Positions 1-64,000 of a stretch of DNA of 64,000 nt are shown here, in pieces; within the stretch, counting starts at the first letter, position 1; each line of letters begins with the position of its first letter. The stretch is from a bacterium (lineage in GTDB: Bacteria > UBA8248). The stretch spans positions 2,112,001 to 2,176,000 of the forward strand of contig OZ242260.1 in NCBI GenBank assembly GCA_965207065.1. The letters run 5' to 3'. The translations under genes were made by a program, and so were the position numbers. The notes beneath the pieces are model-generated. The model ran no database searches and had not been told where the DNA came from. It saw nothing but the letters and a program-made list of their open reading frames with translations.

Positions 1-29
1 GCTTAGAGCCGGGCGAGAAAAGATGCTTC

Positions 30-60
30 AGGCTCCACCCTGGCGGGTGGGGCCTTTTTT
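30..60 (+). terminator. Rho-independent terminator of the upstream gene (probably rplT)
   Basis: Hairpin AGGCTCCACCC-TGGC-GGGTGGGGCCT followed by a T run, just after a TAG at 4-6 and before pheS. Confidence 0.7.
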
Positions 61-95
61 GTGTGACCCCCGTAAATTGGAATTGAGGAACGAGC

Positions 96-1208
96 ATGAG
101 CGAAGACCTGCTTGTCAGCATTATCCGTGAATCCTCAAGCGTGTTGTCAGACGCCTGGGCCGCTCGCGACGCGGGCGCGGCCGAGGGAGTGCGCATTCGC
201 TACCTGGGCCGCAAGGGTGGTGAGCTCAATGAGGTGATGCGGGGCCTCAAGGATTTGTCCTCCGATGAGAAGCGCATCGTGGGTCCGCTGGCCAACTCGG
301 TTCGCGCCTACATCGAGGCGAGCGTTTCGGCCATAAAAGAAGATGACAAGGACAAGATAATCGAAGCGCACCGTACCCTCGGCGAGGGCCTGAGAGGCAG
401 GGAAGAGGGTGGCGCATTGGGCGAGATGATCGAGCAAAGGACGAGCGAGTTTCTCGCCGCAGGGGAAGCCGCCGGCACTTCACGCTCGCGGCTCGACCTC
501 ACGATTCCCGGGCGCGCGCCGCTCATCGGTCACGAGCACCCACTCGTGCAGACAATGGAGGATTTGATCGAGGTGCTCACGCGCCTGGGCTATTCCGTGG
601 CCGAAGGCCCCGAGGCGGAACTCGATTACTACAACTTTGAAGCCCTGAACATCCCCAAGGACCACCCCGCGCGCGACATGCAGGATACGTTTTATCTCGC
701 CGGCGACGCTCTTTTGCGCACGCACACCTCGCCTGTGCAGATCCGGGTGATGGAGAACCAGCCGCCGCCTGTGAAGGTCATCGCCCCCGGCAAGGTATTC
801 CGCTGTGACGCGGACGTAACCCATTCTCCCATGTTCCATCAGATCGAAGGCCTCTATGTGGATGAGGGCGTGACGTTCGCCGACTTGAAAGGAACGCTCG
901 AAGCCTTCGTACGCGAAATCTTTGGGCCTGAGTACCGCGTGCGGCTGAGGCCCAGTTTCTTCCCGTTCACCGAGCCGAGCGTCGAGGTGGACATCGCCAG
1001 TGAGTATGTGGCTGGCGGGGAGTGGATGGAGGTTTTGGGCGCAGGCATGGTGGACCCGGCGGTCTTCGAGGCGGTGGGGTATGACCCCGAACGATGGACC
1101 GGATTCGCCTGGGGGCTGGGCGTGGAGCGCATCACCATGCTGCGCTACGGCATCAGCGATATCCGACTTTTCTTTGAAAACGATTTGAGAATGCTGCGGC
1201 AATTCTGA
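96..1208 (+). CDS. pheS: Phenylalanine--tRNA ligase alpha subunit
   Basis: Motifs HPARDMQDTF, LLRTHTSPVQ, HSPMFHQIEG, FPFTEPS, GLGVERITM; RBS GAGGA; adjacent to pheT. Confidence 0.98.
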   Translation: MSEDLLVSIIRESSSVLSDAWAARDAGAAEGVRIRYLGRKGGELNEVMRGLKDLSSDEKRIVGPLANSVRAYIEASVSAIKEDDKDKIIEAHRTLGEGLRGREEGGALGEMIEQRTSEFLAAGEAAGTSRSRLDLTIPGRAPLIGHEHPLVQTMEDLIEVLTRLGYSVAEGPEAELDYYNFEALNIPKDHPARDMQDTFYLAGDALLRTHTSPVQIRVMENQPPPVKVIAPGKVFRCDADVTHSPMFHQIEGLYVDEGVTFADLKGTLEAFVREIFGPEYRVRLRPSFFPFTEPSVEVDIASEYVAGGEWMEVLGAGMVDPAVFEAVGYDPERWTGFAWGLGVERITMLRYGISDIRLFFENDLRMLRQF

Positions 1209-1241
1209 TTATCCTGATTGAACGCGCGATGAGGAACCCCG

Positions 1242-3653
1242 ATGCGGATTAGCCTGGAATGGCTCGCTGATTATATCGACCTGGACCTGGAGGACGCCAA
1301 TCTGCCCGAACGCCTCGCGAACGGGCTTCTGCTCGCGGGTCTGGAAGTCGAGGCGCTCGAGCGGCCCGAGGCGTCGTTCGACGGGCTGGTGGTGGCCGAA
1401 GTCTTGTCCGTGGACCCCCATCCCAACGCGGACAGGCTCAAACTCTGCCGCGTGGCCGATGGCGCGGGAGAGCGCTCCGTGGTTTGTGGCGCGCCCAACG
1501 TCGAGGAGGGACGGCGTGTCGTTTTGGCAAAACCCGGGGTGCGGATGCCGGGGGGGATAAAGGTCGAAGTCGCACGAATTCGCGGCGAGCAGAGTGAGGG
1601 GATGATCTGCTCGGAGCGCGAACTCGGCCTGGGCACGGATCATAGCGGCATCATGGTGCTGAACGAAGAACAGGAAATCGGCGCAGACGCTGCGGAGCTA
1701 CTGGGGCTGAACGATGTGATTTTCGACATCTCGATTACGCCGAACCGCGCGGATTGCCTCTCCGTCCTGGGCGTGGCGCGAGAGGCGGCGGCCCTTCTGG
1801 GAACCTCGCTCAGAGCGCCCGGGATAACAGTTAAAGAGGACGAGAGCACACCCGCGGCTTCTGTCTGCGCAGTGGAGATATGGGACCCGGACAAATGCCC
1901 GCGTTACGCCGCCCGCATCATCCAGGGGGTGGAGATCGGCTCCTCTCCCGGCTGGATGGCGCGGCGTTTGAGGGCGGCAGGAATGCGGCCGATCAACAAT
2001 GTGGTAGACGTGACGAACTATGTAATGCTCTCTCTGGGGCAGCCGCTACACGCGTTCGACTTGCACCGCCTGGCCGAGCACAAAATCATCGTGAGAAGGT
2101 GGGCCGGGAGCGACGGCCCGTTCACAACGCTCGACGGCCAGAAGCGAGAAATGGACGATGAGGACCTCATGATCTGCGACGGTGAAAAGCCCGTCGCTAT
2201 TGGCGGGGTGATGGGGGGGCTCTTCTCCGAGGTGAGCGACGACACCCGCGACATCCTTCTCGAGAGCGCCTATTTCGCGCCCCAGACCATCCGTCGCACC
2301 CGCAGGCGTCTGGGCATGTCTACGGAGGCGTCGTATCGCTTCGAGCGCGGGGTGGACCCCTCGGGCACGGTGCGCGCGGCGGATCTGGCCGCCGAACTCA
2401 TCCGCCAGACGGCGGGAGGCGTCATCGCCCGCGGGGTCGTGGACGCGCATCCGGCGCCGGTTGCGCCAAAGCAGGTGCCGATTCGGGTTTCGCGCGCATC
2501 GAGCCTGCTCGGCGTATCCCTGGACGGCCCCCGGGTAAAGGAAAGCCTTGAATCCTTGGGACTCCTTGTGAGTGATAAAGATGACGGCGTTTTCAGCGTC
2601 GAAGTCCCCACCTTCAGGCCCGACATCGAACGCGAGATCGACCTCATCGAAGAAGTGGCCAGAAGGGTGGGCTACGAGAACATTCCCGCCACCCTGCCGG
2701 CATCGGGAAGCCCTGCCGCAAGACCGACGCGCACCCGCACTCTGGAGCTTCAGGCGCGCCGTATCATGGTGGCAGGCGGGTTCAGCGAGGCGCTCAACTA
2801 CAGCTTTATCAGCAGAGAGTCCCTGCAGAGCATGGGGTGGCGCGATGAGCAGATGGTGGCGCTGCGCAATCCGCTGAGCGGCGAGATGGACGTGCTCAGA
2901 ACAACGCTGGTTGCCGGTTTGCTGGCGAACGTGGCGCACAACCTGAGCCGGGGAGTAGGGGAGATTCGCCTGTTCGAGTTGGGACGCTCGTTTCATCCCG
3001 CGAATGGAGAAGCCTTGCCGGATCAGATGTTGCGGGTGGCCGGCGTCGTAGTGGGGAGCGCGGCCTCTCGGGATGGCGTCTCGCTTCCGGAGGCTTTGTC
3101 TGAAGTCAAAGGGGTGCTCGAACGATTCCTGGAATCCCTGGGGCTGGAGAACCTCCTGTTCGAATCGGTCGACGCCGCTCCGGGCTGGGAACCGTCGGCG
3201 GTTTCGAAGGTTCTGGCCGGTGAGGTGGCGCTCGGCCACGTTGGCTTGGTGGCGCCCGAGGCGCTGGTCACCCGGGATATCGAAACGGGTGTAGCCGCTT
3301 TCGAGATAAATCTCGCCGCTTTGGCCGACATCGACCCCGCCCCTCGTCGCCTGACGCCCTTGCCGAGGTACCCGGCTTCGCTGCGCGATCTGGCGGTCGT
3401 AGTGGATGCCGTGCGGACCAATGGGGAGATCGAGGATGTCATCCACCAGGCGGGTGGAGACTGGCTCGAGTCGGTACATCTGTTCGACGTCTACCAGGAT
3501 GCCGCGCTCAAGGACTCCGGGGAGAAGAGCCTGGCGTATTCGCTTGTTTTCCGTCACCCCGAGGCGACGCTCACCGACGAGCAGGTCAGCGCGGCCTTCG
3601 ATGGAATCGTAGGGGCCTTGAGCGCGCGACTGGGTGCGCGACTTCGCTCGTGA
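1242..3653 (+). CDS. pheT: Phenylalanine--tRNA ligase beta subunit
   Basis: 803 aa; HPNADRL, VCGAPN, ITPNRADCLS, INNVVDVTNY, SYRFERGVD, DLIEEVAR, C-terminal FDX-ACB domain. Confidence 0.98.
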   Translation: MRISLEWLADYIDLDLEDANLPERLANGLLLAGLEVEALERPEASFDGLVVAEVLSVDPHPNADRLKLCRVADGAGERSVVCGAPNVEEGRRVVLAKPGVRMPGGIKVEVARIRGEQSEGMICSERELGLGTDHSGIMVLNEEQEIGADAAELLGLNDVIFDISITPNRADCLSVLGVAREAAALLGTSLRAPGITVKEDESTPAASVCAVEIWDPDKCPRYAARIIQGVEIGSSPGWMARRLRAAGMRPINNVVDVTNYVMLSLGQPLHAFDLHRLAEHKIIVRRWAGSDGPFTTLDGQKREMDDEDLMICDGEKPVAIGGVMGGLFSEVSDDTRDILLESAYFAPQTIRRTRRRLGMSTEASYRFERGVDPSGTVRAADLAAELIRQTAGGVIARGVVDAHPAPVAPKQVPIRVSRASSLLGVSLDGPRVKESLESLGLLVSDKDDGVFSVEVPTFRPDIEREIDLIEEVARRVGYENIPATLPASGSPAARPTRTRTLELQARRIMVAGGFSEALNYSFISRESLQSMGWRDEQMVALRNPLSGEMDVLRTTLVAGLLANVAHNLSRGVGEIRLFELGRSFHPANGEALPDQMLRVAGVVVGSAASRDGVSLPEALSEVKGVLERFLESLGLENLLFESVDAAPGWEPSAVSKVLAGEVALGHVGLVAPEALVTRDIETGVAAFEINLAALADIDPAPRRLTPLPRYPASLRDLAVVVDAVRTNGEIEDVIHQAGGDWLESVHLFDVYQDAALKDSGEKSLAYSLVFRHPEATLTDEQVSAAFDGIVGALSARLGARLRS

Positions 3654-3661
3654 TAGTTTCC

Positions 3662-3690
3662 TTGACACCGCATTTTTCCGAACCTAGAAT
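3662..3690 (+). promoter_or_regulatory. Sigma70-type promoter for the zapB-zapA operon
   Basis: TTGACA (3662-3667), 17 nt spacer, TAGAAT (3685-3690). Confidence 0.75.
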
Positions 3691-3749
3691 TATTTCCACG
3701 CATCATCGAAACTCATTTCTTGTCTTGCGCCCGTGGAAAGAGTGTCCGA

Positions 3750-4004
3750 ATGGTCATTGATAAATTAAACGCGCTCGAAACAGCGCTCTCGAATCTTTTG
3801 GAGGAACGCGACTCTCTCAGGCGCTCCCGGGCGGAATTGGAGTCGCAACTGCAGAGACTGAGAGAAGAGGCCCGCTCCGATACGGAGTCCGTGCGCGCTC
3901 AGGCCGACGAATTGGCTAAATGCCAGGCGGAAAACGCGCGGCTTCAAAAAGAGCAGGAAGAGGTTCGAGAGCGCGTGGAGAAGATTTTGACGCACATCGA
4001 GTAG
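3750..4004 (+). CDS. zapB: Cell division coiled-coil protein, ZapB-like
   Basis: Short, fully coiled-coil protein directly upstream of zapA; start set at ATG 3750. Confidence 0.7.
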   Translation: MVIDKLNALETALSNLLEERDSLRRSRAELESQLQRLREEARSDTESVRAQADELAKCQAENARLQKEQEEVRERVEKILTHIE

Positions 4005-4046
4005 TTTGACGCAGGTATGCAGGATAGCGGCATAAGGAGACAGCTT

Positions 4047-4325
4047 ATGGCCGGGGAGAATAAATTCGTGGTGGAGATATTTGGTCATTCCCTGAACCTG
4101 AGAAGTTCGGCCAATTCGGAATACACGTTGCAACTCGCCGAATATGTTGATTCTCAAATTCACAAGGTCTCACGCCAGTCGAATGATCCGATAAAGGTCG
4201 TTCTGCTGGCATCGATGAACATCGCCAATGAGTTGTTCGAGCAGAGAAAAGCAAATGAACAAAGCGAGGAAGCCCTCTCGCAGCGCGCTGATTCTCTGTT
4301 GGAGATGGTGAGAAAAGCGGGCTGA
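4047..4325 (+). CDS. zapA: Cell division protein ZapA
   Basis: VEIFGHSLNL...LAEYVDSQI...VVLLASMNIANELF pattern; conserved zapA-6S-ygfA synteny; start at ATG 4047 (alternative 4017). Confidence 0.9.
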   Translation: MAGENKFVVEIFGHSLNLRSSANSEYTLQLAEYVDSQIHKVSRQSNDPIKVVLLASMNIANELFEQRKANEQSEEALSQRADSLLEMVRKAG

Positions 4326-4401
4326 ACAGAAGTTTCTTCCCACGCAATTGCTTTTCCCTGTATTCATCCCCAGGTTTTAGTGTCATAATGCTCTTTTGCT
4401 T

Positions 4402-4581
4402 TGACCCTGCCGTGTTCGTGATGGGGGAAAGCATTTTGACCCAGTACTAATGTACCGGGAGTCCTGCCCCACGGTGGTGAGCTATTCCTCTCGGGGAGTT
4501 CGGCCTAAAGCCATGGACGTGGACGCCCACCTGGCGAAAGCTGGGTTCAAAGCGAACCTCACACGGCACAAGGCGGGGTCA
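4402..4581 (+). ncRNA. ssrS: 6S RNA
   Basis: About 180 nt between zapA and ygfA (canonical locus); 5' end TGACCCTGCCGTGT pairs with 3' ACACGGCA...GGGGTCA; internal TTTGACCCAG/CTGGGTTCAAA stem; extended -10 TGtCATAAT at 4381-4389. Confidence 0.88.
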
Positions 4582-4663
4582 TTATAGATATGGACCTCGA
4601 GTCTGAAGAAGGAATTTCCGCTCCTGCTCATGAAGACTCGGATGTGGCGTTGAAAGAGGATTC

Positions 4664-5281
4664 ATGGCCGAATCATACATGGAGAAACGCGACGTTCGGC
4701 TGAAAATGAAGGAGATGAGAGAACAATTTCCCCCTGCCGAGGCCGGCGTGTTGAGCCGCTTGGCGGGACGGCGCCTGGATGCTTTTCTGGTTTTCATGGG
4801 CGCGCGCAGGGTGGGGATATATGCGGCGGTTCGCGGTGAGATGGATTTCTCGTCGCTCTGGAGTGAAGGCAGCGATGCGAAAAGGACATATTGCTTCCCC
4901 CGGGTAGGGAAAGGTGTTTTGCACTTCTGTCCGGTGAGTCATCCCGAAGCGGAGCTTCAGCCGGGCACGCTTCAAATTCCAGAACCTGTTCGCGATATTT
5001 CTCCCCTGGATGTGAACGAACTTGATGTGGTCGTAATCCCCGGCCTTGCGTTCGATCTGTACGGCGGTCGCCTGGGAACTGGCGGCGGATACTACGATCG
5101 CACTTTTCAGGGGCGCCGAGCCGGCCTGGGAGGGTCCGTCCCTCTTCTGGTGGGCGCTTGTTATGCGTTTCAGTTGCTCGTCGGTAAATCCTGGAAGCAC
5201 GAATCTTGGGATGTCGACGTTGACTGGGTGATAACCGATCGGGGGGCGCTGCGTTGCCTCCCACGTGAATATATGCCCTAG
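4664..5281 (+). CDS. ygfA: 5-formyltetrahydrofolate cyclo-ligase
   Basis: IPEP, DVVVIPGLAFD, GRLGTGGGYYDR; follows 6S RNA. Confidence 0.93.
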   Translation: MAESYMEKRDVRLKMKEMREQFPPAEAGVLSRLAGRRLDAFLVFMGARRVGIYAAVRGEMDFSSLWSEGSDAKRTYCFPRVGKGVLHFCPVSHPEAELQPGTLQIPEPVRDISPLDVNELDVVVIPGLAFDLYGGRLGTGGGYYDRTFQGRRAGLGGSVPLLVGACYAFQLLVGKSWKHESWDVDVDWVITDRGALRCLPREYMP

Positions 5282-5290
5282 GAGGCGGAT

Positions 5291-6874
5291 ATGGATAACG
5301 TGGTTTTGTTGCAGATAGCCGTTGTTGCAGTTGCTGTCGTGTGTGTGGCGGTGTTGTTCAACATGCGGGCGATGAAGCGTCGGCATGAAGAGACGGTGGC
5401 CCGCATGGAGGCGGACGCCGACAAGCGGGTTCAGCAGATCAACGAAAACGCGGCCAAGGAACTCGCGCAGAAAGTTCAGGAGTCACAGGTCGCGCACAAG
5501 GCGGAGTTGCTGCAGGAAAGGGAGCGCATCGAGAGGGAGAACAAATCCCGCGTGGATGAGCTTCAGAAGCTCGAACAAAGGATAAACCAGCGCGATGAAA
5601 CACTCGACAGGCGCCGCGAGAGCCTCGACGGCAAAGAGGCGGCGGTCGAGCGTCGCGAGGCGGATTTGAGCGTAAAGGAACAGGATCTGAAGCGTGAGGA
5701 GGCGCGCTACAAGCAACTCCAGGAAGAAGAAATCAGAAAACTTGAGGAAATTTCCGGCTTAAGCGTCGAGAACGCGAAGAAAGAGCTCATGGAACGATTT
5801 CTGGAGGAGGCGAAACAGGACATCGCCGTCGAGGTGCAGCGCCTCGAGCGCCGGGCGAGGAATACTGTGGAAGCCGATGCGAAACAGGCGCTCGCCCTGG
5901 CTGTGGAGCGCTTCTCCTCAGAGCACGTGGCGGAAAACCTGGTGAGCGTGGTGGATTTACCGACCGATGAGATGAAAGGCCGCATCATCGGCCGCGAGGG
6001 GCGCAACATACGTGCTCTTGAAATGGCGACCGGCGTGGACGTAATCATCGACGATACGCCCGAGGCCGTCGTCGTCTCGGGTTTCGACAAGGTTCGCCGC
6101 GAGACGGCGCGCCTTGCGCTCGAAGCGCTCGTGCAGGACGGGAGAATCCATCCGGGCCGAATCGAGGACATCGTCAACAAGACGAAAAGAGACATCGACT
6201 CCCAGATACGTCGTGCAGGCGAGGAGGCCATCATGGAGCTCGGGGTCGGCGATGTGCATCCCGAACTCGTGAACATGCTGGGTCGGCTCAAATACCGTAC
6301 GAGTTATAGCCAGAACGCGCTCATGCACTCGAAGGAAGTGGCCTATCTGTCCGGAATGCTGGCGGATGAGTTGCGCATCGACCCCACGATGGCGAAACGC
6401 GCCGGTTTGTTTCATGACATCGGGAAGGCGGCGACGCACGAGGTCGAGGGTTCCCACGTCCAGATAGGCTACGACATCGCCAAGCGCTACAACGAACCGC
6501 CCGAGGTATTGAACGCCATTGTTTCCCACCATGAGGACGAGGAGGCGAATTGCATCGAATCCGTCCTGGTGAAGGCGGCCGATACGCTTTCCGCCGCCCG
6601 TCCGGGGGCGAGGCGCGAGATGGTGGAGAGCTACATCAAGCGCCTGGAGGCGCTCGAGAAGATCGCCGAATCGTTCAAGGGCGTGGAGAAGTGCTTCGCC
6701 ATCCAGGCAGGCCGGGAGATCCGCGTGTCGGTCCAGCCCGATGAGATCACCGATTCGCAGGCGACCTTCCTGGCGCGGGACATCGCCAAGAGAATCGAGA
6801 GCGAACGCACGTATCCGGGCGAGATACTCGTGACCGTCATTCGCGAAACCCGCCACATGGCCACTGCGCGTTGA
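5291..6874 (+). CDS. rny: Ribonuclease Y
   Basis: N-terminal TM helix, coiled coil, KH domain (MKGRIIGREGRNIR), HD domain (HDIGKA), SAARPGAR. Confidence 0.97.
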   Translation: MDNVVLLQIAVVAVAVVCVAVLFNMRAMKRRHEETVARMEADADKRVQQINENAAKELAQKVQESQVAHKAELLQERERIERENKSRVDELQKLEQRINQRDETLDRRRESLDGKEAAVERREADLSVKEQDLKREEARYKQLQEEEIRKLEEISGLSVENAKKELMERFLEEAKQDIAVEVQRLERRARNTVEADAKQALALAVERFSSEHVAENLVSVVDLPTDEMKGRIIGREGRNIRALEMATGVDVIIDDTPEAVVVSGFDKVRRETARLALEALVQDGRIHPGRIEDIVNKTKRDIDSQIRRAGEEAIMELGVGDVHPELVNMLGRLKYRTSYSQNALMHSKEVAYLSGMLADELRIDPTMAKRAGLFHDIGKAATHEVEGSHVQIGYDIAKRYNEPPEVLNAIVSHHEDEEANCIESVLVKAADTLSAARPGARREMVESYIKRLEALEKIAESFKGVEKCFAIQAGREIRVSVQPDEITDSQATFLARDIAKRIESERTYPGEILVTVIRETRHMATAR

Positions 6875-6881
6875 GGTAGTC

Positions 6882-7667
6882 TTGAGGCTTCTGTTCGTCG
6901 GAGACGTCACGGGAAAGGTGGGCCGCCGCATGGCCTGCGCCCACCTGGGAGAACTCAGGGAAAAACACGAGGTGGACGTGTGCGTCATCAACGGGGAGAA
7001 CGCGGCCGGTGGCTTCGGGATCAACAACGCGCACGTCGATGAATTGCTCGATGCGGGAGCGGACGTCATCACCTCGGGGAACCACATCTGGAACCGCAAG
7101 GAGACGGCCGATTTCATCTTGCGCGAACCCCGCCTGCTCAGACCCGGGAACTACCCTCCCCGAACGCCGGGCAAGGGTGTCTTCGTCCTTGAATCCGCAA
7201 AAGGAAGCTTCGCCGTCTTGAATCTCATGGGCCGTGTTTTCATGCCGCCCATCGAATGCCCATTCAGAGAAGCCGATGATCTCATCAGGCGGGTGAGCCC
7301 GGAGACGAAAATGATCATGCTCGATTTTCACGCGGAGGCCACGAGCGAGAAGGTGGCCATGGGTTGGCATCTCGACGGCCGCGTGAGCGCTGTCTTCGGC
7401 ACGCATACCCACATTCAGACGGCGGATGAGCGGGTGCTGCCCAAGGGCACGGCCTTCATCACGGACGTCGGTATGACGGGGCCGCGCAACTCCATCATCG
7501 GTATGAAAACGGAGATTGTTCTGGACAAGTTCATATCCGGGATTCCGCGCCGCTTCGAAGTGGCCGGAGGGGAAGGACAGCTCAACGGCGCGCTCGTCGA
7601 GATAGACCCGGATACCGGAAAGGCGCTTTCCATCGAGCGCGTCAAGGTCTTGGAGGGAGAGCGCTAG
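6882..7667 (+). CDS. ymdB: YmdB-like metallophosphoesterase (TIGR00282)
   Basis: GDVTG, NGENAAGG, TSGNH, DFHAEATSEK, GTHTH, TDVGMTG; follows rny; TTG start. Confidence 0.93.
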   Translation: MRLLFVGDVTGKVGRRMACAHLGELREKHEVDVCVINGENAAGGFGINNAHVDELLDAGADVITSGNHIWNRKETADFILREPRLLRPGNYPPRTPGKGVFVLESAKGSFAVLNLMGRVFMPPIECPFREADDLIRRVSPETKMIMLDFHAEATSEKVAMGWHLDGRVSAVFGTHTHIQTADERVLPKGTAFITDVGMTGPRNSIIGMKTEIVLDKFISGIPRRFEVAGGEGQLNGALVEIDPDTGKALSIERVKVLEGER

Positions 7668-7704
7668 CGGTTGCGCCCGTTATCCCTTCATCCCGATGAG
7701 GGTT

Positions 7705-8311
7705 TCAGTGTCCGTTTCTGTGAGCGGATTTTTCGTAGTCGGTGATGGCGAATCTGGAAGGATTCTCTTTGTTGAGAAATCCGAGCAATCGCTTCAGGCG
7801 CCATTCGAGAGATCGCGACCCCAAGGAAGGACTGTTTTTCACGAAGCGGCAGCCTGAGAACCTCGGCAACGGCGAAAGAGAGCCGGAACGGGTCTTCCAG
7901 CAACTCCTCGGGCAAATTCCGGGGCGCCGAGCCGCTTTTTTCGAGAGCTTTCCACACCATTCGGCATAATTCCGTGGGGTCGTCACCTTCCTCGTCATGA
8001 AAATCGCTCACCTCCCCCTCGAAATAGGGCCGGGTGTCATAGACGCGAAAAACCTCGAACCGCTGTTCACCTAGGGTGAGGATGTTCATCCTCCCGTCGG
8101 GAAATTTTTCGAGCACCTGTGTGATGCGGGCCGCGCATCCAATCTTGTGGATACCGCCTTCACCCACCAGAACGACGCCGAAGAGGGCATCAACTTCAAT
8201 GCACTCGCCGATCATGATCTTGTAGCGTTCCTCGAAAATATGCAGGGGCAGTCGCTGTCCCGGCAAGAGTACGACTTGTAGCGGGAACAGGGGCAGGCGA
8301 TAGGTAGTCAT
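7705..8311 (-). CDS. LON peptidase substrate-binding domain protein with an apparent +1 frameshift near 7820
   Basis: MTTYRLPLFPLQVVLLPGQRLPLHIFEERY is the LON N-domain signature; the family-like C-terminus (SLEWRLKRLL...RNGH, stop 7705) lies in another frame after a G4 run; the unshifted frame ends at 7688. Confidence 0.8.
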
Positions 8312-8505
8312 GAGAAAATTGTAGCTTGAATCGCTTGTTTTTGGAATTCGCGAAGAATGAGAGGAGGCGTAACACCCCGCGCAATCGCTCCCTGCAAAGG
8401 TCTTGCAAGCCGCCTCAAGCTGGCCTGATTGCGCGGGAATATGGTAGTTTATTTTCCCTTGAGACCAAGGTGTCATTCGGGTTCTCGCAATTAGGGGGCT
8501 CCACG

Positions 8506-10134
8506 ATGAGTGAGCCGAGCATCGCCATGGCCCAAAGGGCTTGGGGTGAGCGTGCTGAAGAAGAGGGTCGAGCCACACTCTCGGGCATCACGCTACCGGC
8601 GTTTTACGGACCGGAAAAGGTGGATTCGGAAAACCTCGACGAGGAGCCGGGCGCGCATCCCTACACGCGGGGCATCTACGCGAACATGTACCGGGGCAGG
8701 CTCTGGACGATGCGCCAATACGCCGGTTTCGGCAGTGCGCGGGAGAGCAACCACCGCTACCGCTATCTGCTCGATCACGGGCAGATGGGCATTTCCGTGG
8801 CGTTCGATCTGCCCACCCAGATCGGCTACGACCCGGATCATCCCCTGGTATACGGGGAAGTGGGCCGCGTGGGGGTGTCCATCGCCTCCATCGAGGACAT
8901 GGAGGTTCTTTTAGAAGACATCCCTCTGGGCAAGATTTCCACCTCCATGACCATCAACGCCACCGCGCCCATTTTGCTGGCCCTCTACGTCGCGGTGGCG
9001 GAGAAGCGCGGCATTCCCTCCGAGGCGCTCCGGGGAACCGTTCAGAACGACATTTTGAAAGAATACATCTCGCGCGGAACCTACATTTATCCGCCCGAGG
9101 CGAGCCTTCGCCTCATCACCGATACGATATCGTTTTGCAGGGAAAAAGTGCCGAAATGGAACGCTATATCGATCAGCGGCTACCACATCCGCGAGGCGGG
9201 CTCGACCGCGGTTCAGGAAGTCGCCTTTACGCTCGCGAATGCCATTACCTATGTCGAAGCTGCGGTGGAGGCGGGCTTGCACGTAGATGAAATTGGTTCG
9301 CAAATCTCGTTTTTCTTCAACGTTCAAAATCACTTTCTGGAGGAAATCGCAAAGTTCCGCGCCGCGCGCAGGCTTTGGGCGCGGATCATGCGTGAGCGCT
9401 TTGGGGCGCGATCGGAGAAAGCATGCATGCTGCGGTTTCACTCACAGACCGCCGGCAGCGCGCTGACGGCCCAGCAGCCGAAAAACAACGTCGTGCGCGT
9501 CGCTCTTCAGGCGATGGCCGCCGTGCTGGGGGGCACGCAGTCGCTTCACACGAATTCGATGGACGAGGCTCTTTCCCTGCCCACGGAGGATGCAGCGAGG
9601 CTTGCGCTCAGAACCCAGCAGATAATCGCCGAGGAATCGAATGTGCCGAACGTAGCGGACCCGTGCGGGGGGGCGTACGCTATAGAGGCGCTGACGTCCG
9701 ATATTGTCTCCCGGGCGGAAGAGCTGATCCGGCAAATCGACGATACCGGCGGCATGCTCCACGCCATAGAGACAGGGTGGATACAGCACCAGATACAGGA
9801 GAGCGCCTACACCTACCAGCGACTCGTCGATGAGGGAGAAATGGTTGTCGTCGGCGTGAACCGGTTTCAACAGGAAGAAGAATCTCGCATCTCGACGCTC
9901 CAGATTCGCCCGGAGGTCGAGGGAGAGCAAAAAGAGCGCGTCGCCTCGCTGAGGATACGGCGTCACGCCGATCGTACGAGCGAGGCGCTCGACGCCTTGA
10001 GTCACGCGGCCAGGGATGATGACAATCTACTGCCCTACATCCTGAGGGCGGTGAAGGCCGAGGCCACGGTCGGAGAAATCGCGGACACCATGCGCGAGGT
10101 TTTCGGCCTTTATCAACAAGACGTCGCCATCTAA
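8506..10134 (+). CDS. Methylmalonyl-CoA mutase family, large (substrate-binding) subunit
   Basis: [50 protein letters not shown]; no C-terminal DxHxxG cobalamin domain; start ATG 8506 with GGGGG RBS. Confidence 0.93.
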
Positions 10135-10200
10135 AGCGGAACAGGACGTATCTTGCCGCTGTAATTTTGACATCGGTGCGTCATTTGGAGAAATCTACAT

Positions 10201-12846
10201 ATGAAGGGCAATGAAGTCCGCCAAAAATTTCTTGAATTCTTCGCCGACGAGGCGCACAGGATCGTCCGCAGCTCCAGTCTGGTACCCATGAACGACCCCA
10301 CCTTGCTGTTCACCAACGCCGGCATGGTCCAGTTCAAGGACGTGTTCACGGGTCTGGAGAAGCGCGACTACTCCCGGGCGGTGACTTCCCAGAAATGTCT
10401 GCGGGTGAGCGGCAAGCACAACGACCTCGAAAACGTCGGCCGGACTGCCCGGCATCACACGTTTTTCGAGATGCTGGGCAACTTCTCCTTTGGTCAGTAT
10501 TTCAAGGAAAAGGCAATTGAGTTCGGCTGGGAGTTTTTGCTGAACCGTGTGGGTCTCGACGGGGATCGCATGTGGATCACCGTCTTCAGGGAGGACGACG
10601 AGGCGGCGGAGCTTTGGGAGCGGCTCGTTGGCGTTCCGCCCGAGCGCATCGTCCGCATGGACGAAAAGGACAACTTCTGGGCGATGGGGGATACCGGACC
10701 CTGCGGCCCCTGCTCGGAGCTTATTTATGATCAGGGAGATCACATCGTCGGCGCGCCGCCGGGCAGTGGACACGAGGATGAGGACGGTGATCGTTACTTG
10801 GAGCTCTGGAACCTGGTGTTCATGCAATTCAACCGGGAGGCTTCCGGCAAGATGGTTCCGCTTCCCAAGCCCTCCGTCGATACCGGAATGGGGCTGGAGC
10901 GCCTCACGGCGGTGGTGCAGAAAGAGGACAGCAATTATCACACCGACCTCTTGATGCCGCTCATTCATTCGGTCGAGGAGCGTAGCGGCAAGGAATACAC
11001 CGGCAGTGACGCGCCGAACGACGTTTCTTTCCGCGTCATCGCGGATCACGTTCGCTCGGTCAGCTTTCTGGTCGCGGACGGCGTTTTACCGAGCAACGAG
11101 GGCCGGGGCTACGTGTTGAGGCGCGTGGCGAGGCGGGCCTTGCGCCACGGCCGAATGCTGGGCATTGAGGGGCCGTTCCTGCATGAGACGGCAGGCGTCG
11201 TGGCCGACATGATGGGCGATGCGTTCCCCGAACTGAGAGAAGGCCTGAGCTACATCTCCCGCGTCACGCTGGCCGAAGAAGAGAGGTTCGCCAACACCCT
11301 CGCGCAGGGCCAGCCGCGCATGGATGCGCTGGCGGATGAAGTGAAGTCTTCGGGCAGCGCCACCATCCCGGGCAGGGAAGTGTTCACCCTCCTTGATACT
11401 TATGGCTATCCGTGGGATTTGGCGGTGGAAACAGCAGCGTTTCATGGCCTAGATATAGACCAGGGCGGTTTCGATGAGGCGATGGAGCAGCAGCGTGAGC
11501 GCGCCCGCGCCCACTGGAAGGGTTCGGGTGAGGCCGCAGTCGATGAAGTCTGGCACCAGGTGCGCGATAAGGCCGGCGATTGCGAATTCACCGGTTATGA
11601 TCACGATGAGGAAGAAGCCCGCGCCTGCGCCCTCATCGTGAATGGCGCGATTTGCGATGAAGCCGGCGCGGGAACCGAGGCGCGCGTCATTCTCGACAAG
11701 ACACCATTCTACGGCGAATCGGGCGGGCAGGAAGGTGACCAGGGCGGGTTCTCCTGGCCCGATGGCGCCGCGCTCGTCCTTGATACGCAGAAACCGCTCC
11801 CCGACGTGTATGTCCATCAAGTCAAGGTGACGGAAGGAACCTTGCAGAAGGGGCAAAGTCTTGTCGCACGAATCGACACGGATAGGCGCGATTTTTTGAG
11901 ACGCAACCACTCGGCCACCCACCTGCTTCAATACGCGCTGCGCCAGGTTTTGGGAGATCACGTCAAGCAGGCAGGTTCCCACCTCTCGCCCGAAAGGCTG
12001 CGGTTCGATTACACCCACTTTACAGCGATGACGGCCCGCGAACGCGAAAGGGTGGAGGACATCGTGAACGAGCGCATTCGCGAGAACGCGAACGTGGAAA
12101 CGCAACATATGTCGATAGACGATGCGCTGGCCGCAGGAGCGACGGCGCTCTTCGGAGAGCGCTACGGTGAGGACGTGCGTGTCGTCTCCGTGGGAGATTT
12201 CAGTATGGAGCTTTGCGGGGGCACGCACGCGCGCGCCGCTGGGGACATCGGGTTATTCCGCATCCTGCACGAGGGTAGCGTGGCTGCCGGCGTGAGGCGC
12301 ATCGAGGCATTAACGGGCGAGGACGCGCTTCTCCAGGCGCGTAAGGAACAACATGCCCTCTCCGAGATCGGGGAGATGACCAGGGCGGCGCCACTGGAAG
12401 AAGCCGAACGTGTGAGGCGTCTGCTCGATCGCGTGAAGACGCTCGAACGTGAACTCAAGGATTCGCGCGATAGGCAATCGCGCGACGAGATGGGCGATCT
12501 GGCTTCTGACGCCCAGGAAATTTCTGGCATCAAGCTCATCGCCGTGAGGCGCGACGGACTTCAGGCGGGAGATTTGCGCGGAATCATCGATGCGGCGAAG
12601 GGCAAGCTCCAAAGCGGCGTCGCCGTGGTCGCCGCCGTGACGGACGGGAAGGTCGCCATCGCCGCGGGCGTCACGAAAGACCTCACCTCTCGCATTCATG
12701 CCGGGAATCTGGTGAAAGAGGTGGCCTCGCTCGTCGGCGGTAGAGGCGGAGGAAGGCAGGACTTCGCGCAAGCGGGCGGCAAGGATGTCGAAAAGGTGAA
12801 CGACGCCCTCGCCGCCGTTCCCGGACTCATCGAAAAAATGACATAA
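10201..12846 (+). CDS. alaS: Alanine--tRNA ligase
   Basis: LLFTNAGM, RHHTFFEMLGNFSFG, GPCGPCSE, DTGMGLER, HSATHLL, ELCGGTH, GGRGGGR. Confidence 0.99.
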   Translation: MKGNEVRQKFLEFFADEAHRIVRSSSLVPMNDPTLLFTNAGMVQFKDVFTGLEKRDYSRAVTSQKCLRVSGKHNDLENVGRTARHHTFFEMLGNFSFGQYFKEKAIEFGWEFLLNRVGLDGDRMWITVFREDDEAAELWERLVGVPPERIVRMDEKDNFWAMGDTGPCGPCSELIYDQGDHIVGAPPGSGHEDEDGDRYLELWNLVFMQFNREASGKMVPLPKPSVDTGMGLERLTAVVQKEDSNYHTDLLMPLIHSVEERSGKEYTGSDAPNDVSFRVIADHVRSVSFLVADGVLPSNEGRGYVLRRVARRALRHGRMLGIEGPFLHETAGVVADMMGDAFPELREGLSYISRVTLAEEERFANTLAQGQPRMDALADEVKSSGSATIPGREVFTLLDTYGYPWDLAVETAAFHGLDIDQGGFDEAMEQQRERARAHWKGSGEAAVDEVWHQVRDKAGDCEFTGYDHDEEEARACALIVNGAICDEAGAGTEARVILDKTPFYGESGGQEGDQGGFSWPDGAALVLDTQKPLPDVYVHQVKVTEGTLQKGQSLVARIDTDRRDFLRRNHSATHLLQYALRQVLGDHVKQAGSHLSPERLRFDYTHFTAMTARERERVEDIVNERIRENANVETQHMSIDDALAAGATALFGERYGEDVRVVSVGDFSMELCGGTHARAAGDIGLFRILHEGSVAAGVRRIEALTGEDALLQARKEQHALSEIGEMTRAAPLEEAERVRRLLDRVKTLERELKDSRDRQSRDEMGDLASDAQEISGIKLIAVRRDGLQAGDLRGIIDAAKGKLQSGVAVVAAVTDGKVAIAAGVTKDLTSRIHAGNLVKEVASLVGGRGGGRQDFAQAGGKDVEKVNDALAAVPGLIEKMT

Positions 12847-12892
12847 TCGCCTCACATCCGCGCCCGGTTCAGGCGGGTTCATCGCAGCAATT

Positions 12893-14092
12893 TTGTTTCG
12901 GAGAACATCTTTGAGTGATACGGCCGTGGCGGGCGCGGTTCCAGAGCGCCTCAAGAAAAGAAGAATCTCCCTGCTTATCGTCGCCCACGTCGCGAACGAC
13001 AGCTATTTCGGTTTTCTCCCGCCGCTGCTACCTCTCATCGTGGAACGTCTGGACCTGCCATTGAGCCTGGCGGGTCTTCTGGCCACCACGCTTTCCATCA
13101 CCGGTGCCGTGGGCCAGCCTCTTTTCGGTTATTTCGCCGACAGAATCAGGAAAGGGTGGCTCCTGGCGCTCGGGCCGCTGGGCGGTGCGCTTTTGGCGTT
13201 CATGCTCTACATGCCGAATTTCTGGATTCTCATGCTGCTCATGCTGATCGCGGGTTCGGGTTCGGCCTGTTTTCATCCCGTGGCCTCGGTCATTGCCGGT
13301 CAGTCCGCAGGCGCGAGAAAAGGGTTCGGGATGTCGCTTTACGTCGCCGGTGGGCGCCTGGGCGTGGGGATAGGCTCCGGGATGGCAACGTTCATCGTCA
13401 TCCGGTGGGGAATCGACGCAATACCCTACGCGAGCCTCTTCGGAATCATCATCGGGGTACCCTTGCTTTTCTTCTCTCCGCCCATCCGGGAGGTGGGAAG
13501 CGGCGCGTCGCAGAGTTTCACGCAGACGATGCGCATGCTCAGGCTCGTGTTCCGTCCGCTTTTTCTGTTATGGGTCGTGAATCTGTGCCGCACCACGGTG
13601 ACAATGACGGTGCAGGTGTTCTTGCCGATATACATCATCGCCAAGGGTGGTTCGCTGGCCGCAGGCGGAACGGCCATTACCCTGTTTCTGGTCGCCGCGG
13701 CGGTGGGCGGCATCTACGGCGGGCATCTCTCCGACATCTTCGGCAGGCGGATCGTGACGATCATGGCCATCTGCGTGGGCACGCCCGCGTTGGGGATGGC
13801 CTTTCTGTTTGACGAGCCTTTGCGGACCGTCTTCGTCATACTCTCGGGCGCTGCTTTCTACGCGCAAATGGGTGTTTCGGTTACATACGCGCAGGAGATT
13901 GCCCCCGAACACGCTGCCTTGGTGAGTAGTTTCATGCTCGGCGTGGTCTGGTTCGTAGCGAGCATCGGGATGATCGCCGTGGGCGGTCTGGCCGACTACA
14001 TCGGCGTGGAAACGGCCCTGCCGCTGGTCTGCATGGCGTTCGGCGTCGTGGGCTCGTTCCTCTCTCTCGGACTGCCCAAGGAGACGGCGTAG
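12893..14092 (+). CDS. MFS transporter (FSR-like)
   Basis: About 12 hydrophobic segments; AHVAND, QPLFGYFADR, FHP, GGHLSDIFGRR; exact start uncertain. Confidence 0.88.
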   Translation: MFRRTSLSDTAVAGAVPERLKKRRISLLIVAHVANDSYFGFLPPLLPLIVERLDLPLSLAGLLATTLSITGAVGQPLFGYFADRIRKGWLLALGPLGGALLAFMLYMPNFWILMLLMLIAGSGSACFHPVASVIAGQSAGARKGFGMSLYVAGGRLGVGIGSGMATFIVIRWGIDAIPYASLFGIIIGVPLLFFSPPIREVGSGASQSFTQTMRMLRLVFRPLFLLWVVNLCRTTVTMTVQVFLPIYIIAKGGSLAAGGTAITLFLVAAAVGGIYGGHLSDIFGRRIVTIMAICVGTPALGMAFLFDEPLRTVFVILSGAAFYAQMGVSVTYAQEIAPEHAALVSSFMLGVVWFVASIGMIAVGGLADYIGVETALPLVCMAFGVVGSFLSLGLPKETA

Positions 14093-14096
14093 AGGC

Positions 14097-14489
14097 ATGA
14101 GCGGAAAATTCAAACCTCTGGCCGTGGAGCGCGAGATAGCCGAGGAGATGGCCACCTCGCTCGGGCGCATCGGCAGCGAGTTCTCGAAACGTCATCAAAG
14201 GGCGTGGGCCGCCTGGCGCGCCTGGGAGAAGGGGCAGGAGTTCAGCGATAAAATCAGGGATAGGCTTGAGCGTACGCTCCATCAAGCGATGGACGAGGCG
14301 GAGCGCTACCGTTATTTCCTCATCGTGCAAAGAGAGGCGATGGGACTTCGAAACCATGCGGAGGTCAACCGCAAATACCCGCTTCCCCGCGTGCAGGGCA
14401 GACCGCCTGCCGCGGGCGACCCCACTAGCCCTCGTCTCGCTTGGCCCGGAGGATTTTCACGAGGTTGGCGTAGGAAGTTCTCCGGATGA
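14097..14489 (+). CDS. Hypothetical protein, DUF6665-like
   Basis: EIAEEMATSLGR ... YFLIVQREAMGLRNH..V..Y pattern; 3' end overlaps convergent mlaC by 65 nt. Confidence 0.6.
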   Translation: MSGKFKPLAVEREIAEEMATSLGRIGSEFSKRHQRAWAAWRAWEKGQEFSDKIRDRLERTLHQAMDEAERYRYFLIVQREAMGLRNHAEVNRKYPLPRVQGRPPAAGDPTSPRLAWPGGFSRGWRRKFSG

Positions 14490-15030
14490 TGGAGCGAAAC
14501 TGGTCGCGGTAGTTTTTCACCAGGCTCACGCCCTCCACCACAACGTCGTAGACGCGCCATTCCCCACCCACTTTGTGCAGGCGGTAGAATATCTCGACCT
14601 CTTTCTTGTCCGTTGTGATGATGACGGTGTTGACCTTGGCGAATTCCGTGTCGATGGTTTCTTTGCCGAGAACGACTTTCTCATTAGTGTAGCTTTCCAG
14701 CGTGCTGGCGTAGTTGCGTTCCATGAAATAGCTGAATAGCTCGATGAATTCGGACTTCTCATTGGGCGTGCGTTTTCTCCACGCCCTCGCAAGGCTTCGC
14801 CTGGACATTTCTTCGAAATCGAAATAACGGTGAATGACTTTGCGCATCCGGTTTCTGCGTTCCGCTTTTTTCTCGGGAGCTTTCAAATCGGGTTGGTCCA
14901 AGATCTCCAAAACCCCGTGTATCCCCTTGCGCACCACTTCTGACGGTTCTCCAGCTTGTGTTGGAGGCGCGAGAAGAGCACAGGCGAGAAGTGCGGCGAT
15001 GAGCAGCGGTAAACGCTTTTTCAAAAACAT
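14425..15030 (-). CDS. mlaC: Phospholipid-binding periplasmic protein MlaC/Ttg2D
   Basis: Signal peptide; FDFEEMSRRSL, WRVYDVVVEGVSLVKNYRDQF. Confidence 0.93.
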   Translation of the reverse strand: MFLKKRLPLLIAALLACALLAPPTQAGEPSEVVRKGIHGVLEILDQPDLKAPEKKAERRNRMRKVIHRYFDFEEMSRRSLARAWRKRTPNEKSEFIELFSYFMERNYASTLESYTNEKVVLGKETIDTEFAKVNTVIITTDKKEVEIFYRLHKVGGEWRVYDVVVEGVSLVKNYRDQFRSIIRRTSYANLVKILRAKRDEG

Positions 15031-15201
15031 GGGCTCTCCTCGTGCGGCATGGCCTGAATCCGGGAGTGGTGAAACCGGGATGATGACAAGATATTTATGT
15101 TTGAGCCGGTCCTCTCGTTGCTGACTCCAACAGGGCGAATCCCTCGCTGGAGAGGGAGGTTAAAGGCCATTGTCTGGCGTTGTTTCAGGCGGCGATGGCC
15201 C

Positions 15202-15648
15202 TTATTTCTTAACCTTGCCGAAAACAAAGTCGCCGATGAGTTTCTCGATGTCAACCGGGGGTTCTGTCTCGCGGATCCGTCCGCCCGGTGGGATGATTTT
15301 TTCTGCCCCCCCTTGGCTTAAGCTCACGTATTTGTCGCCGAGAACACCTTTCGTGCGGATGGAGGCGATGGAATCCCGCGATAGTTTGAGGTTTTCATTG
15401 ATGCGGAGCGTGATTATTGCATCCTCCCCGTCGAGGGAAATTCCGCTCACACGCCCGACGCGTACGCCCGCCATTTCCACCGACGCGCCTTTCCTCAAAC
15501 CCGTGGCGGTCGTGAAATTCGCTGAGACTTCATAGGTGCCGTCATCGAAAATTTCCAGACCGCCGAGATTAATCGAGAGATAGGCGAGCGCGAGGATTCC
15601 CGCCAGAACGAATATCCCGACGCCGAATTCCACGTTTTTCCGGTACAA
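15202..15648 (-). CDS. mlaD: MCE-domain lipid asymmetry protein MlaD
   Basis: EFGVGIFVLAG, GLRKGASVEMAGVRVGRV, IRTKGVLGDKYV; TTG start at 15648 with AAGGAA RBS. Confidence 0.92.
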   Translation of the reverse strand: MYRKNVEFGVGIFVLAGILALAYLSINLGGLEIFDDGTYEVSANFTTATGLRKGASVEMAGVRVGRVSGISLDGEDAIITLRINENLKLSRDSIASIRTKGVLGDKYVSLSQGGAEKIIPPGGRIRETEPPVDIEKLIGDFVFGKVKK

Positions 15649-15662
15649 GGCTCGTTCCTTCT

Positions 15663-16451
15663 TCAAATGAGAATCGAGGTGAGGAAATAATCGCCCACCA
15701 GTATCAGGACGGAAGAGAGCACCACGGCTGAGGTGGTCGCCTTGCCCACTCCCTCGGCACCGTGACCGCAATGATACCCCTTATAGCAGCAGACCCATGT
15801 GACGATCAGGCCGAAAACAATGGACTTCCATAAGCCAACGTTGATGTCGACCATCTCGATCTTGTCCTGCATCTCCCCGAAAAAGGTTCCGGAACTCAAT
15901 CCCATCAACTCTACGCCCACGAGATATGCCCCGAATATGCCGATGAGATCGCAAAGCGCCGTCAGCAGGGGGAATACTATCACACCCGCGAGAAGCCGAG
16001 GAGAAACAAGGCGCTGCAAGGGGTTCACGGCCATGCTTTTTAAGGCGTCCACCTGTTCGGTGATTTGCATGATGCCGATTTCGGCCGTCATGGCCGATCC
16101 TGCCCTTCCGGTTACGACGAGCGCAGTGAGCACTGGCCCGAGCTCACGAATGAGGCTGAAGGCGACGGCGGGGCCGAGAAAGGCTTCGGAGCCGAATTTT
16201 CTGAAAGCGTATATTCCCTGAAGCGCCAGCACCATTCCGGTGAACAGGCCGCTCAGCAAGACGATGGAGAGTGAACCCGTACCGATGATGTAAATCTGGC
16301 GCATCAGGAGAGAGGGCCGCCAGGGCGGTGCGAAAATCCACCGCACGGATTCGAGCAGGAAGATTGCGGCGCTTCCCATGCCGGCGATGATCTCCATCGC
16401 GCGCCGGCCAAGCGTCCGGATGCCTTGTGTCACCATTGTCGCGGTACTCAT
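15663..16451 (-). CDS. mlaE: MlaE family ABC permease
   Basis: RELGPVLTALVVTGRAGSAMTAEIG.MQITEQVDAL, GAEGVGKATTSAVV. Confidence 0.95.
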   Translation of the reverse strand: MSTATMVTQGIRTLGRRAMEIIAGMGSAAIFLLESVRWIFAPPWRPSLLMRQIYIIGTGSLSIVLLSGLFTGMVLALQGIYAFRKFGSEAFLGPAVAFSLIRELGPVLTALVVTGRAGSAMTAEIGIMQITEQVDALKSMAVNPLQRLVSPRLLAGVIVFPLLTALCDLIGIFGAYLVGVELMGLSSGTFFGEMQDKIEMVDINVGLWKSIVFGLIVTWVCCYKGYHCGHGAEGVGKATTSAVVLSSVLILVGDYFLTSILI

Positions 16452-16634
16452 GGGGTTTGCCTTCTATTCCTCATCATGAGCGAGTATAGTGTCGTCATCA
16501 GTTGCTTGTCGGTTTCCACGAGCGGTCTCGCGATTTGCAGGGCGGCGGATACAGGTTCCTAGTGTATCGTTCCTGAAGGATGGAGATCAACGCTGGCGCG
16601 AATGGCCATATTCTTCTAAGGGTTTGTTTTTTAT

Positions 16635-17459
16635 ATGAAAAATACAGCGCTCGGACCCCTTTCCAGATATATCGAGTATGGTGTGCGCAACCATGCGTCG
16701 GATTTTGCGCAGATCACCCGCCTTTTCGTCGCGATTTACGTGCCCGTGTCCATGATTGCGCTCTCCTTGCATCCTTCCATCAAATCGCTGATGGAACCCG
16801 AAGCGAACCTCATGCTGCTGTTCCCGCTCATGATCGCCTCCCAGCTTCTCTTGCGCATTTTGCAGGTGTTCTTGTTCATACTCCTGATTTTGCGGGTCGA
16901 ATCCGAACGCACGGGCGATGGGGCCGTTTGGGACATCGCCGAGGCCGTGAATCGTCTGAAAGGTGTCGCCAAAGTGGACCTGGCGTATACCTTTGGTTTG
17001 CAGTTGCTGGGAGTCATCGGATTTGCGGCGGCGTTGTTCATCTTCAGTTTCCTGTTCGGAGACTCGCCCATCGGGCTCCCGTTTTCGTTCGCCGTCACGA
17101 TTTTTCTCGTTCTCACGCCTGCGGTTCGGTATTATTTTTGCACCTTGACCGCATTGTTGTATGGGGACGACTTCGCTCAGGCCTTCCGCCGCGCCGGGAT
17201 GATATCGAGCGGTGGCGAGAGAACCATCGTCGTTCTGGCGATGACCTATCTACTGGTCTGGTTCATACTCTGGCAGGTGATACAGGGGATTTTCGGAGGT
17301 GGCCTCCTGGGGCAGGTACTGTTGCAGACGGGCGTGATGGTGACCTCTATCTCTTATTACTTGGCGGGGTTTCTCCTGTTCTCGGACCTTTGCGAGGTTG
17401 CGAGCGCAAGGCGGACGGATAATGCGGAGCAAATCCCAGAAGACATGGGCGACGCCTAG
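16635..17459 (+). CDS. Hypothetical integral membrane protein
   Basis: 274 aa with about 6 hydrophobic segments; fills the gap between divergent and convergent neighbours. Confidence 0.7.
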   Translation: MKNTALGPLSRYIEYGVRNHASDFAQITRLFVAIYVPVSMIALSLHPSIKSLMEPEANLMLLFPLMIASQLLLRILQVFLFILLILRVESERTGDGAVWDIAEAVNRLKGVAKVDLAYTFGLQLLGVIGFAAALFIFSFLFGDSPIGLPFSFAVTIFLVLTPAVRYYFCTLTALLYGDDFAQAFRRAGMISSGGERTIVVLAMTYLLVWFILWQVIQGIFGGGLLGQVLLQTGVMVTSISYYLAGFLLFSDLCEVASARRTDNAEQIPEDMGDA

Positions 17460-17468
17460 CGCAAGTTC

Positions 17469-18251
17469 CTACAAGAAGACGTCGAAATTCAACCCGTCAT
17501 ATGCCAGCTCGACGCCACTGGGCAGGCTCCGGTTCGTTTCGTAGTATTCCAACTCGAAATTGGTGTGAGTGAAATACGTCTGCTCGGGTTTGAGCTCCTC
17601 GACGATTTCCAGCGCCTCGGCGACCGTGAAGTGTGAGGGGTGCTCCCGGTGGCGCAGGGCGTCCAGGATGAGGACGCGGACTCCTTTCAGGATTTCCATG
17701 GATTTTTCCGGAATGGCGTTGCAGTCCGTGGCATAAGCAAAGTCCCCCACCCGCAGGCCCATCACCTTCATGCCGGCGTGTTCGAGTTCGAAGGGGATGA
17801 CGTTCATGCCGGCCACCTCGAAAGGGGAATTTCCAATCTCCGCCAGCGTGAGTTGCGGCTTGAATCCGCTGTATTCCCGAGCGTGATTGAAAATGTAGCT
17901 GAAATTCTGACAGAGAATCTTCACCGTATTGGGATAGGCATAACAGGGAATCGGTTTTCCCATCAGGAAATTAAAGGCGCGCAAATCGTCGATGCCGTGC
18001 GTATGGTCCGCGTGATAGTGTGTATAGACCACGGCGTCAACGCGGGTGATCTGGTGTCTAAGGGCCTGCTCGCGCAGATCGGGACCCGTATCCACCAGCA
18101 GGTTTCGCCCGCCATGCTCGATGATGATGCTCGGACGCAGCCGCTTGTTCCTGGGGTCATCCGAGAGACAAGCGGCGGTTTTGCACCCAATGGAAGGAAC
18201 GCCGGTGGAAGTGCCGCAGCCCAGAACGGTGACCCGAGCGCTTGCGTTCAT
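17469..18251 (-). CDS. MBL-fold metallo-hydrolase (PhnP-like)
   Basis: LGCGTSTGVP, DTGPDLREQ, THYHADHTHGIDDLR, YATD, FTH. Confidence 0.92.
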   Translation of the reverse strand: MNASARVTVLGCGTSTGVPSIGCKTAACLSDDPRNKRLRPSIIIEHGGRNLLVDTGPDLREQALRHQITRVDAVVYTHYHADHTHGIDDLRAFNFLMGKPIPCYAYPNTVKILCQNFSYIFNHAREYSGFKPQLTLAEIGNSPFEVAGMNVIPFELEHAGMKVMGLRVGDFAYATDCNAIPEKSMEILKGVRVLILDALRHREHPSHFTVAEALEIVEELKPEQTYFTHTNFELEYYETNRSLPSGVELAYDGLNFDVFL

Positions 18252-19282
18252 CTCACCGAATCCGCCAGAACCTGAGCGGCGGTTTGTACGTCTTCCCTCG
18301 AGACGTCCAGATGAGTGACGGCGCGAAGCATCTTCGCGTTCGGTATGGAGAAGGCGACGCCTTTTTCCATCATCGTCTCGCTGATCTGGTGTGCCGTCTT
18401 GCCACTTTCCGAGATGTCGAGGAACACGAGGTTGGTGGGTGTCGTGTCATGGACGGGTCGAACGCCCGGTACACCCGCTGTGAGTTCAGAGAATAGCTGT
18501 GCGTTTGCGTGATCATCCGCCAGGCGCTCCACGTGATGCTCGAGGGCGTAGAGCCCCGAGGCGGCGAGAACTCCTGCCTGGCGCCAGCCGCCACCAAACA
18601 TTTTCCAGTATCGGCGCGCCCCTTGTATAAACTCTTTCTCTCCGAGCAGGATGGAGCCCACCGGGCAGCCCAATCCCTTGGAGAAGCAAAAGCACATCGA
18701 ATCGCAGCGCTTCGACCATTCCTTTGGAGGGATTCCGGAAGCGACGATGGCGTTGAAGATTCGGGCGCCGTCGATGTGAAGAGGGATGTTTTGCTCTTTC
18801 GAAAAAGCGCGCAACTCGTCGAGTTTGTCGAGGGGGAACACGTGGCCACCACCCTGATTGTGCGTGTTCTCCACCCATAGCAGGGCGCTTTTCGGGTACC
18901 CTCCCGTGGGCCGGAGCCATTTCTCGGCATCTTCACGAGCGTATGTCCCACGGTTCGCCGAGATCAGGGCGAATTGAACTCCCGATAAGAGCGGGCCTGC
19001 GCCCAGTTCATTTCGAAAGGGGTGACAATGGGAATCGGCGATGATCTCATCGCCCGGGTTCGTGTGGACTTTGATGGCCAGTTGATTGGCCAGCGTGCCC
19101 GATGACACGAACAGGCCGTCTTCCTTGCCGAAGAGGGAAGTCGCCTTTTCGATGAGTTCGTTGACGCTCGGGTCCTCTCTAAGGGTGTCGTCGCCCACCT
19201 GCGCCTCGACGATGGCTTGGCGCATCGCCTTCGTGGGGCGCGTTGCGGTGTCGCTTCTCATGTCGATGAAATCACTGGACAA
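18248..19282 (-). CDS. ltaE: Low-specificity L-threonine aldolase (PLP)
   Basis: DMRSDT, VGDD, SGTLANQ, ENTHN, HIDGARIFNA, CFSKGLG, GGGWRQAG; TTG start at 19282 after GGGGAG. Confidence 0.92.
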   Translation of the reverse strand: MSSDFIDMRSDTATRPTKAMRQAIVEAQVGDDTLREDPSVNELIEKATSLFGKEDGLFVSSGTLANQLAIKVHTNPGDEIIADSHCHPFRNELGAGPLLSGVQFALISANRGTYAREDAEKWLRPTGGYPKSALLWVENTHNQGGGHVFPLDKLDELRAFSKEQNIPLHIDGARIFNAIVASGIPPKEWSKRCDSMCFCFSKGLGCPVGSILLGEKEFIQGARRYWKMFGGGWRQAGVLAASGLYALEHHVERLADDHANAQLFSELTAGVPGVRPVHDTTPTNLVFLDISESGKTAHQISETMMEKGVAFSIPNAKMLRAVTHLDVSREDVQTAAQVLADSVR

Positions 19283-19439
19283 AGAATAGACTCCCCGGCT
19301 TCCGGCCCCCGTCTCCGGGAGTCGGGTTTTAAACACTCGGTTATTTGTAATCCACTTGGTGGAGGATATATTTGCATATTCGTAAGTGATTTGCCAAATT
19401 ACCGCTCTGTCATTTATTTGGCTTTTACAATCCTTACAC

Positions 19440-20594
19440 ATGCCCAGAGACTATAACGATATGCACAATACCAAGGGGTTGCCTGTTTTCGAGGATGATT
19501 TCCTCAGGCGCGCGAGATCGTATCAGATGCGGCGCCTGTATGTGGGGTTGACGTCCTCCGCCCTGGAATTCGGCGTCGTGCTCGCGTTTTTGTTCTGGTA
19601 TCTGGGAGCGGAGGCCGCAAAGCCGGCGGGCGGTGCGTTCGTAAGCGGATTTGCTGCTTTCTCCTTCATTGCCCTCTCGAAAACGCTGGTTTCCTTGCCC
19701 TTTGACTTCTACGGTGGCTACACGCTCGCTCACCGGGAAAATTTATCGAACCAATCACTTCTGGGCTGGCTTTGGGACAGATGCAAAGGGATTTTGCTTT
19801 TGCTGCTGTTTGGTGGCTCGGCCAGCGGTGTTTTTTTGATGATCATGACTGTGTGGCCGGCTGATTGGTGGTGGATAGCCGCGCTGGCTTCGGTTTTACT
19901 GGTGGTTTTTATCTCCCTCATCGCTCCGGTACTGCTCGCGCCTATCTTCTTCCGCTTCAAGCCCCTGGCGGATGAGGGCCTGAAGAAGCGACTCCTCAAA
20001 CTGTTAAAAAGAACAAGAGCGAATGTGTACGGCGGTGTTTGGGAGATGGATATGAGTTCCAAGAGCAAGACGGCGAACGCCGCCCTTGTCGGTTGGGGAC
20101 CATCCCGGCGTGTGGTTCTCTCCGATACCCTGCTTGATTTCACGCCTGATGAAATCGAGGCAATTCTCGCCCATGAAATCGCGCATCACGCGGGTCGTCA
20201 CATCCCGGCTCTTATAGCGATGAAAAGCACGCTGCTGGTTTTCGGGGTGTATTTATCCGGCCACGTGCTGGAATGGCTGGGGGAGTGGATAAACCCTGCT
20301 CTGGTGCAGCCCGGCGAGCCCGCTTGCGTCGTGGTTTTATGGGTTGTCCTGAGTCTCCTGGGAGTGGTCATGTCTCCTTTCATTCTCGTAATTTCGCGCG
20401 CTTTCGAGTACCGCTGCGATCACTATTCCACCAAATACGCCGAGGTGAGGGGTGGATTGTCTTCCGCCCTTATCAAGTTGTGCAAACTAAACCTAACGGA
20501 CCCCGACTCGCCCGGCTGGGTAGTTTCGCTATTTCATTCGCACCCCTCGGTTTACGATCGGCTGGCGAGAATCGAGTCATGGGAGAAAGCCTAG
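19440..20594 (+). CDS. M48 family (Ste24-like) membrane zinc metalloprotease
   Basis: Multiple TM helices; ANAALVG, LSDTLL, HEIAH, SRAFEYRCD, HSHP..RL; start uncertain (19440 or 19461). Confidence 0.9.
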   Translation: MPRDYNDMHNTKGLPVFEDDFLRRARSYQMRRLYVGLTSSALEFGVVLAFLFWYLGAEAAKPAGGAFVSGFAAFSFIALSKTLVSLPFDFYGGYTLAHRENLSNQSLLGWLWDRCKGILLLLLFGGSASGVFLMIMTVWPADWWWIAALASVLLVVFISLIAPVLLAPIFFRFKPLADEGLKKRLLKLLKRTRANVYGGVWEMDMSSKSKTANAALVGWGPSRRVVLSDTLLDFTPDEIEAILAHEIAHHAGRHIPALIAMKSTLLVFGVYLSGHVLEWLGEWINPALVQPGEPACVVVLWVVLSLLGVVMSPFILVISRAFEYRCDHYSTKYAEVRGGLSSALIKLCKLNLTDPDSPGWVVSLFHSHPSVYDRLARIESWEKA

Positions 20595-20607
20595 ACGATA
20601 TTTCGGT

Positions 20608-21525
20608 TTAGCGGGTTTTGAGTATTTTCTTGATGAAGGGGATGACCCACTTCGCGATGTTAGGGTGTGTAAGTGATTCGAATGGGCCCTGATTTTTAAT
20701 CTTCTGCAGTTCCGCACTCCCGCCATTTTCCACGATTGCTTTCAGGAAATCCTCGGCCCCGCCGATCTTGTAGGGCCCTCCTTTGCTGTGGAGAAGCAAT
20801 ACCGCGGCCTTAACCTTATCCGCCATCCGGATGGGGGAGCGCTCTCGGTAGGCATCCTCTTTTTGAGCGGGCGTACCGCCGAGCAGCGCGCGTATTCTGC
20901 TCTTTTGTTTTTGGGATAAGAAAGCGTAGGTTTTTCCCAGGTCGTAAAATCCGTTTTCAAGAATGAGACCCGAAATCTTCGCTCTCCTCGTCGCCGCTAG
21001 GGCGGCGGTCGAAGCGCCTTGTCCGATCCCGTAGACGTAAATACCGTCTTTTCTGACACCCTCAATTGAGGTTAGATAACGGACTGCGCCCAGCGTGGCC
21101 TGCACGCTTTTGGGTCCTGCGAAATCTTCCGGCCCGGTAGATGCGCCGAAACCGGGCAGCGAGATGCTCATCAGGATGAAACCGTCATGTACGTGATCCA
21201 GCATGGCGCGTCTGAATCTTTGGGCCCGGGCGTCCGCTCCGTGGAGGAGGAGAATCGCCGGGTAGCGTTTTTCGGGAGAATGCGCTCTGTCAGGTGGCCA
21301 GACGGCATATGCCTCCACGCGGCCCCAGGAAAATTCCGTGAACCATTCGCGGATTATCTCGCCACGAGGGGTTTTCGTCTCATGGTCTGTGGCGCATCCT
21401 GCGAGCAGAAACGTTGAAACGAGGAGAAAAAAAACGCTGGGAAGGAAATTTTTCGAGATATTTTTTAAGCTCACAACCAGTCCTTTTCGCCTTGGCGCAA
21501 GTGGAGGGCCAAGGCATTCGGCCAT
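20608..21525 (-). CDS. Alpha/beta-hydrolase (S9-like) lipoprotein, catalytic residues apparently lost
   Basis: Lipobox LLAGC; PAILLLHG, SLPGFGASTG, ERSPI...VLLLH; nucleophile elbow reads GIGQG; true start probably slightly downstream of 21525. Confidence 0.8.
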   Translation of the reverse strand: MAECLGPPLAPRRKGLVVSLKNISKNFLPSVFFLLVSTFLLAGCATDHETKTPRGEIIREWFTEFSWGRVEAYAVWPPDRAHSPEKRYPAILLLHGADARAQRFRRAMLDHVHDGFILMSISLPGFGASTGPEDFAGPKSVQATLGAVRYLTSIEGVRKDGIYVYGIGQGASTAALAATRRAKISGLILENGFYDLGKTYAFLSQKQKSRIRALLGGTPAQKEDAYRERSPIRMADKVKAAVLLLHSKGGPYKIGGAEDFLKAIVENGGSAELQKIKNQGPFESLTHPNIAKWVIPFIKKILKTR

Positions 21526-21605
21526 CAGGAATGAATGAAAAACATAAATAATGGCATCTTAACACACTGAAAAAATGGAACTAGACATATCACAGTGGAA
21601 AATGG

Positions 21606-21634
21606 TTGCAATTTTTTTATTTTCGTATTATATT
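21606..21634 (+). promoter_or_regulatory. Sigma70-type promoter in an AT-rich intergenic region
   Basis: TTGCAA, 17 nt spacer, TATATT. Confidence 0.5.
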
Positions 21635-21791
21635 CGTCTTATTGGAGGATATAAAAATTCTCCAGACTGCAACATTTTTTTAACATAATTTTAACACAAA
21701 ATGTAGTGCGAAAATGTATGAGAGGTACTATATATAGACTAAAGAACCATTCTCCTCTAAGTAGGAGGAGAAGCTTTAAAGGAGGCCCGTC

Positions 21792-22013
21792 ATGGCGATA
21801 GAAACTCAAAGACCCGGATATAAGACACATGGGACGAGCCAGACCTCGAAGCGCATTCACCAAGCCTGCATGCGGAATCTCGCCCTCTATTTGCAAGGTC
21901 AAATCTCTTATGAGGATTGGCGAAGCCGACAAGAGGAACTCGAATCGAGACTTACGCCCGCGCCCGAACTTCCCTTCGAAACATGGGAGCCCAAAACCCC
22001 CGAGGCCGCCTGA
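21792..22013 (+). CDS. Small hypothetical protein (73 aa)
   Basis: Strong RBS AAAGGAGG before the ATG; upstream promoter; lies in an otherwise empty gap. Confidence 0.6.
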   Translation: MAIETQRPGYKTHGTSQTSKRIHQACMRNLALYLQGQISYEDWRSRQEELESRLTPAPELPFETWEPKTPEAA

Positions 22014-22418
22014 TTCCCACCCTCGCCTGAGCACAACGGTCCAGGCAAGCGCATAACTTCTCCCTGATGCGCTTACGCCGCTTTCTCCGCTCGGTCCTGC
22101 TGTCAGCGGGGCATCGCCCGTAGGCGGCATGAGGGATGGGGAGAATCAGGAAAACAATCTTTTACTCCCAATTGGCTTATACTTTCACGATGCCATGGAG
22201 AGAAATCCCATTTTCGTCATGCGGGTGGAATGGCGTAAATCTTTGTTTTGACAACTTGCACTTAGCCACAGCAGGTGATAGGGTTTGGTGTCTTTTCCTG
22301 CAACAGGTGTGGGAAAAAGATTTGTGGGTATGCAAGACGAATGAAGAATCCCTTCCAAGAGACGCTCCATTCATCATTACATCCCCTCAACTTAGTCTCT
22401 TTTCTTTAGAGGAAACGT

Positions 22419-22622
22419 ATGTCAACAGGTACAGTGAAGTGGTTCAACGATGCAAAAGGGTATGGTTTCATCACACCCGAAGATGGTGGTGAGGATCTGT
22501 TTGTTCATCACACGGCTATCCAGGCGGAGGGATTCAAATCCTTGAGCGAGGACGATAAGGTTACCTACGAAGTGGCCCAGGGTCCCAAAGGGCTCCAGGC
22601 GCAAAACGTCGTCAAGCTCTAA
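22419..22622 (+). CDS. cspA: Cold-shock protein
   Basis: [34 protein letters not shown]. Confidence 0.98.
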
Positions 22623-22642
22623 CGCATTACCCGGCGTTTAAG

Positions 22643-22678
22643 AAAAGTGGTGGCCGGTTTCCGGCCACCACTTTTTTT
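22643..22678 (+). terminator. Rho-independent terminator (possibly bidirectional) after cspA
   Basis: AAAAGTGGTGGCCGG-TTT-CCGGCCACCACTTTTTTT, perfect stem. Confidence 0.9.
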
Positions 22679-22751
22679 CGCCTCGGACTTTCCCATCTTC
22701 TCCCTCCCAATGTAATCTGCGCCTCAGTTTTCACAAAATGAGGATTTTCCG

Positions 22752-24791
22752 ATGAAGCGTCCCGCGCTCGAGATGAGAAGAAACATCGGCATCATCTCCC
22801 ACATCGACGCAGGAAAAACAACGACCACCGAGCGCATGCTGTTCTACTCCGGAGCCGTGCACCGGATTGGGGAGGTGGATGAGGGTTCGGCCACCATGGA
22901 CTGGATGAGCCAGGAGCGCGAACGCGGCATCACCATCACCTCAGCGGCCATCACCACAACCTGGGCGGAACATGAGATCACCATCATCGATACTCCAGGC
23001 CACGTGGATTTCACGATCGAAGTAGAAAGAAGCCTGCGCGTGCTTGATGGCGCAATCGCAATCTTCAGTGCGGTGGAAGGCGTAGAGCCGCAGAGCGAGA
23101 CCGTATGGCGGCAAGCGGATAAGTTCGGCGTGCCCAGGCTCGCCTTCATCAACAAGCTGGATCGCATGGGTGCGGATTTCGAGAGAACCGTCGAAATGAT
23201 GGTCGAAAAATTAGGCGCGCGGCCTGTGCTCATGCACTGGCCCGACGGGGAGGGTGAGGATTATACGGGCCAGGTGGAGGCGCTGAGTGGTGATTTCCTC
23301 ACCTGGGAGGGAAGAGAACTCCGTCGAAATGAACTCCCAGATACGCTCCAGGAGAAAGCACAGGAGTTGAAAGAAGCCCTTATCGAGGCGGTGGCGGATC
23401 ATGACGAGTCCGTGATGGAGGCGTATCTCGAAGGGCGCGCCGTCGACGCAGAAACGCTCAAGGCGGGCTTGCGGAGCGCCGTGCTCTCGGGCGAACTCGT
23501 GCCTGTTTTTTGCGGGTCATCCCTGAAGAACAAAGGGGTGCAGCCACTGCTGGATGCTGTGGTGGATTATTTGCCCTCCCCGGTGGATGCGCCGCCCGCG
23601 ATCGGTTTTGCTCCGGGTGAAAATGAGCCAATCACCCGTCCGCCCGCCCAAGATGCGCCTTTCTCCGCTCTGGTCTTCAAGGTTCAAATCGATGGGGGCA
23701 GGCGACTCACTTATCTGCGGGTGTACAGCGGCAGTGCCAAGGTGGGCGAGAGCCTCTGGAACCCCGCAAGGGGAGACAGCGAACGTTTCGCCCGGTTGTT
23801 CAGGATGTATTCTCACAAGCGCGAGCGTCTCGACGCCGTGGGGCCGGGAGACATCGTCGCGGCGGCGGGCATGAAGGAAGCAGCTACGGGCGATACCCTT
23901 TGTGACCGCAAAGAGCCGATTGCCTACGAGTCGATTCTCGCGCCTCAGCCCGTCATCTCGGTTGCGATCGAACCCAGGGACGCCACGGGGACCAAGAAGC
24001 TGGGCGAGACTCTGGCGAAACTCCAGGCGGAAGACCCGACGTTTCAGGTGAGAGTGGATTCCGAATCCGGCCAGACGGTGATGAGCGGCATGGGTGAGCT
24101 TCATCTGGAGGTGCTCACACGTCGGATAGACGAGGACTTCGGCGTGAACGTGCGGGTCGGCGCGCCTCGCGTAGTCTACCGCGAGACGTTAGCAAAAAAA
24201 GCCGAGGCGGACGCCACCTTCGACAGGGAATTGGCCGGCGAGCCTCAGTTCGCAAGGGTGCGCGTGGGTGTAGCCCCCAGACCCGGCGGAGGCGTCTCGT
24301 GCAAGAGTGCGGTGGACGACACGGCTGTTCCTGAAAATCTGATTGCGGCTGCGTTGGATTCGCTCCGGGCGTCTACTTCGAGCGGCGCCATGGCGGGCTA
24401 TGAGATGACCGACGTGAGCGTCACCTTGCTCGAGGCGGACTATGACGCGGAGTGCGCCACGGAGGCCGCCTTCTCCATCGCGGCGGCGAACGCATTCACC
24501 GAAGCCTGCCGCGCCGCTGGCGGAAAGCTTTTAGAACCCGTCATGTCGGTGGAAGTCGTGGCGACCGGTGAGTTTCTGGGCGGAATCATCGGCGACATCA
24601 ACGCGCGTGACGGAAAAGTCTCCGGCGTGGAAGAGCGCGGCGGTGCGTCACCTGTGAGCGTGGTGCGCGCATCCGTGCCGCTCGCCAAAGTGTTCGGTTA
24701 CGCCACCTCCCTGCGTTCCGCCACCCAGGGCCGCGCCACCTATACCATGCGCTTTTCCCACTACGCCCCCTGTGAGATGGCCGGGGTGTAG
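22752..24791 (+). CDS. fusA: Elongation factor G paralogue (EF-G2 type)
   Basis: HIDAGKTT, ERGITI, DTPGHVDF, NKLD, GMGELHLE, LLEPVM; outside the str operon; domain IV loops diverged. Confidence 0.93.
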   Translation: MKRPALEMRRNIGIISHIDAGKTTTTERMLFYSGAVHRIGEVDEGSATMDWMSQERERGITITSAAITTTWAEHEITIIDTPGHVDFTIEVERSLRVLDGAIAIFSAVEGVEPQSETVWRQADKFGVPRLAFINKLDRMGADFERTVEMMVEKLGARPVLMHWPDGEGEDYTGQVEALSGDFLTWEGRELRRNELPDTLQEKAQELKEALIEAVADHDESVMEAYLEGRAVDAETLKAGLRSAVLSGELVPVFCGSSLKNKGVQPLLDAVVDYLPSPVDAPPAIGFAPGENEPITRPPAQDAPFSALVFKVQIDGGRRLTYLRVYSGSAKVGESLWNPARGDSERFARLFRMYSHKRERLDAVGPGDIVAAAGMKEAATGDTLCDRKEPIAYESILAPQPVISVAIEPRDATGTKKLGETLAKLQAEDPTFQVRVDSESGQTVMSGMGELHLEVLTRRIDEDFGVNVRVGAPRVVYRETLAKKAEADATFDRELAGEPQFARVRVGVAPRPGGGVSCKSAVDDTAVPENLIAAALDSLRASTSSGAMAGYEMTDVSVTLLEADYDAECATEAAFSIAAANAFTEACRAAGGKLLEPVMSVEVVATGEFLGGIIGDINARDGKVSGVEERGGASPVSVVRASVPLAKVFGYATSLRSATQGRATYTMRFSHYAPCEMAGV

Positions 24792-24838
24792 ATTTTTCCT
24801 TCTGAAAGCTTCGTTTCAGGTGTAAAGGCGCATTCTGG

Positions 24839-25720
24839 ATGACCACCATCACCCTCTCGGTTCTCTTCTCGCTCTCCACGGCGCTCGTGGTCGGCTCCTT
24901 CACCCTGTTCGTGAGAAGCGGGCAGCGGCACGCGAACGCGGTGTCGGGCGTTCTCATCGGGCTTATCGTATCCATGCCGCCGCTGCTCGTTGGCGCGGTC
25001 TGGATGTGGGAGCCCGCCCACTACCAACCTTTGGGCTGGCTCTTCTTCGCACTGGCCGGTATCGCGGGGCCCGCCGTGGGCAGGGTGTGTTTCTTTCATT
25101 CGATTCATCTGATGGGCGTGGCGCGCGCGGTGCCGCTCAATTCCACCATGCCGCTTTTCTCTGCGATAGCCGGCATATATGTCCTGGGCGAGAAACCGGG
25201 GCTGTATATTCTGGCGGGTACGGTGCTCATTGTCTTGGGGTGTATGGGGATCACCGCGAGAAGAGGGGAGTCCCAGCCCATTCGGGGAGAATACCTGCTC
25301 ATCGCGCTCGGGAGCGCGGTTTTCTTCTCCATCTCGCACATGTTGCGAAAACTCGGCGTGGGCGCGTCGCCCAACCCGTTTCTGGGCATATCGATCATGA
25401 GCATCGCGGGTGGGGTGTTCCTCTATATCTCCGGGCAGTATCTGCCGCGTGGATTGAGGCCTTCTCTGATGGTGAAAAAAGCGTGGGTGACCTACAGCAT
25501 CGGCGGCTTGCTGAACACCCTTTCTGTTCTCCTGCATCTTTACGGCCTTCACTACGGAGACCTCACCATCGTGATCCCTCTCGCCGCCACCGCACCCTTG
25601 TGGGCGCTGCTGCTCACGGCCATTTTCTTGCGCAAACTCGAGCGCATCACCTGGCCGATCCTTCTGGGCACGGTAGCGGTAGTCGTAGGAGGCGCGCTCG
25701 TGGCCGGCCGTGCGCTGTAA
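24839..25720 (+). CDS. DMT/EamA family transporter
   Basis: About 10 TM helices in two repeats; VLGEKP, FLRKLERIT; paralogous to 28307-29188. Confidence 0.88.
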   Translation: MTTITLSVLFSLSTALVVGSFTLFVRSGQRHANAVSGVLIGLIVSMPPLLVGAVWMWEPAHYQPLGWLFFALAGIAGPAVGRVCFFHSIHLMGVARAVPLNSTMPLFSAIAGIYVLGEKPGLYILAGTVLIVLGCMGITARRGESQPIRGEYLLIALGSAVFFSISHMLRKLGVGASPNPFLGISIMSIAGGVFLYISGQYLPRGLRPSLMVKKAWVTYSIGGLLNTLSVLLHLYGLHYGDLTIVIPLAATAPLWALLLTAIFLRKLERITWPILLGTVAVVVGGALVAGRAL

Positions 25721-25806
25721 CGAAGCAGGGTCCGCTTCTTTCTGTTATATTGGTAACGGTTCCAGATTATTCCGGAGCGTCGCCTAGCCAACTCTTGAGT
25801 GTCCAC

Positions 25807-26202
25807 ATGGGCGTTTCGCAAAAGTTTATATCGTTAGGTTTGGCATCCCTTTTTCTCCTTGTTCTGGCCGCATCCGGCAACCATCGGGTGCACCACCTGG
25901 AGCAGGAGGTTCAGACCCTCCTGGGGCATTCCGCGAATGCACATCACGCGCATGAAAATCACGAGGGGCATCATCACGGGGATCACCCAGATGATGCCGG
26001 ACAGGTACATAGCACCTGCGTACTGGCGACAGCGGGACAATGGGCGCAAGACAATAAGGCGGATGACCTGGTCCTTATCCATGCAGCGAATGAGGCGAAC
26101 CCACTGTTTCTTCAGGAAATTTTTCTTGTGCGCGATTCCTTGTTTTTCAACCTCTCTCCGCGCGCCCCGCCTATTCCTCTCCTCTCGTTCGCCAGTCTGT
26201 AA
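25807..26202 (+). CDS. His-rich exported leader protein with a C-terminal RAPP motif (DUF2946/CruR/CutF-like architecture)
   Basis: 131 aa from ATG 25807 (3' part of track ORF 25006..26202); hydrophobic N-terminus, 14 His, Cys71, R119-A-P-P122 at 26161-26172. Confidence 0.75.
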   Translation: MGVSQKFISLGLASLFLLVLAASGNHRVHHLEQEVQTLLGHSANAHHAHENHEGHHHGDHPDDAGQVHSTCVLATAGQWAQDNKADDLVLIHAANEANPLFLQEIFLVRDSLFFNLSPRAPPIPLLSFASL

Positions 26203-26261
26203 TTTTTCGCTACAGGAAAAGAATCTGCGCCCTGCGAGGCTCCTTTTGAGGGAGGGTGGAT

Positions 26262-26687
26262 ATGAAATCCATTTTCAAGGTTTTTTGTGCTTTCGCGCTG
26301 ATCTTTATTTTTCAGGCAATGCCCGCCCAGAGTGCGGGTAAAGATGGTACTCATCAAGGGGGGAAATCCCCGGTAAAAAGCAAGGAGATGAGCGGCATCA
26401 CGCTCCAGATCGCCGGTGGGAAGATCAAAGGCAACAAAAAAGTGGTTCGCGTGAAGCAAGGCGATGAAGTCAAGCTGAATCTGATGGCCGATAAAACAAC
26501 GGAAGTCCATCTCCACGGTTACGACATCGAAAAAACCGTCTCCCCGGGCCGGGTGAACGTGATGGCGTTTCGGGCCAGAGTGGCGGGCCGGTTTCCCGTA
26601 ACGGAACACGGATCTCACTCCCACGGGAAGAAAAAAAGCGGGGGCCATGGTGAGAAGGTGCTCTTCTACCTGGAGGTGCACCCATGA
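26262..26687 (+). CDS. Periplasmic cupredoxin-like, His-rich putative metal-binding protein
   Basis: Signal peptide; VRVKQGDEVKL, EVHLHGYD, GRFPVTEHGSHSHG, YLEVHP; GGAGGG RBS. Confidence 0.75.
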   Translation: MKSIFKVFCAFALIFIFQAMPAQSAGKDGTHQGGKSPVKSKEMSGITLQIAGGKIKGNKKVVRVKQGDEVKLNLMADKTTEVHLHGYDIEKTVSPGRVNVMAFRARVAGRFPVTEHGSHSHGKKKSGGHGEKVLFYLEVHP

Positions 26688-26700
26688 CGAGGATGATCCC

Positions 26701-28152
26701 ATGAGCTTTTTTATCCGGGGACTTTGGCTCGCAGCCGCTGTTGTTTTTCTCCCAACCATCGCGTCGGCGCATGGGTTCGGACAAAGGTATGACCTGCCCG
26801 TGCCGCTGGGTTTGTTCATGCTCGGGGCGGGTGCATCCGTGGTCCTTTCGTTTCTGGGCATGGGGCTTTTCGTGCGCAAAAAACATGATAGTGTGGACTA
26901 TCCGAGTTGTGACCTTCTCACCTCCCCCCTTTTCGCGTGGATGGGAAATCGAGTATTTCTCTCGGTCATAAGAGTGCTTTCAGTTGTTATGTTCTGCGTG
27001 ACACTGGTGGCGGGCTTCTGGGGGAGTGAAAACCCGGATAAGAATATCGTGCCGACCATGGTCTGGATCATCTGGTGGGTGGGACTGGCATATGTGTGCG
27101 CGCTGGCGGGGAATCTGTGGTCGCTGGTAAATCCATGGAGCGTCATATTTTCCTGGGCGGAGGCGCTGTACAAGAAAATCAAGCCCGGCGCTTCCCTATC
27201 GCCCGCGCAACCGTTCTCCGAACGCCCGGGCGTGTGGCCGGCTGTGGGTTTGTTCCTGTGGTTCGCTTGGGCTGAGATTGTCTGGCCGCACAACGACCTC
27301 CCCCGCAACCTCGCAGTCGCCACCCTTGGGTATTCCATCATCACATGGGCGGGTATGTACCTGTACGGTAAAGATGCGTGGCTCGAGCGCGGGGAGGCGT
27401 TTTCCATCTTATTCGGCGTGATGGGCCGATTCTCGATCACCGAGGCTCGCACGAGTGGAACCGGAAGAAGTGAATGGCGAATGAGGCCGCCGGCAGTGGG
27501 CCTTCTGAACACAGACGGCATGAGCAACTCCATGGTGGTGTTCGTGGTGTTGATGCTGGCGACGGTGAGTTTCGACGGTTTTACCGAAACGCCGCTTTGG
27601 CACCAAATTCGCGCAGGGTTATACGAGGTGGTCATCTGGATTGGGCGCGACGCTCTGCTGGTGGCGGATACCATCGCGCTCATCGCAGCTCCGGGGCTGT
27701 TCCTGGGCGTATATTACCTGTTCTGCATTCTGATGCGCGCCATGAGCGGGAGCACGCTCTCCACGGGGGAATTCGCGCGCCTGTTCGTGCTCTCGCTGGT
27801 TCCCATCGCGATTGGATACCACGTGGCGCATTATTTCTCCTTTCTCTTCATTCAGGGACAACGCATCATCCCGCTGTTGTCGGATCCCTTCGGAGTGGGC
27901 TGGAACCTGTGGGGAACCGCCTCTTATAAGATCGACATCGGGATCATCGGCGCGAAGGCGACCTGGTATGCTTCGATCGCCGCAATCGTCATCGGCCATA
28001 TATGCGCGGTTTACCTGGCGCATGTGACGGCGCTGCGCGCACTCGAGAACCGTTTCGCCGCCGTGCGCAGCCAATATCCGATGCTCGTTCTCATGGTGGG
28101 CTACACCATGGTGAGCTTGTGGATCATCGCACAACCTATTACAGGGGGCTGA
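26701..28152 (+). CDS. Conserved integral membrane protein (often labelled fenitrothion hydrolase-like), putative metal transport
   Basis: Signal peptide ending ASA-HGFGQRYDLPVPL; about 11 TM helices; SFDGF, PIAIGYHVAHYF, SDPFG.GWNL.GT, IGHICAVYLAH, SQYPM. Confidence 0.8.
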   Translation: MSFFIRGLWLAAAVVFLPTIASAHGFGQRYDLPVPLGLFMLGAGASVVLSFLGMGLFVRKKHDSVDYPSCDLLTSPLFAWMGNRVFLSVIRVLSVVMFCVTLVAGFWGSENPDKNIVPTMVWIIWWVGLAYVCALAGNLWSLVNPWSVIFSWAEALYKKIKPGASLSPAQPFSERPGVWPAVGLFLWFAWAEIVWPHNDLPRNLAVATLGYSIITWAGMYLYGKDAWLERGEAFSILFGVMGRFSITEARTSGTGRSEWRMRPPAVGLLNTDGMSNSMVVFVVLMLATVSFDGFTETPLWHQIRAGLYEVVIWIGRDALLVADTIALIAAPGLFLGVYYLFCILMRAMSGSTLSTGEFARLFVLSLVPIAIGYHVAHYFSFLFIQGQRIIPLLSDPFGVGWNLWGTASYKIDIGIIGAKATWYASIAAIVIGHICAVYLAHVTALRALENRFAAVRSQYPMLVLMVGYTMVSLWIIAQPITGG

Positions 28153-28306
28153 CGACCTGCGGGCGAACTGGCAGTAAATTTCAGAGCTCTTGCGCTGCAG
28201 TCACTCGCCTCAACATGGCTTTGTCCCCGCTCCTCTGATATGACATCACCCTTGCGCCATTTTTTATTCATAAATTCTTTCCTTTTTTTAGGCCGGGGGA
28301 TGCTCC

Positions 28307-29188
28307 ATGAACGATGCGCTGCTGGCGGCGGGGTTCGCCCTGGGTACCGCATCGATGTCCTCGGCCTTCAGCCTCATCGCCAGACGCGGGCAGCAGCATG
28401 GCACAGCCATAACGGGTGTCGTAATCGGCCTGATTGTGAATGTCCCCTGGCTGGTGGCGCTGACCATCCTCACCTGGGAGCCCGCCTATTGGAGTTCGGA
28501 GGCCTGGTTCTGGTTCTTCTTGTCGGGCATCACGGGGCCCTCGCTCGGCCGCGTGTTCATGTTCCGGGCGATACATCGACTGGGCGTCTCACGTGCGGTT
28601 CCCCTCCTGGCGGCCAATCCGCTTTTTTCAGCCGGTTTCGCCTATATCTTTCTGGGTGAGCGGCCGGGGCCTTACGTGTGGGCGGGAATTTTCCTGGTTG
28701 TTTTAGGCTGTGTGGGAATTACCTATCAGCGCAAAAGCGACGCTCCCTGGGACAGGCGCGCCATCTGGCTGCCGCTATTGTCCGTTTTGGGGTTTTCCAC
28801 GTCGAACATTTTCAGAAAAATCGGGATCGAGGTTGTTCCTTCCGCACTGCTCGGCATCACGCTCACCAGTTTTTTCGGTTTGGTGGCGCTGGTCGCGGTT
28901 TTGTGGTTTCTGCCCAAACCCCAGCGTCCCTCTCTGAAATGGGGAAAAGCCTGGCATTTCTATGGACCCTGCGGACTCATTAACACGCTGGCGTTTTTGA
29001 GTCATTTCGCTGCTTTGAAGTATGGGGATATTTCGGTCGTGTCACCGCTTTCTTCCACGGCGCCGCTTTTCGCGCTCTTTTACTCCTGGATATTTCTGCG
29101 CGATATGGAGCGTATCACGCTTCCCATATTGCTGGGGACGGTCTGCGTCGTCGCGGGAGGAGTGATCATCGCCTTGAAAGCGATGTAG
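28307..29188 (+). CDS. DMT/EamA family transporter
   Basis: About 10 TM helices; FLGERP, FLRDMERIT; paralogue of 24839-25720. Confidence 0.88.
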   Translation: MNDALLAAGFALGTASMSSAFSLIARRGQQHGTAITGVVIGLIVNVPWLVALTILTWEPAYWSSEAWFWFFLSGITGPSLGRVFMFRAIHRLGVSRAVPLLAANPLFSAGFAYIFLGERPGPYVWAGIFLVVLGCVGITYQRKSDAPWDRRAIWLPLLSVLGFSTSNIFRKIGIEVVPSALLGITLTSFFGLVALVAVLWFLPKPQRPSLKWGKAWHFYGPCGLINTLAFLSHFAALKYGDISVVSPLSSTAPLFALFYSWIFLRDMERITLPILLGTVCVVAGGVIIALKAM

Positions 29189-29208
29189 CGCGTCGTCTTG
29201 CTTAAGGC

Positions 29209-29754
29209 TCAACCCGTAAGAAGCGTCCTGATCGTGGGAGCTATCTCCTTCGCGCGCCCGCGGAGTTGTTCATCCGTGAGGCTGCCCACCGGATGGGGGA
29301 TATAGGCCACCGGATAGTCCGGCATGCCGCGCACCTTGGAGACCATCTCGACTGTGGGACGAAAGGGCTCGGTGCAGATGACGGCCGTGGGAACGCCTTT
29401 TTTCTCCAGCTCGATTCCATCGTGCACACTGCACGAAGAGCAGGAGCCTCAGTCACCTACTGCAGTGATGGCGAGGTCGCATTTCTCGGCCATCTCCGCG
29501 TACACCTCGGGCTTCGCAGGTCTGGTATCGTATTCTTTCGATAACTCAACAGCGATGTCGGGATCCGCGCCGTCCGCCCGCAATTCATCCAGAATGTAGC
29601 GCATGAGCTTGTCCGCGCCCACTTTAGAGTTCCAGAGCAGGCCGATGCGTTTGCCGGAGAGTGCGCCGTCGCGGCTTGTGCGGTCTTCGGTTTCGATTTC
29701 CGGTTCCACTGTCGGATCGTAAATCGGTATCGCAGTATCTATCACGGGGTTCAT
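29209..29754 (-). CDS. UGSC-family selenoprotein (UGA at 29449-29451 read as Sec), 181 aa
   Basis: Track ORFs 29449..29754 and 29209..29427 are in frame; readthrough gives AITAVGD-U-GSCSSCSVHDGIELEKKGVP. Confidence 0.88.
29420..29436 (-). promoter_or_regulatory. Putative bacterial SECIS hairpin
   Basis: Minus-strand TCGTGCA-GTG-TGCACGA, 7-bp stem starting 12 nt after the UGA, with G at the start of the loop. Confidence 0.65.
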
Positions 29755-29844
29755 CGAACGCTTCCTCCTGTATGTGCATCAACGCCAGGATGTTCACTCG
29801 TTTTGTAGTCCATCAACCGATCTTCTCTTTTGATGCTTTTTTCT

Positions 29845-30885
29845 TCAACCATGAGATTCCCGCCGCTCTGCCGCGCTCAGCACCGGGCAGGTGACAACCT
29901 CGCCGTTTCGTCTTCTGCTCCACGAGGGCACCCATGAGGAGTGCCCGCCAGCCTCGCCTCCCGCGACGACGATGTAGATGTCGTCCGGCTTGAGCGCGTG
30001 GCGCACGTTGCCGTTGTCATCGGCGTCGATGGGCTTATCGAGCTTGCCGGAGCGCAGGAGTTGGCTCAAGGGAAGCGTCGCATTTTCAAAGAGATAGTCT
30101 TTTAATTCTTTTTTCGTGGGAAATTCTTCTGCCAGAAGATGCGCGTGCTCGGGAGCGAATACGAAAAAGGATTGCCCCTCGCTCATGCTGCCCAGACCCG
30201 CCATGGTGGCGGCGGCGGTTTCCGCGATTCCGCCGCCTTTTCCGTAGTGGTTCTGTATGTTGTGCGGACCTTCGGCCGCGAGAAGCGTCACCGTGCTCGT
30301 ATCGGCGGGATAACCGAGTTCGACGTTAAGGGGCTCCCAGGGGCTCGTTTCCTCCCATTCGGCGAAGGTAAAGCTGTATTTGCCCGGATTCCCCTGCGTG
30401 GAGCGATCCAGAAGACCCGGCTTCGAGCCCAGGCAGTTGATGATGATGAGCCTGAGCGCGCGGCCTATCGTCGCGTTCGCGCGGTTGCCCGGCCCGTAGA
30501 TGTTCCCCTGCATATTGAGGCCTATCTCATGGCGGACCGGGCCGTTTACGACCATGAAGGGCGCCGCTCCACCTGTACTCGTGGCGCTGGAGTGTATGTT
30601 GTAGGCCGGATCGGCCATGGCTTCGAGCGCGGCGATGATGACGGGCATGTAGGAAGGCTGACAGCCCGCCATGATGGCGTTCAAGGCCACTTTTACGGCC
30701 TGGACGGTTCTTTTCCGCTCCGCCAGGTGAAAGACGACGTCATCGGCGCCCAGGCCAGCGGCCTCCAGGAAGCGCTCAATGAGTTCGGGCGTGGGGGGAA
30801 CCACGGGCAGACCGTCCGTCCAGCCTTTCTCGTGATACATCTCAATCGCTTCATAGACGTCCGTCGCTTCGCTCACCGCTTCCAT
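29845..30885 (-). CDS. Uncharacterised protein of the family found with or fused to UGSC proteins
   Basis: GWTDGLPVVPPT, NAIMAGC, GNRANATIGRALRL, QGNPGKY, VVAGG; co-oriented directly upstream of the selenoprotein gene. Confidence 0.8.
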   Translation of the reverse strand: MEAVSEATDVYEAIEMYHEKGWTDGLPVVPPTPELIERFLEAAGLGADDVVFHLAERKRTVQAVKVALNAIMAGCQPSYMPVIIAALEAMADPAYNIHSSATSTGGAAPFMVVNGPVRHEIGLNMQGNIYGPGNRANATIGRALRLIIINCLGSKPGLLDRSTQGNPGKYSFTFAEWEETSPWEPLNVELGYPADTSTVTLLAAEGPHNIQNHYGKGGGIAETAAATMAGLGSMSEGQSFFVFAPEHAHLLAEEFPTKKELKDYLFENATLPLSQLLRSGKLDKPIDADDNGNVRHALKPDDIYIVVAGGEAGGHSSWVPSWSRRRNGEVVTCPVLSAAERRESHG

Positions 30886-31081
30886 GTGGTCTCCTGTCTT
30901 GTCGGTTTTTCTTCATGGAGCCGCAGGATATCGCAGGGAGCCGGATTTGAAAATACGGGATTGCATCCCTGGCTCCCGGTTTCATTAACGCTTCGGGGTT
31001 GGTATATCATCCCTTCGATATATCGAATCCAGCCGTAGCCTTCAGGAGCGGCGCTTTCAAACGAAGAAGGAATATCCAGAC

Positions 31082-31684
31082 ATGGATTTTGACTTAATTC
31101 GCGCCGTAAACGATTGTTTTCAGCCATTTTATCCTTACGCGGCGGCGGAGATTCACGCGGAATACGGGCGCGATGCGGGCGACGTCCTGGAAATCGGCCC
31201 CTACGGCCCCGGCGTGGCGCTCGCCCTGGCGGAGCGCTGTCCCGGGATGCGCCTCACATGCGGGGATGACGCCAAAGTCCTGAACGACTACCTCGCCGAG
31301 ACGATTTCGGAGGCGGGCATGTCCGCGCGTATTCGCGTGGAACCCCTTGATAAATATAACCTTCCGTTCGAGGCGGCTTCTTTCGATCTCGTCGTTTTCC
31401 GGGGCGGGCTTTTCTTCTGGGACGAGCAGGAGCGCATCGTCGCCGAGATGGACCGCGTCCTGAAGCCCGGCGGAATGGGCGCGCACGGCGGGGGATTCGG
31501 TGCGGGGGCGTTGGATGAACTCATCGAATCGCTCCTTCCCGAGGCGCGCGATTTGAACAACCGCCTCGGCAAGAAGCGCCTCTCTCGCGCCGATGTTCGT
31601 CAAATCGCTGAAAACGCAGGACTTGCGTCCTGGCGAATCGCCGCGGAACACGGCCTATGGCTCTTCTGGGAGAAGGCGGATTAG
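31082..31684 (+). CDS. Class I SAM-dependent methyltransferase
   Basis: VLEIGPYGPG, LPFEAASFDLVVFRG, RVLKPGG. Confidence 0.88.
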   Translation: MDFDLIRAVNDCFQPFYPYAAAEIHAEYGRDAGDVLEIGPYGPGVALALAERCPGMRLTCGDDAKVLNDYLAETISEAGMSARIRVEPLDKYNLPFEAASFDLVVFRGGLFFWDEQERIVAEMDRVLKPGGMGAHGGGFGAGALDELIESLLPEARDLNNRLGKKRLSRADVRQIAENAGLASWRIAAEHGLWLFWEKAD

Positions 31685-31781
31685 CGTTTGCCGCGCATTT
31701 CACACCCGCAATTTCCCGCATTTGCCGTCATCGAGGGAGTCGCTGTCCATGGCAGAATTCCCCTGCGCCCGGATTCCGCGG
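31585..31781 (+). repeat. 197-bp direct repeat, copy 1 (methyltransferase 3' end plus downstream DNA)
   Basis: Aligns without gaps to 33472-33668; about 11 mismatches by manual count. Confidence 0.95.
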
Positions 31782-32069
31782 CGCGGGGGCGGCAATCACG
31801 CTGTTGAAAGAATTCGTCGGCGTGCTGCGACTAGCCGCATTGCAGGACCCAATAAATTGATGTGCTTGACTTGTCCGGCCCTATGGCTCATATTCTCGCC
31901 GCAGATTGTCTCGCGATTGCGCGAAGCGCCGCCCATGGGCGGCACCATGTCCCGGGAACAATAATCCAAAAATCTTCTCCTGCTGGCCGCGCCCGGTAAG
32001 GGCGACTCGCCAGGCATCGGCAGCGTCTATGACGTTTGCCGCGCCATATGGCGCATATAGGATACTTAA

Positions 32070-33425
32070 ATGGCTATTCGTAAATTCTCGGAACTCGGTT
32101 TGGCCGATCCGATACAGCGTGCGTTGACCGGCAGAAACCACGTAACCCCAACGCCTATCCAGGCGCGCGCCATCCCGGAGCTTCTCGCCGGTCGTGACAT
32201 GCTGGGTATTGCCCAGACAGGCACCGGCAAAACCGCGGCTTTTGCGCTGCCCATTCTTCAGCGTTTGTCGCGGCCAAATGGCGACGAGAGCGCCACCCGT
32301 AACAAGCGCAACATTTTCAAAAACCGCAGTCACAACGGCGCCAACAAGGCTGCCCGCAGACCGCGCGCCCTGGTCCTTGCGCCGACCCGCGAGCTTGCTA
32401 TCCAAATCGGTGAGGAATTCCGCGCCTACGGCAAAAACCTCGCGCTGCGTCAGACCGTGATCTTCGGTGGTGTCAGCCAGAAGCCGCAGGTCTCTGCGCT
32501 GGTTCGTGGGCTCGACATTCTGATTGCGACGCCCGGGCGGTTGCTCGATCTCATGGAGCAGCGACATATCCGGCTCGATGCGATCGAATTCCTGGTACTC
32601 GATGAAGCCGACCGGATGCTCGATATGGGTTTTGTGCACGATGTCCGCAAGATCATGGCGGCGATACCCAGGTCACGCCAGTCGTTGCTTTTTGCCGCAA
32701 CCATGCCCAGCGAAATTTTCCGGCTGTCGGCCGAGATCCTGACCGATCCGGTGCGGGTAGAGGTGACGCCCCAGGCGACGCCGATCGATCGTATCGAGCA
32801 GAGTATTTATCACGTCACCACCGCCGGAAAGCGGGTTTTGCTTGACACCATCCTCAAGGATCCCGCCATGTCGCGAGTGATTGTCTTTACGCGCACCAAG
32901 CACCATGCCAATCGTGTCGCAGAACGGCTCGGCAAGAGCGGCGTCGTAGCCGAGGCGATCCACGGCAACAAATCACAGGGCTCCCGCCAGCGCGCCCTCA
33001 AGCGTTTCCGCGACGGCCAGGCGCGGGTCCTGGTGGCGACCGATATCGCGGCCCGCGGCATCGATGTGGATTCCGTCAGCCATGTCATCAATTACGAACT
33101 CCCCAATGAGCCGGAAAATTATGTCCACCGTATCGGGCGGACTGCGCGGGCCGGTGCGTGCGGTGCGGCGATTGCCTTTTGCGATCCGAGCGAGCAGGCT
33201 TATCTGAGCGATATCGAAAAACTGATCGAGTGCCGGTTGACGGTGATTGGTGACGAACCCGCTCCGGTCGATCCCAGGCTGGACCCACCGGATCAGAGTG
33301 GCAGGCGCAGACCTGAAGGCAGAACCCGGAAGCCCCGTAACAGACTTGAACTCAAGACCGGCCGGCCCGGTAGAAACCGTCATCGCAATCGATACGCGAG
33401 AAGCGGAGGAAAGCCGGCGGCCTGA
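32070..33425 (+). CDS. rhlE: DEAD-box RNA helicase (RhlE-like)
   Basis: PTPIQ, AQTGTGKT, PTRELA, DEADRMLDMGF, ARGID, HRIGRTAR; basic C-terminal tail. Confidence 0.93.
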   Translation: MAIRKFSELGLADPIQRALTGRNHVTPTPIQARAIPELLAGRDMLGIAQTGTGKTAAFALPILQRLSRPNGDESATRNKRNIFKNRSHNGANKAARRPRALVLAPTRELAIQIGEEFRAYGKNLALRQTVIFGGVSQKPQVSALVRGLDILIATPGRLLDLMEQRHIRLDAIEFLVLDEADRMLDMGFVHDVRKIMAAIPRSRQSLLFAATMPSEIFRLSAEILTDPVRVEVTPQATPIDRIEQSIYHVTTAGKRVLLDTILKDPAMSRVIVFTRTKHHANRVAERLGKSGVVAEAIHGNKSQGSRQRALKRFRDGQARVLVATDIAARGIDVDSVSHVINYELPNEPENYVHRIGRTARAGACGAAIAFCDPSEQAYLSDIEKLIECRLTVIGDEPAPVDPRLDPPDQSGRRRPEGRTRKPRNRLELKTGRPGRNRHRNRYARSGGKPAA

Positions 33426-33471
33426 AGCGGCATCGTCATCCCCAATACAGGCCGGCGTTTCTTACTGTGCG

Positions 33472-33668
33472 TCGCGCCGATGTTCGCCAAATCGCTGAAA
33501 ACGCAGGACTTGTGTCCTGGCGAACCGCCGCGGAACACGGCCTGTGGCTCTTCTGGGAGAAGCACGACTAGCGTTTTCCGCGCATTTCACACCCGCAATT
33601 CCCCGCATTTGCCGTCATCGAGGGAGTCGCTGTCCATGGCAGAATTCTCCTGCGCCCGGATTCCGCGG
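33472..33668 (+). repeat. 197-bp direct repeat, copy 2 (orphan methyltransferase 3' fragment)
   Basis: See copy 1; retains the stop codon at the equivalent position. Confidence 0.95.
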
Positions 33669-34150
33669 TGTCATTTCCCAGGAAAATAAATTGCTTGAAA
33701 TTTACCGATAAACCCCGTGAATTTATCTGAAATTATCGATATTTCCAGAAATTCCTTATTCTCGGACGCTACGATGCGCTCCGCCATCATACACGCGCGC
33801 GTCCTGAGTCCCACCACGGCAAATGCGGGGTAATGCGCCTTGCTCATGATGCAATATTTCTGAAATCCGTGTGTAGTTGACGAGCGTAATTAAAGGGTTC
33901 GACGGCTGAATCGGAAGGATCCCTCCGGGCGGGGAGATAGAATCAAACCCGACCGGCGAGGGAAGGATCGCCGACTGACGAGGCGTGGAAGCAGGCTGCC
34001 TCGATTCCGCCCGGGCAGGACGCCAACATGGGCATTCCTTATCGGCGCCTGTCCTCTCTGTGAAGACAGCGGCTGTAGAACCGGCATACATGCGGGGAAG
34101 GAGGACTCATCGGCTCGCCGGGCTGATGGCGGGTATGGCGGAGAGGAGCG

Positions 34151-34255
34151 CCCGGGTGCATGGAATGCGCCTGCGTTCGAGTCGCCACCCTCGCCGATGA
34201 ACGCGTGGACGCCCTCGGCAAGTTGAACAAGTCCCGCATCCGAACCATTCGTCAT
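34151..34255 (-). pseudogene. Truncated N-terminus of an MBL-fold hydrolase
   Basis: MTNGSDAGLVQLAEGVHAFIGEGGDSNAG resembles an MBL-fold N-terminus, with an AAGGA RBS; similarity is lost after about 35 codons and there is no HxHxDH. Confidence 0.55.
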
Positions 34256-34302
34256 ATCAAATCCTTATTCTACGGACTTCCGATCGCGACACGAACCCGG
34301 GG

Positions 34303-35643
34303 TCAAACAGCGAGGTTTTCTCGCAGCGTCTTGCCCTCATAGGATTTCCTGTACCTCCCCCGTCTTTGCAGTTCGGGAACCAGGTGGTCCACGATGTTGA
34401 GCATAATCTCGCGCGGCCCGGCCTGGGATTGCTTGACCATGAAGCCGCCGCGACTCCCGGTCGCTTCGAACATCTCTTCGAGACGGTCGGCAATCTGCGC
34501 CGCCGTTCCGGTGAACGCGGTGGCGTAACCCGTTGCCGCCTCGAGTCCATGCCGGAAGAATTCCTCGCGATCGATCTCGGCGTGCTCGCCATATTTGTGG
34601 GCCAGCAGATTGACGAAGCCCACCGGGGAGGCCTGCGCGGCGACGATTCGTTCCTGAAGTTCCGCCAGGGAGAATCGCGGCGGCAGTTTGGACATGTCGT
34701 AGCCGGTATTGTGGGACAGCCATGCCCCGACGGCTTCCATGGGCACGTCGGAGATCAGCGCTTCTCGCAGGGCATGCGCCTGTTCCTCGGTTTCACCGAC
34801 GATGGCCCTGAGCGACCATAAGATGCCGACCTCCTGCGGGTCCCGTCCCTCTGCGAGGAGGGCGTCATCGAGGTCTTGTCTTTGCTTCACCATGAGCGGC
34901 AACGTCTTGGTTCTGCCGAAAACATGATCGGCGACATGAGCGGCGCCTTGGATCCCGCGCGGAGAGCCTCCGGCCTGTATGATTACGGGACTGCCCTGGG
35001 GAGAGGGAACGACGCTGAGAGGCCCCTTGACCTTGAAAAACTTCCCCTCGTGGTTGATCGGATGAACTTTGGCGGGGTCGGCGATTTGGCCCGAAGCCTT
35101 GTCCCAGAGGAAAGCATCCGCCTCGACGCTGTTCCAGAGCGCCCGACAGACGTCGATAAACTCTTCCAGCCGCTCGTAGCGCTCACCATGGTCCGGAAGC
35201 CCGTCGTAGCCATAGTTCGCAAAATCGGAACGGCGCGCCGAGGTGATGACGTTAAAGGCCATGCGGCCGTTGGTGATATGGTCCATGGAATTCAGAAGGC
35301 GCGCCGTATAAAAAGGGTGCATAAAGCTGGATGAGTACGTCAAACCGAACCCGAGATGCCTGGTGACGCGCGACATCGCGACAATCCACGGACTCATGTC
35401 GAATCTCGGCCATGCAACGCCGTAGCTGACCGCATCGTCAATCGAGTCTTTCCACATGTCGGGTATGCCCGTCGAGTCTCCCAGGAAGATGAGGTCGAGA
35501 CCGCCGCGCTCCGCGACGCGCGCAACTTCCTCGAACAGCCCGATATTGGGGTGGTGGCGGTCTACCCACGAACCCGGATTCCTCCAATTGGTCTCCACCT
35601 CGGTCCACGAGATATCAAATGCCAATTGGATGCGCTTCTTCAT
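34303..35643 (-). CDS. NtaA/DmoA-family FMN-dependent (luciferase-like) monooxygenase
   Basis: AERGGLDLIFLGD, HPFYTARLLNSMDHITNGRMAFNVITS, HEGKFFKVKGPL, IQAGGSPRG, VPELQRRG..Y.GKTLRENL. Confidence 0.92.
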   Translation of the reverse strand: MKKRIQLAFDISWTEVETNWRNPGSWVDRHHPNIGLFEEVARVAERGGLDLIFLGDSTGIPDMWKDSIDDAVSYGVAWPRFDMSPWIVAMSRVTRHLGFGLTYSSSFMHPFYTARLLNSMDHITNGRMAFNVITSARRSDFANYGYDGLPDHGERYERLEEFIDVCRALWNSVEADAFLWDKASGQIADPAKVHPINHEGKFFKVKGPLSVVPSPQGSPVIIQAGGSPRGIQGAAHVADHVFGRTKTLPLMVKQRQDLDDALLAEGRDPQEVGILWSLRAIVGETEEQAHALREALISDVPMEAVGAWLSHNTGYDMSKLPPRFSLAELQERIVAAQASPVGFVNLLAHKYGEHAEIDREEFFRHGLEAATGYATAFTGTAAQIADRLEEMFEATGSRGGFMVKQSQAGPREIMLNIVDHLVPELQRRGRYRKSYEGKTLRENLAV

Positions 35644-36238
35644 CTAGTTTTCCTCGGGATATGACAATTTCTCTCACCCTCGCCGATAAGCCGACGTTGT
35701 CCGAAATTCTCGATTTGGCATCTTTGCGGCGAAGTTTACTACGGCTGGAAGCGACCTTCCAGACCGGGCCTGATCGAGCCGTAGCCGAGAGTTGGTGAAC
35801 AGGAAAATGGTTTCCCTCCCTTATCTGCCGCACTCGAATCGAGTGAAAAGTGATTACAACACCGTAAGAAGATTGAGTTGGAATTTCAGAATCGCATTTT
35901 ATGCGAATCGGGCGCCGTCATGGGGCATGGCAGGTGGATCCTGAACGGATGTTGCGGGAGAGTGGAGCACAACATGAAGTAAGCTCTTCCAGTTCGGACT
36001 TTGAAGTAGGGTACACGATAGCCCGACGAGGCTCATTCGGTATACGCAGGCGTTATCGCGGGTCTGCTTTTGTTTTTAATTGCATTCCGAGGGAGGTGGA
36101 TCCTGAACGAGGGTGTAGATTGTGGTCGTTCCCGGCGAAGCGGCGCGACAAAACCCGGCAGGTGAAGTCAACCGCGCGCGAGGAGGCGTTGTTGGAAAAC
36201 CTCACAAAAGTAGCGCGGTGAATTTCACTCCCCCTCAA

Positions 36239-36764
36239 GGGTCTGTTGAAAAAGCCATTGTCCAAAGAGCAACCCCCCTACCCCCCCTTGTCAGGGGTCA
36301 ATTCCGACCGAGGAGGGCCTGTTGAAAAAGACCCCTTTGGAGTCGGGTTAAACCATCCTCACCTTGCAGAGTGCCAAACAATTACTCCCCCCTTGAGGGG
36401 GAGTCGATGAAGCCGAGCGGTTTGTGCGAAGGCTGAATCGGTGGGGGGTGAATCGCGTTTTATCGTCACTCCGAGTTATACCCCCCACCGAATCGCTTTC
36501 GGGCTTACGCCCTCAGCTCTTCGACTCCCCCTCAAGGGGGGAGTGAATTTGAAACCCGACCGAGGAGAAAGGGAACACTCCCCCCACTTGAAGGACTTTT
36601 TCAACAACCCCGAGGAGGGAGGAATTGCAAGTCGATGCGTTTCCCGCCAATGGCTAATGCAAACGCTCGTTCCTCACTCGCGTTTGACCCCTGACAAGGG
36701 GGGTAGGGGGGGGTGGTTTTCAAGGCAGGGGGAGGACGAACGGGGTGGCTTTTTCAACAGCCCC
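36239..36764. repeat. Nested composite of inverted repeats (five concentric IR pairs)
   Basis: Outer GGGTCTGTTGAAAAAGCCA / TGGCTTTTTCAACAGCCCC; then 36271-36301 / 36684-36713; 36315-36330 / 36596-36611; 36382-36407 / 36521-36546; 36438-36449 / 36480-36491. Confidence 0.9.
36315..36611. mobile_element. MITE (non-autonomous) with a 5-bp target-site duplication
   Basis: TIRs GGGCCTGTTGAAAAAG / CTTTTTCAACAACCCC; GAGGA at 36310-36314 and 36612-36616. Confidence 0.75.
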
Positions 36765-36777
36765 TTATTGATCGGGA

Positions 36778-37332
36778 TTAGCCCACCAGACTCGTCTTCG
36801 TGAACACCGCGTCGAGCTCGTAGCCGCGTTCGGCCAGGTTCTCGCGTCCGCCTTCTTCCCTGTCCACGAGGCAGATGACGTGCGCGACTTCCATGCCGAA
36901 GCCCAAAGCCGCGTCGATGGCCGTGAAGGTGGAGGCCGCCGTGGTCACCACGTCCTCGATGATGGCGGCCTTCATGCCGGGTCTCAGGTTCCCCGACCCC
37001 TCGATGCGGTTCTGCATCCCGTGTCCCTTCTCGGCCTTTCTGATGATGAAGGCGGGCACGTCGCGGCCTTCGAGTGCCGCCGTCATCGAGACGGCCGTCA
37101 CCATCGGGTCCGCGCCCAGGGTGGGGCCGCCCACGGCGTCGACGCCGTTTCTGATGCGCTCGAAGATCACCCGGCCCACGAGCCGCGCCCCCTCGCCGTG
37201 CAAGGTCACCTGGCGGCAGTCGACGTAGAAATCGCTCACCCGGCCCGAGGCGAGCGTCACCTGTTTCTTCTCATACGATTTTTCCAGCAGAAGCCCCCGC
37301 AGGGCTTCCAGGTCCGCTTCATGGTTCGTCAT
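36778..37332 (-). CDS. pyrE: Orotate phosphoribosyltransferase
   Basis: LASGRVSDFYVDCR, GGPTLGADP, IIRK..K.HG, IIEDVVTT, VDREEGG. Confidence 0.95.
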   Translation of the reverse strand: MTNHEADLEALRGLLLEKSYEKKQVTLASGRVSDFYVDCRQVTLHGEGARLVGRVIFERIRNGVDAVGGPTLGADPMVTAVSMTAALEGRDVPAFIIRKAEKGHGMQNRIEGSGNLRPGMKAAIIEDVVTTAASTFTAIDAALGFGMEVAHVICLVDREEGGRENLAERGYELDAVFTKTSLVG

Positions 37333-37358
37333 GGCGTCGTCTCTGTGCGTCGGTTGGA

Positions 37359-37631
37359 TTATTCGGGCGATTGTCCGGTGTTTCTGAGTTCGTGGTAGAT
37401 GAGGAGCGCTGCTTCCGCGAAGGCCTCGGGCACCATCAGGTGCACCGCGCCCAGGTTCGTGCGGGTGAAGGCGTAGACCGAACCCGCCGAGTCGTAGCTC
37501 AGGTGCACGGGTATGCGCTCGGCCTCGAGCCTGGATTTCAGGATCAGGGCCTCCATCTGCCCGCCCACCGTGGCGATGCGCTTCAGATCCGACGATCCTT
37601 TCACGCCCTCAGGCGTCTTGTCGCCCCACAC
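37359..37631 (-). CDS. DUF2007-like small protein
   Basis: EALILKSRLEAERIP ... GAVHLMVPEAFAEAA; GTG start after GGAG. Confidence 0.7.
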   Translation of the reverse strand: MWGDKTPEGVKGSSDLKRIATVGGQMEALILKSRLEAERIPVHLSYDSAGSVYAFTRTNLGAVHLMVPEAFAEAALLIYHELRNTGQSPE

Positions 37632-37711
37632 GCTCTTGCTCCTCCCCGAGATTCACAAACTACCGCCCATGATCGGGGAAAATCGTGCAAGGCGCAAGTG
37701 ATTGCGTTCTT

Positions 37712-37963
37712 GTAGGGACAGGTCGCGACCTGTCCCTACGGTGTCCAACCTCGAAGATCGGGATTTACTCCCCCCTTGAGAGGGAAACCCCATAAAGGCA
37801 AGGGGAGGACGAGCAGGTCGGCTACGCACATCTCGCGTTTAGATATGAATTCGTAGGGGCGGCCCCCAGTGGCCGCCCGTATTGGAGATCCACAGACAAA
37901 CTATCTTTTTGAATACCTGTTCTCTTTCCTGTCCCTTGTCAGGACAGGCACGGGGGCCTGTCC
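37712..37963. repeat. Cluster of GTAG-type REP-like palindromes
   Basis: Perfect 28-bp palindrome GTAGGGACAGGTCGCGACCTGTCCCTAC (37712-37739); GTAGGGGCGGCC-N6-GGCCGCCC (37853-37878); GGACAGGC-N6-GCCTGTCC (37942-37963). Confidence 0.8.
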
Positions 37964-38060
37964 CGGGTCGCAACCTATCCCAACTGCAAGGGCTGTTCGC
38001 GAACGGCCCCCACGGTTTCGGCGTGTGCGGTTTTTGCTCGTCATCACGTCGCGGCTTTCC

Positions 38061-39563
38061 TTATCTGATCCCGCCGAAAGCTCCGAGAATCTTCTCCGCC
38101 CGATCATCCAGAATCCCCGCCGCTTCCTCATGGTTCGGGCCGTAAAACCCGCCCATCACCTTTCCGTCTGAGTCCGTGAACCCGTTTTCTTCCACCGTCA
38201 CGTCATACGCCAGGCCGGATTTTCGCCACCCCGTCAGCCGCGCCCGCGCTTCCACGTCTCGCGCCGTGCGAAGGTTCGTGAACCGCACCGCGCCGTCCAG
38301 AGTGTCGGCGGAAAGAACGATTTCCGCCTCGCCGAACACCGGGGCGAACTTTTCCATATCGGTCGCCAGCAGGGAGCCGCTCCATGTGAGCGTTCCCCTG
38401 TGCGCGTCGGCGAAATCCGCCTCGGAGGGATTCCCGAAAACGTCCGCCTCCACCGTAATGCGATCAGTGATGCGCGTGGTGGTGAAGGTCATGTGCCGGG
38501 CCGCCGTAACCACCCATGCCGAGTGTTCCGCCCATGCGCCGTAGCTGTAGAGCTCGGGCTCCGCAGGATAATCATCCGCCACGGTGTACCCGATATCCTT
38601 CATGTAGGCGAAGTCCATTTCATGGGGGATGGCAATCTCAGGACCACAATAGGACATGATCATGGGGCAGGCGCCCAGATGACCAACATCCGGCTCGCCG
38701 TCGCGATCCTTCTGGAAGGGCACGTTCCGGCCCCCGTTGGCCGCCGTCAGCGCCGGGCCGGTCCATACTTCACGCTCGTAGTCTATGTAACGTTCAATGG
38801 TCTCCGGAGTGTCGGTTCTCCCGAGTTCTATGCCATGTCCGATTGCGTGGCCGATCTCATGAGCGGCGATATAAGCGAACCACAATGGTTCTCTGGTGAT
38901 GCTTCTTGCCGCCACCTCGAACCAGCCTGTCCTGACCGTAAAGTCCTTTCCCTCTATCTGTTCGTGCCGATAAAACCCGCGGGAACCCCCGAAATTTCTA
39001 TTCACCCACTTGGGATTCATAAAATCGGTTTCAAAATCAAGGAGAATCCCGTCCACCAGGCGCGGGATGACATAACCGTTCTCATCCCTCCCCTTGCGGG
39101 TCACTACCGTATCTGTTGACATGAAGGGGCCGAGCACGTCCTTGAGCCTGTGAGACCAGGCCTTCCCCGCCCTCTCGATGCCTCCCTTCACAAAATCCGG
39201 CAACGATTCAAAATACCCCTCAGATTCCCCGGTGAAGTCGATGTCGATGGTGTCCGTCGGACCCGACATCCGCTGCGCGTACGTTATCCCGTCCTTCGAA
39301 CCCAGGACGGAATACCCCGAAGCATCCAGACCCTCGAACCGGGGGAGACTGCCGCCTCCTTCGAGATCGAAATAGGAGGTGATCGGTTCGGTCGACTTCC
39401 ACGTATCCCGTATATCCACCCCCGCCGTATTCTGGATACCGGATGACCCGATAACGGCAGGTCCAAAACCGGAACCGCCCCCACCGCCGCCGCACCCGGT
39501 CAATACCGTCAAGGCCGAAAGAATAGTCGCCGCAAGAATCGTCAATGCTATTTTCACCTTCAC
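38061..39563 (-). CDS. Surface lipoprotein: zinc metallopeptidase domain plus a C-terminal TbpB-like beta-barrel
   Basis: Lipobox LTGC followed by a Gly run; AHEIGHAIG, WTGP, MKDIGY; ends GGFYGPNHEEAAG...GAFGGIR. Confidence 0.75.
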   Translation of the reverse strand: MKVKIALTILAATILSALTVLTGCGGGGGGSGFGPAVIGSSGIQNTAGVDIRDTWKSTEPITSYFDLEGGGSLPRFEGLDASGYSVLGSKDGITYAQRMSGPTDTIDIDFTGESEGYFESLPDFVKGGIERAGKAWSHRLKDVLGPFMSTDTVVTRKGRDENGYVIPRLVDGILLDFETDFMNPKWVNRNFGGSRGFYRHEQIEGKDFTVRTGWFEVAARSITREPLWFAYIAAHEIGHAIGHGIELGRTDTPETIERYIDYEREVWTGPALTAANGGRNVPFQKDRDGEPDVGHLGACPMIMSYCGPEIAIPHEMDFAYMKDIGYTVADDYPAEPELYSYGAWAEHSAWVVTAARHMTFTTTRITDRITVEADVFGNPSEADFADAHRGTLTWSGSLLATDMEKFAPVFGEAEIVLSADTLDGAVRFTNLRTARDVEARARLTGWRKSGLAYDVTVEENGFTDSDGKVMGGFYGPNHEEAAGILDDRAEKILGAFGGIR

Positions 39564-39973
39564 CTCCCTTTGTGAGCCCGCCCGGGAGACTTCTCGGACG
39601 GAACATACAAGCAGTCAAACGAAACCTCGACAGGATTGCCGGGTCGTTGCGACAACAACAGTGAAAGTGAGGAATAGTTCCGTTCTTCACCCTTGCTCGT
39701 GGAGTTACCCCATACCAAAATCGTATTAATGTATTCGATTGATAGTATTTTATAGCATATAATCGGGTAATGTTCTCGGAACCGAATCTGCGAAATAGGG
39801 AGAAAGAGACTGTCAAGCGGGCCGCCTGTTCCAAAGGGCGCCTGTACGGGATAGCGACAGGGGTTTCCCCGAAATGCAGGACCCCCCTTTAGATTTGGCT
39901 CCGTAACTCAACTGGCAGGGCGGACACACCTGTCCGGCTACGGTTCTCTAGCGTATCGAAACGAACTTGTTGT

Positions 39974-40014
39974 GGGCCGCTTTTTAGCGGCCCGGTGTCG
40001 CGACCTGTCCCTGC
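39974..40014. repeat. REP-like palindrome and half-REP
   Basis: GGGCCGCT-TTTT-AGCGGCCC and GTCGCGACCTGTCCCTGC (matches the right half of 37712-37739). Confidence 0.65.
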
Positions 40015-40023
40015 TCGCTTACC

Positions 40024-41322
40024 TCACAGCCACGCGAACTTGATGGCGAACAGAATCGTCACCCCGAACAGCGTCGGCGAGCATTGGCCCCCGCGTCCCG
40101 CCATCAGTTTGATCAGCACGTAGGTGATGACGCCCAGCCCGATGCCGTCGGCGATGGAGAACGTCAGCGGGATGGCGATGACCGTCATGACCGCGGCGGC
40201 CGATTCGGTCACGTCGCTCCAGTCCAGGTCCATGAGCGGACGCGCCATCAGGCACGCCACGTAGAGGATGGCCGCCGCCGTCGCGTAGGGCGGAATGGAG
40301 CCTGCGAGCGGCGCGAAGAACAGGCAGGCGAGGAACAGAACGGCCACGACGACCGCGCTCAGGCCCGTGCGTCCGCCCGCGCCGGCCCCGGCGGCGCTTT
40401 CGATGTAGCTCGTGACGGGCGAGGTGCCGAGCAGGGCGCCTCCCACCGTTCCCGCCGAGTCGGCGATCAGCGCGCGCTGCATGCGCGGGAGCCGTCCTTC
40501 CTCATCCAGGAGGTTCGCCTGGTGGGCCACGCCGATCAGCGTGCCCGTCGTGTCGAACAGGTCGACGAGCAGGAACGTGAGTATCACGGCGAGCATGCTC
40601 ACCTGAAGCGCGCCCGCGATGTCCAGGGCCAGGAGCGTCGGCGTCGGGTCGGGCGGCAGCGAGGCGAACCCCTTCCATTCGGAGACGCCGAAGATCAGGC
40701 CGGCGGCGGCGACGGCCAGCATCCCGATGAGCGCGGCGCCCGGCACCTTGCGCGCGGCGAGCGCCGCGATCAGGCAGAAGCCGAGCAGGCACAGCAGCGG
40801 CGCGGGCGTCGTCAGATGGCCTACGGTGACCAGCGTCGCCTTGCTTCCCTGGATAATGCCGGCGTTCTTGAGCGCGATGATGCCCAGGAACAGTCCGATC
40901 CCGGCCGCAATGGCCAGTTTGAGTCCCTGCGGTATCGCCTCGACGATCCAGCGCCGCACCGGCAGTATGCTGATCGCCAGGAACAGCAAGCCGGAAATGA
41001 AGACCGCGCCCAGCGCGACCTCCCACTTGTGGCCGAGGCCGAGCACGACGCTGAAGGCGAAGAACGCGTTGAGGCCCATGCCCGGCGCCAGCGCGATCGG
41101 GTAGTTGGCATACAGGCCCATTATCAGCGTACTGAGCGCCGCCGCGAGGCAGGTGGCGACGAACACCGCGTCGAACGGCATGCCCGCGCTGGAGAGGATC
41201 TGCGGGTTGACGAAGGCGATGTAGGCCATCGTCAGGAACGTCGTCGCGCCCGCCGTCACCTCCGTCCGCACGGTAGTGCCGCGCTGCGCCAGTCCGAAGA
41301 AGCGTTCAAGTGTCGCTGTCAT
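40024..41322 (-). CDS. NCS2/AzgA-family purine permease
   Basis: TTFLTMAYIAFVNP, LAPGMGLNAFF, DLFDTTGTL, TSYIESAAG..GGRTGL, PLTFSIADG. Confidence 0.93.
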   Translation of the reverse strand: MTATLERFFGLAQRGTTVRTEVTAGATTFLTMAYIAFVNPQILSSAGMPFDAVFVATCLAAALSTLIMGLYANYPIALAPGMGLNAFFAFSVVLGLGHKWEVALGAVFISGLLFLAISILPVRRWIVEAIPQGLKLAIAAGIGLFLGIIALKNAGIIQGSKATLVTVGHLTTPAPLLCLLGFCLIAALAARKVPGAALIGMLAVAAAGLIFGVSEWKGFASLPPDPTPTLLALDIAGALQVSMLAVILTFLLVDLFDTTGTLIGVAHQANLLDEEGRLPRMQRALIADSAGTVGGALLGTSPVTSYIESAAGAGAGGRTGLSAVVVAVLFLACLFFAPLAGSIPPYATAAAILYVACLMARPLMDLDWSDVTESAAAVMTVIAIPLTFSIADGIGLGVITYVLIKLMAGRGGQCSPTLFGVTILFAIKFAWL

Positions 41323-41495
41323 GGGTTCCTCTCACGGGATTTCGGGGCGGGCGGTTCTGGGCGATTCCTGTAGTCAGCGCACGGGGGCGCTCTTCGATTC
41401 GAGATATTCTCGTAGTCTATTACAGAGGCGATGATTTTTCGAGCGGGGGGAGTGGCTTGCGGTGCAGCCTGCGCCGGAATGACGGTGAACAATTG

Positions 41496-41639
41496 GAAAA
41501 GCAACCCCCCCTACCCCCCCCTTGTCAGGGGGGTATAAAAAGGCGATGTCCGCCCGTAGGGATGAGCCCCCGCCGGGCAGAGGGGGCTTTGCTTTTTCTT
41601 ACCCCCCTGACAAGGGGGGGGTAGGGGGGGTTGCTTTTC
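41496..41639. repeat. Palindromic repeat element with about 40-bp arms
   Basis: GAAAAGCAAC(n)TAC(n)TTGTCAG(n)TA at 41496-41535 and its reverse complement at 41600-41639; same family as 36271-36713 and 43736-44062. Confidence 0.9.
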
Positions 41640-41923
41640 AAAGAAGGGGAAGGACACGAGCAGGGCGGTTTTTTCATCTGGCATTCCCCACGGGATGCCT
41701 GACCCCTCAAGGGGAGTGTTGTCCTCACTCTCGTCGGTCGTCTAAATATCCTGTAGCGCGACCTGTCCCTACGAAAACGGCTACGTGTTTCTCATGTGGA
41801 CAAAATAAACTACTGGCCGATGCCTCATCCGCATTTCATCGCTACGCCCCCTCTCATCCCCCCTCCCGGTTGGTTTCCTATTCCATGAAATGGTAATTTG
41901 ATTTCGAAACGGGAGGATGCGTC

Positions 41924-42847
41924 TTGCACAGGTATTCATTCATCATTCTGGCGACGGTCTTGGGGTTGTTGGTCCATCTGGCGGGCGACGCCCTGGCCGG
42001 ACCCGCGGAGTCGGTAGGCCCCACGGCGTCTGCGCCTTTCGTCGTGGTGATCGACCCCGGCCACGGAGGGCGGGATGCGGGAAGCCGCGGCGCGCTGCTT
42101 CAGGAGAAGGATTTCACCCTCCGCGCAGCGAAGATGCTGGCCGCGCTCCTCTCCAGACGCCCGGAAGTGAAGGCGATTTTGACGCGCGAGGCCGACACGG
42201 AGATGACCGCCGTGCAGCGCGCCTCGGTGGCGAACTACAACGCCGCCGCCTTGTTCCTCACCCTGCATGCGGACGCCTCCTGGCGGCCCGGGGCGCGGGG
42301 GCCGGCCATCATGGTGGCGGCGCCCAGGCGACCGCCGCGCGTGGCGGGAGAGCCGGCCCGGGCCGTGGCGTTTCGCTGGCAGCGGAGCCAGAACATTCAC
42401 CTGGCCTCGAACCGCCGCTTCGCCCTGAACCTGCAGAAGCGCTTCGCCGCCATCCGCGCGGGCGAAAAACCCCCGCTCCACATTCTGGCCGTGCGCGATC
42501 TCGAGGGCGCGCGCATGCCGGCTGCCTACGTGAGCCTGGGCGTCATCAGTACGCCCGAAGACGAGGCGCGCCTGAGCGAGATAGCGGAAGAGGGTCCATA
42601 CCTCACGGCGCTCGCCGGGGAGGTGCTCAGGTTCGCCGGCCTCACCGAAGACCTGCCGCCCAAACCGGTTGAACCTGCAGAAGCCGCGCCGCCAGAATCA
42701 TCGCAGGCGCCCGAGTCATCGGAGCAGCCCGAATCGCCTCAGCAGCCTGAATCATCTGAATCGCAAGCCGCGCCGTCTGAATCGCCGCAGCCCGGTGAGA
42801 GTGCGCCTGAGGCGCAAAACGCCGCTCCCGTAGGGGAGGGGCGCTGA
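41924..42847 (+). CDS. N-acetylmuramoyl-L-alanine amidase (Amidase_3) homologue with a P/E/S/Q-rich tail
   Basis: Signal peptide; VVIDPGHGG, EKD, LTR, LHAD; the catalytic Glu position reads PAAYVSLG. Confidence 0.85.
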   Translation: MHRYSFIILATVLGLLVHLAGDALAGPAESVGPTASAPFVVVIDPGHGGRDAGSRGALLQEKDFTLRAAKMLAALLSRRPEVKAILTREADTEMTAVQRASVANYNAAALFLTLHADASWRPGARGPAIMVAAPRRPPRVAGEPARAVAFRWQRSQNIHLASNRRFALNLQKRFAAIRAGEKPPLHILAVRDLEGARMPAAYVSLGVISTPEDEARLSEIAEEGPYLTALAGEVLRFAGLTEDLPPKPVEPAEAAPPESSQAPESSEQPESPQQPESSESQAAPSESPQPGESAPEAQNAAPVGEGR

Positions 42848-42848
42848 C

Positions 42849-43643
42849 ATGCTCAAGAAGATCGGGCTCGCCGTCTTGATCATCGCCGTGAGCGGAGCGC
42901 TCGTGTGGAATTACCAGGAAGCCGTCCTGGAATTCCTGGAGCGGGGCCGCGACGCCGCACTCGACCCCGCGCGTCGAGACGCCGCGCGCGCGCCGAGCGT
43001 GAAGAAGACGCTTTATTTCGCAGGCGTCGAGGAAGACCTGCTGGTTCCCTATCCCGTGGAAGTGGAGATAGGGAAGAACAACGTCGACACCTTGCGCAAC
43101 GTGCTGGAGGCTCTCATCGCCGGACCCCAGGGGGAGGGATACGCGCCGGTTATCCCGAAAGGCACGAAGCTGCGCATGACGTTTCCGGGGCCGGACGGGA
43201 TCGTCTACGTCGATTTCGACGAGACCTTGCGCGACGCGCACCCGGGCGGCGTGTGGGCGGAGTTGATGACCGCATACGGCGTCGCCGGCACCGTGGTCAG
43301 GAATTTTCCGGATCTCTTCGATCGCGTCGTGCTGCTCATCGGGGGGCAGGAAGCCCAGAGCATCGCGGGCTCGCTCGCCATCACGGGTCCGCTCCGGGTG
43401 CGCGAGGAGTTGATGTCGGAGGAGGCATCTGCGCCCGAGGCGGGTGGTTCTCCACCGGCAACGCCAAACGCGACTGCGGAGAGCGACGCGCCCGTTGCGG
43501 CCACCGGGCAGCCTCCCGCAAACGCCGTCGGCGTGCCCAAGGAGACCCTCCCGCCGGTGGGAAGCTCTCCGGTCGATCCCGTCGGCGTGCCGCAGAAAAA
43601 GCCGGGCGTCGGCGCGGTGGGCGCGCCCGGAAACTCCCGTTAA
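42849..43643 (+). CDS. GerMN-domain protein
   Basis: N-terminal TM; LYF, LEALIAGP, IPKGTKL, YVDF, HPGG..AE; typically found next to an amidase. Confidence 0.85.
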   Translation: MLKKIGLAVLIIAVSGALVWNYQEAVLEFLERGRDAALDPARRDAARAPSVKKTLYFAGVEEDLLVPYPVEVEIGKNNVDTLRNVLEALIAGPQGEGYAPVIPKGTKLRMTFPGPDGIVYVDFDETLRDAHPGGVWAELMTAYGVAGTVVRNFPDLFDRVVLLIGGQEAQSIAGSLAITGPLRVREELMSEEASAPEAGGSPPATPNATAESDAPVAATGQPPANAVGVPKETLPPVGSSPVDPVGVPQKKPGVGAVGAPGNSR

Positions 43644-43757
43644 GGGAGCGATCTTCATAGGGGTCGCATGCTAAGCTTTTCAACAGCTTCCTGTAATTCG
43701 CGTTAGGCGCACGCCTCGCGAATGGATTCCCCCCGAACCCCCCAACCCCCTTTGACA

Positions 43758-43914
43758 GGGTCTGTTGAAAAACCCGGAGAAGGGAGTTCGCGGTTTTTGT
43801 AGGGGCCGCATATATGCGGCCCTTTTGGTGGGAAATTGGTGCGGGGCGCATATATGCGCCCCCTACACATTCACATACGTCGAACCGCAGAGTTGGGACT
43901 TTTTCAACAACCCC
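43758..43914. mobile_element. MITE (157 bp) with a 5-bp target-site duplication, carrying an inverted REP doublet
   Basis: TIRs GGGTCTGTTGAAAAA / TTTTTCAACAACCCC; TGACA at 43753-43757 and 43915-43919; internal GTAGGGGCCGCATATATGCGGCCC and GGGGCGCATATATGCGCCCCCTAC. Confidence 0.82.
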
Positions 43915-44089
43915 TGACAGGGGGGCTTTTCTTTCACCCCCTCGTCGGGGGGCATCGCCTTTTCTTTCCTATATAAGCGTCATGGCCCAGACGATGGAAA
44001 GCGAATTCCTGTCGAGGGGTTTTGACTTTACCCCCCTGTTAAGGCGGGGGTACGGGGGGGTTGGCGAGTCGAGCGTATGGTTTCGTCCG

Positions 44090-45469
44090 TTAGTCCGCCG
44101 CGCACGCCTCGCGTATCGCCTCATCCAGGACGCGCACCATCCGGCTTATCTCCTCGTTCGTCACGCAATATGGCGGCATCAGGACGACGACGTCGCCCAG
44201 GGGCCGCACGGCGAGGCCGCGCTTTCTCGCCGCCAGGATAACCGCGCGCCCCTTGCGCTCGGCGGGCGTGTAGGGTTCCTTGCTTTCTTTCTCCTTCAAT
44301 AGCTCCACGCCCACCATCCAGCCCAGGCCGCGCACCTCGCCCGCGTGGGGGTTGTTTTTCAGTTTATCGAGTTCGCTCCACAGATGCGCTATCTTCGCCC
44401 GGTTTATCTGGATGGTGTTTTCCCGCTCGAAAATCTCGAGGTTCGCCAGTGCCGCGGCGCAGCCCAGGGGGTTTCCCGTGTAGGAGTGTCCGTGAAAAAA
44501 TGTGCGGCCCGTCTCGGGCGCGCCGCGGAATGCGCCAAAAATTTCCTCGGTGGCGAGCGTCGCCGCGAGCGGCAGGTAGCCGCCCGTGATTCCCTTGGCG
44601 AGGCACAGGATGTCCGGGGCCACGCCCTCGTGCTCGCAGGCGAACATGGGGCCGGTGCGACCGAAGCCCGTCGCCACCTCGTCCGCTATCAGGAGCACGT
44701 CGTGTTCCGTGCACGCCTCGCGCACTTTCTTGAGAAAGCCGGGCGGCTGCACGATGATTCCCGCCGCTCCCTGCACCATCGGTTCCACCGCCACGGCGGC
44801 GAGATGAGGCGCGTTTTCCTCGATTTGCTGCACGATTTCATCGCCCGAACAGACGGAGCATGGCGGACGCTCCGCTCCCCTCGGGCACCAGAAGCAATAG
44901 GGCGCCTCAGCTCTCATGGTCTGGAAGAGAAGAGGCCCGAAGATGTGGTGGAACAGGTCGATTCCGCCCAGCGACACCGCACCGACCGTATCGCCGTGGT
45001 AGGCCAGGTTGAGCGTGAGAAAGCGGTCCTTCTCGGGCTTCGGGTCTTTCCTTTGTTTTTGGTACTGAAAGGCCATCTTGAGGGCGATTTCCACCGCCGT
45101 CGCGCCCGAGTCCGAATAGAAGACTCGGGCGAGGCCCGCCGGTGCGATTTGCGCGAGCTTCTCGGCAAGCTCGATGGCGGCGGGGTTCGCCATGCCCAGT
45201 TGGGTGGTGTGGGCGATCCGCCCGAGTTGCGCGCGAACCGCCTCGTCTATCTCTTCCTTGCGGTGTCCGTGGATGTTCACCCACAGGGATGATACGCCGT
45301 CGAGATATCGCTTGCCTTCTACGTCGATCAGGTACGCCCCCTCGCCGCGCTCGACGACGAGCGGGGGGTCCTCGCTCTCCCATTCGTCCATGGGGGTGAA
45401 GGGATGCCAGAGGTGCTTCCTGTCCGCGTCTGCCAGGCGGCGGAGGCGCTGCGTTTCGTCGGTGCTCAT
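44090..45469 (-). CDS. bioA: Adenosylmethionine--8-amino-7-oxononanoate aminotransferase
   Basis: LWHPFT, DGVSSLWVNIHGH, SDSGATAVEIALKMA, YHGDT, DEVATGFGRTG, AKGITGGY; ATG 45469 overlaps the upstream stop. Confidence 0.95.
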   Translation of the reverse strand: MSTDETQRLRRLADADRKHLWHPFTPMDEWESEDPPLVVERGEGAYLIDVEGKRYLDGVSSLWVNIHGHRKEEIDEAVRAQLGRIAHTTQLGMANPAAIELAEKLAQIAPAGLARVFYSDSGATAVEIALKMAFQYQKQRKDPKPEKDRFLTLNLAYHGDTVGAVSLGGIDLFHHIFGPLLFQTMRAEAPYCFWCPRGAERPPCSVCSGDEIVQQIEENAPHLAAVAVEPMVQGAAGIIVQPPGFLKKVREACTEHDVLLIADEVATGFGRTGPMFACEHEGVAPDILCLAKGITGGYLPLAATLATEEIFGAFRGAPETGRTFFHGHSYTGNPLGCAAALANLEIFERENTIQINRAKIAHLWSELDKLKNNPHAGEVRGLGWMVGVELLKEKESKEPYTPAERKGRAVILAARKRGLAVRPLGDVVVLMPPYCVTNEEISRMVRVLDEAIREACAAD

Positions 45470-46245
45470 GCGGGGCGTTCGGCGAGGATGACGGCTTCCT
45501 GCTCGTCGAATACGTATTCGCCGTCCTCCTCGCGCGGGTCGAGCCAGTAGGATATCGCGGGCGAGGCGTTTTCGAGATACTTGCGAAGCGACGCCTTGTC
45601 CGCATCCGTGAGATGGGGGCGCTTCACCCAATGGGAGAGCACCATCTTCTTCCTCAGGGTCTCGGAATAGAGGACGCGGAAACCGGCGGCTTCCAGCATC
45701 TCCACCAGGCCGGGCAGGCTGTCGCAGCGGTTGTGGCTCGGGTCGCGCAGGCGCTCGAAATCGTTGTAGCTATCGAGTTCCCTGGGTTCTTCGGGCGCGA
45801 TGTTGTCGATGTAGATGAGCCTGCCGCCCGGTTTCAGGACGCGGAACATCTCGCGCATCGAGGCCGGAACGTCCGGGAAATGATGCGGTGCGATGCGCAC
45901 CGATACCGTATCGAGCGCACCCGTCTGAACGGCGATGTTCTCGGCGTCGGTCCTGAGATAGGAGACGTTCCCGATTCCTCTCTCTTCACCCAGCCTGCGC
46001 GCGGAGTCGAGCATCCCGGCGGTCAAATCGCTCGCGATGACGTGGCGGCATTTATCCGCCATCTGGAAGGCGGTGTGGCCCGCGCCCGTGGCGATGTCCA
46101 GATGGACCCCGCCGCTCGGGTTCAGCACCTCGGCCGCGCGCGCGAGGGAGCTGCTCCGCGCGTGGGGCGCGCTGGTGACGTAGTAGTCCGAATCCTGGTT
46201 GTATATCTTCTGTACGGCCTCTCGCTGCTCCCGGGACGTGTCCAT
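45466..46245 (-). CDS. Class I SAM-dependent methyltransferase
   Basis: LDIATGAGHT, DLTAGML, RIAPHHF, RVLKPGG, RDPSH; GAGGAG RBS. Confidence 0.9.
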   Translation of the reverse strand: MDTSREQREAVQKIYNQDSDYYVTSAPHARSSSLARAAEVLNPSGGVHLDIATGAGHTAFQMADKCRHVIASDLTAGMLDSARRLGEERGIGNVSYLRTDAENIAVQTGALDTVSVRIAPHHFPDVPASMREMFRVLKPGGRLIYIDNIAPEEPRELDSYNDFERLRDPSHNRCDSLPGLVEMLEAAGFRVLYSETLRKKMVLSHWVKRPHLTDADKASLRKYLENASPAISYWLDPREEDGEYVFDEQEAVILAERPA

Positions 46246-46321
46246 GCGGCTCCTCAATGAGAACTGGAATATCGGTTTGCGGGGGGAGTATTTCCCAAAA
46301 GTCGGTTTTGGGGCAAGCGCC

Positions 46322-46948
46322 CTAGGGGGTCCTCAAAACCGCGCGGGCGGGCGCGCCGTCTCGCCCCGGGAGGAGGGCGGGCAGGGCGATGAGTTCATAA
46401 TCCCCCTCGTGCGCATGGCTAAGATGAAGACCCTCGAGCAACACGACGCCGCGGGGCATCAGCAGCCGGTGCACCGGCGCATCGCCCTCGGGCGGGTCCA
46501 CGGAGAGATAATCCACGCCCAGGAGCGTCATTCCGTTATCGAGCAGAAGCTGTGCGGCTTCCGGCGTCATGTGGCAGAAATTCGGATCGAACGGCTTCTC
46601 CCACCATCGTGCATCCGAATTTCGCGTCTTGATGAGAAAGCGCGTGGCGCCTTCGAGGTTCTTGGTGCTTAATTCTTCCGATGTGATGCACTCGTGGTTT
46701 TCTATCTCGATCACCCGGGCGGGACCCATCAGGGTCTCCAAAGAGAGCGCTTCCACGCCGTCCTCTCCGGGCAGGAAGTGCACCGGCGCGTCCACGTGCG
46801 TGCCCGTGTGCAGGCAAAGGCTCGCTTCCGTCAGGCAGACCGAATCCCCCGCTTTGAAAGAAGCGTGAAAGCGAAGTTTGAGTTCCGGATCCCCCGGCCA
46901 CCGCGGCATCCCCTCTTGTATCGGTATGGTGATGTCAATGACGTCCAT
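46322..46948 (-). CDS. Cyclase family (kynurenine formamidase-like) metallo-hydrolase
   Basis: WPGDP, HTGTHVDAPVH, GVDYLS, LLEGL, DGAPARAVL. Confidence 0.92.
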   Translation of the reverse strand: MDVIDITIPIQEGMPRWPGDPELKLRFHASFKAGDSVCLTEASLCLHTGTHVDAPVHFLPGEDGVEALSLETLMGPARVIEIENHECITSEELSTKNLEGATRFLIKTRNSDARWWEKPFDPNFCHMTPEAAQLLLDNGMTLLGVDYLSVDPPEGDAPVHRLLMPRGVVLLEGLHLSHAHEGDYELIALPALLPGRDGAPARAVLRTP

Positions 46949-47067
46949 GCCGCTCCTCCCGCCCGAAAGATAGCAGAAAAGGGATGCGGACGCCGGGGGA
47001 GTGGACGAACCGCTGCGCGCGCAGGAGGGCTCTCATAGGGATCAAAAAATCGGTATTCAGGATGTTG

Positions 47068-47697
47068 CTAGAGCGATCTCAATACCGCGCGGGCGGGCGC
47101 GCCGTCTCGCCCCGGGAGGAGGGCGGGCAGGGCGATGAGCTCGTAATCGCCCTCGGGCGCGTTCGCCAGGTTCAGGCCTTCGAGCAGGACGACGCCCAGC
47201 GGCATCAGCAGCGTGTGGACGGGCACGTTGGGGTCGGGCGCATCCACGCCGAGATAGTCCACGCCCAGAAGCTCCATCCCGTGGTCGTAGAGAAGCTGTC
47301 CCGCTCCCGCCGTCATGTGGCAGTAGTCGGGGCTGTAGGGTTTCGACCACCACTGATCTTCCGAGTTCCGCGTCTTGATGAGAAATCGCGTGGCGCCTTC
47401 GAGATTCTTGGTGGCGAGTTCCTCCGCGGTGATGCACTCGTGGTTTTCGACTGCGATCACCCGGGCGGGACCCATGAGGGTTTCGAGGTTGAGCGTCTCG
47501 ATCCCGCCCGCATCGTGGAGATAGTGCATGGGCGCGTCCAGATGCGTGCCGGTGTGCACGCCGATGGTGGCTTCGGTGAGGCAGACGTCGTCGCCTGCGT
47601 CGAAGGATTTGTGAAAGCGCATCGAAAGCCCCGGATTCCCGGGATAGATGGGCATTTCGCCTTCCACTACGGGAACGGATATGTCGATGATTTCCAT
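47068..47697 (-). CDS. Cyclase family metallo-hydrolase, tandem paralogue
   Basis: YPGNP, HTGTHLDAPMH, GVDYLG, DGAPARAVL. Confidence 0.92.
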   Translation of the reverse strand: MEIIDISVPVVEGEMPIYPGNPGLSMRFHKSFDAGDDVCLTEATIGVHTGTHLDAPMHYLHDAGGIETLNLETLMGPARVIAVENHECITAEELATKNLEGATRFLIKTRNSEDQWWSKPYSPDYCHMTAGAGQLLYDHGMELLGVDYLGVDAPDPNVPVHTLLMPLGVVLLEGLNLANAPEGDYELIALPALLPGRDGAPARAVLRSL

Positions 47698-47803
47698 GGC
47701 TCTCCTCCGGCGGGATGGGGTGGGATAGGATGAGGCCAGAATATCAAAAATCGGCGGCAGGTGTCCAAGCGGGGGATTTCGGGGGGAGGAAGAGGTCTCC
47801 TCC

Positions 47804-48178
47804 TCACGATTTAAGCGATTGGACGGCGCTTCCCGTCGGATGGCCGTCGCGCTGCCACCAGTCGAGCCCGCCCATGAGTTCCTTCACCCGAAAGCCCAGC
47901 CGCGTCATGTTGAGCGCACCCTTGGTCGAGGCGTTGCAGCCGATGCCGTCGCAGTAGGTGACGATGAGGGCCTCCCCCTCGAGATGCGCGGTGGTCTCGG
48001 GGTTCATCTGCCGGTGCGGGATGTTGATCGCGCCCGGGATGTGCTCTTGCTCATACGCCTCGGGCGAGCGCGCATCGATAACGACGACGTTTTCGCCTTG
48101 TTCCATCGCGACTTTCAGGTCCCACGAATCGGTTTCATAGGCCAGTTTGTTGGCGTAGTGGTCGAGCTGTTGGTTCAT
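47804..48178 (-). CDS. Rhodanese-like domain protein
   Basis: IDARS, HIPGAINIP, TYCDGIGCNAST, LMGGLDWW. Confidence 0.92.
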   Translation of the reverse strand: MNQQLDHYANKLAYETDSWDLKVAMEQGENVVVIDARSPEAYEQEHIPGAINIPHRQMNPETTAHLEGEALIVTYCDGIGCNASTKGALNMTRLGFRVKELMGGLDWWQRDGHPTGSAVQSLKS

Positions 48179-48233
48179 TGCAGATCCTTAAATTTATGCG
48201 TTCATCATATTTGTGGGGCAGCCCCATACGCCC

Positions 48234-49334
48234 CTACTCGTGCACGACGACGCTGCGGGCCACCTCGCCGTTTAAGAGCGCGTCGTAGGCCTCGTTGATC
48301 TGCTCGATGGGCCACACCTTGGTGAGCAGGTCGTCTAAGTTCAGCTTGCCGGCCATGTAGAGGTCGATGAGCCGGGGCACGAAGATGCGCGGGTTGGACG
48401 AGCCGTACAGGGAGCCGATGAGGCGCTTTTCCTCCGTCACGAGGGAGACGGGGGGGATCGAGACCCTCGATTTCACGTCCGCGATGCCCACGATGACGGC
48501 CGTGCCGCCCGTGCGCACGCTCTCGAACGCGGTGGACATCACCTCGGGCACGCCGATGAGCTCGAAGGCGTAGTGCGCGCCCTTGCCGTCGGTGAGCGCG
48601 CGGATGGCCTCCACTGCGTCCTCGTCCGAGGAGTTCACCGTGTGCGTCGCGCCGAATTTCTTCGCCATCTCGAGCTTGTTCTGCATCAGGTCGACCGCGA
48701 TGATGGGCTCCGCCCCGATGAGGGCCGCCCCCTGCACCGCGTTCAGCCCCACGCCGCCCGCGCCGAACACGGCCACGCTCTCGCCCGGTCGCACCTGCGC
48801 GCCGTTCACCACCGCGCCCACGCCCGTGATGACCGCGCAGCTCACCACCGCCGCTTTTTCGAGTGACATGTCTTCTCGAATCTTCATGACCGATTTCTCG
48901 GACATCACCGAGTGGGAGCTGAACGTGGAGACGCCGAGGAAGTGGTGCACCCGCTCGCCGTTGATCGAGAAGCGCGTCGTGCCGTCCGAGAGCGTGCCGT
49001 CGGCCCGCATGCGGATGCCCTCGCCGCAGATGGCGGGCCGTCCCGCGAGGCAGAGATCGCACGCGCCGCAGCTGTAGCGCCAGACGGTGACCACGTGATC
49101 GCCGGGCTTCACCGACGTCACGCCGGGTCCCACCTCTTCCACGACGCCTGCGCCCTCGTGTCCCATGATGATGGGCGTGGGCACCGGGAACAAACCCGCG
49201 ATGGCGTGGTGGTCGCTGTGGCAGACGCCGCCCGCGCGGTAGTGCACGAGCACCTCTCCCTCCTTGGGCGGTTCCACCTCGATGGGTTCGATGGTCATCG
49301 GTTTGCCGACTTCGTGGAAGATGGCTGCTTTCAT
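48234..49334 (-). CDS. Zn-dependent alcohol dehydrogenase (class III-like)
   Basis: GVCHSD, GHEGAG, CxxCxxC...C structural Zn site, GAGGVG; start 49334 or 49340. Confidence 0.93.
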   Translation of the reverse strand: MKAAIFHEVGKPMTIEPIEVEPPKEGEVLVHYRAGGVCHSDHHAIAGLFPVPTPIIMGHEGAGVVEEVGPGVTSVKPGDHVVTVWRYSCGACDLCLAGRPAICGEGIRMRADGTLSDGTTRFSINGERVHHFLGVSTFSSHSVMSEKSVMKIREDMSLEKAAVVSCAVITGVGAVVNGAQVRPGESVAVFGAGGVGLNAVQGAALIGAEPIIAVDLMQNKLEMAKKFGATHTVNSSDEDAVEAIRALTDGKGAHYAFELIGVPEVMSTAFESVRTGGTAVIVGIADVKSRVSIPPVSLVTEEKRLIGSLYGSSNPRIFVPRLIDLYMAGKLNLDDLLTKVWPIEQINEAYDALLNGEVARSVVVHE

Positions 49335-49497
49335 GGGCACGCTCCTCGGTCGATGGGTAGGCGCGAGGTTCTGTGAACCCCGACCGTATTCTGTGATTTT
49401 TCGTATTCATACCCGAAAACGGGGGGAATTGCACACGCCGGTTCTCTTTGGGCGTTGCAAGTCGGGGAGCATCCGTATATGCTCTTGGGAGATAGTT

Positions 49498-49583
49498 CCT
49501 GCTAGGGGTGTATGTGCTGAGAGCCTGGAATCGCGGGCAACCCTTGGAACCTGCACTGGGTAATTCCAGCGAAGGGAAGCGGG
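49498..49583 (+). promoter_or_regulatory. TPP riboswitch
   Basis: GGGG...GCTGAGA...ACCCTTGGAACCTG..CTGGGTAATTCCAGCGAAGGGAAGC, directly upstream of thiS-thiG. Confidence 0.93.
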
Positions 49584-49603
49584 CCAAAGAATCCGGGTAT
49601 TTT

Positions 49604-49634
49604 GGCCGCTCCCGTATCGCGGGGCGGCTTTTTT
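49604..49634 (+). terminator. Riboswitch-controlled intrinsic terminator
   Basis: GGCCGCTCC-N8-GGGGCGGCT followed by TTTTT. Confidence 0.8.
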
Positions 49635-49688
49635 GATGGGACGTATCTTGATGGAGAAGTTTCGGGTGTCGCATGAGGAGATGAGTTC

Positions 49689-49889
49689 TTGCAAGTCCGG
49701 GTGAACGGAGAGGACAGGGAGCTTACAGAGGGCGTGAGCGTCGCCGCTCTTCTGGAGTCCATGGAGCTTGGGGTGAACGGCATCGCCGTGGCGCTCAACA
49801 TGGAGATTGTCCGCCGGGGCGAATACGGGGACACGCAGTTATCCGATGGGGATGAGGTCGAGATCGTCCGCGCCGTGGGCGGGGGCTGA
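49689..49889 (+). CDS. thiS: Sulfur carrier protein ThiS
   Basis: VNGE, IAVALN, DGDEVEIVRAVGGG; TTG start after GAGGAG. Confidence 0.96.
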   Translation: MQVRVNGEDRELTEGVSVAALLESMELGVNGIAVALNMEIVRRGEYGDTQLSDGDEVEIVRAVGGG

Positions 49890-49940
49890 TCGTATATGAT
49901 AACGGGCGCGGCCATGGAGCCTGCGCCGGGAGGGGGTGTG

Positions 49941-50714
49941 ATGAGCACGTATGAGATCGGGGGCAGAACTTTTACTTCCCGCCTATTGGTGGGTTCGGGC
50001 AAATATCCGAGTTTCGCCGTGATGCGCGATTCACTCGAGGCGAGCGGGACGGAGATCGTCACTGTCGCCGTGCGCCGCGTGGACCTGGAAGATGATTCCT
50101 CGGAGGGTTTCTGGGCGCATTTCGATAAGGAAAAATATACGATGCTGCCCAACACGGCGGGCTGCTACGACGTGAAGAGCGCGGTGACGACGGCGCGGCT
50201 CGCTCGCGAGGTCACCGGATCCGACTTCGTGAAGGTCGAGGTCATCGGCGATGAGGACACGCTCTTCCCCGACAACGAGGGCCTACTCGAGGCGTGCCGG
50301 ATCCTGCTGGATGACGGCTTCATCGTCCTGCCCTACTGCATCGACGACCCGGTCATCTGCAAGAAGCTGGAGCAAATGGGCTGCCACGCAGTCATGCCGC
50401 TGGCCGCGCCGATAGGCTCTGGCTTAGGAATACGGAATCCCTACAACCTCAGGATAATCCTCGAGCAGATATCGGTTCCCGTCATCGTGGATGCGGGCGT
50501 GGGCACGGCTTCGGACGCCGCGGTGGCGATGGAGCTCGGCGCGGCCGCCGTCCTGATGCAGACGGCCATCGCGGGCGCGGACGATCCGGTGAAGATGGCG
50601 CGCGCCATGAACCTCGCCGTCGAGTCGGGCAGGCTCGCGTATGAGGCCGGGCGCATCCCCATGAAGCTCTACGCCACGGCGTCGAGTCCGCTGGCCGGCG
50701 TCATCGGCTCCTGA
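49941..50714 (+). CDS. thiG: Thiazole synthase
   Basis: [53 protein letters not shown]. Confidence 0.97.
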
Positions 50715-50732
50715 GCCGCTTTCGGCGAGATT

Positions 50733-51359
50733 TTGGAATCATCGGCGTTCGACCCGCTCTACCTCATCACGGACAGGAACGCTGCCCCGTCTGGCGACTT
50801 CCTGAGCGCGCTGGAAGCCGCCCTCTCGGGCGGGGTGCGCTTCGTTCAGTTCCGCGAAAAGGATCTGCCTGTTGATGAGCGCCTGAAGCTGGGGCGGGAA
50901 GTCACCTCCCTCGCGAATGAACACGGCGCATGCCTGATTGTGAACGGCGATATTGACTTGGCTGATGCCCTGGAAGCTGACGGCGTGCACCTCGGCAAGG
51001 GCACGGTGAGCGTCTCTGCGTTGCGCGCGGGAGGCTATAAGGGCCTCATCGGCTATTCCGCCCATTCGGGAGAAGAAGCGGCGCGCGCATTCTCAGAAGG
51101 CGCGGATTTCGTCACGCTGAGTCCCGTATTTCCCACCAACAGCAAATTCTCAGCCGGCCCCGTCCTTGGTCTCGATAAGTTCGAGCGTGAACTCGCAATT
51201 GCGAACGGCCGCGTCTACGCACTGGGCGGCGTGGGGGCTGAGAACGCTTCATCGTGTATCGAGAGAGGCGCGCACGGAGTCGGCCTCATCGGCGCGATCC
51301 TGGCGGCCGACGACCCTGCTCACGCGGCGCGGGAGGTGCGCGCGGCGCTCACTGTTTGA
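50733..51359 (+). CDS. thiE: Thiamine phosphate synthase / TenI family protein
   Basis: YLITDR, VQFREK, DGVHLG, SAHS, SPVFPT, YALGG; in the thi operon. Confidence 0.8.
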   Translation: MESSAFDPLYLITDRNAAPSGDFLSALEAALSGGVRFVQFREKDLPVDERLKLGREVTSLANEHGACLIVNGDIDLADALEADGVHLGKGTVSVSALRAGGYKGLIGYSAHSGEEAARAFSEGADFVTLSPVFPTNSKFSAGPVLGLDKFERELAIANGRVYALGGVGAENASSCIERGAHGVGLIGAILAADDPAHAAREVRAALTV

Positions 51360-51471
51360 TCCGTCCTGTTGCTTTCCCCGCACGGCTACTTGAGAAATCC
51401 GCGCGAATATCCAACAATAGCGAACATCGCCATCGATATGATTTCACCTGACCGAGCCGGGAGGTATTCTC

Positions 51472-53427
<1,956 letters not shown>

Positions 53428-53459
53428 GCGCGCGAGATAGTAGCGCAATAGAATTACTT

Positions 53460-53543
53460 GTAGGTGGCGACCCCTCATCGGGGTCGCCCCTCACATGTTA
53501 TGCGTCCCTTGCAGCACGTAGGGACAACCCCCCGTGGTTGTCC
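53460..53543 (+). repeat. Two GTAG-type REP-like hairpins
   Basis: GTAGGT-GGCGACCCC-N5-GGGGTCGCC and GTAG-GGACAACC-N6-GGTTGTCC. Confidence 0.7.
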
Positions 53544-53687
53544 GTCATTACTTCCATCCGCCGGGCGAGGGTTCCTCCGGGAGTGCCCGGCGATTTGGCG
53601 GCGCGCGCGGGGAGGTGGTATCTTGGCTGTGCGCGAGGATGTTTAAAGACCCATCTGAATTTCTAATCTGAAAAGGTGGGGCAAGAG

Positions 53688-53978
53688 ATGACCGATTACC
53701 AATTCTACATGTTGCTGGCCACGTCCGCCGGGCCCGTCGTGGCGCTCGGCGTCGGCGGCGCGCAATGCCTGCTGATCTTCAGCGGACTCCGGCAGATGCA
53801 GGCGGCCTCACGCGCGCGGGAGCAGTTGCACGCAGAAACCATGACGGCCATGGAATCGCGGCACGCGGAAACGATGGCGGCTCACACGGAAACGATGGCG
53901 GCATTGGAAAGGCGACATGCCGAAAACATGGCCGCGCTGAAAGAGCTCATCCGCCGTACGGGAAACGGGATCGAGTAA
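53688..53978 (+). CDS. Small membrane-anchored protein with HAETMxA repeats
   Basis: N-terminal hydrophobic helix followed by four H(A/T)E(T/N)MxA units. Confidence 0.65.
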   Translation: MTDYQFYMLLATSAGPVVALGVGGAQCLLIFSGLRQMQAASRAREQLHAETMTAMESRHAETMAAHTETMAALERRHAENMAALKELIRRTGNGIE

Positions 53979-54028
53979 TTGCGCCGCAAGGGTGCGTGAT
54001 TTCGAAGCGTAATACGTTGCCTGTCCCT

Positions 54029-55741
54029 TCACTCCGCCTTTTCGAGCATCTCTCGCGCGTGCTCTCTCGCGGCGTCGGTGATCTCCAGCCCCGTTCCCAT
54101 GCGGGCGATCTCCTCCACGCGCTCATCGTCATAGAGAAGTTCGACGCGCGTCTGCGTGCGATCGCCTTCGACGTGCTTTTCCACCCGGAAGTGCCGATTA
54201 CCCAGGCTCGCGACCTGGGGCAGGTGGGTGACGACGAGCACCTGATGGCTCGCCGACACACCTTTGAGCTTTCTTCCCACCACCTCGGCCACGGCCCCGC
54301 CGACCCCTGCGTCCACCTCGTCGAAGATGAGGGTGGGGATCAGGTCGGCGCGCCTCAGGACGGATTCCAGGGCCAGCATCAGCCGCGATAGCTCGCCGCC
54401 CGAGGCGACCCGGCTCAAAGACCTTGGCGGCTCACCGGGGTTGGGCGAGAAATGAAATTGCGCGCGGTCGACGCCGTCGGCGCGAACGGCCACCGCGCGC
54501 CCGTCCATTTTGATAAAGCCCTCGGGGTCTTCTGTGTGCGTGATGAGCGTTTCGAATTTCGCGCCGGTAAGACTCAATTCACCCAACGCCTCTTCCATAC
54601 GCGCATCGAGGTCTTGGGCGGCGCGCGCCCTTTTCTCGGACAGCGCGAGGGCGGATTTTGCGAGGTCGGTCCGGAGCGAATCACGCTCCGCCATGAGGCG
54701 CGCCTCGGTTCCCTCCTCATCTGAAATCGCGGCGAGTTGCTCGCGGCTTTCCTCGAGATACGCGAGGCATTCCGTCTCATCGCTCCCGTATTTCCTGATC
54801 ATCTCGCGTATCAGCGCGCGCCTGGCCTCCAGGGTTTCGAGGCGCTCGGGGTCGTGCTCGATACCTTCCGCGTAGTCGCGAAGCGAATCGGCGAGGCTCT
54901 CAAGCTGCGCCTGAGCGGATGCGGCTTCCTCGGAAAGAGAACCCAGGGATTCATCAAGATTCGCCATGCCATCGAGTTCGCGCTGTATTTCACCCGTTTT
55001 CTCGACTACCGACCCTTCCGCCTCGTAGAGCCGCTCATAGAGCGAAGCGGCGCCCTCTATCAGGCGGCCCGCGTTTCTGAGCCTGGGCAATTCGGCCTCG
55101 ACCTCCACGAGTTCGCCAGCGCGCAGCGCGGCTTTTTCCAACTCTTCCACCTGAAAGCGCAGGAGGTCCGCCCTCTGGGCGCGCTCGCGCACGCCCTCTC
55201 TGTGCGCTCCTAGTCTTTCTTCGGCGGTTTTCAGATTGCGCACCATCTCGCCCAAGGCGGCACTTTCCCCGCTCGTTTGCGCGAAATCATCCAGAAGCCC
55301 CAGGTGGGATGCGGGGCGCAGGAGGCTTTGGTGCGCGTGCTGGCCGTGGATGTTTACGAGGCGCTCGCCCACACGGGAGAGCAGCGACGCCGTGCCCAGG
55401 ACGCCGTTCAAGTAAATGCGGCTTCTGCCGGTCTCCGCCACCCGTCGCCGCACGATGAGTTCGCCGCCCTCGATCTCCACGCCTGCGTCTTCGAGCAGGG
55501 AGCGGGCCGCAAGGCCGCCCGCGGTGTCGGGTATTTCGAAAAGCGATTCGACGATCGCCTCTTTCGCGCCCGCCCGAACGAGGTCACCGCCTGCGCGTGC
55601 GCCCAGGGTGAGGTTGAGAGCGCCAAAGATGATGGATTTTCCGGCGCCCGTCTCGCCCGTCAGGACGTTCAATCCCGGGCCGAAGGCGATTTCCAGGTCG
55701 TCGATGATGGCGAAATTCGTGATCTTGAGGAGGCGGAGCAT
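54029..55741 (-). CDS. recN: DNA repair protein RecN
   Basis: NFAIID, TGETGAGKS, IHGQH, ASGGELSR, FDEVDAGVGG, VTHLPQVA. Confidence 0.97.
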   Translation of the reverse strand: MLRLLKITNFAIIDDLEIAFGPGLNVLTGETGAGKSIIFGALNLTLGARAGGDLVRAGAKEAIVESLFEIPDTAGGLAARSLLEDAGVEIEGGELIVRRRVAETGRSRIYLNGVLGTASLLSRVGERLVNIHGQHAHQSLLRPASHLGLLDDFAQTSGESAALGEMVRNLKTAEERLGAHREGVRERAQRADLLRFQVEELEKAALRAGELVEVEAELPRLRNAGRLIEGAASLYERLYEAEGSVVEKTGEIQRELDGMANLDESLGSLSEEAASAQAQLESLADSLRDYAEGIEHDPERLETLEARRALIREMIRKYGSDETECLAYLEESREQLAAISDEEGTEARLMAERDSLRTDLAKSALALSEKRARAAQDLDARMEEALGELSLTGAKFETLITHTEDPEGFIKMDGRAVAVRADGVDRAQFHFSPNPGEPPRSLSRVASGGELSRLMLALESVLRRADLIPTLIFDEVDAGVGGAVAEVVGRKLKGVSASHQVLVVTHLPQVASLGNRHFRVEKHVEGDRTQTRVELLYDDERVEEIARMGTGLEITDAAREHAREMLEKAE

Positions 55742-55748
55742 CGGGGTT

Positions 55749-56654
55749 TTAAGTTTTCCGCCCGCCACGCGGGTGGGTCTCCCACAGGAGTTTCTCCCGC
55801 AGGGTTTCGAAGAAATCCGCCCCCTTGGGCCTGATGATCCGCACGGGGGTCCGGCTTTTCCTGATTTTCACCGAATCGCCGGCTTCGAGTTCGCACCCGG
55901 GAAAGCCGTCGAGCGTGAGTAGAACCTCTCGGCCCTCCGCTTCGGTATCCGGGAAGATGGTGATTTCCAGATCCGCCTCGGCGGGGACGACGATGGGCCG
56001 GTTGCTGAGCGTGTGCGGGCATATCGGGTTGATGAGCATCACGTTCAGATCGGGCAGCACGAGCGGCCCGCCCGCGGAGAGCGAATAGGCCGTGGAGCCC
56101 GTCGGCGTGGCGACGATGAGCCCGTCCGCCCGGAAATAGCCCAGATGCCGGCCTTCCAACTGAACCTCGTATTCGACCATGCGCGCCAGTGGCCCGGTGG
56201 TGAGCACGATGTCGTTCAGCGAATCGGACAGCGCGGGCGGCGCACCCCCGTTTTTCCGCACCGAAGCGCCGAGCCGCATGCGCGATTCGGTGGAAAACTC
56301 CTTTTTTACCAGAATCCTCTCGAGCGCGGGGTAGAGCTCGGCCTGGGGAATGTCGGCCAGAAAGCCCAGATGCCCGGTGTTGATGCCCAAAAGCAGGGGG
56401 GATTCCTCCCCGATGTTGTGAGCGGTACGCAGCATGGAGCCGTCGCCGCCGAAGACGATGACCAGATCGGCGCGCCTGACGACTTCTTCGCGGGGCAGCC
56501 CGGTCTCCTCTCCCGCCATCCGGGCCGTATCCATGTCGAGGTGAACCTCGAAGCCCCTTCCTTTCAGCCAGGCGGTAAGGCCGGTGAAGTCGAGTGGGCT
56601 TTTTTGCGCTTCCGACCATGCCGTCAGTGCGATGTTTTCGATGTTCGTCGCCAC
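55749..56654 (-). CDS. nadK: NAD kinase
   Basis: GGDGSML, GINTGHLGFL, LND, DGLIVATPTGSTAYSLSAGGP; GTG start at 56654. Confidence 0.96.
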   Translation of the reverse strand: MATNIENIALTAWSEAQKSPLDFTGLTAWLKGRGFEVHLDMDTARMAGEETGLPREEVVRRADLVIVFGGDGSMLRTAHNIGEESPLLLGINTGHLGFLADIPQAELYPALERILVKKEFSTESRMRLGASVRKNGGAPPALSDSLNDIVLTTGPLARMVEYEVQLEGRHLGYFRADGLIVATPTGSTAYSLSAGGPLVLPDLNVMLINPICPHTLSNRPIVVPAEADLEITIFPDTEAEGREVLLTLDGFPGCELEAGDSVKIRKSRTPVRIIRPKGADFFETLREKLLWETHPRGGRKT

Positions 56655-56727
56655 GTGATGGATCTCCCGAATCAGTGTCGGTGGCAAGGTATCCCAGGGT
56701 CTGCGCCCCGGCAACCGCCCCCGCCGC

Positions 56728-57645
56728 TCATCCGCGCGCCTGCAACGCGGCGTCTTTTCTCCGCCTGGGCAGACGCCTCCAGTAGCGGCAGGCGTCCTGC
56801 AGGGGACAGCCCGCGCAGAGTTTTACGTTTCGCTTGCTCGGGCAATGCTTGAGGATGCCCATCCTTGAGATGGCGAAATCGTAGCGCACCGGGTCGTCCG
56901 GGTCGATGCGCTTCAGGTTTCCGGTGATCTCGAGCGCCATCTTGAGGTCCGGCGTTTTTCTGTCGGTGAGTCCCAAAAGGCGCCCGATGCGCGCGATGTG
57001 GGTGTCGAGCGGTATGATGAGCTGGTGCGTTTTCGGTCCTTTCCACAACCCCAGGTCCAGGCCGTCGTCGGGCCGCACCATCCACCGGAGGAACAGGTGG
57101 AGCCGCTTGCACGCGCTGCCGCTCGCAGGATCCGGCAGGAGGTAGGAAATGCCGCGCTCGACCTTTGCGTTCGCTGACGACGCCGGGAGGGAGCGAAGCA
57201 GGCGGTCCCTGAATCTTTTGAGCGCCCCCTGGAGGGTTTCCTCATCTGCGCGGTAGCCCTGGAGAAACAATGCTTCGAGAGAACCCTCCCTCCTGAGCGC
57301 GGCCCCGATCGCCTGGGCGAAGAAACTGATGGCCTCCGGCCCCACCCACCGGTGGTAGAGGCCCTCGAAGAGACGGGCGCTTTCTTCGGGAGAGCAGCGG
57401 CGCAGCGCGGCGGCCGGCCGTGGGCCGAGCCGCTCCATGATGCGCTTTACGCTCATCCGTATGGCGGCGGCGTTGCCGAATGCGAGCGATGCGCTCAGGA
57501 ACGCCGCGACCTCGCGGTCCCGCGCGCCCCGGTAGGCATGCGCGATTCCGAGCGGGTCGGTGGCGAGATAGGCGTCGTGATAGGTGCGGGCGAGCGCGTC
57601 GAGCTTCTCCTTGAGAAGTGGCACGTCTGCGTTTCTGAGGGCCAC
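56728..57645 (-). CDS. TIGR02757-family protein with a C-terminal Cys cluster
   Basis: DREV, SACKRLHLFLRWMVR, IPLDTH, DPVRYDFAI, C-x8-C-x2-C-x5-C. Confidence 0.88.
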   Translation of the reverse strand: MALRNADVPLLKEKLDALARTYHDAYLATDPLGIAHAYRGARDREVAAFLSASLAFGNAAAIRMSVKRIMERLGPRPAAALRRCSPEESARLFEGLYHRWVGPEAISFFAQAIGAALRREGSLEALFLQGYRADEETLQGALKRFRDRLLRSLPASSANAKVERGISYLLPDPASGSACKRLHLFLRWMVRPDDGLDLGLWKGPKTHQLIIPLDTHIARIGRLLGLTDRKTPDLKMALEITGNLKRIDPDDPVRYDFAISRMGILKHCPSKRNVKLCAGCPLQDACRYWRRLPRRRKDAALQARG

Positions 57646-58094
57646 TAGAACGCACCCCTCGAGTCGAGGAGCAGGGTGACGGGGCCGTCGTTCACGAGCG
57701 ATACCTCCATCATCGCGCCGAATCGGCCCGCCGCGACGCGGAGCCCGAGTTTTTCGACCTGCGCGACGAACCGTTCATAGAGAGGCTCCGCCTGCTCGGG
57801 CGGAGCCGCGGCGATGAAGGCGGGGCGCCTCCCTTTTCGGCAGTCGCCGTGCAGGGTGAACTGGCTGACGACGAGCATCGCTCCGCCCGAATCGAGAAGC
57901 GAGAGGTTCATCTTCTGCGCCTCATCGGCGAATATTCTCAGGTTCGATATCTTCTCGGCGAGAAAATCGGCGTCTTTCTCGTTATCCTCACGTCCGACCC
58001 CCAGAAAAACGAGGAGTCCGCCCCGGATTTCTCCCACGACATCGGAATCCACCCGGACGCAGGCCTCACGCACGCGCTGAACTACGGCTCTCAT
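57645..58094 (-). CDS. dtd: D-aminoacyl-tRNA deacylase
   Basis: [33 protein letters not shown]. Confidence 0.97.
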
Positions 58095-58384
58095 TCTTGC
58101 TTATCCCCGGCAGTCATTTCATTTTCTCCTTCTACCCCGAAACCGCTTTTGCAGGTGATGGTGTCCAGAGTATATGTCGAGACCATTGAAATTCAACGTT
58201 CTCGAACCCATGAGCTTGCAAGGAGGCGTTTCCATGCCAATGAGTGGCTTGCGCAGTTGAAAAGAAAAGGACAATATGCGAGAAATCTTCTGCGGCATAT
58301 TTCGCATGGTTCATTCAAATCTAGGTCCATACTGCATCATGTTCTTTGCCACAATGGGGGCGGCCATTGTCCAGCGCGGAAAAA

Positions 58385-58969
58385 TTGTCCAAAAAGAATG
58401 TGTTCACCACGTTCGAGGTGGCGGAAATCTGCGACGTCACGCCGGTCACGATTCAGAACTGGATAGACAAGGGCTGGCTGCGTGCTTACCGAACGCCCGG
58501 AGGCCATAGAAGGGTCAGAAAAGAGGCGCTCCTCGCTTTCCTGGAATCACGCGACATGCCCCACCCATTCCCGGAGAAGGGAGGCGTTCCCCGGGTGCTG
58601 ATCGTGAACGGCGACCTGGGGCTCGCCGACTCTCTCAAAGAAGCGCTCTCGCTCGAAGAGCCGGACTATGACATTGCGGTGGCGCACGACGGGTTTCGGG
58701 CCGGCGTTCTCTATTCCGCTGCGCATCCGGACGTAGTGATACTCGACCTGAATCATTCAAGCGTGGATGGTTATGAGGTGTGCCGTCAGATCAAGCAGGG
58801 TGAGGCCGGCGGCGAAACAGTCGTCCTGGCGCTCGGCGGCGTCGACGGGGACGAACGCAAGCGTATTCTGGAGGTGGGCGCAGCGCATTGCCTCCCGAAG
58901 CCGGTGGATGCCGTGGGTCTCAGGAACCTGGTGAAAGAGGTCATACTGAATCGCTGGAGGTCCGCTTAG
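58385..58969 (+). CDS. Response regulator with an N-terminal excisionase-like HTH
   Basis: FTTFEVAEIC...WIDKG.L.AYRTPGGHRR, then a receiver domain (PDVVILD, DGYEV, LPKP); start uncertain. Confidence 0.87.
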   Translation: MSKKNVFTTFEVAEICDVTPVTIQNWIDKGWLRAYRTPGGHRRVRKEALLAFLESRDMPHPFPEKGGVPRVLIVNGDLGLADSLKEALSLEEPDYDIAVAHDGFRAGVLYSAAHPDVVILDLNHSSVDGYEVCRQIKQGEAGGETVVLALGGVDGDERKRILEVGAAHCLPKPVDAVGLRNLVKEVILNRWRSA

Positions 58970-59034
58970 TCGCGCCTCGTAATTATCTTGGTGGTGCCGG
59001 GCGCATCGCCCGTATCGGGCGAGGAATTTTTCGG

Positions 59035-59922
59035 CTAGTTCTCCCTGGACGCGTCCTCATCGGCGCCCCGGTTTCTCAGGAAGCGCTCCAGTTCCCTGGC
59101 AAGATCATCTCCCGAGGGAAGCTCGCCCGGCTGGGTTTCCTCGTCAAAGCCGTCGTCTCTGAGTTTGAGTTGTTCCACGTAATCTTTCACCGATTTGTTC
59201 TTCTCGAGCGCCTCATCGACTTTCTCCTCGAATTCATGCGCGCCCGCTTCGAGTTCGGAGAGATTGAGGGGATAGGAGAGGAAGTCACCGAGCCGCTCCA
59301 CCAGGGCGAGCGCCGCCTTCGGGTTGGGCGTCACGTTCACGTAGTGGGGCACGTTCGCCCACACGCTCACGGCGGGGAGGTTTTCGTCGCGGAACAGATT
59401 GTTCAGTACACCGACGATTCCGGTGGGTCCCTCATAGCGCGAGGGATTGAGGCCGAGTTGAGAAGCAATATCCGGGTTCGTGGAGGTGCCGGTGATCCGG
59501 ACGCGGTTTCGGTGATAGACGTCGGCGAGCAGGGCGCCTACCGTCACGGCCATACGCACCCGGCATTCGCGCACCATGGACAGAATAAGTTTCGAAAAGC
59601 GCCCCCATTGCAGATGAGGCTCCACGCCCAGAAACACCACCACGTCGTGTTCGAGGTTCGGCGTCTCGCAGGCGTAGAACGTGTTCGAGGGCCAGGTGAT
59701 TTTCCGGCGGCTGTCCTCATCGAGGCTCACATGGGGCCGCATGTCCTGAAAATTATAGAAGGGGTCGGAATCGATTTGGGCGAATTCCGAACCCCCCATT
59801 TTCTCGGTGATGAAACTCGCGGCGGTCGTGGCGGCGCTGCTGGCGTCGTTCCAGCCCGCGAAAGCCATGAGCAGAGCGGGGTCTCTGAGTTTCGGCGTTT
59901 CCTTGATTTCGAGATATTCCAT
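59035..59922 (-). CDS. PAC2-family (proteasome assembly chaperone-like) protein
   Basis: AFAGWNDA, D.FYNF..RP, GVEPHLQW, GALLADV.H, YEGPTGIVG, WANVPHY, PNPKA, ELERFLR. Confidence 0.88.
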   Translation of the reverse strand: MEYLEIKETPKLRDPALLMAFAGWNDASSAATTAASFITEKMGGSEFAQIDSDPFYNFQDMRPHVSLDEDSRRKITWPSNTFYACETPNLEHDVVVFLGVEPHLQWGRFSKLILSMVRECRVRMAVTVGALLADVYHRNRVRITGTSTNPDIASQLGLNPSRYEGPTGIVGVLNNLFRDENLPAVSVWANVPHYVNVTPNPKAALALVERLGDFLSYPLNLSELEAGAHEFEEKVDEALEKNKSVKDYVEQLKLRDDGFDEETQPGELPSGDDLARELERFLRNRGADEDASREN

Positions 59923-60166
59923 TTGTTTGTCCCCCCTGTGCCGCATTATGAATCCAAGGAAAAAGAAAGACGACCATTGTATGAGGTCTCAGGTGGGGAT
60001 TCAATCCTTTATTTCGGGGATTGTCCTGCGGCGTTTGATGGAGGCGCGTCCGTGGGATATAAATTTTCAGCCTGCGGGCCATTCCGGCAGATGGAGGGAT
60101 CTTCCTTCATTCGAAGAAGTGGCGTTAAGGAGCGGGCCGAATGCGGTTGAACGTGAGGGATCAGTT

Positions 60167-60949
60167 ATGAACGCCCCCGAATCGGCGGGAATGAAGGATA
60201 AGGTGGTTCTGGTGACGGGCGGTGCGCGGGGCATTGGCGCAGCCATTGCGAGGCGCTTCGCGCGAGAGGGCGCGCACCTGGTCCTGAATCACAGGGACGG
60301 CAAAGGCAGATCCGCCCGGATGGCGGGCGAGCTTTGCCGGGAGGCCGAAGCCGCCGGTAGCCGTGCGGTCGCCATCCCGGCCGACATTTCGAAGAAAGAC
60401 GCCGTCAAGGCCATGTTCGCGCAGGTGGAAGAGGAGTTCGGGCGGCTCGACGCGCTCATCCTGAACGCGGCGCGCGCGCCCTTCAAGCCATGGGAGAAGC
60501 TATTGGAGCGTGATCTCAAGCTCCTGGTGGAGACGAATTTTCTGGGCAACGTCTTCTGTCTGCAGGGAGCGCTTCCGCTGCTCTCACGCCAGGGCGGAGC
60601 CGTCGTGTTCATTTCGAGTCTGGGGAGCCGTTTCTATCATCCTGAATACCCGCTCGGTCCCATGAAAGCGGCGATGGAGGCGGCGGTCAGGCATTGGGCG
60701 GAGAGTTTCGAGGAGAGAGGCGTGTCGGTCAACGCCGTCTGCGCGGGTCTCGTGAAGACGGATTCGTTCAAGACGCTGCGCATGATTCAGCCGGAGTTGG
60801 CCGAGCTGCCGGAGCGCTATTTCGTGACGCCCGGGGAAGTGGCCGAATCGGTCTATTTTCTCGCGGATGCCGGCGCGGCTTCCATCCGGGGACAGACTCT
60901 CGTGGTCGACAGGGGGCTCAGCAACCGGCTGAACCGCCCCCCGGGGTGA
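60167..60949 (+). CDS. SDR oxidoreductase, FabL-like enoyl-ACP reductase
   Basis: VLVTGGARGIG, LILNAA, ISSLGS, Y-x5-KAA (EYPLGPMKAAME), GQTLVVD; ATG 60167 with GAGGG RBS. Confidence 0.8.
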   Translation: MNAPESAGMKDKVVLVTGGARGIGAAIARRFAREGAHLVLNHRDGKGRSARMAGELCREAEAAGSRAVAIPADISKKDAVKAMFAQVEEEFGRLDALILNAARAPFKPWEKLLERDLKLLVETNFLGNVFCLQGALPLLSRQGGAVVFISSLGSRFYHPEYPLGPMKAAMEAAVRHWAESFEERGVSVNAVCAGLVKTDSFKTLRMIQPELAELPERYFVTPGEVAESVYFLADAGAASIRGQTLVVDRGLSNRLNRPPG

Positions 60950-61086
60950 TGGAACGAGGGAGATTCATCGGGGAAGGTTGCTTTTCGCAACTCTCCTTGG
61001 TTTTATACGCTTGAATGAGCAGGGAATTTTCACGCGCACCCATACGCGAGGATGTGCTACGTGCTTGATCGTTACAGAGGACAACC

Positions 61087-61650
61087 ATGTCGCAAAACCT
61101 GATATCGGACGATACGATTTTAGATGAAGTGAAAAAGGCGATCGCCCACACCACGGGGATCGACGAGGAAACCATCGAGTCGGACAGTTCCCTGGTGGAT
61201 GACCTGGGTGTTTTGTCGCTCGATTTTCTGGATGTGAACTTTCGCCTCGAACAAGTGTTCGGCATCAAGATGGCGCGCAACTTCGTTCTGGAGCACGTGG
61301 AGGAGATGTTCGGCGAAGGCGTGGCCATCAACGAGGAGAGCGAGGTGACGGACACAGGGGTCGAGGTCTTGAAGCTGCGCCTCCATGAGGCGGCGGCGGA
61401 TCTGGAGCCGGGTATCCCCGTGGATGAGCTCCCGGCCCTCGTAACGCCGAAGACGCTGGCGGGCGCTGTGCGCGACGTGCTGAACTGCCTGCCCGAGAAG
61501 AGTCCGGCGGGGGCGGATTGGAAGGCCGAGGATGGAACGCGCATCGTCTGCGCCGAGACGAACGAACCCGCCTCTTTGCCCAGCGGTGATGAAGTGGTCC
61601 AGAACTGGCTGAACCGGACGCAAGAGGAAAAAGGCCTCTTCTCCGCCTGA
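61087..61650 (+). CDS. Extended acyl carrier protein (187 aa)
   Basis: Acidic; DSSLVDDLGVLSLDFLDVNFRLEQVFGI ACP helix II pattern; long insertion and C-terminal extension. Confidence 0.8.
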   Translation: MSQNLISDDTILDEVKKAIAHTTGIDEETIESDSSLVDDLGVLSLDFLDVNFRLEQVFGIKMARNFVLEHVEEMFGEGVAINEESEVTDTGVEVLKLRLHEAAADLEPGIPVDELPALVTPKTLAGAVRDVLNCLPEKSPAGADWKAEDGTRIVCAETNEPASLPSGDEVVQNWLNRTQEEKGLFSA

Positions 61651-61692
61651 GGGACTGCTTCAACCAAGCCATTTTACCGGGAGAACATGTGA

Positions 61693-63003
61693 ATGGCCGG
61701 TAGCGGCAGACGGGTCGTGATCACCGGATACGGGGCGATGACGCCTCTGGGCGGAGACGTCACCTCCACGTTCGACGCCGCGCGCGAGGGTCGCTCGGGC
61801 ATCGACGTAGTGCGCCACTTCGACCCCGAAAAACTGCCCTGCCGCATCGCCGGCGAGGTGGATGATGAATGGATCGCCTCGCAGGAGAACGGCGCGGGCC
61901 GCAGGCTCGATAAATTTTCCACCCGGGGCGTGCGCATGATGCGCGTGGCCGTATCCGAGGCGGCGCAGACGGCGCGCCTGGGTGAAGTTTCAGAGCGTAA
62001 GCGAATCGGCGTTGCGCTCGGCTCCCACGGCGATCACCCCCAGGTCGAAGAATTGCTCCGTATCTTCCCCTTCTGGAAGCCCGATAGCAGCGACCCCTTG
62101 CAGGGCGGGTGGGACATCCAGGGACTCAAAAGCCGCGGCGTCTATGATCTGATGACGTTTTTCAGAAGAAAGTCCGACGTGGCGACCTCGGTCGTCGCCC
62201 TCGATTTCGACTGCCGGGGTCCCATGGTCTCCATCTGCTCGGCCTGTGCGGCGGGGGCGCAGGCTATAGGCGAGTCCGTGCGCCTCATTCGCGACAATAA
62301 GGCCGACGTCATGGTGGCGGGTGGCTGCGAGGCGCCTATCACCTATGTGGGGTTTCTCGGCTTCGTCCTGCTCACTGCGCTTGTGGAGCGGTACGAAACC
62401 CCGCAGAGCGCGTCACGTCCCTTCGACAGGAGGAGAAACGGCTTCGTGATGTCGGAAGGCGCGGGCGCGATGATTCTCGAGAGCTACGAGCACGCGCGCG
62501 CGCGGGGGGCCGAAATTTTGGGCGAAGTGCTCGGCTACGGCGATTCCTCGGATGCGTTTCGCATCACCGACATGCACCCGAGGGGCCTGGGCGCGGTGTT
62601 CGCCATGAAAAAGGCGATTGAAGACGCGCGGCTCGCGCCCGATGCGGTCGAATACATCAACGCGCACGGCACCTCGACGCCCAAGAACGATTCGACCGAA
62701 ACCAGGGCCGTCAAGGAAGTCTTCGGCGCTCACGCGGAGAAGATACCGATCAGCTCCAACAAATCCATGATCGGCCACACCATCGGCGCGGCCGGGGCCG
62801 TCGAGGCGATTCTGGCCGTGGAGGGAATGCGCCGATCGGAAATCCTGCCGACCATCAATTATCAGAACCGCGACCCCAAGTGCGACCTCGACTACGTGCC
62901 CAACGAGACAAGGGCGCAGGCCCACCGCGTGGCTCTCTCCAACAGCTTCGGATTCGGCGGGCAGAACGCCTGCCTTTGTCTGGGCGGCCCCGAGATCGCG
63001 TGA
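61693..63003 (+). CDS. Beta-ketoacyl-ACP synthase (FabF-like, catalytic Cys-His-His intact)
   Basis: RRVVITG, SACAAG, SRPFD, EGAG, INAHGTST, KSMIGH, SNSFGFGG. Confidence 0.93.
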   Translation: MAGSGRRVVITGYGAMTPLGGDVTSTFDAAREGRSGIDVVRHFDPEKLPCRIAGEVDDEWIASQENGAGRRLDKFSTRGVRMMRVAVSEAAQTARLGEVSERKRIGVALGSHGDHPQVEELLRIFPFWKPDSSDPLQGGWDIQGLKSRGVYDLMTFFRRKSDVATSVVALDFDCRGPMVSICSACAAGAQAIGESVRLIRDNKADVMVAGGCEAPITYVGFLGFVLLTALVERYETPQSASRPFDRRRNGFVMSEGAGAMILESYEHARARGAEILGEVLGYGDSSDAFRITDMHPRGLGAVFAMKKAIEDARLAPDAVEYINAHGTSTPKNDSTETRAVKEVFGAHAEKIPISSNKSMIGHTIGAAGAVEAILAVEGMRRSEILPTINYQNRDPKCDLDYVPNETRAQAHRVALSNSFGFGGQNACLCLGGPEIA

Positions 63004-64000
63004 ATTTTTCATCCATACCGATCACCGGCGCCGGCCTGGTAACGGCGGCGGGGCGAGGCGTCGAACCCGCCTGGGAGGCCCTTTGCGCGGGGCGTTCCCT
63101 ACTCGCTTTGGACACAGACCCCGAACTCGCCGGTTTTCCTCCCATCGAAACAGCTCGGTGCGCGCGGATCGACCCCGAATCGGTCGGGGCGGACCGCCGC
63201 GCGGCGAGAACCATGGGTCATCATACCCATATGCTCCTGGCGGCGGTTCACGATTTGGTGACCGGCGCCCCTGCCGTTTCGGAGATGGAAGAGGATGAAA
63301 TCGCATTTTTCGCAGGGATGGACTCGGTCGATCCGGGGAAAGACGATTTGATGGGCGCGGTGAGAGACTCGGGAGACCGGGTGGACCTCGTGCATTTCTT
63401 CAGCGAGGGGATGGACACCATCCCTCCGCTTTGGCCGTTGAGCATGGTGAACGCGATAGGTTTCAGCCAGGCCGCGATTCAGCACAGGTGGCGGGGCGAG
63501 AACGCCGTTTTCAGCGCAGGCCCGGAGGCGGCGGCGCGCGCCGCCTGCGAGGCGGCGGATTCCATATGTACAGGCAAGGCGAGACTCGCTCTTTGCGCCG
63601 GCGTGAGCGGGGTGGTTTCCGCCCGCATGCTGGCCCGCGCGCAGCGGCGCGGCGTCTGGCCCCAGGCGGGGGGTCTGGGCGAGGGCGCGGGTGTAATTCG
63701 CATCGAGAAGCCAGAAGAAATCGACCGGTCCAAAATACTCGGTTGGCTTAAAGGATATTCTTCTGTTCGTGCGCTCAAAAAACGAGGCGGCCTCGCCCGA
63801 GCGGTTCAAACATCGGCCGAAGGCGCTCTCGCAAGCGCTGTTCTCATGCCTGATAAAGTAGACCTTCTCGTGATTCACGGGGAGGGGGAGCCTCGGGCGA
63901 ATAAGGCGGAGGCGCAAGCGATTCGCGCTCTTTTGGGCGGCCACAAGCCTTGGGGGCTTGCGACGAAGGGCGTATTCGGCCACCTTTGGGGGGGAAGCCC
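63000..64000 (+). CDS. Ketosynthase-like partner lacking the catalytic Cys (chain-length-factor-like); 3' truncated by the window
   Basis: Manually translated open frame from GTG 63000 (GTGA overlap) to the window end: ITGAGLVTAAG, PPLWPLSMVN, RGENAVFSAGPEA, GEGAG, IHGEG, TKGVFGH; absent from the ORF track. Confidence 0.85.
   Translation, partial: MNFSSIPITGAGLVTAAGRGVEPAWEALCAGRSLLALDTDPELAGFPPIETARCARIDPESVGADRRAARTMGHHTHMLLAAVHDLVTGAPAVSEMEEDEIAFFAGMDSVDPGKDDLMGAVRDSGDRVDLVHFFSEGMDTIPPLWPLSMVNAIGFSQAAIQHRWRGENAVFSAGPEAAARAACEAADSICTGKARLALCAGVSGVVSARMLARAQRRGVWPQAGGLGEGAGVIRIEKPEEIDRSKILGWLKGYSSVRALKKRGGLARAVQTSAEGALASAVLMPDKVDLLVIHGEGEPRANKAEAQAIRALLGGHKPWGLATKGVFGHLWGGS

Follow-up and report, generated by a model that had tools for sequence, protein, structure and literature searches.

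Nascent-chain metal sensors such as CruR and CutF are a recent way of reading the periplasm from the ribosome. To our knowledge, all tests of them so far have concerned copper and ligands of the CxxC type. The window analyzed here (a stretch of 64,000 nucleotides, positions 2,112,001 to 2,176,000 of contig OZ242260.1; coordinates below are those of the window and all features lie on the forward strand) contains a gene for a small, His-rich peptide ending in a RAPP motif, which is followed by genes for a periplasmic and a membrane protein. The locus raises the question of whether this peptide is a leader that senses a metal through a different ligand set, and which function the two genes behind it might have.

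Anatomy of the leader gene

The leader gene (25807..26202) starts with the ATG at 25807, ends with the TAA at 26200-26202, and encodes a probably exported peptide of 131 residues. It is nested in a longer frame of 398 residues, and this frame overlaps with the EamA gene located upstream (24839-25720). The initial annotation had recognized the shorter ORF inside the longer frame, and its signal-like N-terminus, 13 His residues, C71, and RAPP at residues 119-122 were all found at the places it gave. Following K6, the N-terminus carries a hydrophobic segment of 16 residues (residues 8-23, ISLGLASLFLLVLAAS; 25828..25875) that is kept in relatives and whose export role was read by eye from the translation. 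Directly 3' of this segment lies the His triad H26-R-V-H29-H30 (HRVHH, 25882..25896), and further on a variable tract rich in His, Asp, and Glu (residues 41-68, 25927..26010). The 13 His residues are found between H26 and H68, within the 45 residues from HRVHH to Cys. Cys71 (26017..26019, in the context HSTCVLA) is the sole conserved Cys, and 47 residues lie between it and R119. The RAPP codons CGC GCC CCG CCT (26161..26172) are located nine residues before the stop, placing P121-P122 at 10-11 residues from the end. RAPP is the predicted arrest site, at which Pro121 would occupy the P site and Pro122 the A site, a geometry borrowed from the toeprint of CruR (PMC12992588).

Just 3' of the EamA stop, a pattern scan detected a terminator-like hairpin with a T-run (25722..25738), by consensus match only. 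This stretch is kept in relatives both with and without the leader, and the hairpin probably sets the leader operon apart from EamA. The operon starts with the leader gene, as had been proposed, which is followed by the gene for the cupredoxin-fold protein and then by that for the membrane protein. RNA-library contigs from two studies cover parts of the latter two genes (one spans 26190-26421), but they stem from relatives at 90-100% identity, possibly represent DNA, and are blind to strand, ends, and level. None of the contigs from the two studies lies on the leader body, an absence that is uninformative.

Conservation of the leader and of its spacing

Homologues of the leader are rare: at E ≤ 1e-3, a set of 1.84 billion proteins yielded only 4 cluster representatives, and another of 5.8 billion proteins contained 3 close homologues. 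A metagenome scan with the pattern PH[RQ][VAT]H delivered 33 leader loci, and the leader clade set comprises 40 leaders (36 unique) that share 29-98% identity. Clade leaders keep HRVHH, one Cys, and RAPP. Both HRVHH and the Cys are invariant in the eight leaders that were aligned (8/8), and RAPP is found C-terminally in 39/40, 2-10 residues ahead of the stop, so that the expected conservation of the motif in related leaders was indeed observed. In all 39 RAPP-bearing leaders the Cys is located exactly 47 residues 5' of RAPP, whereas the tract from HRVHH to Cys is between 27 and 122 residues long and contains 6 to 27 His, the region between Cys and RAPP is poorly conserved, and H68 and A74 are not conserved as ligands. 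The idea of the initial annotation that a His tract replaces the CxxC motif has to be revised on this point, as the conserved elements are HRVHH and the Cys 47 residues before RAPP, while the His tract varies in length and content.

One alternative is that the ORF is non-functional and that the spacer between the EamA and cupredoxin genes is open in this frame by chance only. RAPP or RGPP in the last 15 residues is found in 108 of the 48,638 six-frame ORFs of at least 50 residues in this genome (59.5% GC), and because such tails recur, the motif alone is not beyond chance. The segment is missing altogether in some close relatives, and the third-position bias of the substitutions among close relatives is weak (13/10/20 at codon positions 1/2/3 against L003, and 31/30/36 against L006). 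The latter implies that most of the leader peptide evolves fast and that only the motifs and their spacing are held. Against a chance frame, HRVHH, the Cys, the exact spacing, and RAPP recur as one architecture at 29-37% identity in unrelated contexts, the match to the Pfam family discussed below covers the whole profile, and the frame is open, full-length, and without internal stops in 13/13 matches in phylum genomes having the segment. Moreover, the leader has the strongest hydrophobic segment among those 108 ORFs (highest Kyte-Doolittle window, 2.58). It is the conservation of its motifs in relatives that lifts the leader ORF above chance, and a non-functional frame is considered extremely improbable.

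Relationship to DUF2946, CruR, and CutF

The initial annotation placed the peptide among the CruR/CutF-like leaders and suggested a profile search against DUF2946. Pfam DUF2946 (PF11162) matches the leader with an E-value of 2.5e-4 from residue 14 to 122, corresponding to profile positions 7-117 of 117. The match thus runs end to end, which agrees with the proposed kinship, but its score of 22.2 bits lies below the gathering cut-off of 23.7 bits. Five of eight clade members match DUF2946 at E ≤ 0.1, the best with an E-value of 1.4e-5. When the leader clade was compared with four canonical DUF2946 proteins in hhalign, a probability of 21% was obtained and only 13 columns around RAPP were aligned. 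The CxxC motif, the hallmark of DUF2946, is absent from the leader, which has a single Cys only. In the four canonical CxxC proteins, 45-47 residues separate the second Cys from RAPP. Cys71 hence corresponds in position to the second CxxC cysteine, and the initial reading of CVLA as a degenerate CxxC starting at C71 is probably one motif position off. For DUF2946 proteins, a spacing of 45 residues between Cys motif and RAPP, within one or two residues, has been reported, and the insertion of five additional residues breaks copper control (Roy et al., PMC9426467). In vitro arrest at RAPP was demonstrated for CruR, ApdA, and ApdP (PMC12992588; PMC10951233).

CruR (Bp2923) of Bordetella pertussis, the prototype of DUF2946, is a small exported peptide, as is predicted for the leader, and likewise encoded by the first gene of its operon (PMC9426467). 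The leader shares with it a RAPP motif a few residues from the stop and a (putative) metal ligand at a fixed distance of 45-47 residues upstream thereof. Unlike CruR, it has one Cys instead of CxxC, HRVHH, which is invariant, and a His tract that is long and variable; its spacer measures 59 nt versus 162 nt for CruR, and it is followed by genes for a cupredoxin-fold protein and for a membrane protein from a family that is uncharacterized.

CutF-like proteins, which have been sorted into 29 clusters, were collected as proteins of less than 150 residues with an N-terminal export signal, PP in the last 15 residues, and a same-strand gene less than 1000 nt downstream (PMC9973294). [quoted passage not shown] As in most CutF-like genes, its spacer is short, and, as in cutFOG of Rhodobacter capsulatus (PMC9973294; bioRxiv 10.1101/2025.02.05.636593), a cupredoxin fold is encoded downstream, CutO being a multicopper oxidase built of cupredoxin domains. 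In contrast to CutO, the protein downstream of the leader is a single Cys-free cupredoxin domain, and the leader differs from CutF in its ligand set and in a spacer with no demonstrable stem-loop masking the Shine-Dalgarno (SD) sequence. The existence of His-only and mixed Cys/His clusters of CutF-like proteins, along with the proposal that they sense other metals, has already been published (PMC9973294). Like the His-only clusters 14 and 17, which precede HupE/UreJ and for which a non-copper metal was proposed in that study, the leader has a His-rich putative sensing region. Different from these clusters, the leader clade keeps one invariant Cys, and its targets are not HupE/UreJ (no Pfam match, E ≤ 1).

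The genes downstream of the leader

As the initial annotation stated, the leader directly precedes a His-rich protein with an HLHGYD motif and a multi-spanning membrane protein whose predicted mature N-terminus is His. The first gene (26262..26687) has its SD sequence GAGGGAGGGTGG at 26248-26259 and its ATG at 26262, and encodes a secreted, Cys-free cupredoxin-fold protein of 141 residues. H83-x-H85-G-Y-D (HLHGYD), H116, and the C-terminal LEVxP are conserved, and a His-rich loop is also present. Pfam Cupredoxin_1 matches the protein with an E-value of 2e-3. Its structure was predicted with a pLDDT of 81 (94-98 over residues 45-120 and 131-141), and a Foldseek search with this model gave 101 PDB matches at E ≤ 1e-3, of which the top ones are all cupredoxin domains. 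Among the matches were the CuA domain (9.4e-6), FtrB (8vuk, 2.7e-5, TM 0.74 on the target), and EfeO (7wgu, 3.1e-4). Based on this model, we are confident in predicting a Greek-key beta-sandwich of the cupredoxin type. The Cys (and Met) ligands of blue-copper and CuA sites were not found, as Cys is confined to the signal peptide; H83, H85, and H116 are the conserved candidate ligands. The arrangement resembles FtrABCD and EfeUOB, in which a small periplasmic cupredoxin (FtrB and a domain of EfeO, respectively) is encoded beside a metal permease. Unlike in these systems, the partner membrane protein is not FTR1/EfeU (no Pfam match), the identity to FtrB/EfeO is only 12-17%, and no genes for P19/FtrA, polyferredoxin, or EfeB are found nearby.

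The second gene (26701..28152) encodes a polytopic membrane protein of 483 residues from a large family that has no Pfam model. Its signal-like N-terminus is followed by ASA|HGFG, in which A23 and H24 are shared without exception by 28 homologues. HupE likewise begins with His after its signal sequence. Roughly 10 helices are predicted, and H374, H377, H433, and H441 are invariant His residues within predicted membrane helices. Neither Pfam nor NCBIfam contained a family matching the protein at E ≤ 1, CopD, HupE/UreJ, FTR1/EfeU, ZIP, and NiCoT included. An in-frame TGA was suspected in the membrane gene of genus g2, but no stops were present within the aligned gene. Fold searches were performed with the whole protein as query. 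A profile search of the PDB returned chance matches to eL40 and no relative, the best Foldseek match in the PDB (E 0.058, TM 0.12) gave no fold assignment, and a wide search with VIA reached at best Z 8.7 with generic helical bundles covering only residues 312-483.

Some sources label this membrane-protein family 'fenitrothion hydrolase', and the nearest Atlas clusters of a homologue are only auto-named, namely 'fenitrothion hydrolase family' and 'DMT permease'. The initial annotation doubted that label, rightly so in our view: the two proteins resemble a cupredoxin of the periplasm and a membrane protein lined with His rather than a hydrolase, and the label on the pair is misleading.

Distribution and neighbors of the leader

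Across 80 genome loci, the cupredoxin and membrane genes are both present in 63, in the same order and on the same strand in 61. A Pfam scan of 144 flanking ORFs from these 80 loci, in which conserved neighbors of the pair were sought, gave a heterogeneous picture. A leader of this kind is located upstream of the pair at 5/80 loci, while 11/80 have too little upstream DNA to judge, and it is present in 10 of the 33 phylum genomes having the membrane gene. The expectation that homologues of the genes at 26262 and 26701 would generally be preceded by a RAPP or RGPP ORF was therefore not borne out. Within the genus, the membrane gene is present in 18 genomes, 11 of which, including three single-contig genomes, show no leader, and the collinear relatives L004 and L007 are without exactly the leader and spacer. 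Conversely, among the phylum genomes that do bear the leader, the pair is found 3' of it in 10/13.

For the most part, homologues of the pair do without a leader of this kind, an observation that counts against the leader reading.

Sister leaders precede genes of other types, namely those for TonB-dependent receptors (5 loci), BNR-propeller lipoproteins (7 loci), and a porin-like protein (1 locus). Small BiPBP_C-like secreted proteins are encoded 3' of the leader at 2 loci, and a partial leader-like match was seen 5' of a c-type cytochrome gene at one locus (G044). Sister leaders also adjoin ZnuA, ABC-3, ABC ATPase, TonB, and ExbD genes (ZnuABC/TonB islands), and an AhpC/TSA gene is located 3' of the propeller gene at sister-leader loci. 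TonB-dependent receptor genes behind sister leaders and the occurrence of AhpC/TSA genes are both shared with the CruR operons as described for Bordetella.

These neighbors bear on two further explanations. The leader ORF might encode a real small His-rich protein, secreted or anchored, that acts in trans as a metallochaperone or buffer, with a pause at RAPP that aids export or is incidental. Its 13 His and one Cys within 45 residues could bind several metal ions, it shares an operon with two further putative metal proteins, and the sister genes sit in metal-uptake islands; in addition, relatives often have Pro at position +1 of the likely cleavage site (as judged by eye) and may thus stay anchored. 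A protein acting in trans would, however, have no need for an invariant distance of 47 residues from Cys to RAPP while its binding tract varies four-fold. Likewise, the poor conservation between Cys and RAPP, the switching of downstream gene type among sister leaders, and the existence of close relatives with the pair but without the leader gene speak against it, as does the finding reported for CutF, which was undetectable as a protein in vivo and acts in cis only (PMC9973294). We therefore regard a trans-acting protein as unlikely.

The other explanation is an arrest peptide of the SecM, ApdA, and ApdP type that monitors export or membrane insertion rather than a metal, its His richness being incidental or used otherwise. 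An N-terminal export signal combined with a C-terminal RAPP is the architecture of Sec monitoring (PMC10987492; PMC7897499; PMC12992588), and the two genes downstream encode exported or membrane proteins. Yet a gene of the Sec or YidC pathway, as found downstream of arrest peptides of the ApdA/ApdP/ApcA/SecM type, was absent 3' of the leader and of the sister leaders examined. Furthermore, the residues that never vary, three His and one Cys at fixed positions, are typical metal ligands, and the neighbors of the sister leaders are metal importers, which makes an export monitor quite unlikely.

A second leader-like ORF, unrelated to the first, was found in a Trueperaceae genome 5' of the same cupredoxin/membrane pair. 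It has a signal-like N-terminus, a His cluster, and the tail IRGPPDR, and its last His is located 47 residues before the R of RGPP.

RNA between RAPP and the next start codon

The region 26173..26261 comprises the last nine leader codons with their stop, followed by a spacer of 59 nt that contains the SD sequence of the cupredoxin gene. The post-RAPP codons are C/U-rich (14 C versus 6 G in 26173-26215), and the region is highly conserved in 4 close relatives, the only close sequences with this spacer. RNA folding of 26140-26290 and 26186-26290 was no better than that of shuffled sequences (z +0.37 and +0.54, respectively), and Rfam contained nothing relevant over 25000-29000. The post-RAPP codons can pair with the SD sequence (-16.4 kcal/mol), but 42% of the shuffles did so equally well; in the window as well as in L003, L005, and L006, anti-SD pairing was not better than in shuffles. 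A hairpin over the SD sequence and the ATG (26252-26276) appears, by eye and from the alignment only, to be largely kept in the leaderless L004.

Proposed mechanism

Weighing the above, we lean toward the view that the leader is a CruR/CutF-like nascent-chain metal sensor in a single-Cys/His variant, which controls a probable metal-handling module. The nascent peptide would be exported co-translationally, exposing H26, H29, H30, the His tract, and Cys71 to the periplasm as ligands that would meet a metal ion during the ribosome pause at the C-terminal RAPP. At arrest, the fixed 47 residues would place Cys71 approximately at the periplasmic mouth of the Sec channel. Metal binding would alter the pull on the nascent chain and hence the length of the arrest, and the arrest state would in turn set how strongly the cupredoxin and membrane genes, as parts of one transcription unit with the leader, are expressed. 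The output may be either unmasking of the SD sequence, as for CutF, or protection from Rho, as for CruR. Since sister leaders head uptake-type genes, a CruR-like logic is favored, in which the arrest would persist and the pair would be expressed when the metal is scarce. Most likely, the two proteins together would take up the metal or hand it over at the inner membrane. The hints on the metal diverge, as the contexts of the sister leaders are of zinc type, while copper is suggested by the cupredoxin fold as well as by the published family; Zn or Cu would be the most likely candidates, with Ni/Co being possible.

A more far-reaching and distinctly tentative reading is that the cupredoxin and membrane proteins form a previously undescribed, very widespread inner-membrane system for metal uptake or insertion, which has come under the control of a nascent chain at least twice independently, in Nitrospinota through the HRVHH/single-Cys RAPP leader and in Trueperaceae through the unrelated His-only RGPP leader. 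With the ligand closest to the arrest motif exactly 47 residues 5' of it in both, this distance may reflect a general physical ruler, set by the length of tunnel and translocon, by which stalled ribosomes would sense metals across the membrane. Under the same reading, the ruler would be usable with Cys or His ligands and therefore for metals other than copper.

Significance

The leader clade offers a natural single-Cys/multi-His version of the nascent-chain metal sensors with an exact 47-residue ruler. Its naturally occurring leader-plus and leader-minus relatives, together with the sister copies in zinc-type islands, could serve to test whether this principle extends to other metals. For the widespread gene pair, which has thousands of homologues but neither a Pfam model nor a relative of solved structure, the leader is also a first clue to function and suggests a probable role in metal handling.

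Locus layout and leader anatomy

The leader is encoded by the first gene of a three-gene block on the + strand, in which the 131-aa peptide (25807-26202) is followed by a secreted protein of 141 aa (26262-26687) and a membrane protein of 483 aa (26701-28152). The block is bounded by an EamA-family transporter gene upstream (24839-25720), whose stop is directly followed by a terminator-like hairpin (25722-25738), and by a second EamA gene downstream (28307-29188). A spacer of 59 nt separates the leader from the secreted-protein gene, which is preceded by a strong Shine-Dalgarno (SD) sequence (26248-26259), and a further 13 nt separate the latter from the membrane gene. The leader's N-terminus consists of K6, a 16-residue hydrophobic segment, and the motif H26-R-V-H29-H30. 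A His/Asp/Glu-rich stretch (13 His within residues 26-68) and the sole cysteine, C71, come next, followed by 47 poorly distinctive residues, RAPP (residues 119-122; nt 26161-26172), and nine further residues. In the same window, a UGSC-family gene (Pfam PF24696; 29212-29754, - strand) seemingly comprises two ORFs but is really a continuous frame interrupted by one in-frame TGA, giving G-D-U-G-S-C at residue 102, and its sequence suggests that the product is likely a selenocysteine protein.

Conservation of the leader

The RAPP motif alone is not beyond chance, because in the whole genome (59.5% GC) either RAPP or RGPP lies within 15 residues of the C-terminus in 108 of the 48,638 ORFs that reach 50 aa or more in six-frame translation. 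A nearly identical open frame of 298-358 aa ending in GHRAPPLV also occurs in at least five places of this genome outside the window (G000:C1:36030-37103, 90264-91157, 902731-903804, 1151006-1152079, and 2323549-2324622) and probably belongs to a repeated mobile element.

The evidence that lifts the leader beyond chance is comparative and comes from sequence. Close homologues are scarce, with three in a set of 5.8 billion proteins and, at E <= 1e-3, four cluster representatives in another set of 1.84 billion; a scan of metagenome contigs with a pattern taken from an alignment of eight leaders gave 33 loci. The comparison set of 40 leaders (36 unique) comprised that of the window, six database proteins, three genome loci, and 30 metagenome loci, and omitted three leaders cut by contig ends as well as locus L008, which duplicates the L112 record. 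All features that the initial annotation had described were found in the sequence, and RAPP is kept 2-10 residues before the stop in 39/40 related leaders, the exception (L115) diverging just in its last eight residues. In all 39 RAPP-bearing leaders, exactly 47 residues separate a cysteine from the RAPP Arg that follows it, while in the same set the segment from HRVHH to this cysteine ranges from 27 to 122 residues with 6 to 27 His. The eight-sequence alignment (29-96% identity) shows no variation at H26, H29, H30, P61, C71, A76, or RAPP. A chance ORF, for which the commonness of the motif might speak, is highly improbable beside this comparison.

Among the leader's close relatives the third-position excess of substitutions is weak, and selection therefore appears to act on a few residues and a length, which would be expected if the nascent peptide has a regulatory role but not if it serves as a folded protein. 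A trans-acting metallochaperone, which the His-rich stretch would also suit, is unlikely when set beside this pattern.

Kinship with DUF2946, CruR, and CutF

The leader's only Pfam match is DUF2946, the family to which the initial annotation had proposed to compare it; the alignment covers nearly the whole profile (E 2.5e-4), although the score of 22.2 bits falls under the cut-off of 23.7. Five of the eight clade members match the same profile at E <= 0.1 (best 1.4e-5). In a profile-profile comparison of the leader clade with canonical DUF2946 proteins, the RAPP end alone was aligned, which makes the clade a peripheral relative. Canonical members carry CxxC, whereas the leader clade has a single cysteine: in four canonical proteins from two proteobacterial genomes, the distance to RAPP is 48-50 residues for the first Cys and 45-47 for the second, so the clade's cysteine occupies the place of the second.

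DUF2946 proteins are described as combining CxxC and RAPP at conserved spacing, and for Bordetella CruR it has been demonstrated that copper relieves the arrest and that termination depends on Rho (PMC9426467). In vitro, the ribosome arrests on CruR with one Pro codon in the P site and the other in the A site, and small RAPP/RGPP proteins with localization signals are reported upstream of TonB receptor, YcnI, PCuAC, and PepSY genes (PMC12992588). In Rhodobacter, copper-induced stalling on CutF unmasks the SD of cutO (PMC9973294; bioRxiv 10.1101/2025.02.05.636593). CutF-like proteins are grouped into 29 sequence clusters with Cys, His, or mixed ligand motifs, two His-only clusters lying upstream of HupE/UreJ, for which Ni or Co sensing was proposed (PMC9973294). 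Given this literature, elements of the leader's kind, His-rich versions included, are already known. The proposal of a metal-sensing arrest leader is largely right in kind but does not describe a new kind, His-rich CutF-like clusters having been published (PMC9973294): among CruR/CutF leaders it is a new variant, of single-Cys/His type, and the genes behind it are a new target.

The downstream cupredoxin and membrane proteins

The 141-aa protein is confidently predicted to be a cupredoxin (pLDDT 81 overall, 94-98 in the core). Its best PDB fold matches are CuA domains (E 9.4e-6) and Brucella FtrB (8vuk, E 2.7e-5, TM 0.74 on target), with nitrosocyanin and EfeO as further matches. It has no Cys beyond the signal peptide, and D77, H83, H85, G86, Y87, G109, H116, and a C-terminal E-V-x-P are conserved in 56 homologues.

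The 483-aa membrane protein belongs to a very large family (at least 5,581 matches among 8,000 candidates scored), but none of the Pfam and NCBIfam models searched matched it, and searches by sequence and by fold returned no solved relative. Its model (pLDDT 81, pTM 0.80) is confident save for residues 14-64. The residues invariant in 28 homologues include A23-H24, where signal cleavage is predicted, and four His in long predicted helices (H374, H377, H433, and H441). Some sources name the family "fenitrothion hydrolase", a name that the initial annotation had doubted; neither sequence nor model gives any sign of a hydrolase.

A cupredoxin homologue is present in 63 of the 80 genome loci found via the membrane protein, and in 61 of these its gene lies just upstream on the same strand. 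The remaining neighbors are heterogeneous. One that recurs at nine loci is a divergently placed propeller, exemplified by a protein of ~395 aa at locus L010 (2163-3344, - strand) with weak beta-propeller, SBP56, and cytochrome-d1 matches; eight further ORFs of its cluster (L021, L023, L028, L035, L042, L051, L066, and L067) are mostly divergent upstream neighbors of the pair. At 6-8 alphaproteobacterial loci, the recurring neighbors are an ABC ATPase and a 393-aa protein without a Pfam match. In Xanthobacteraceae/Bradyrhizobium-type loci (L018:1327-3218, + strand; L070, L072, and L078), these genes lie immediately ahead of the pair in the same orientation, an arrangement that may represent a four-gene version of the system.

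Leader with and without the pair

An upstream RAPP/RGPP ORF is not a general property of the pair: among the 80 loci, 11 of which have less than 700 nt of upstream DNA, a clade leader was found at four (L003, L005, L006, and L008) and an unrelated RGPP ORF at one, in a Trueperaceae genome (L034). This 105-aa ORF (L034:2691-3008, + strand) is immediately followed by a cupredoxin gene with an N-terminal extension and by the membrane gene. It has a signal-like N-terminus, the His cluster HQHGDHEPEHVH (H41-H52), and no Cys, and it ends in IRGPPDR, its last His lying 47 residues before the Arg of that motif; only two homologues, near-identical, were found.

Judged by how its closest relatives are named, the source bacterium belongs to the Nitrospinota (Nitrospinae). 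Within this phylum (51 genomes), the membrane gene occurs in 33 genomes and the leader in 13. In ten of the latter, the leader lies immediately ahead of the membrane gene in the same orientation; in two it precedes a small secreted BiPBP_C-like protein, and in one a partial leader-like match precedes a c-type cytochrome. In the genus (22 genomes, that of the window excluded), 18 carry the membrane gene and seven the leader; 11 have the membrane gene without the leader, three of them as single contigs. Two leaderless loci (L004 and L007) keep the order EF-G/EamA/cupredoxin/membrane gene but are missing precisely the leader together with most of the spacer. From this pattern, the leader is a stand-alone cassette that the pair can do without, which is what one would expect of a regulator.

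Proposed mechanism and expression

We consider it fairly probable that the leader is a nascent-chain metal sensor. At arrest, the ribosomal tunnel would take up some 30-35 residues and the translocon a further 15-20. In the arrested ribosome, the C-terminal residues of the leader would occupy both, and with these lengths Cys71 would then sit at the periplasmic exit with the His ligands outside. Metal binding would change the arrest time and thereby the expression of the pair. A secretion monitor, whose architecture would likewise pair an export signal with a C-terminal RAPP, is distinctly unlikely next to the conserved His and Cys positions.

For the RNA part of such a sensor, folding gave no structure better than shuffles. 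C/U-rich codons past RAPP can pair with the SD at -16.4 kcal/mol, a value matched by 42% of shuffles. On visual inspection of the alignment, a relative without the leader seems to keep most of a hairpin that covers the SD and the start codon. The stretch past RAPP is C-rich and G-poor (14 C vs 6 G in 43 nt), which would suit a Rho loading site uncovered on ribosome departure, by analogy with CruR. RNA-library contigs from two studies (90-100% identical), documenting presence in such libraries only, overlap the cupredoxin and membrane genes in part, with one covering 26190-26421.

Sister leaders and the metal

Among 16 proteins scanned downstream of sister leaders from soil metagenomes, five are TonB-dependent receptors, seven BNR-propeller lipoproteins, and one a porin-like protein, the remaining three being fragments without a family match. 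The surroundings of 13 longer sister-leader loci include ZnuA (two loci), ABC-3 permease (four), ABC ATPase (three), TonB (four), and ExbD (one) genes, and in six an AhpC/TSA protein follows right behind the propeller gene. Two soil-metagenome islands (L096:22-2651 and L111:300-3310) hold two clade leaders each, of which the short one precedes a BNR-propeller and AhpC/TSA pair and the long one, of 147-205 aa and with as many as 27 His, a TonB-dependent receptor gene; both islands adjoin ZnuA/ABC-3/TonB/ExbD genes. Judged by gene content, this is a zinc-type uptake setting, whereas copper would be suggested by the published family, by the N-terminal His, and by the fold of the cupredoxin; zinc and copper are both candidates.

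What the leader adds to the known family is an exact ruler between Cys and RAPP, a natural presence/absence series, and a link that gives an uncharacterized cupredoxin-membrane protein pair a probable function in metal handling.
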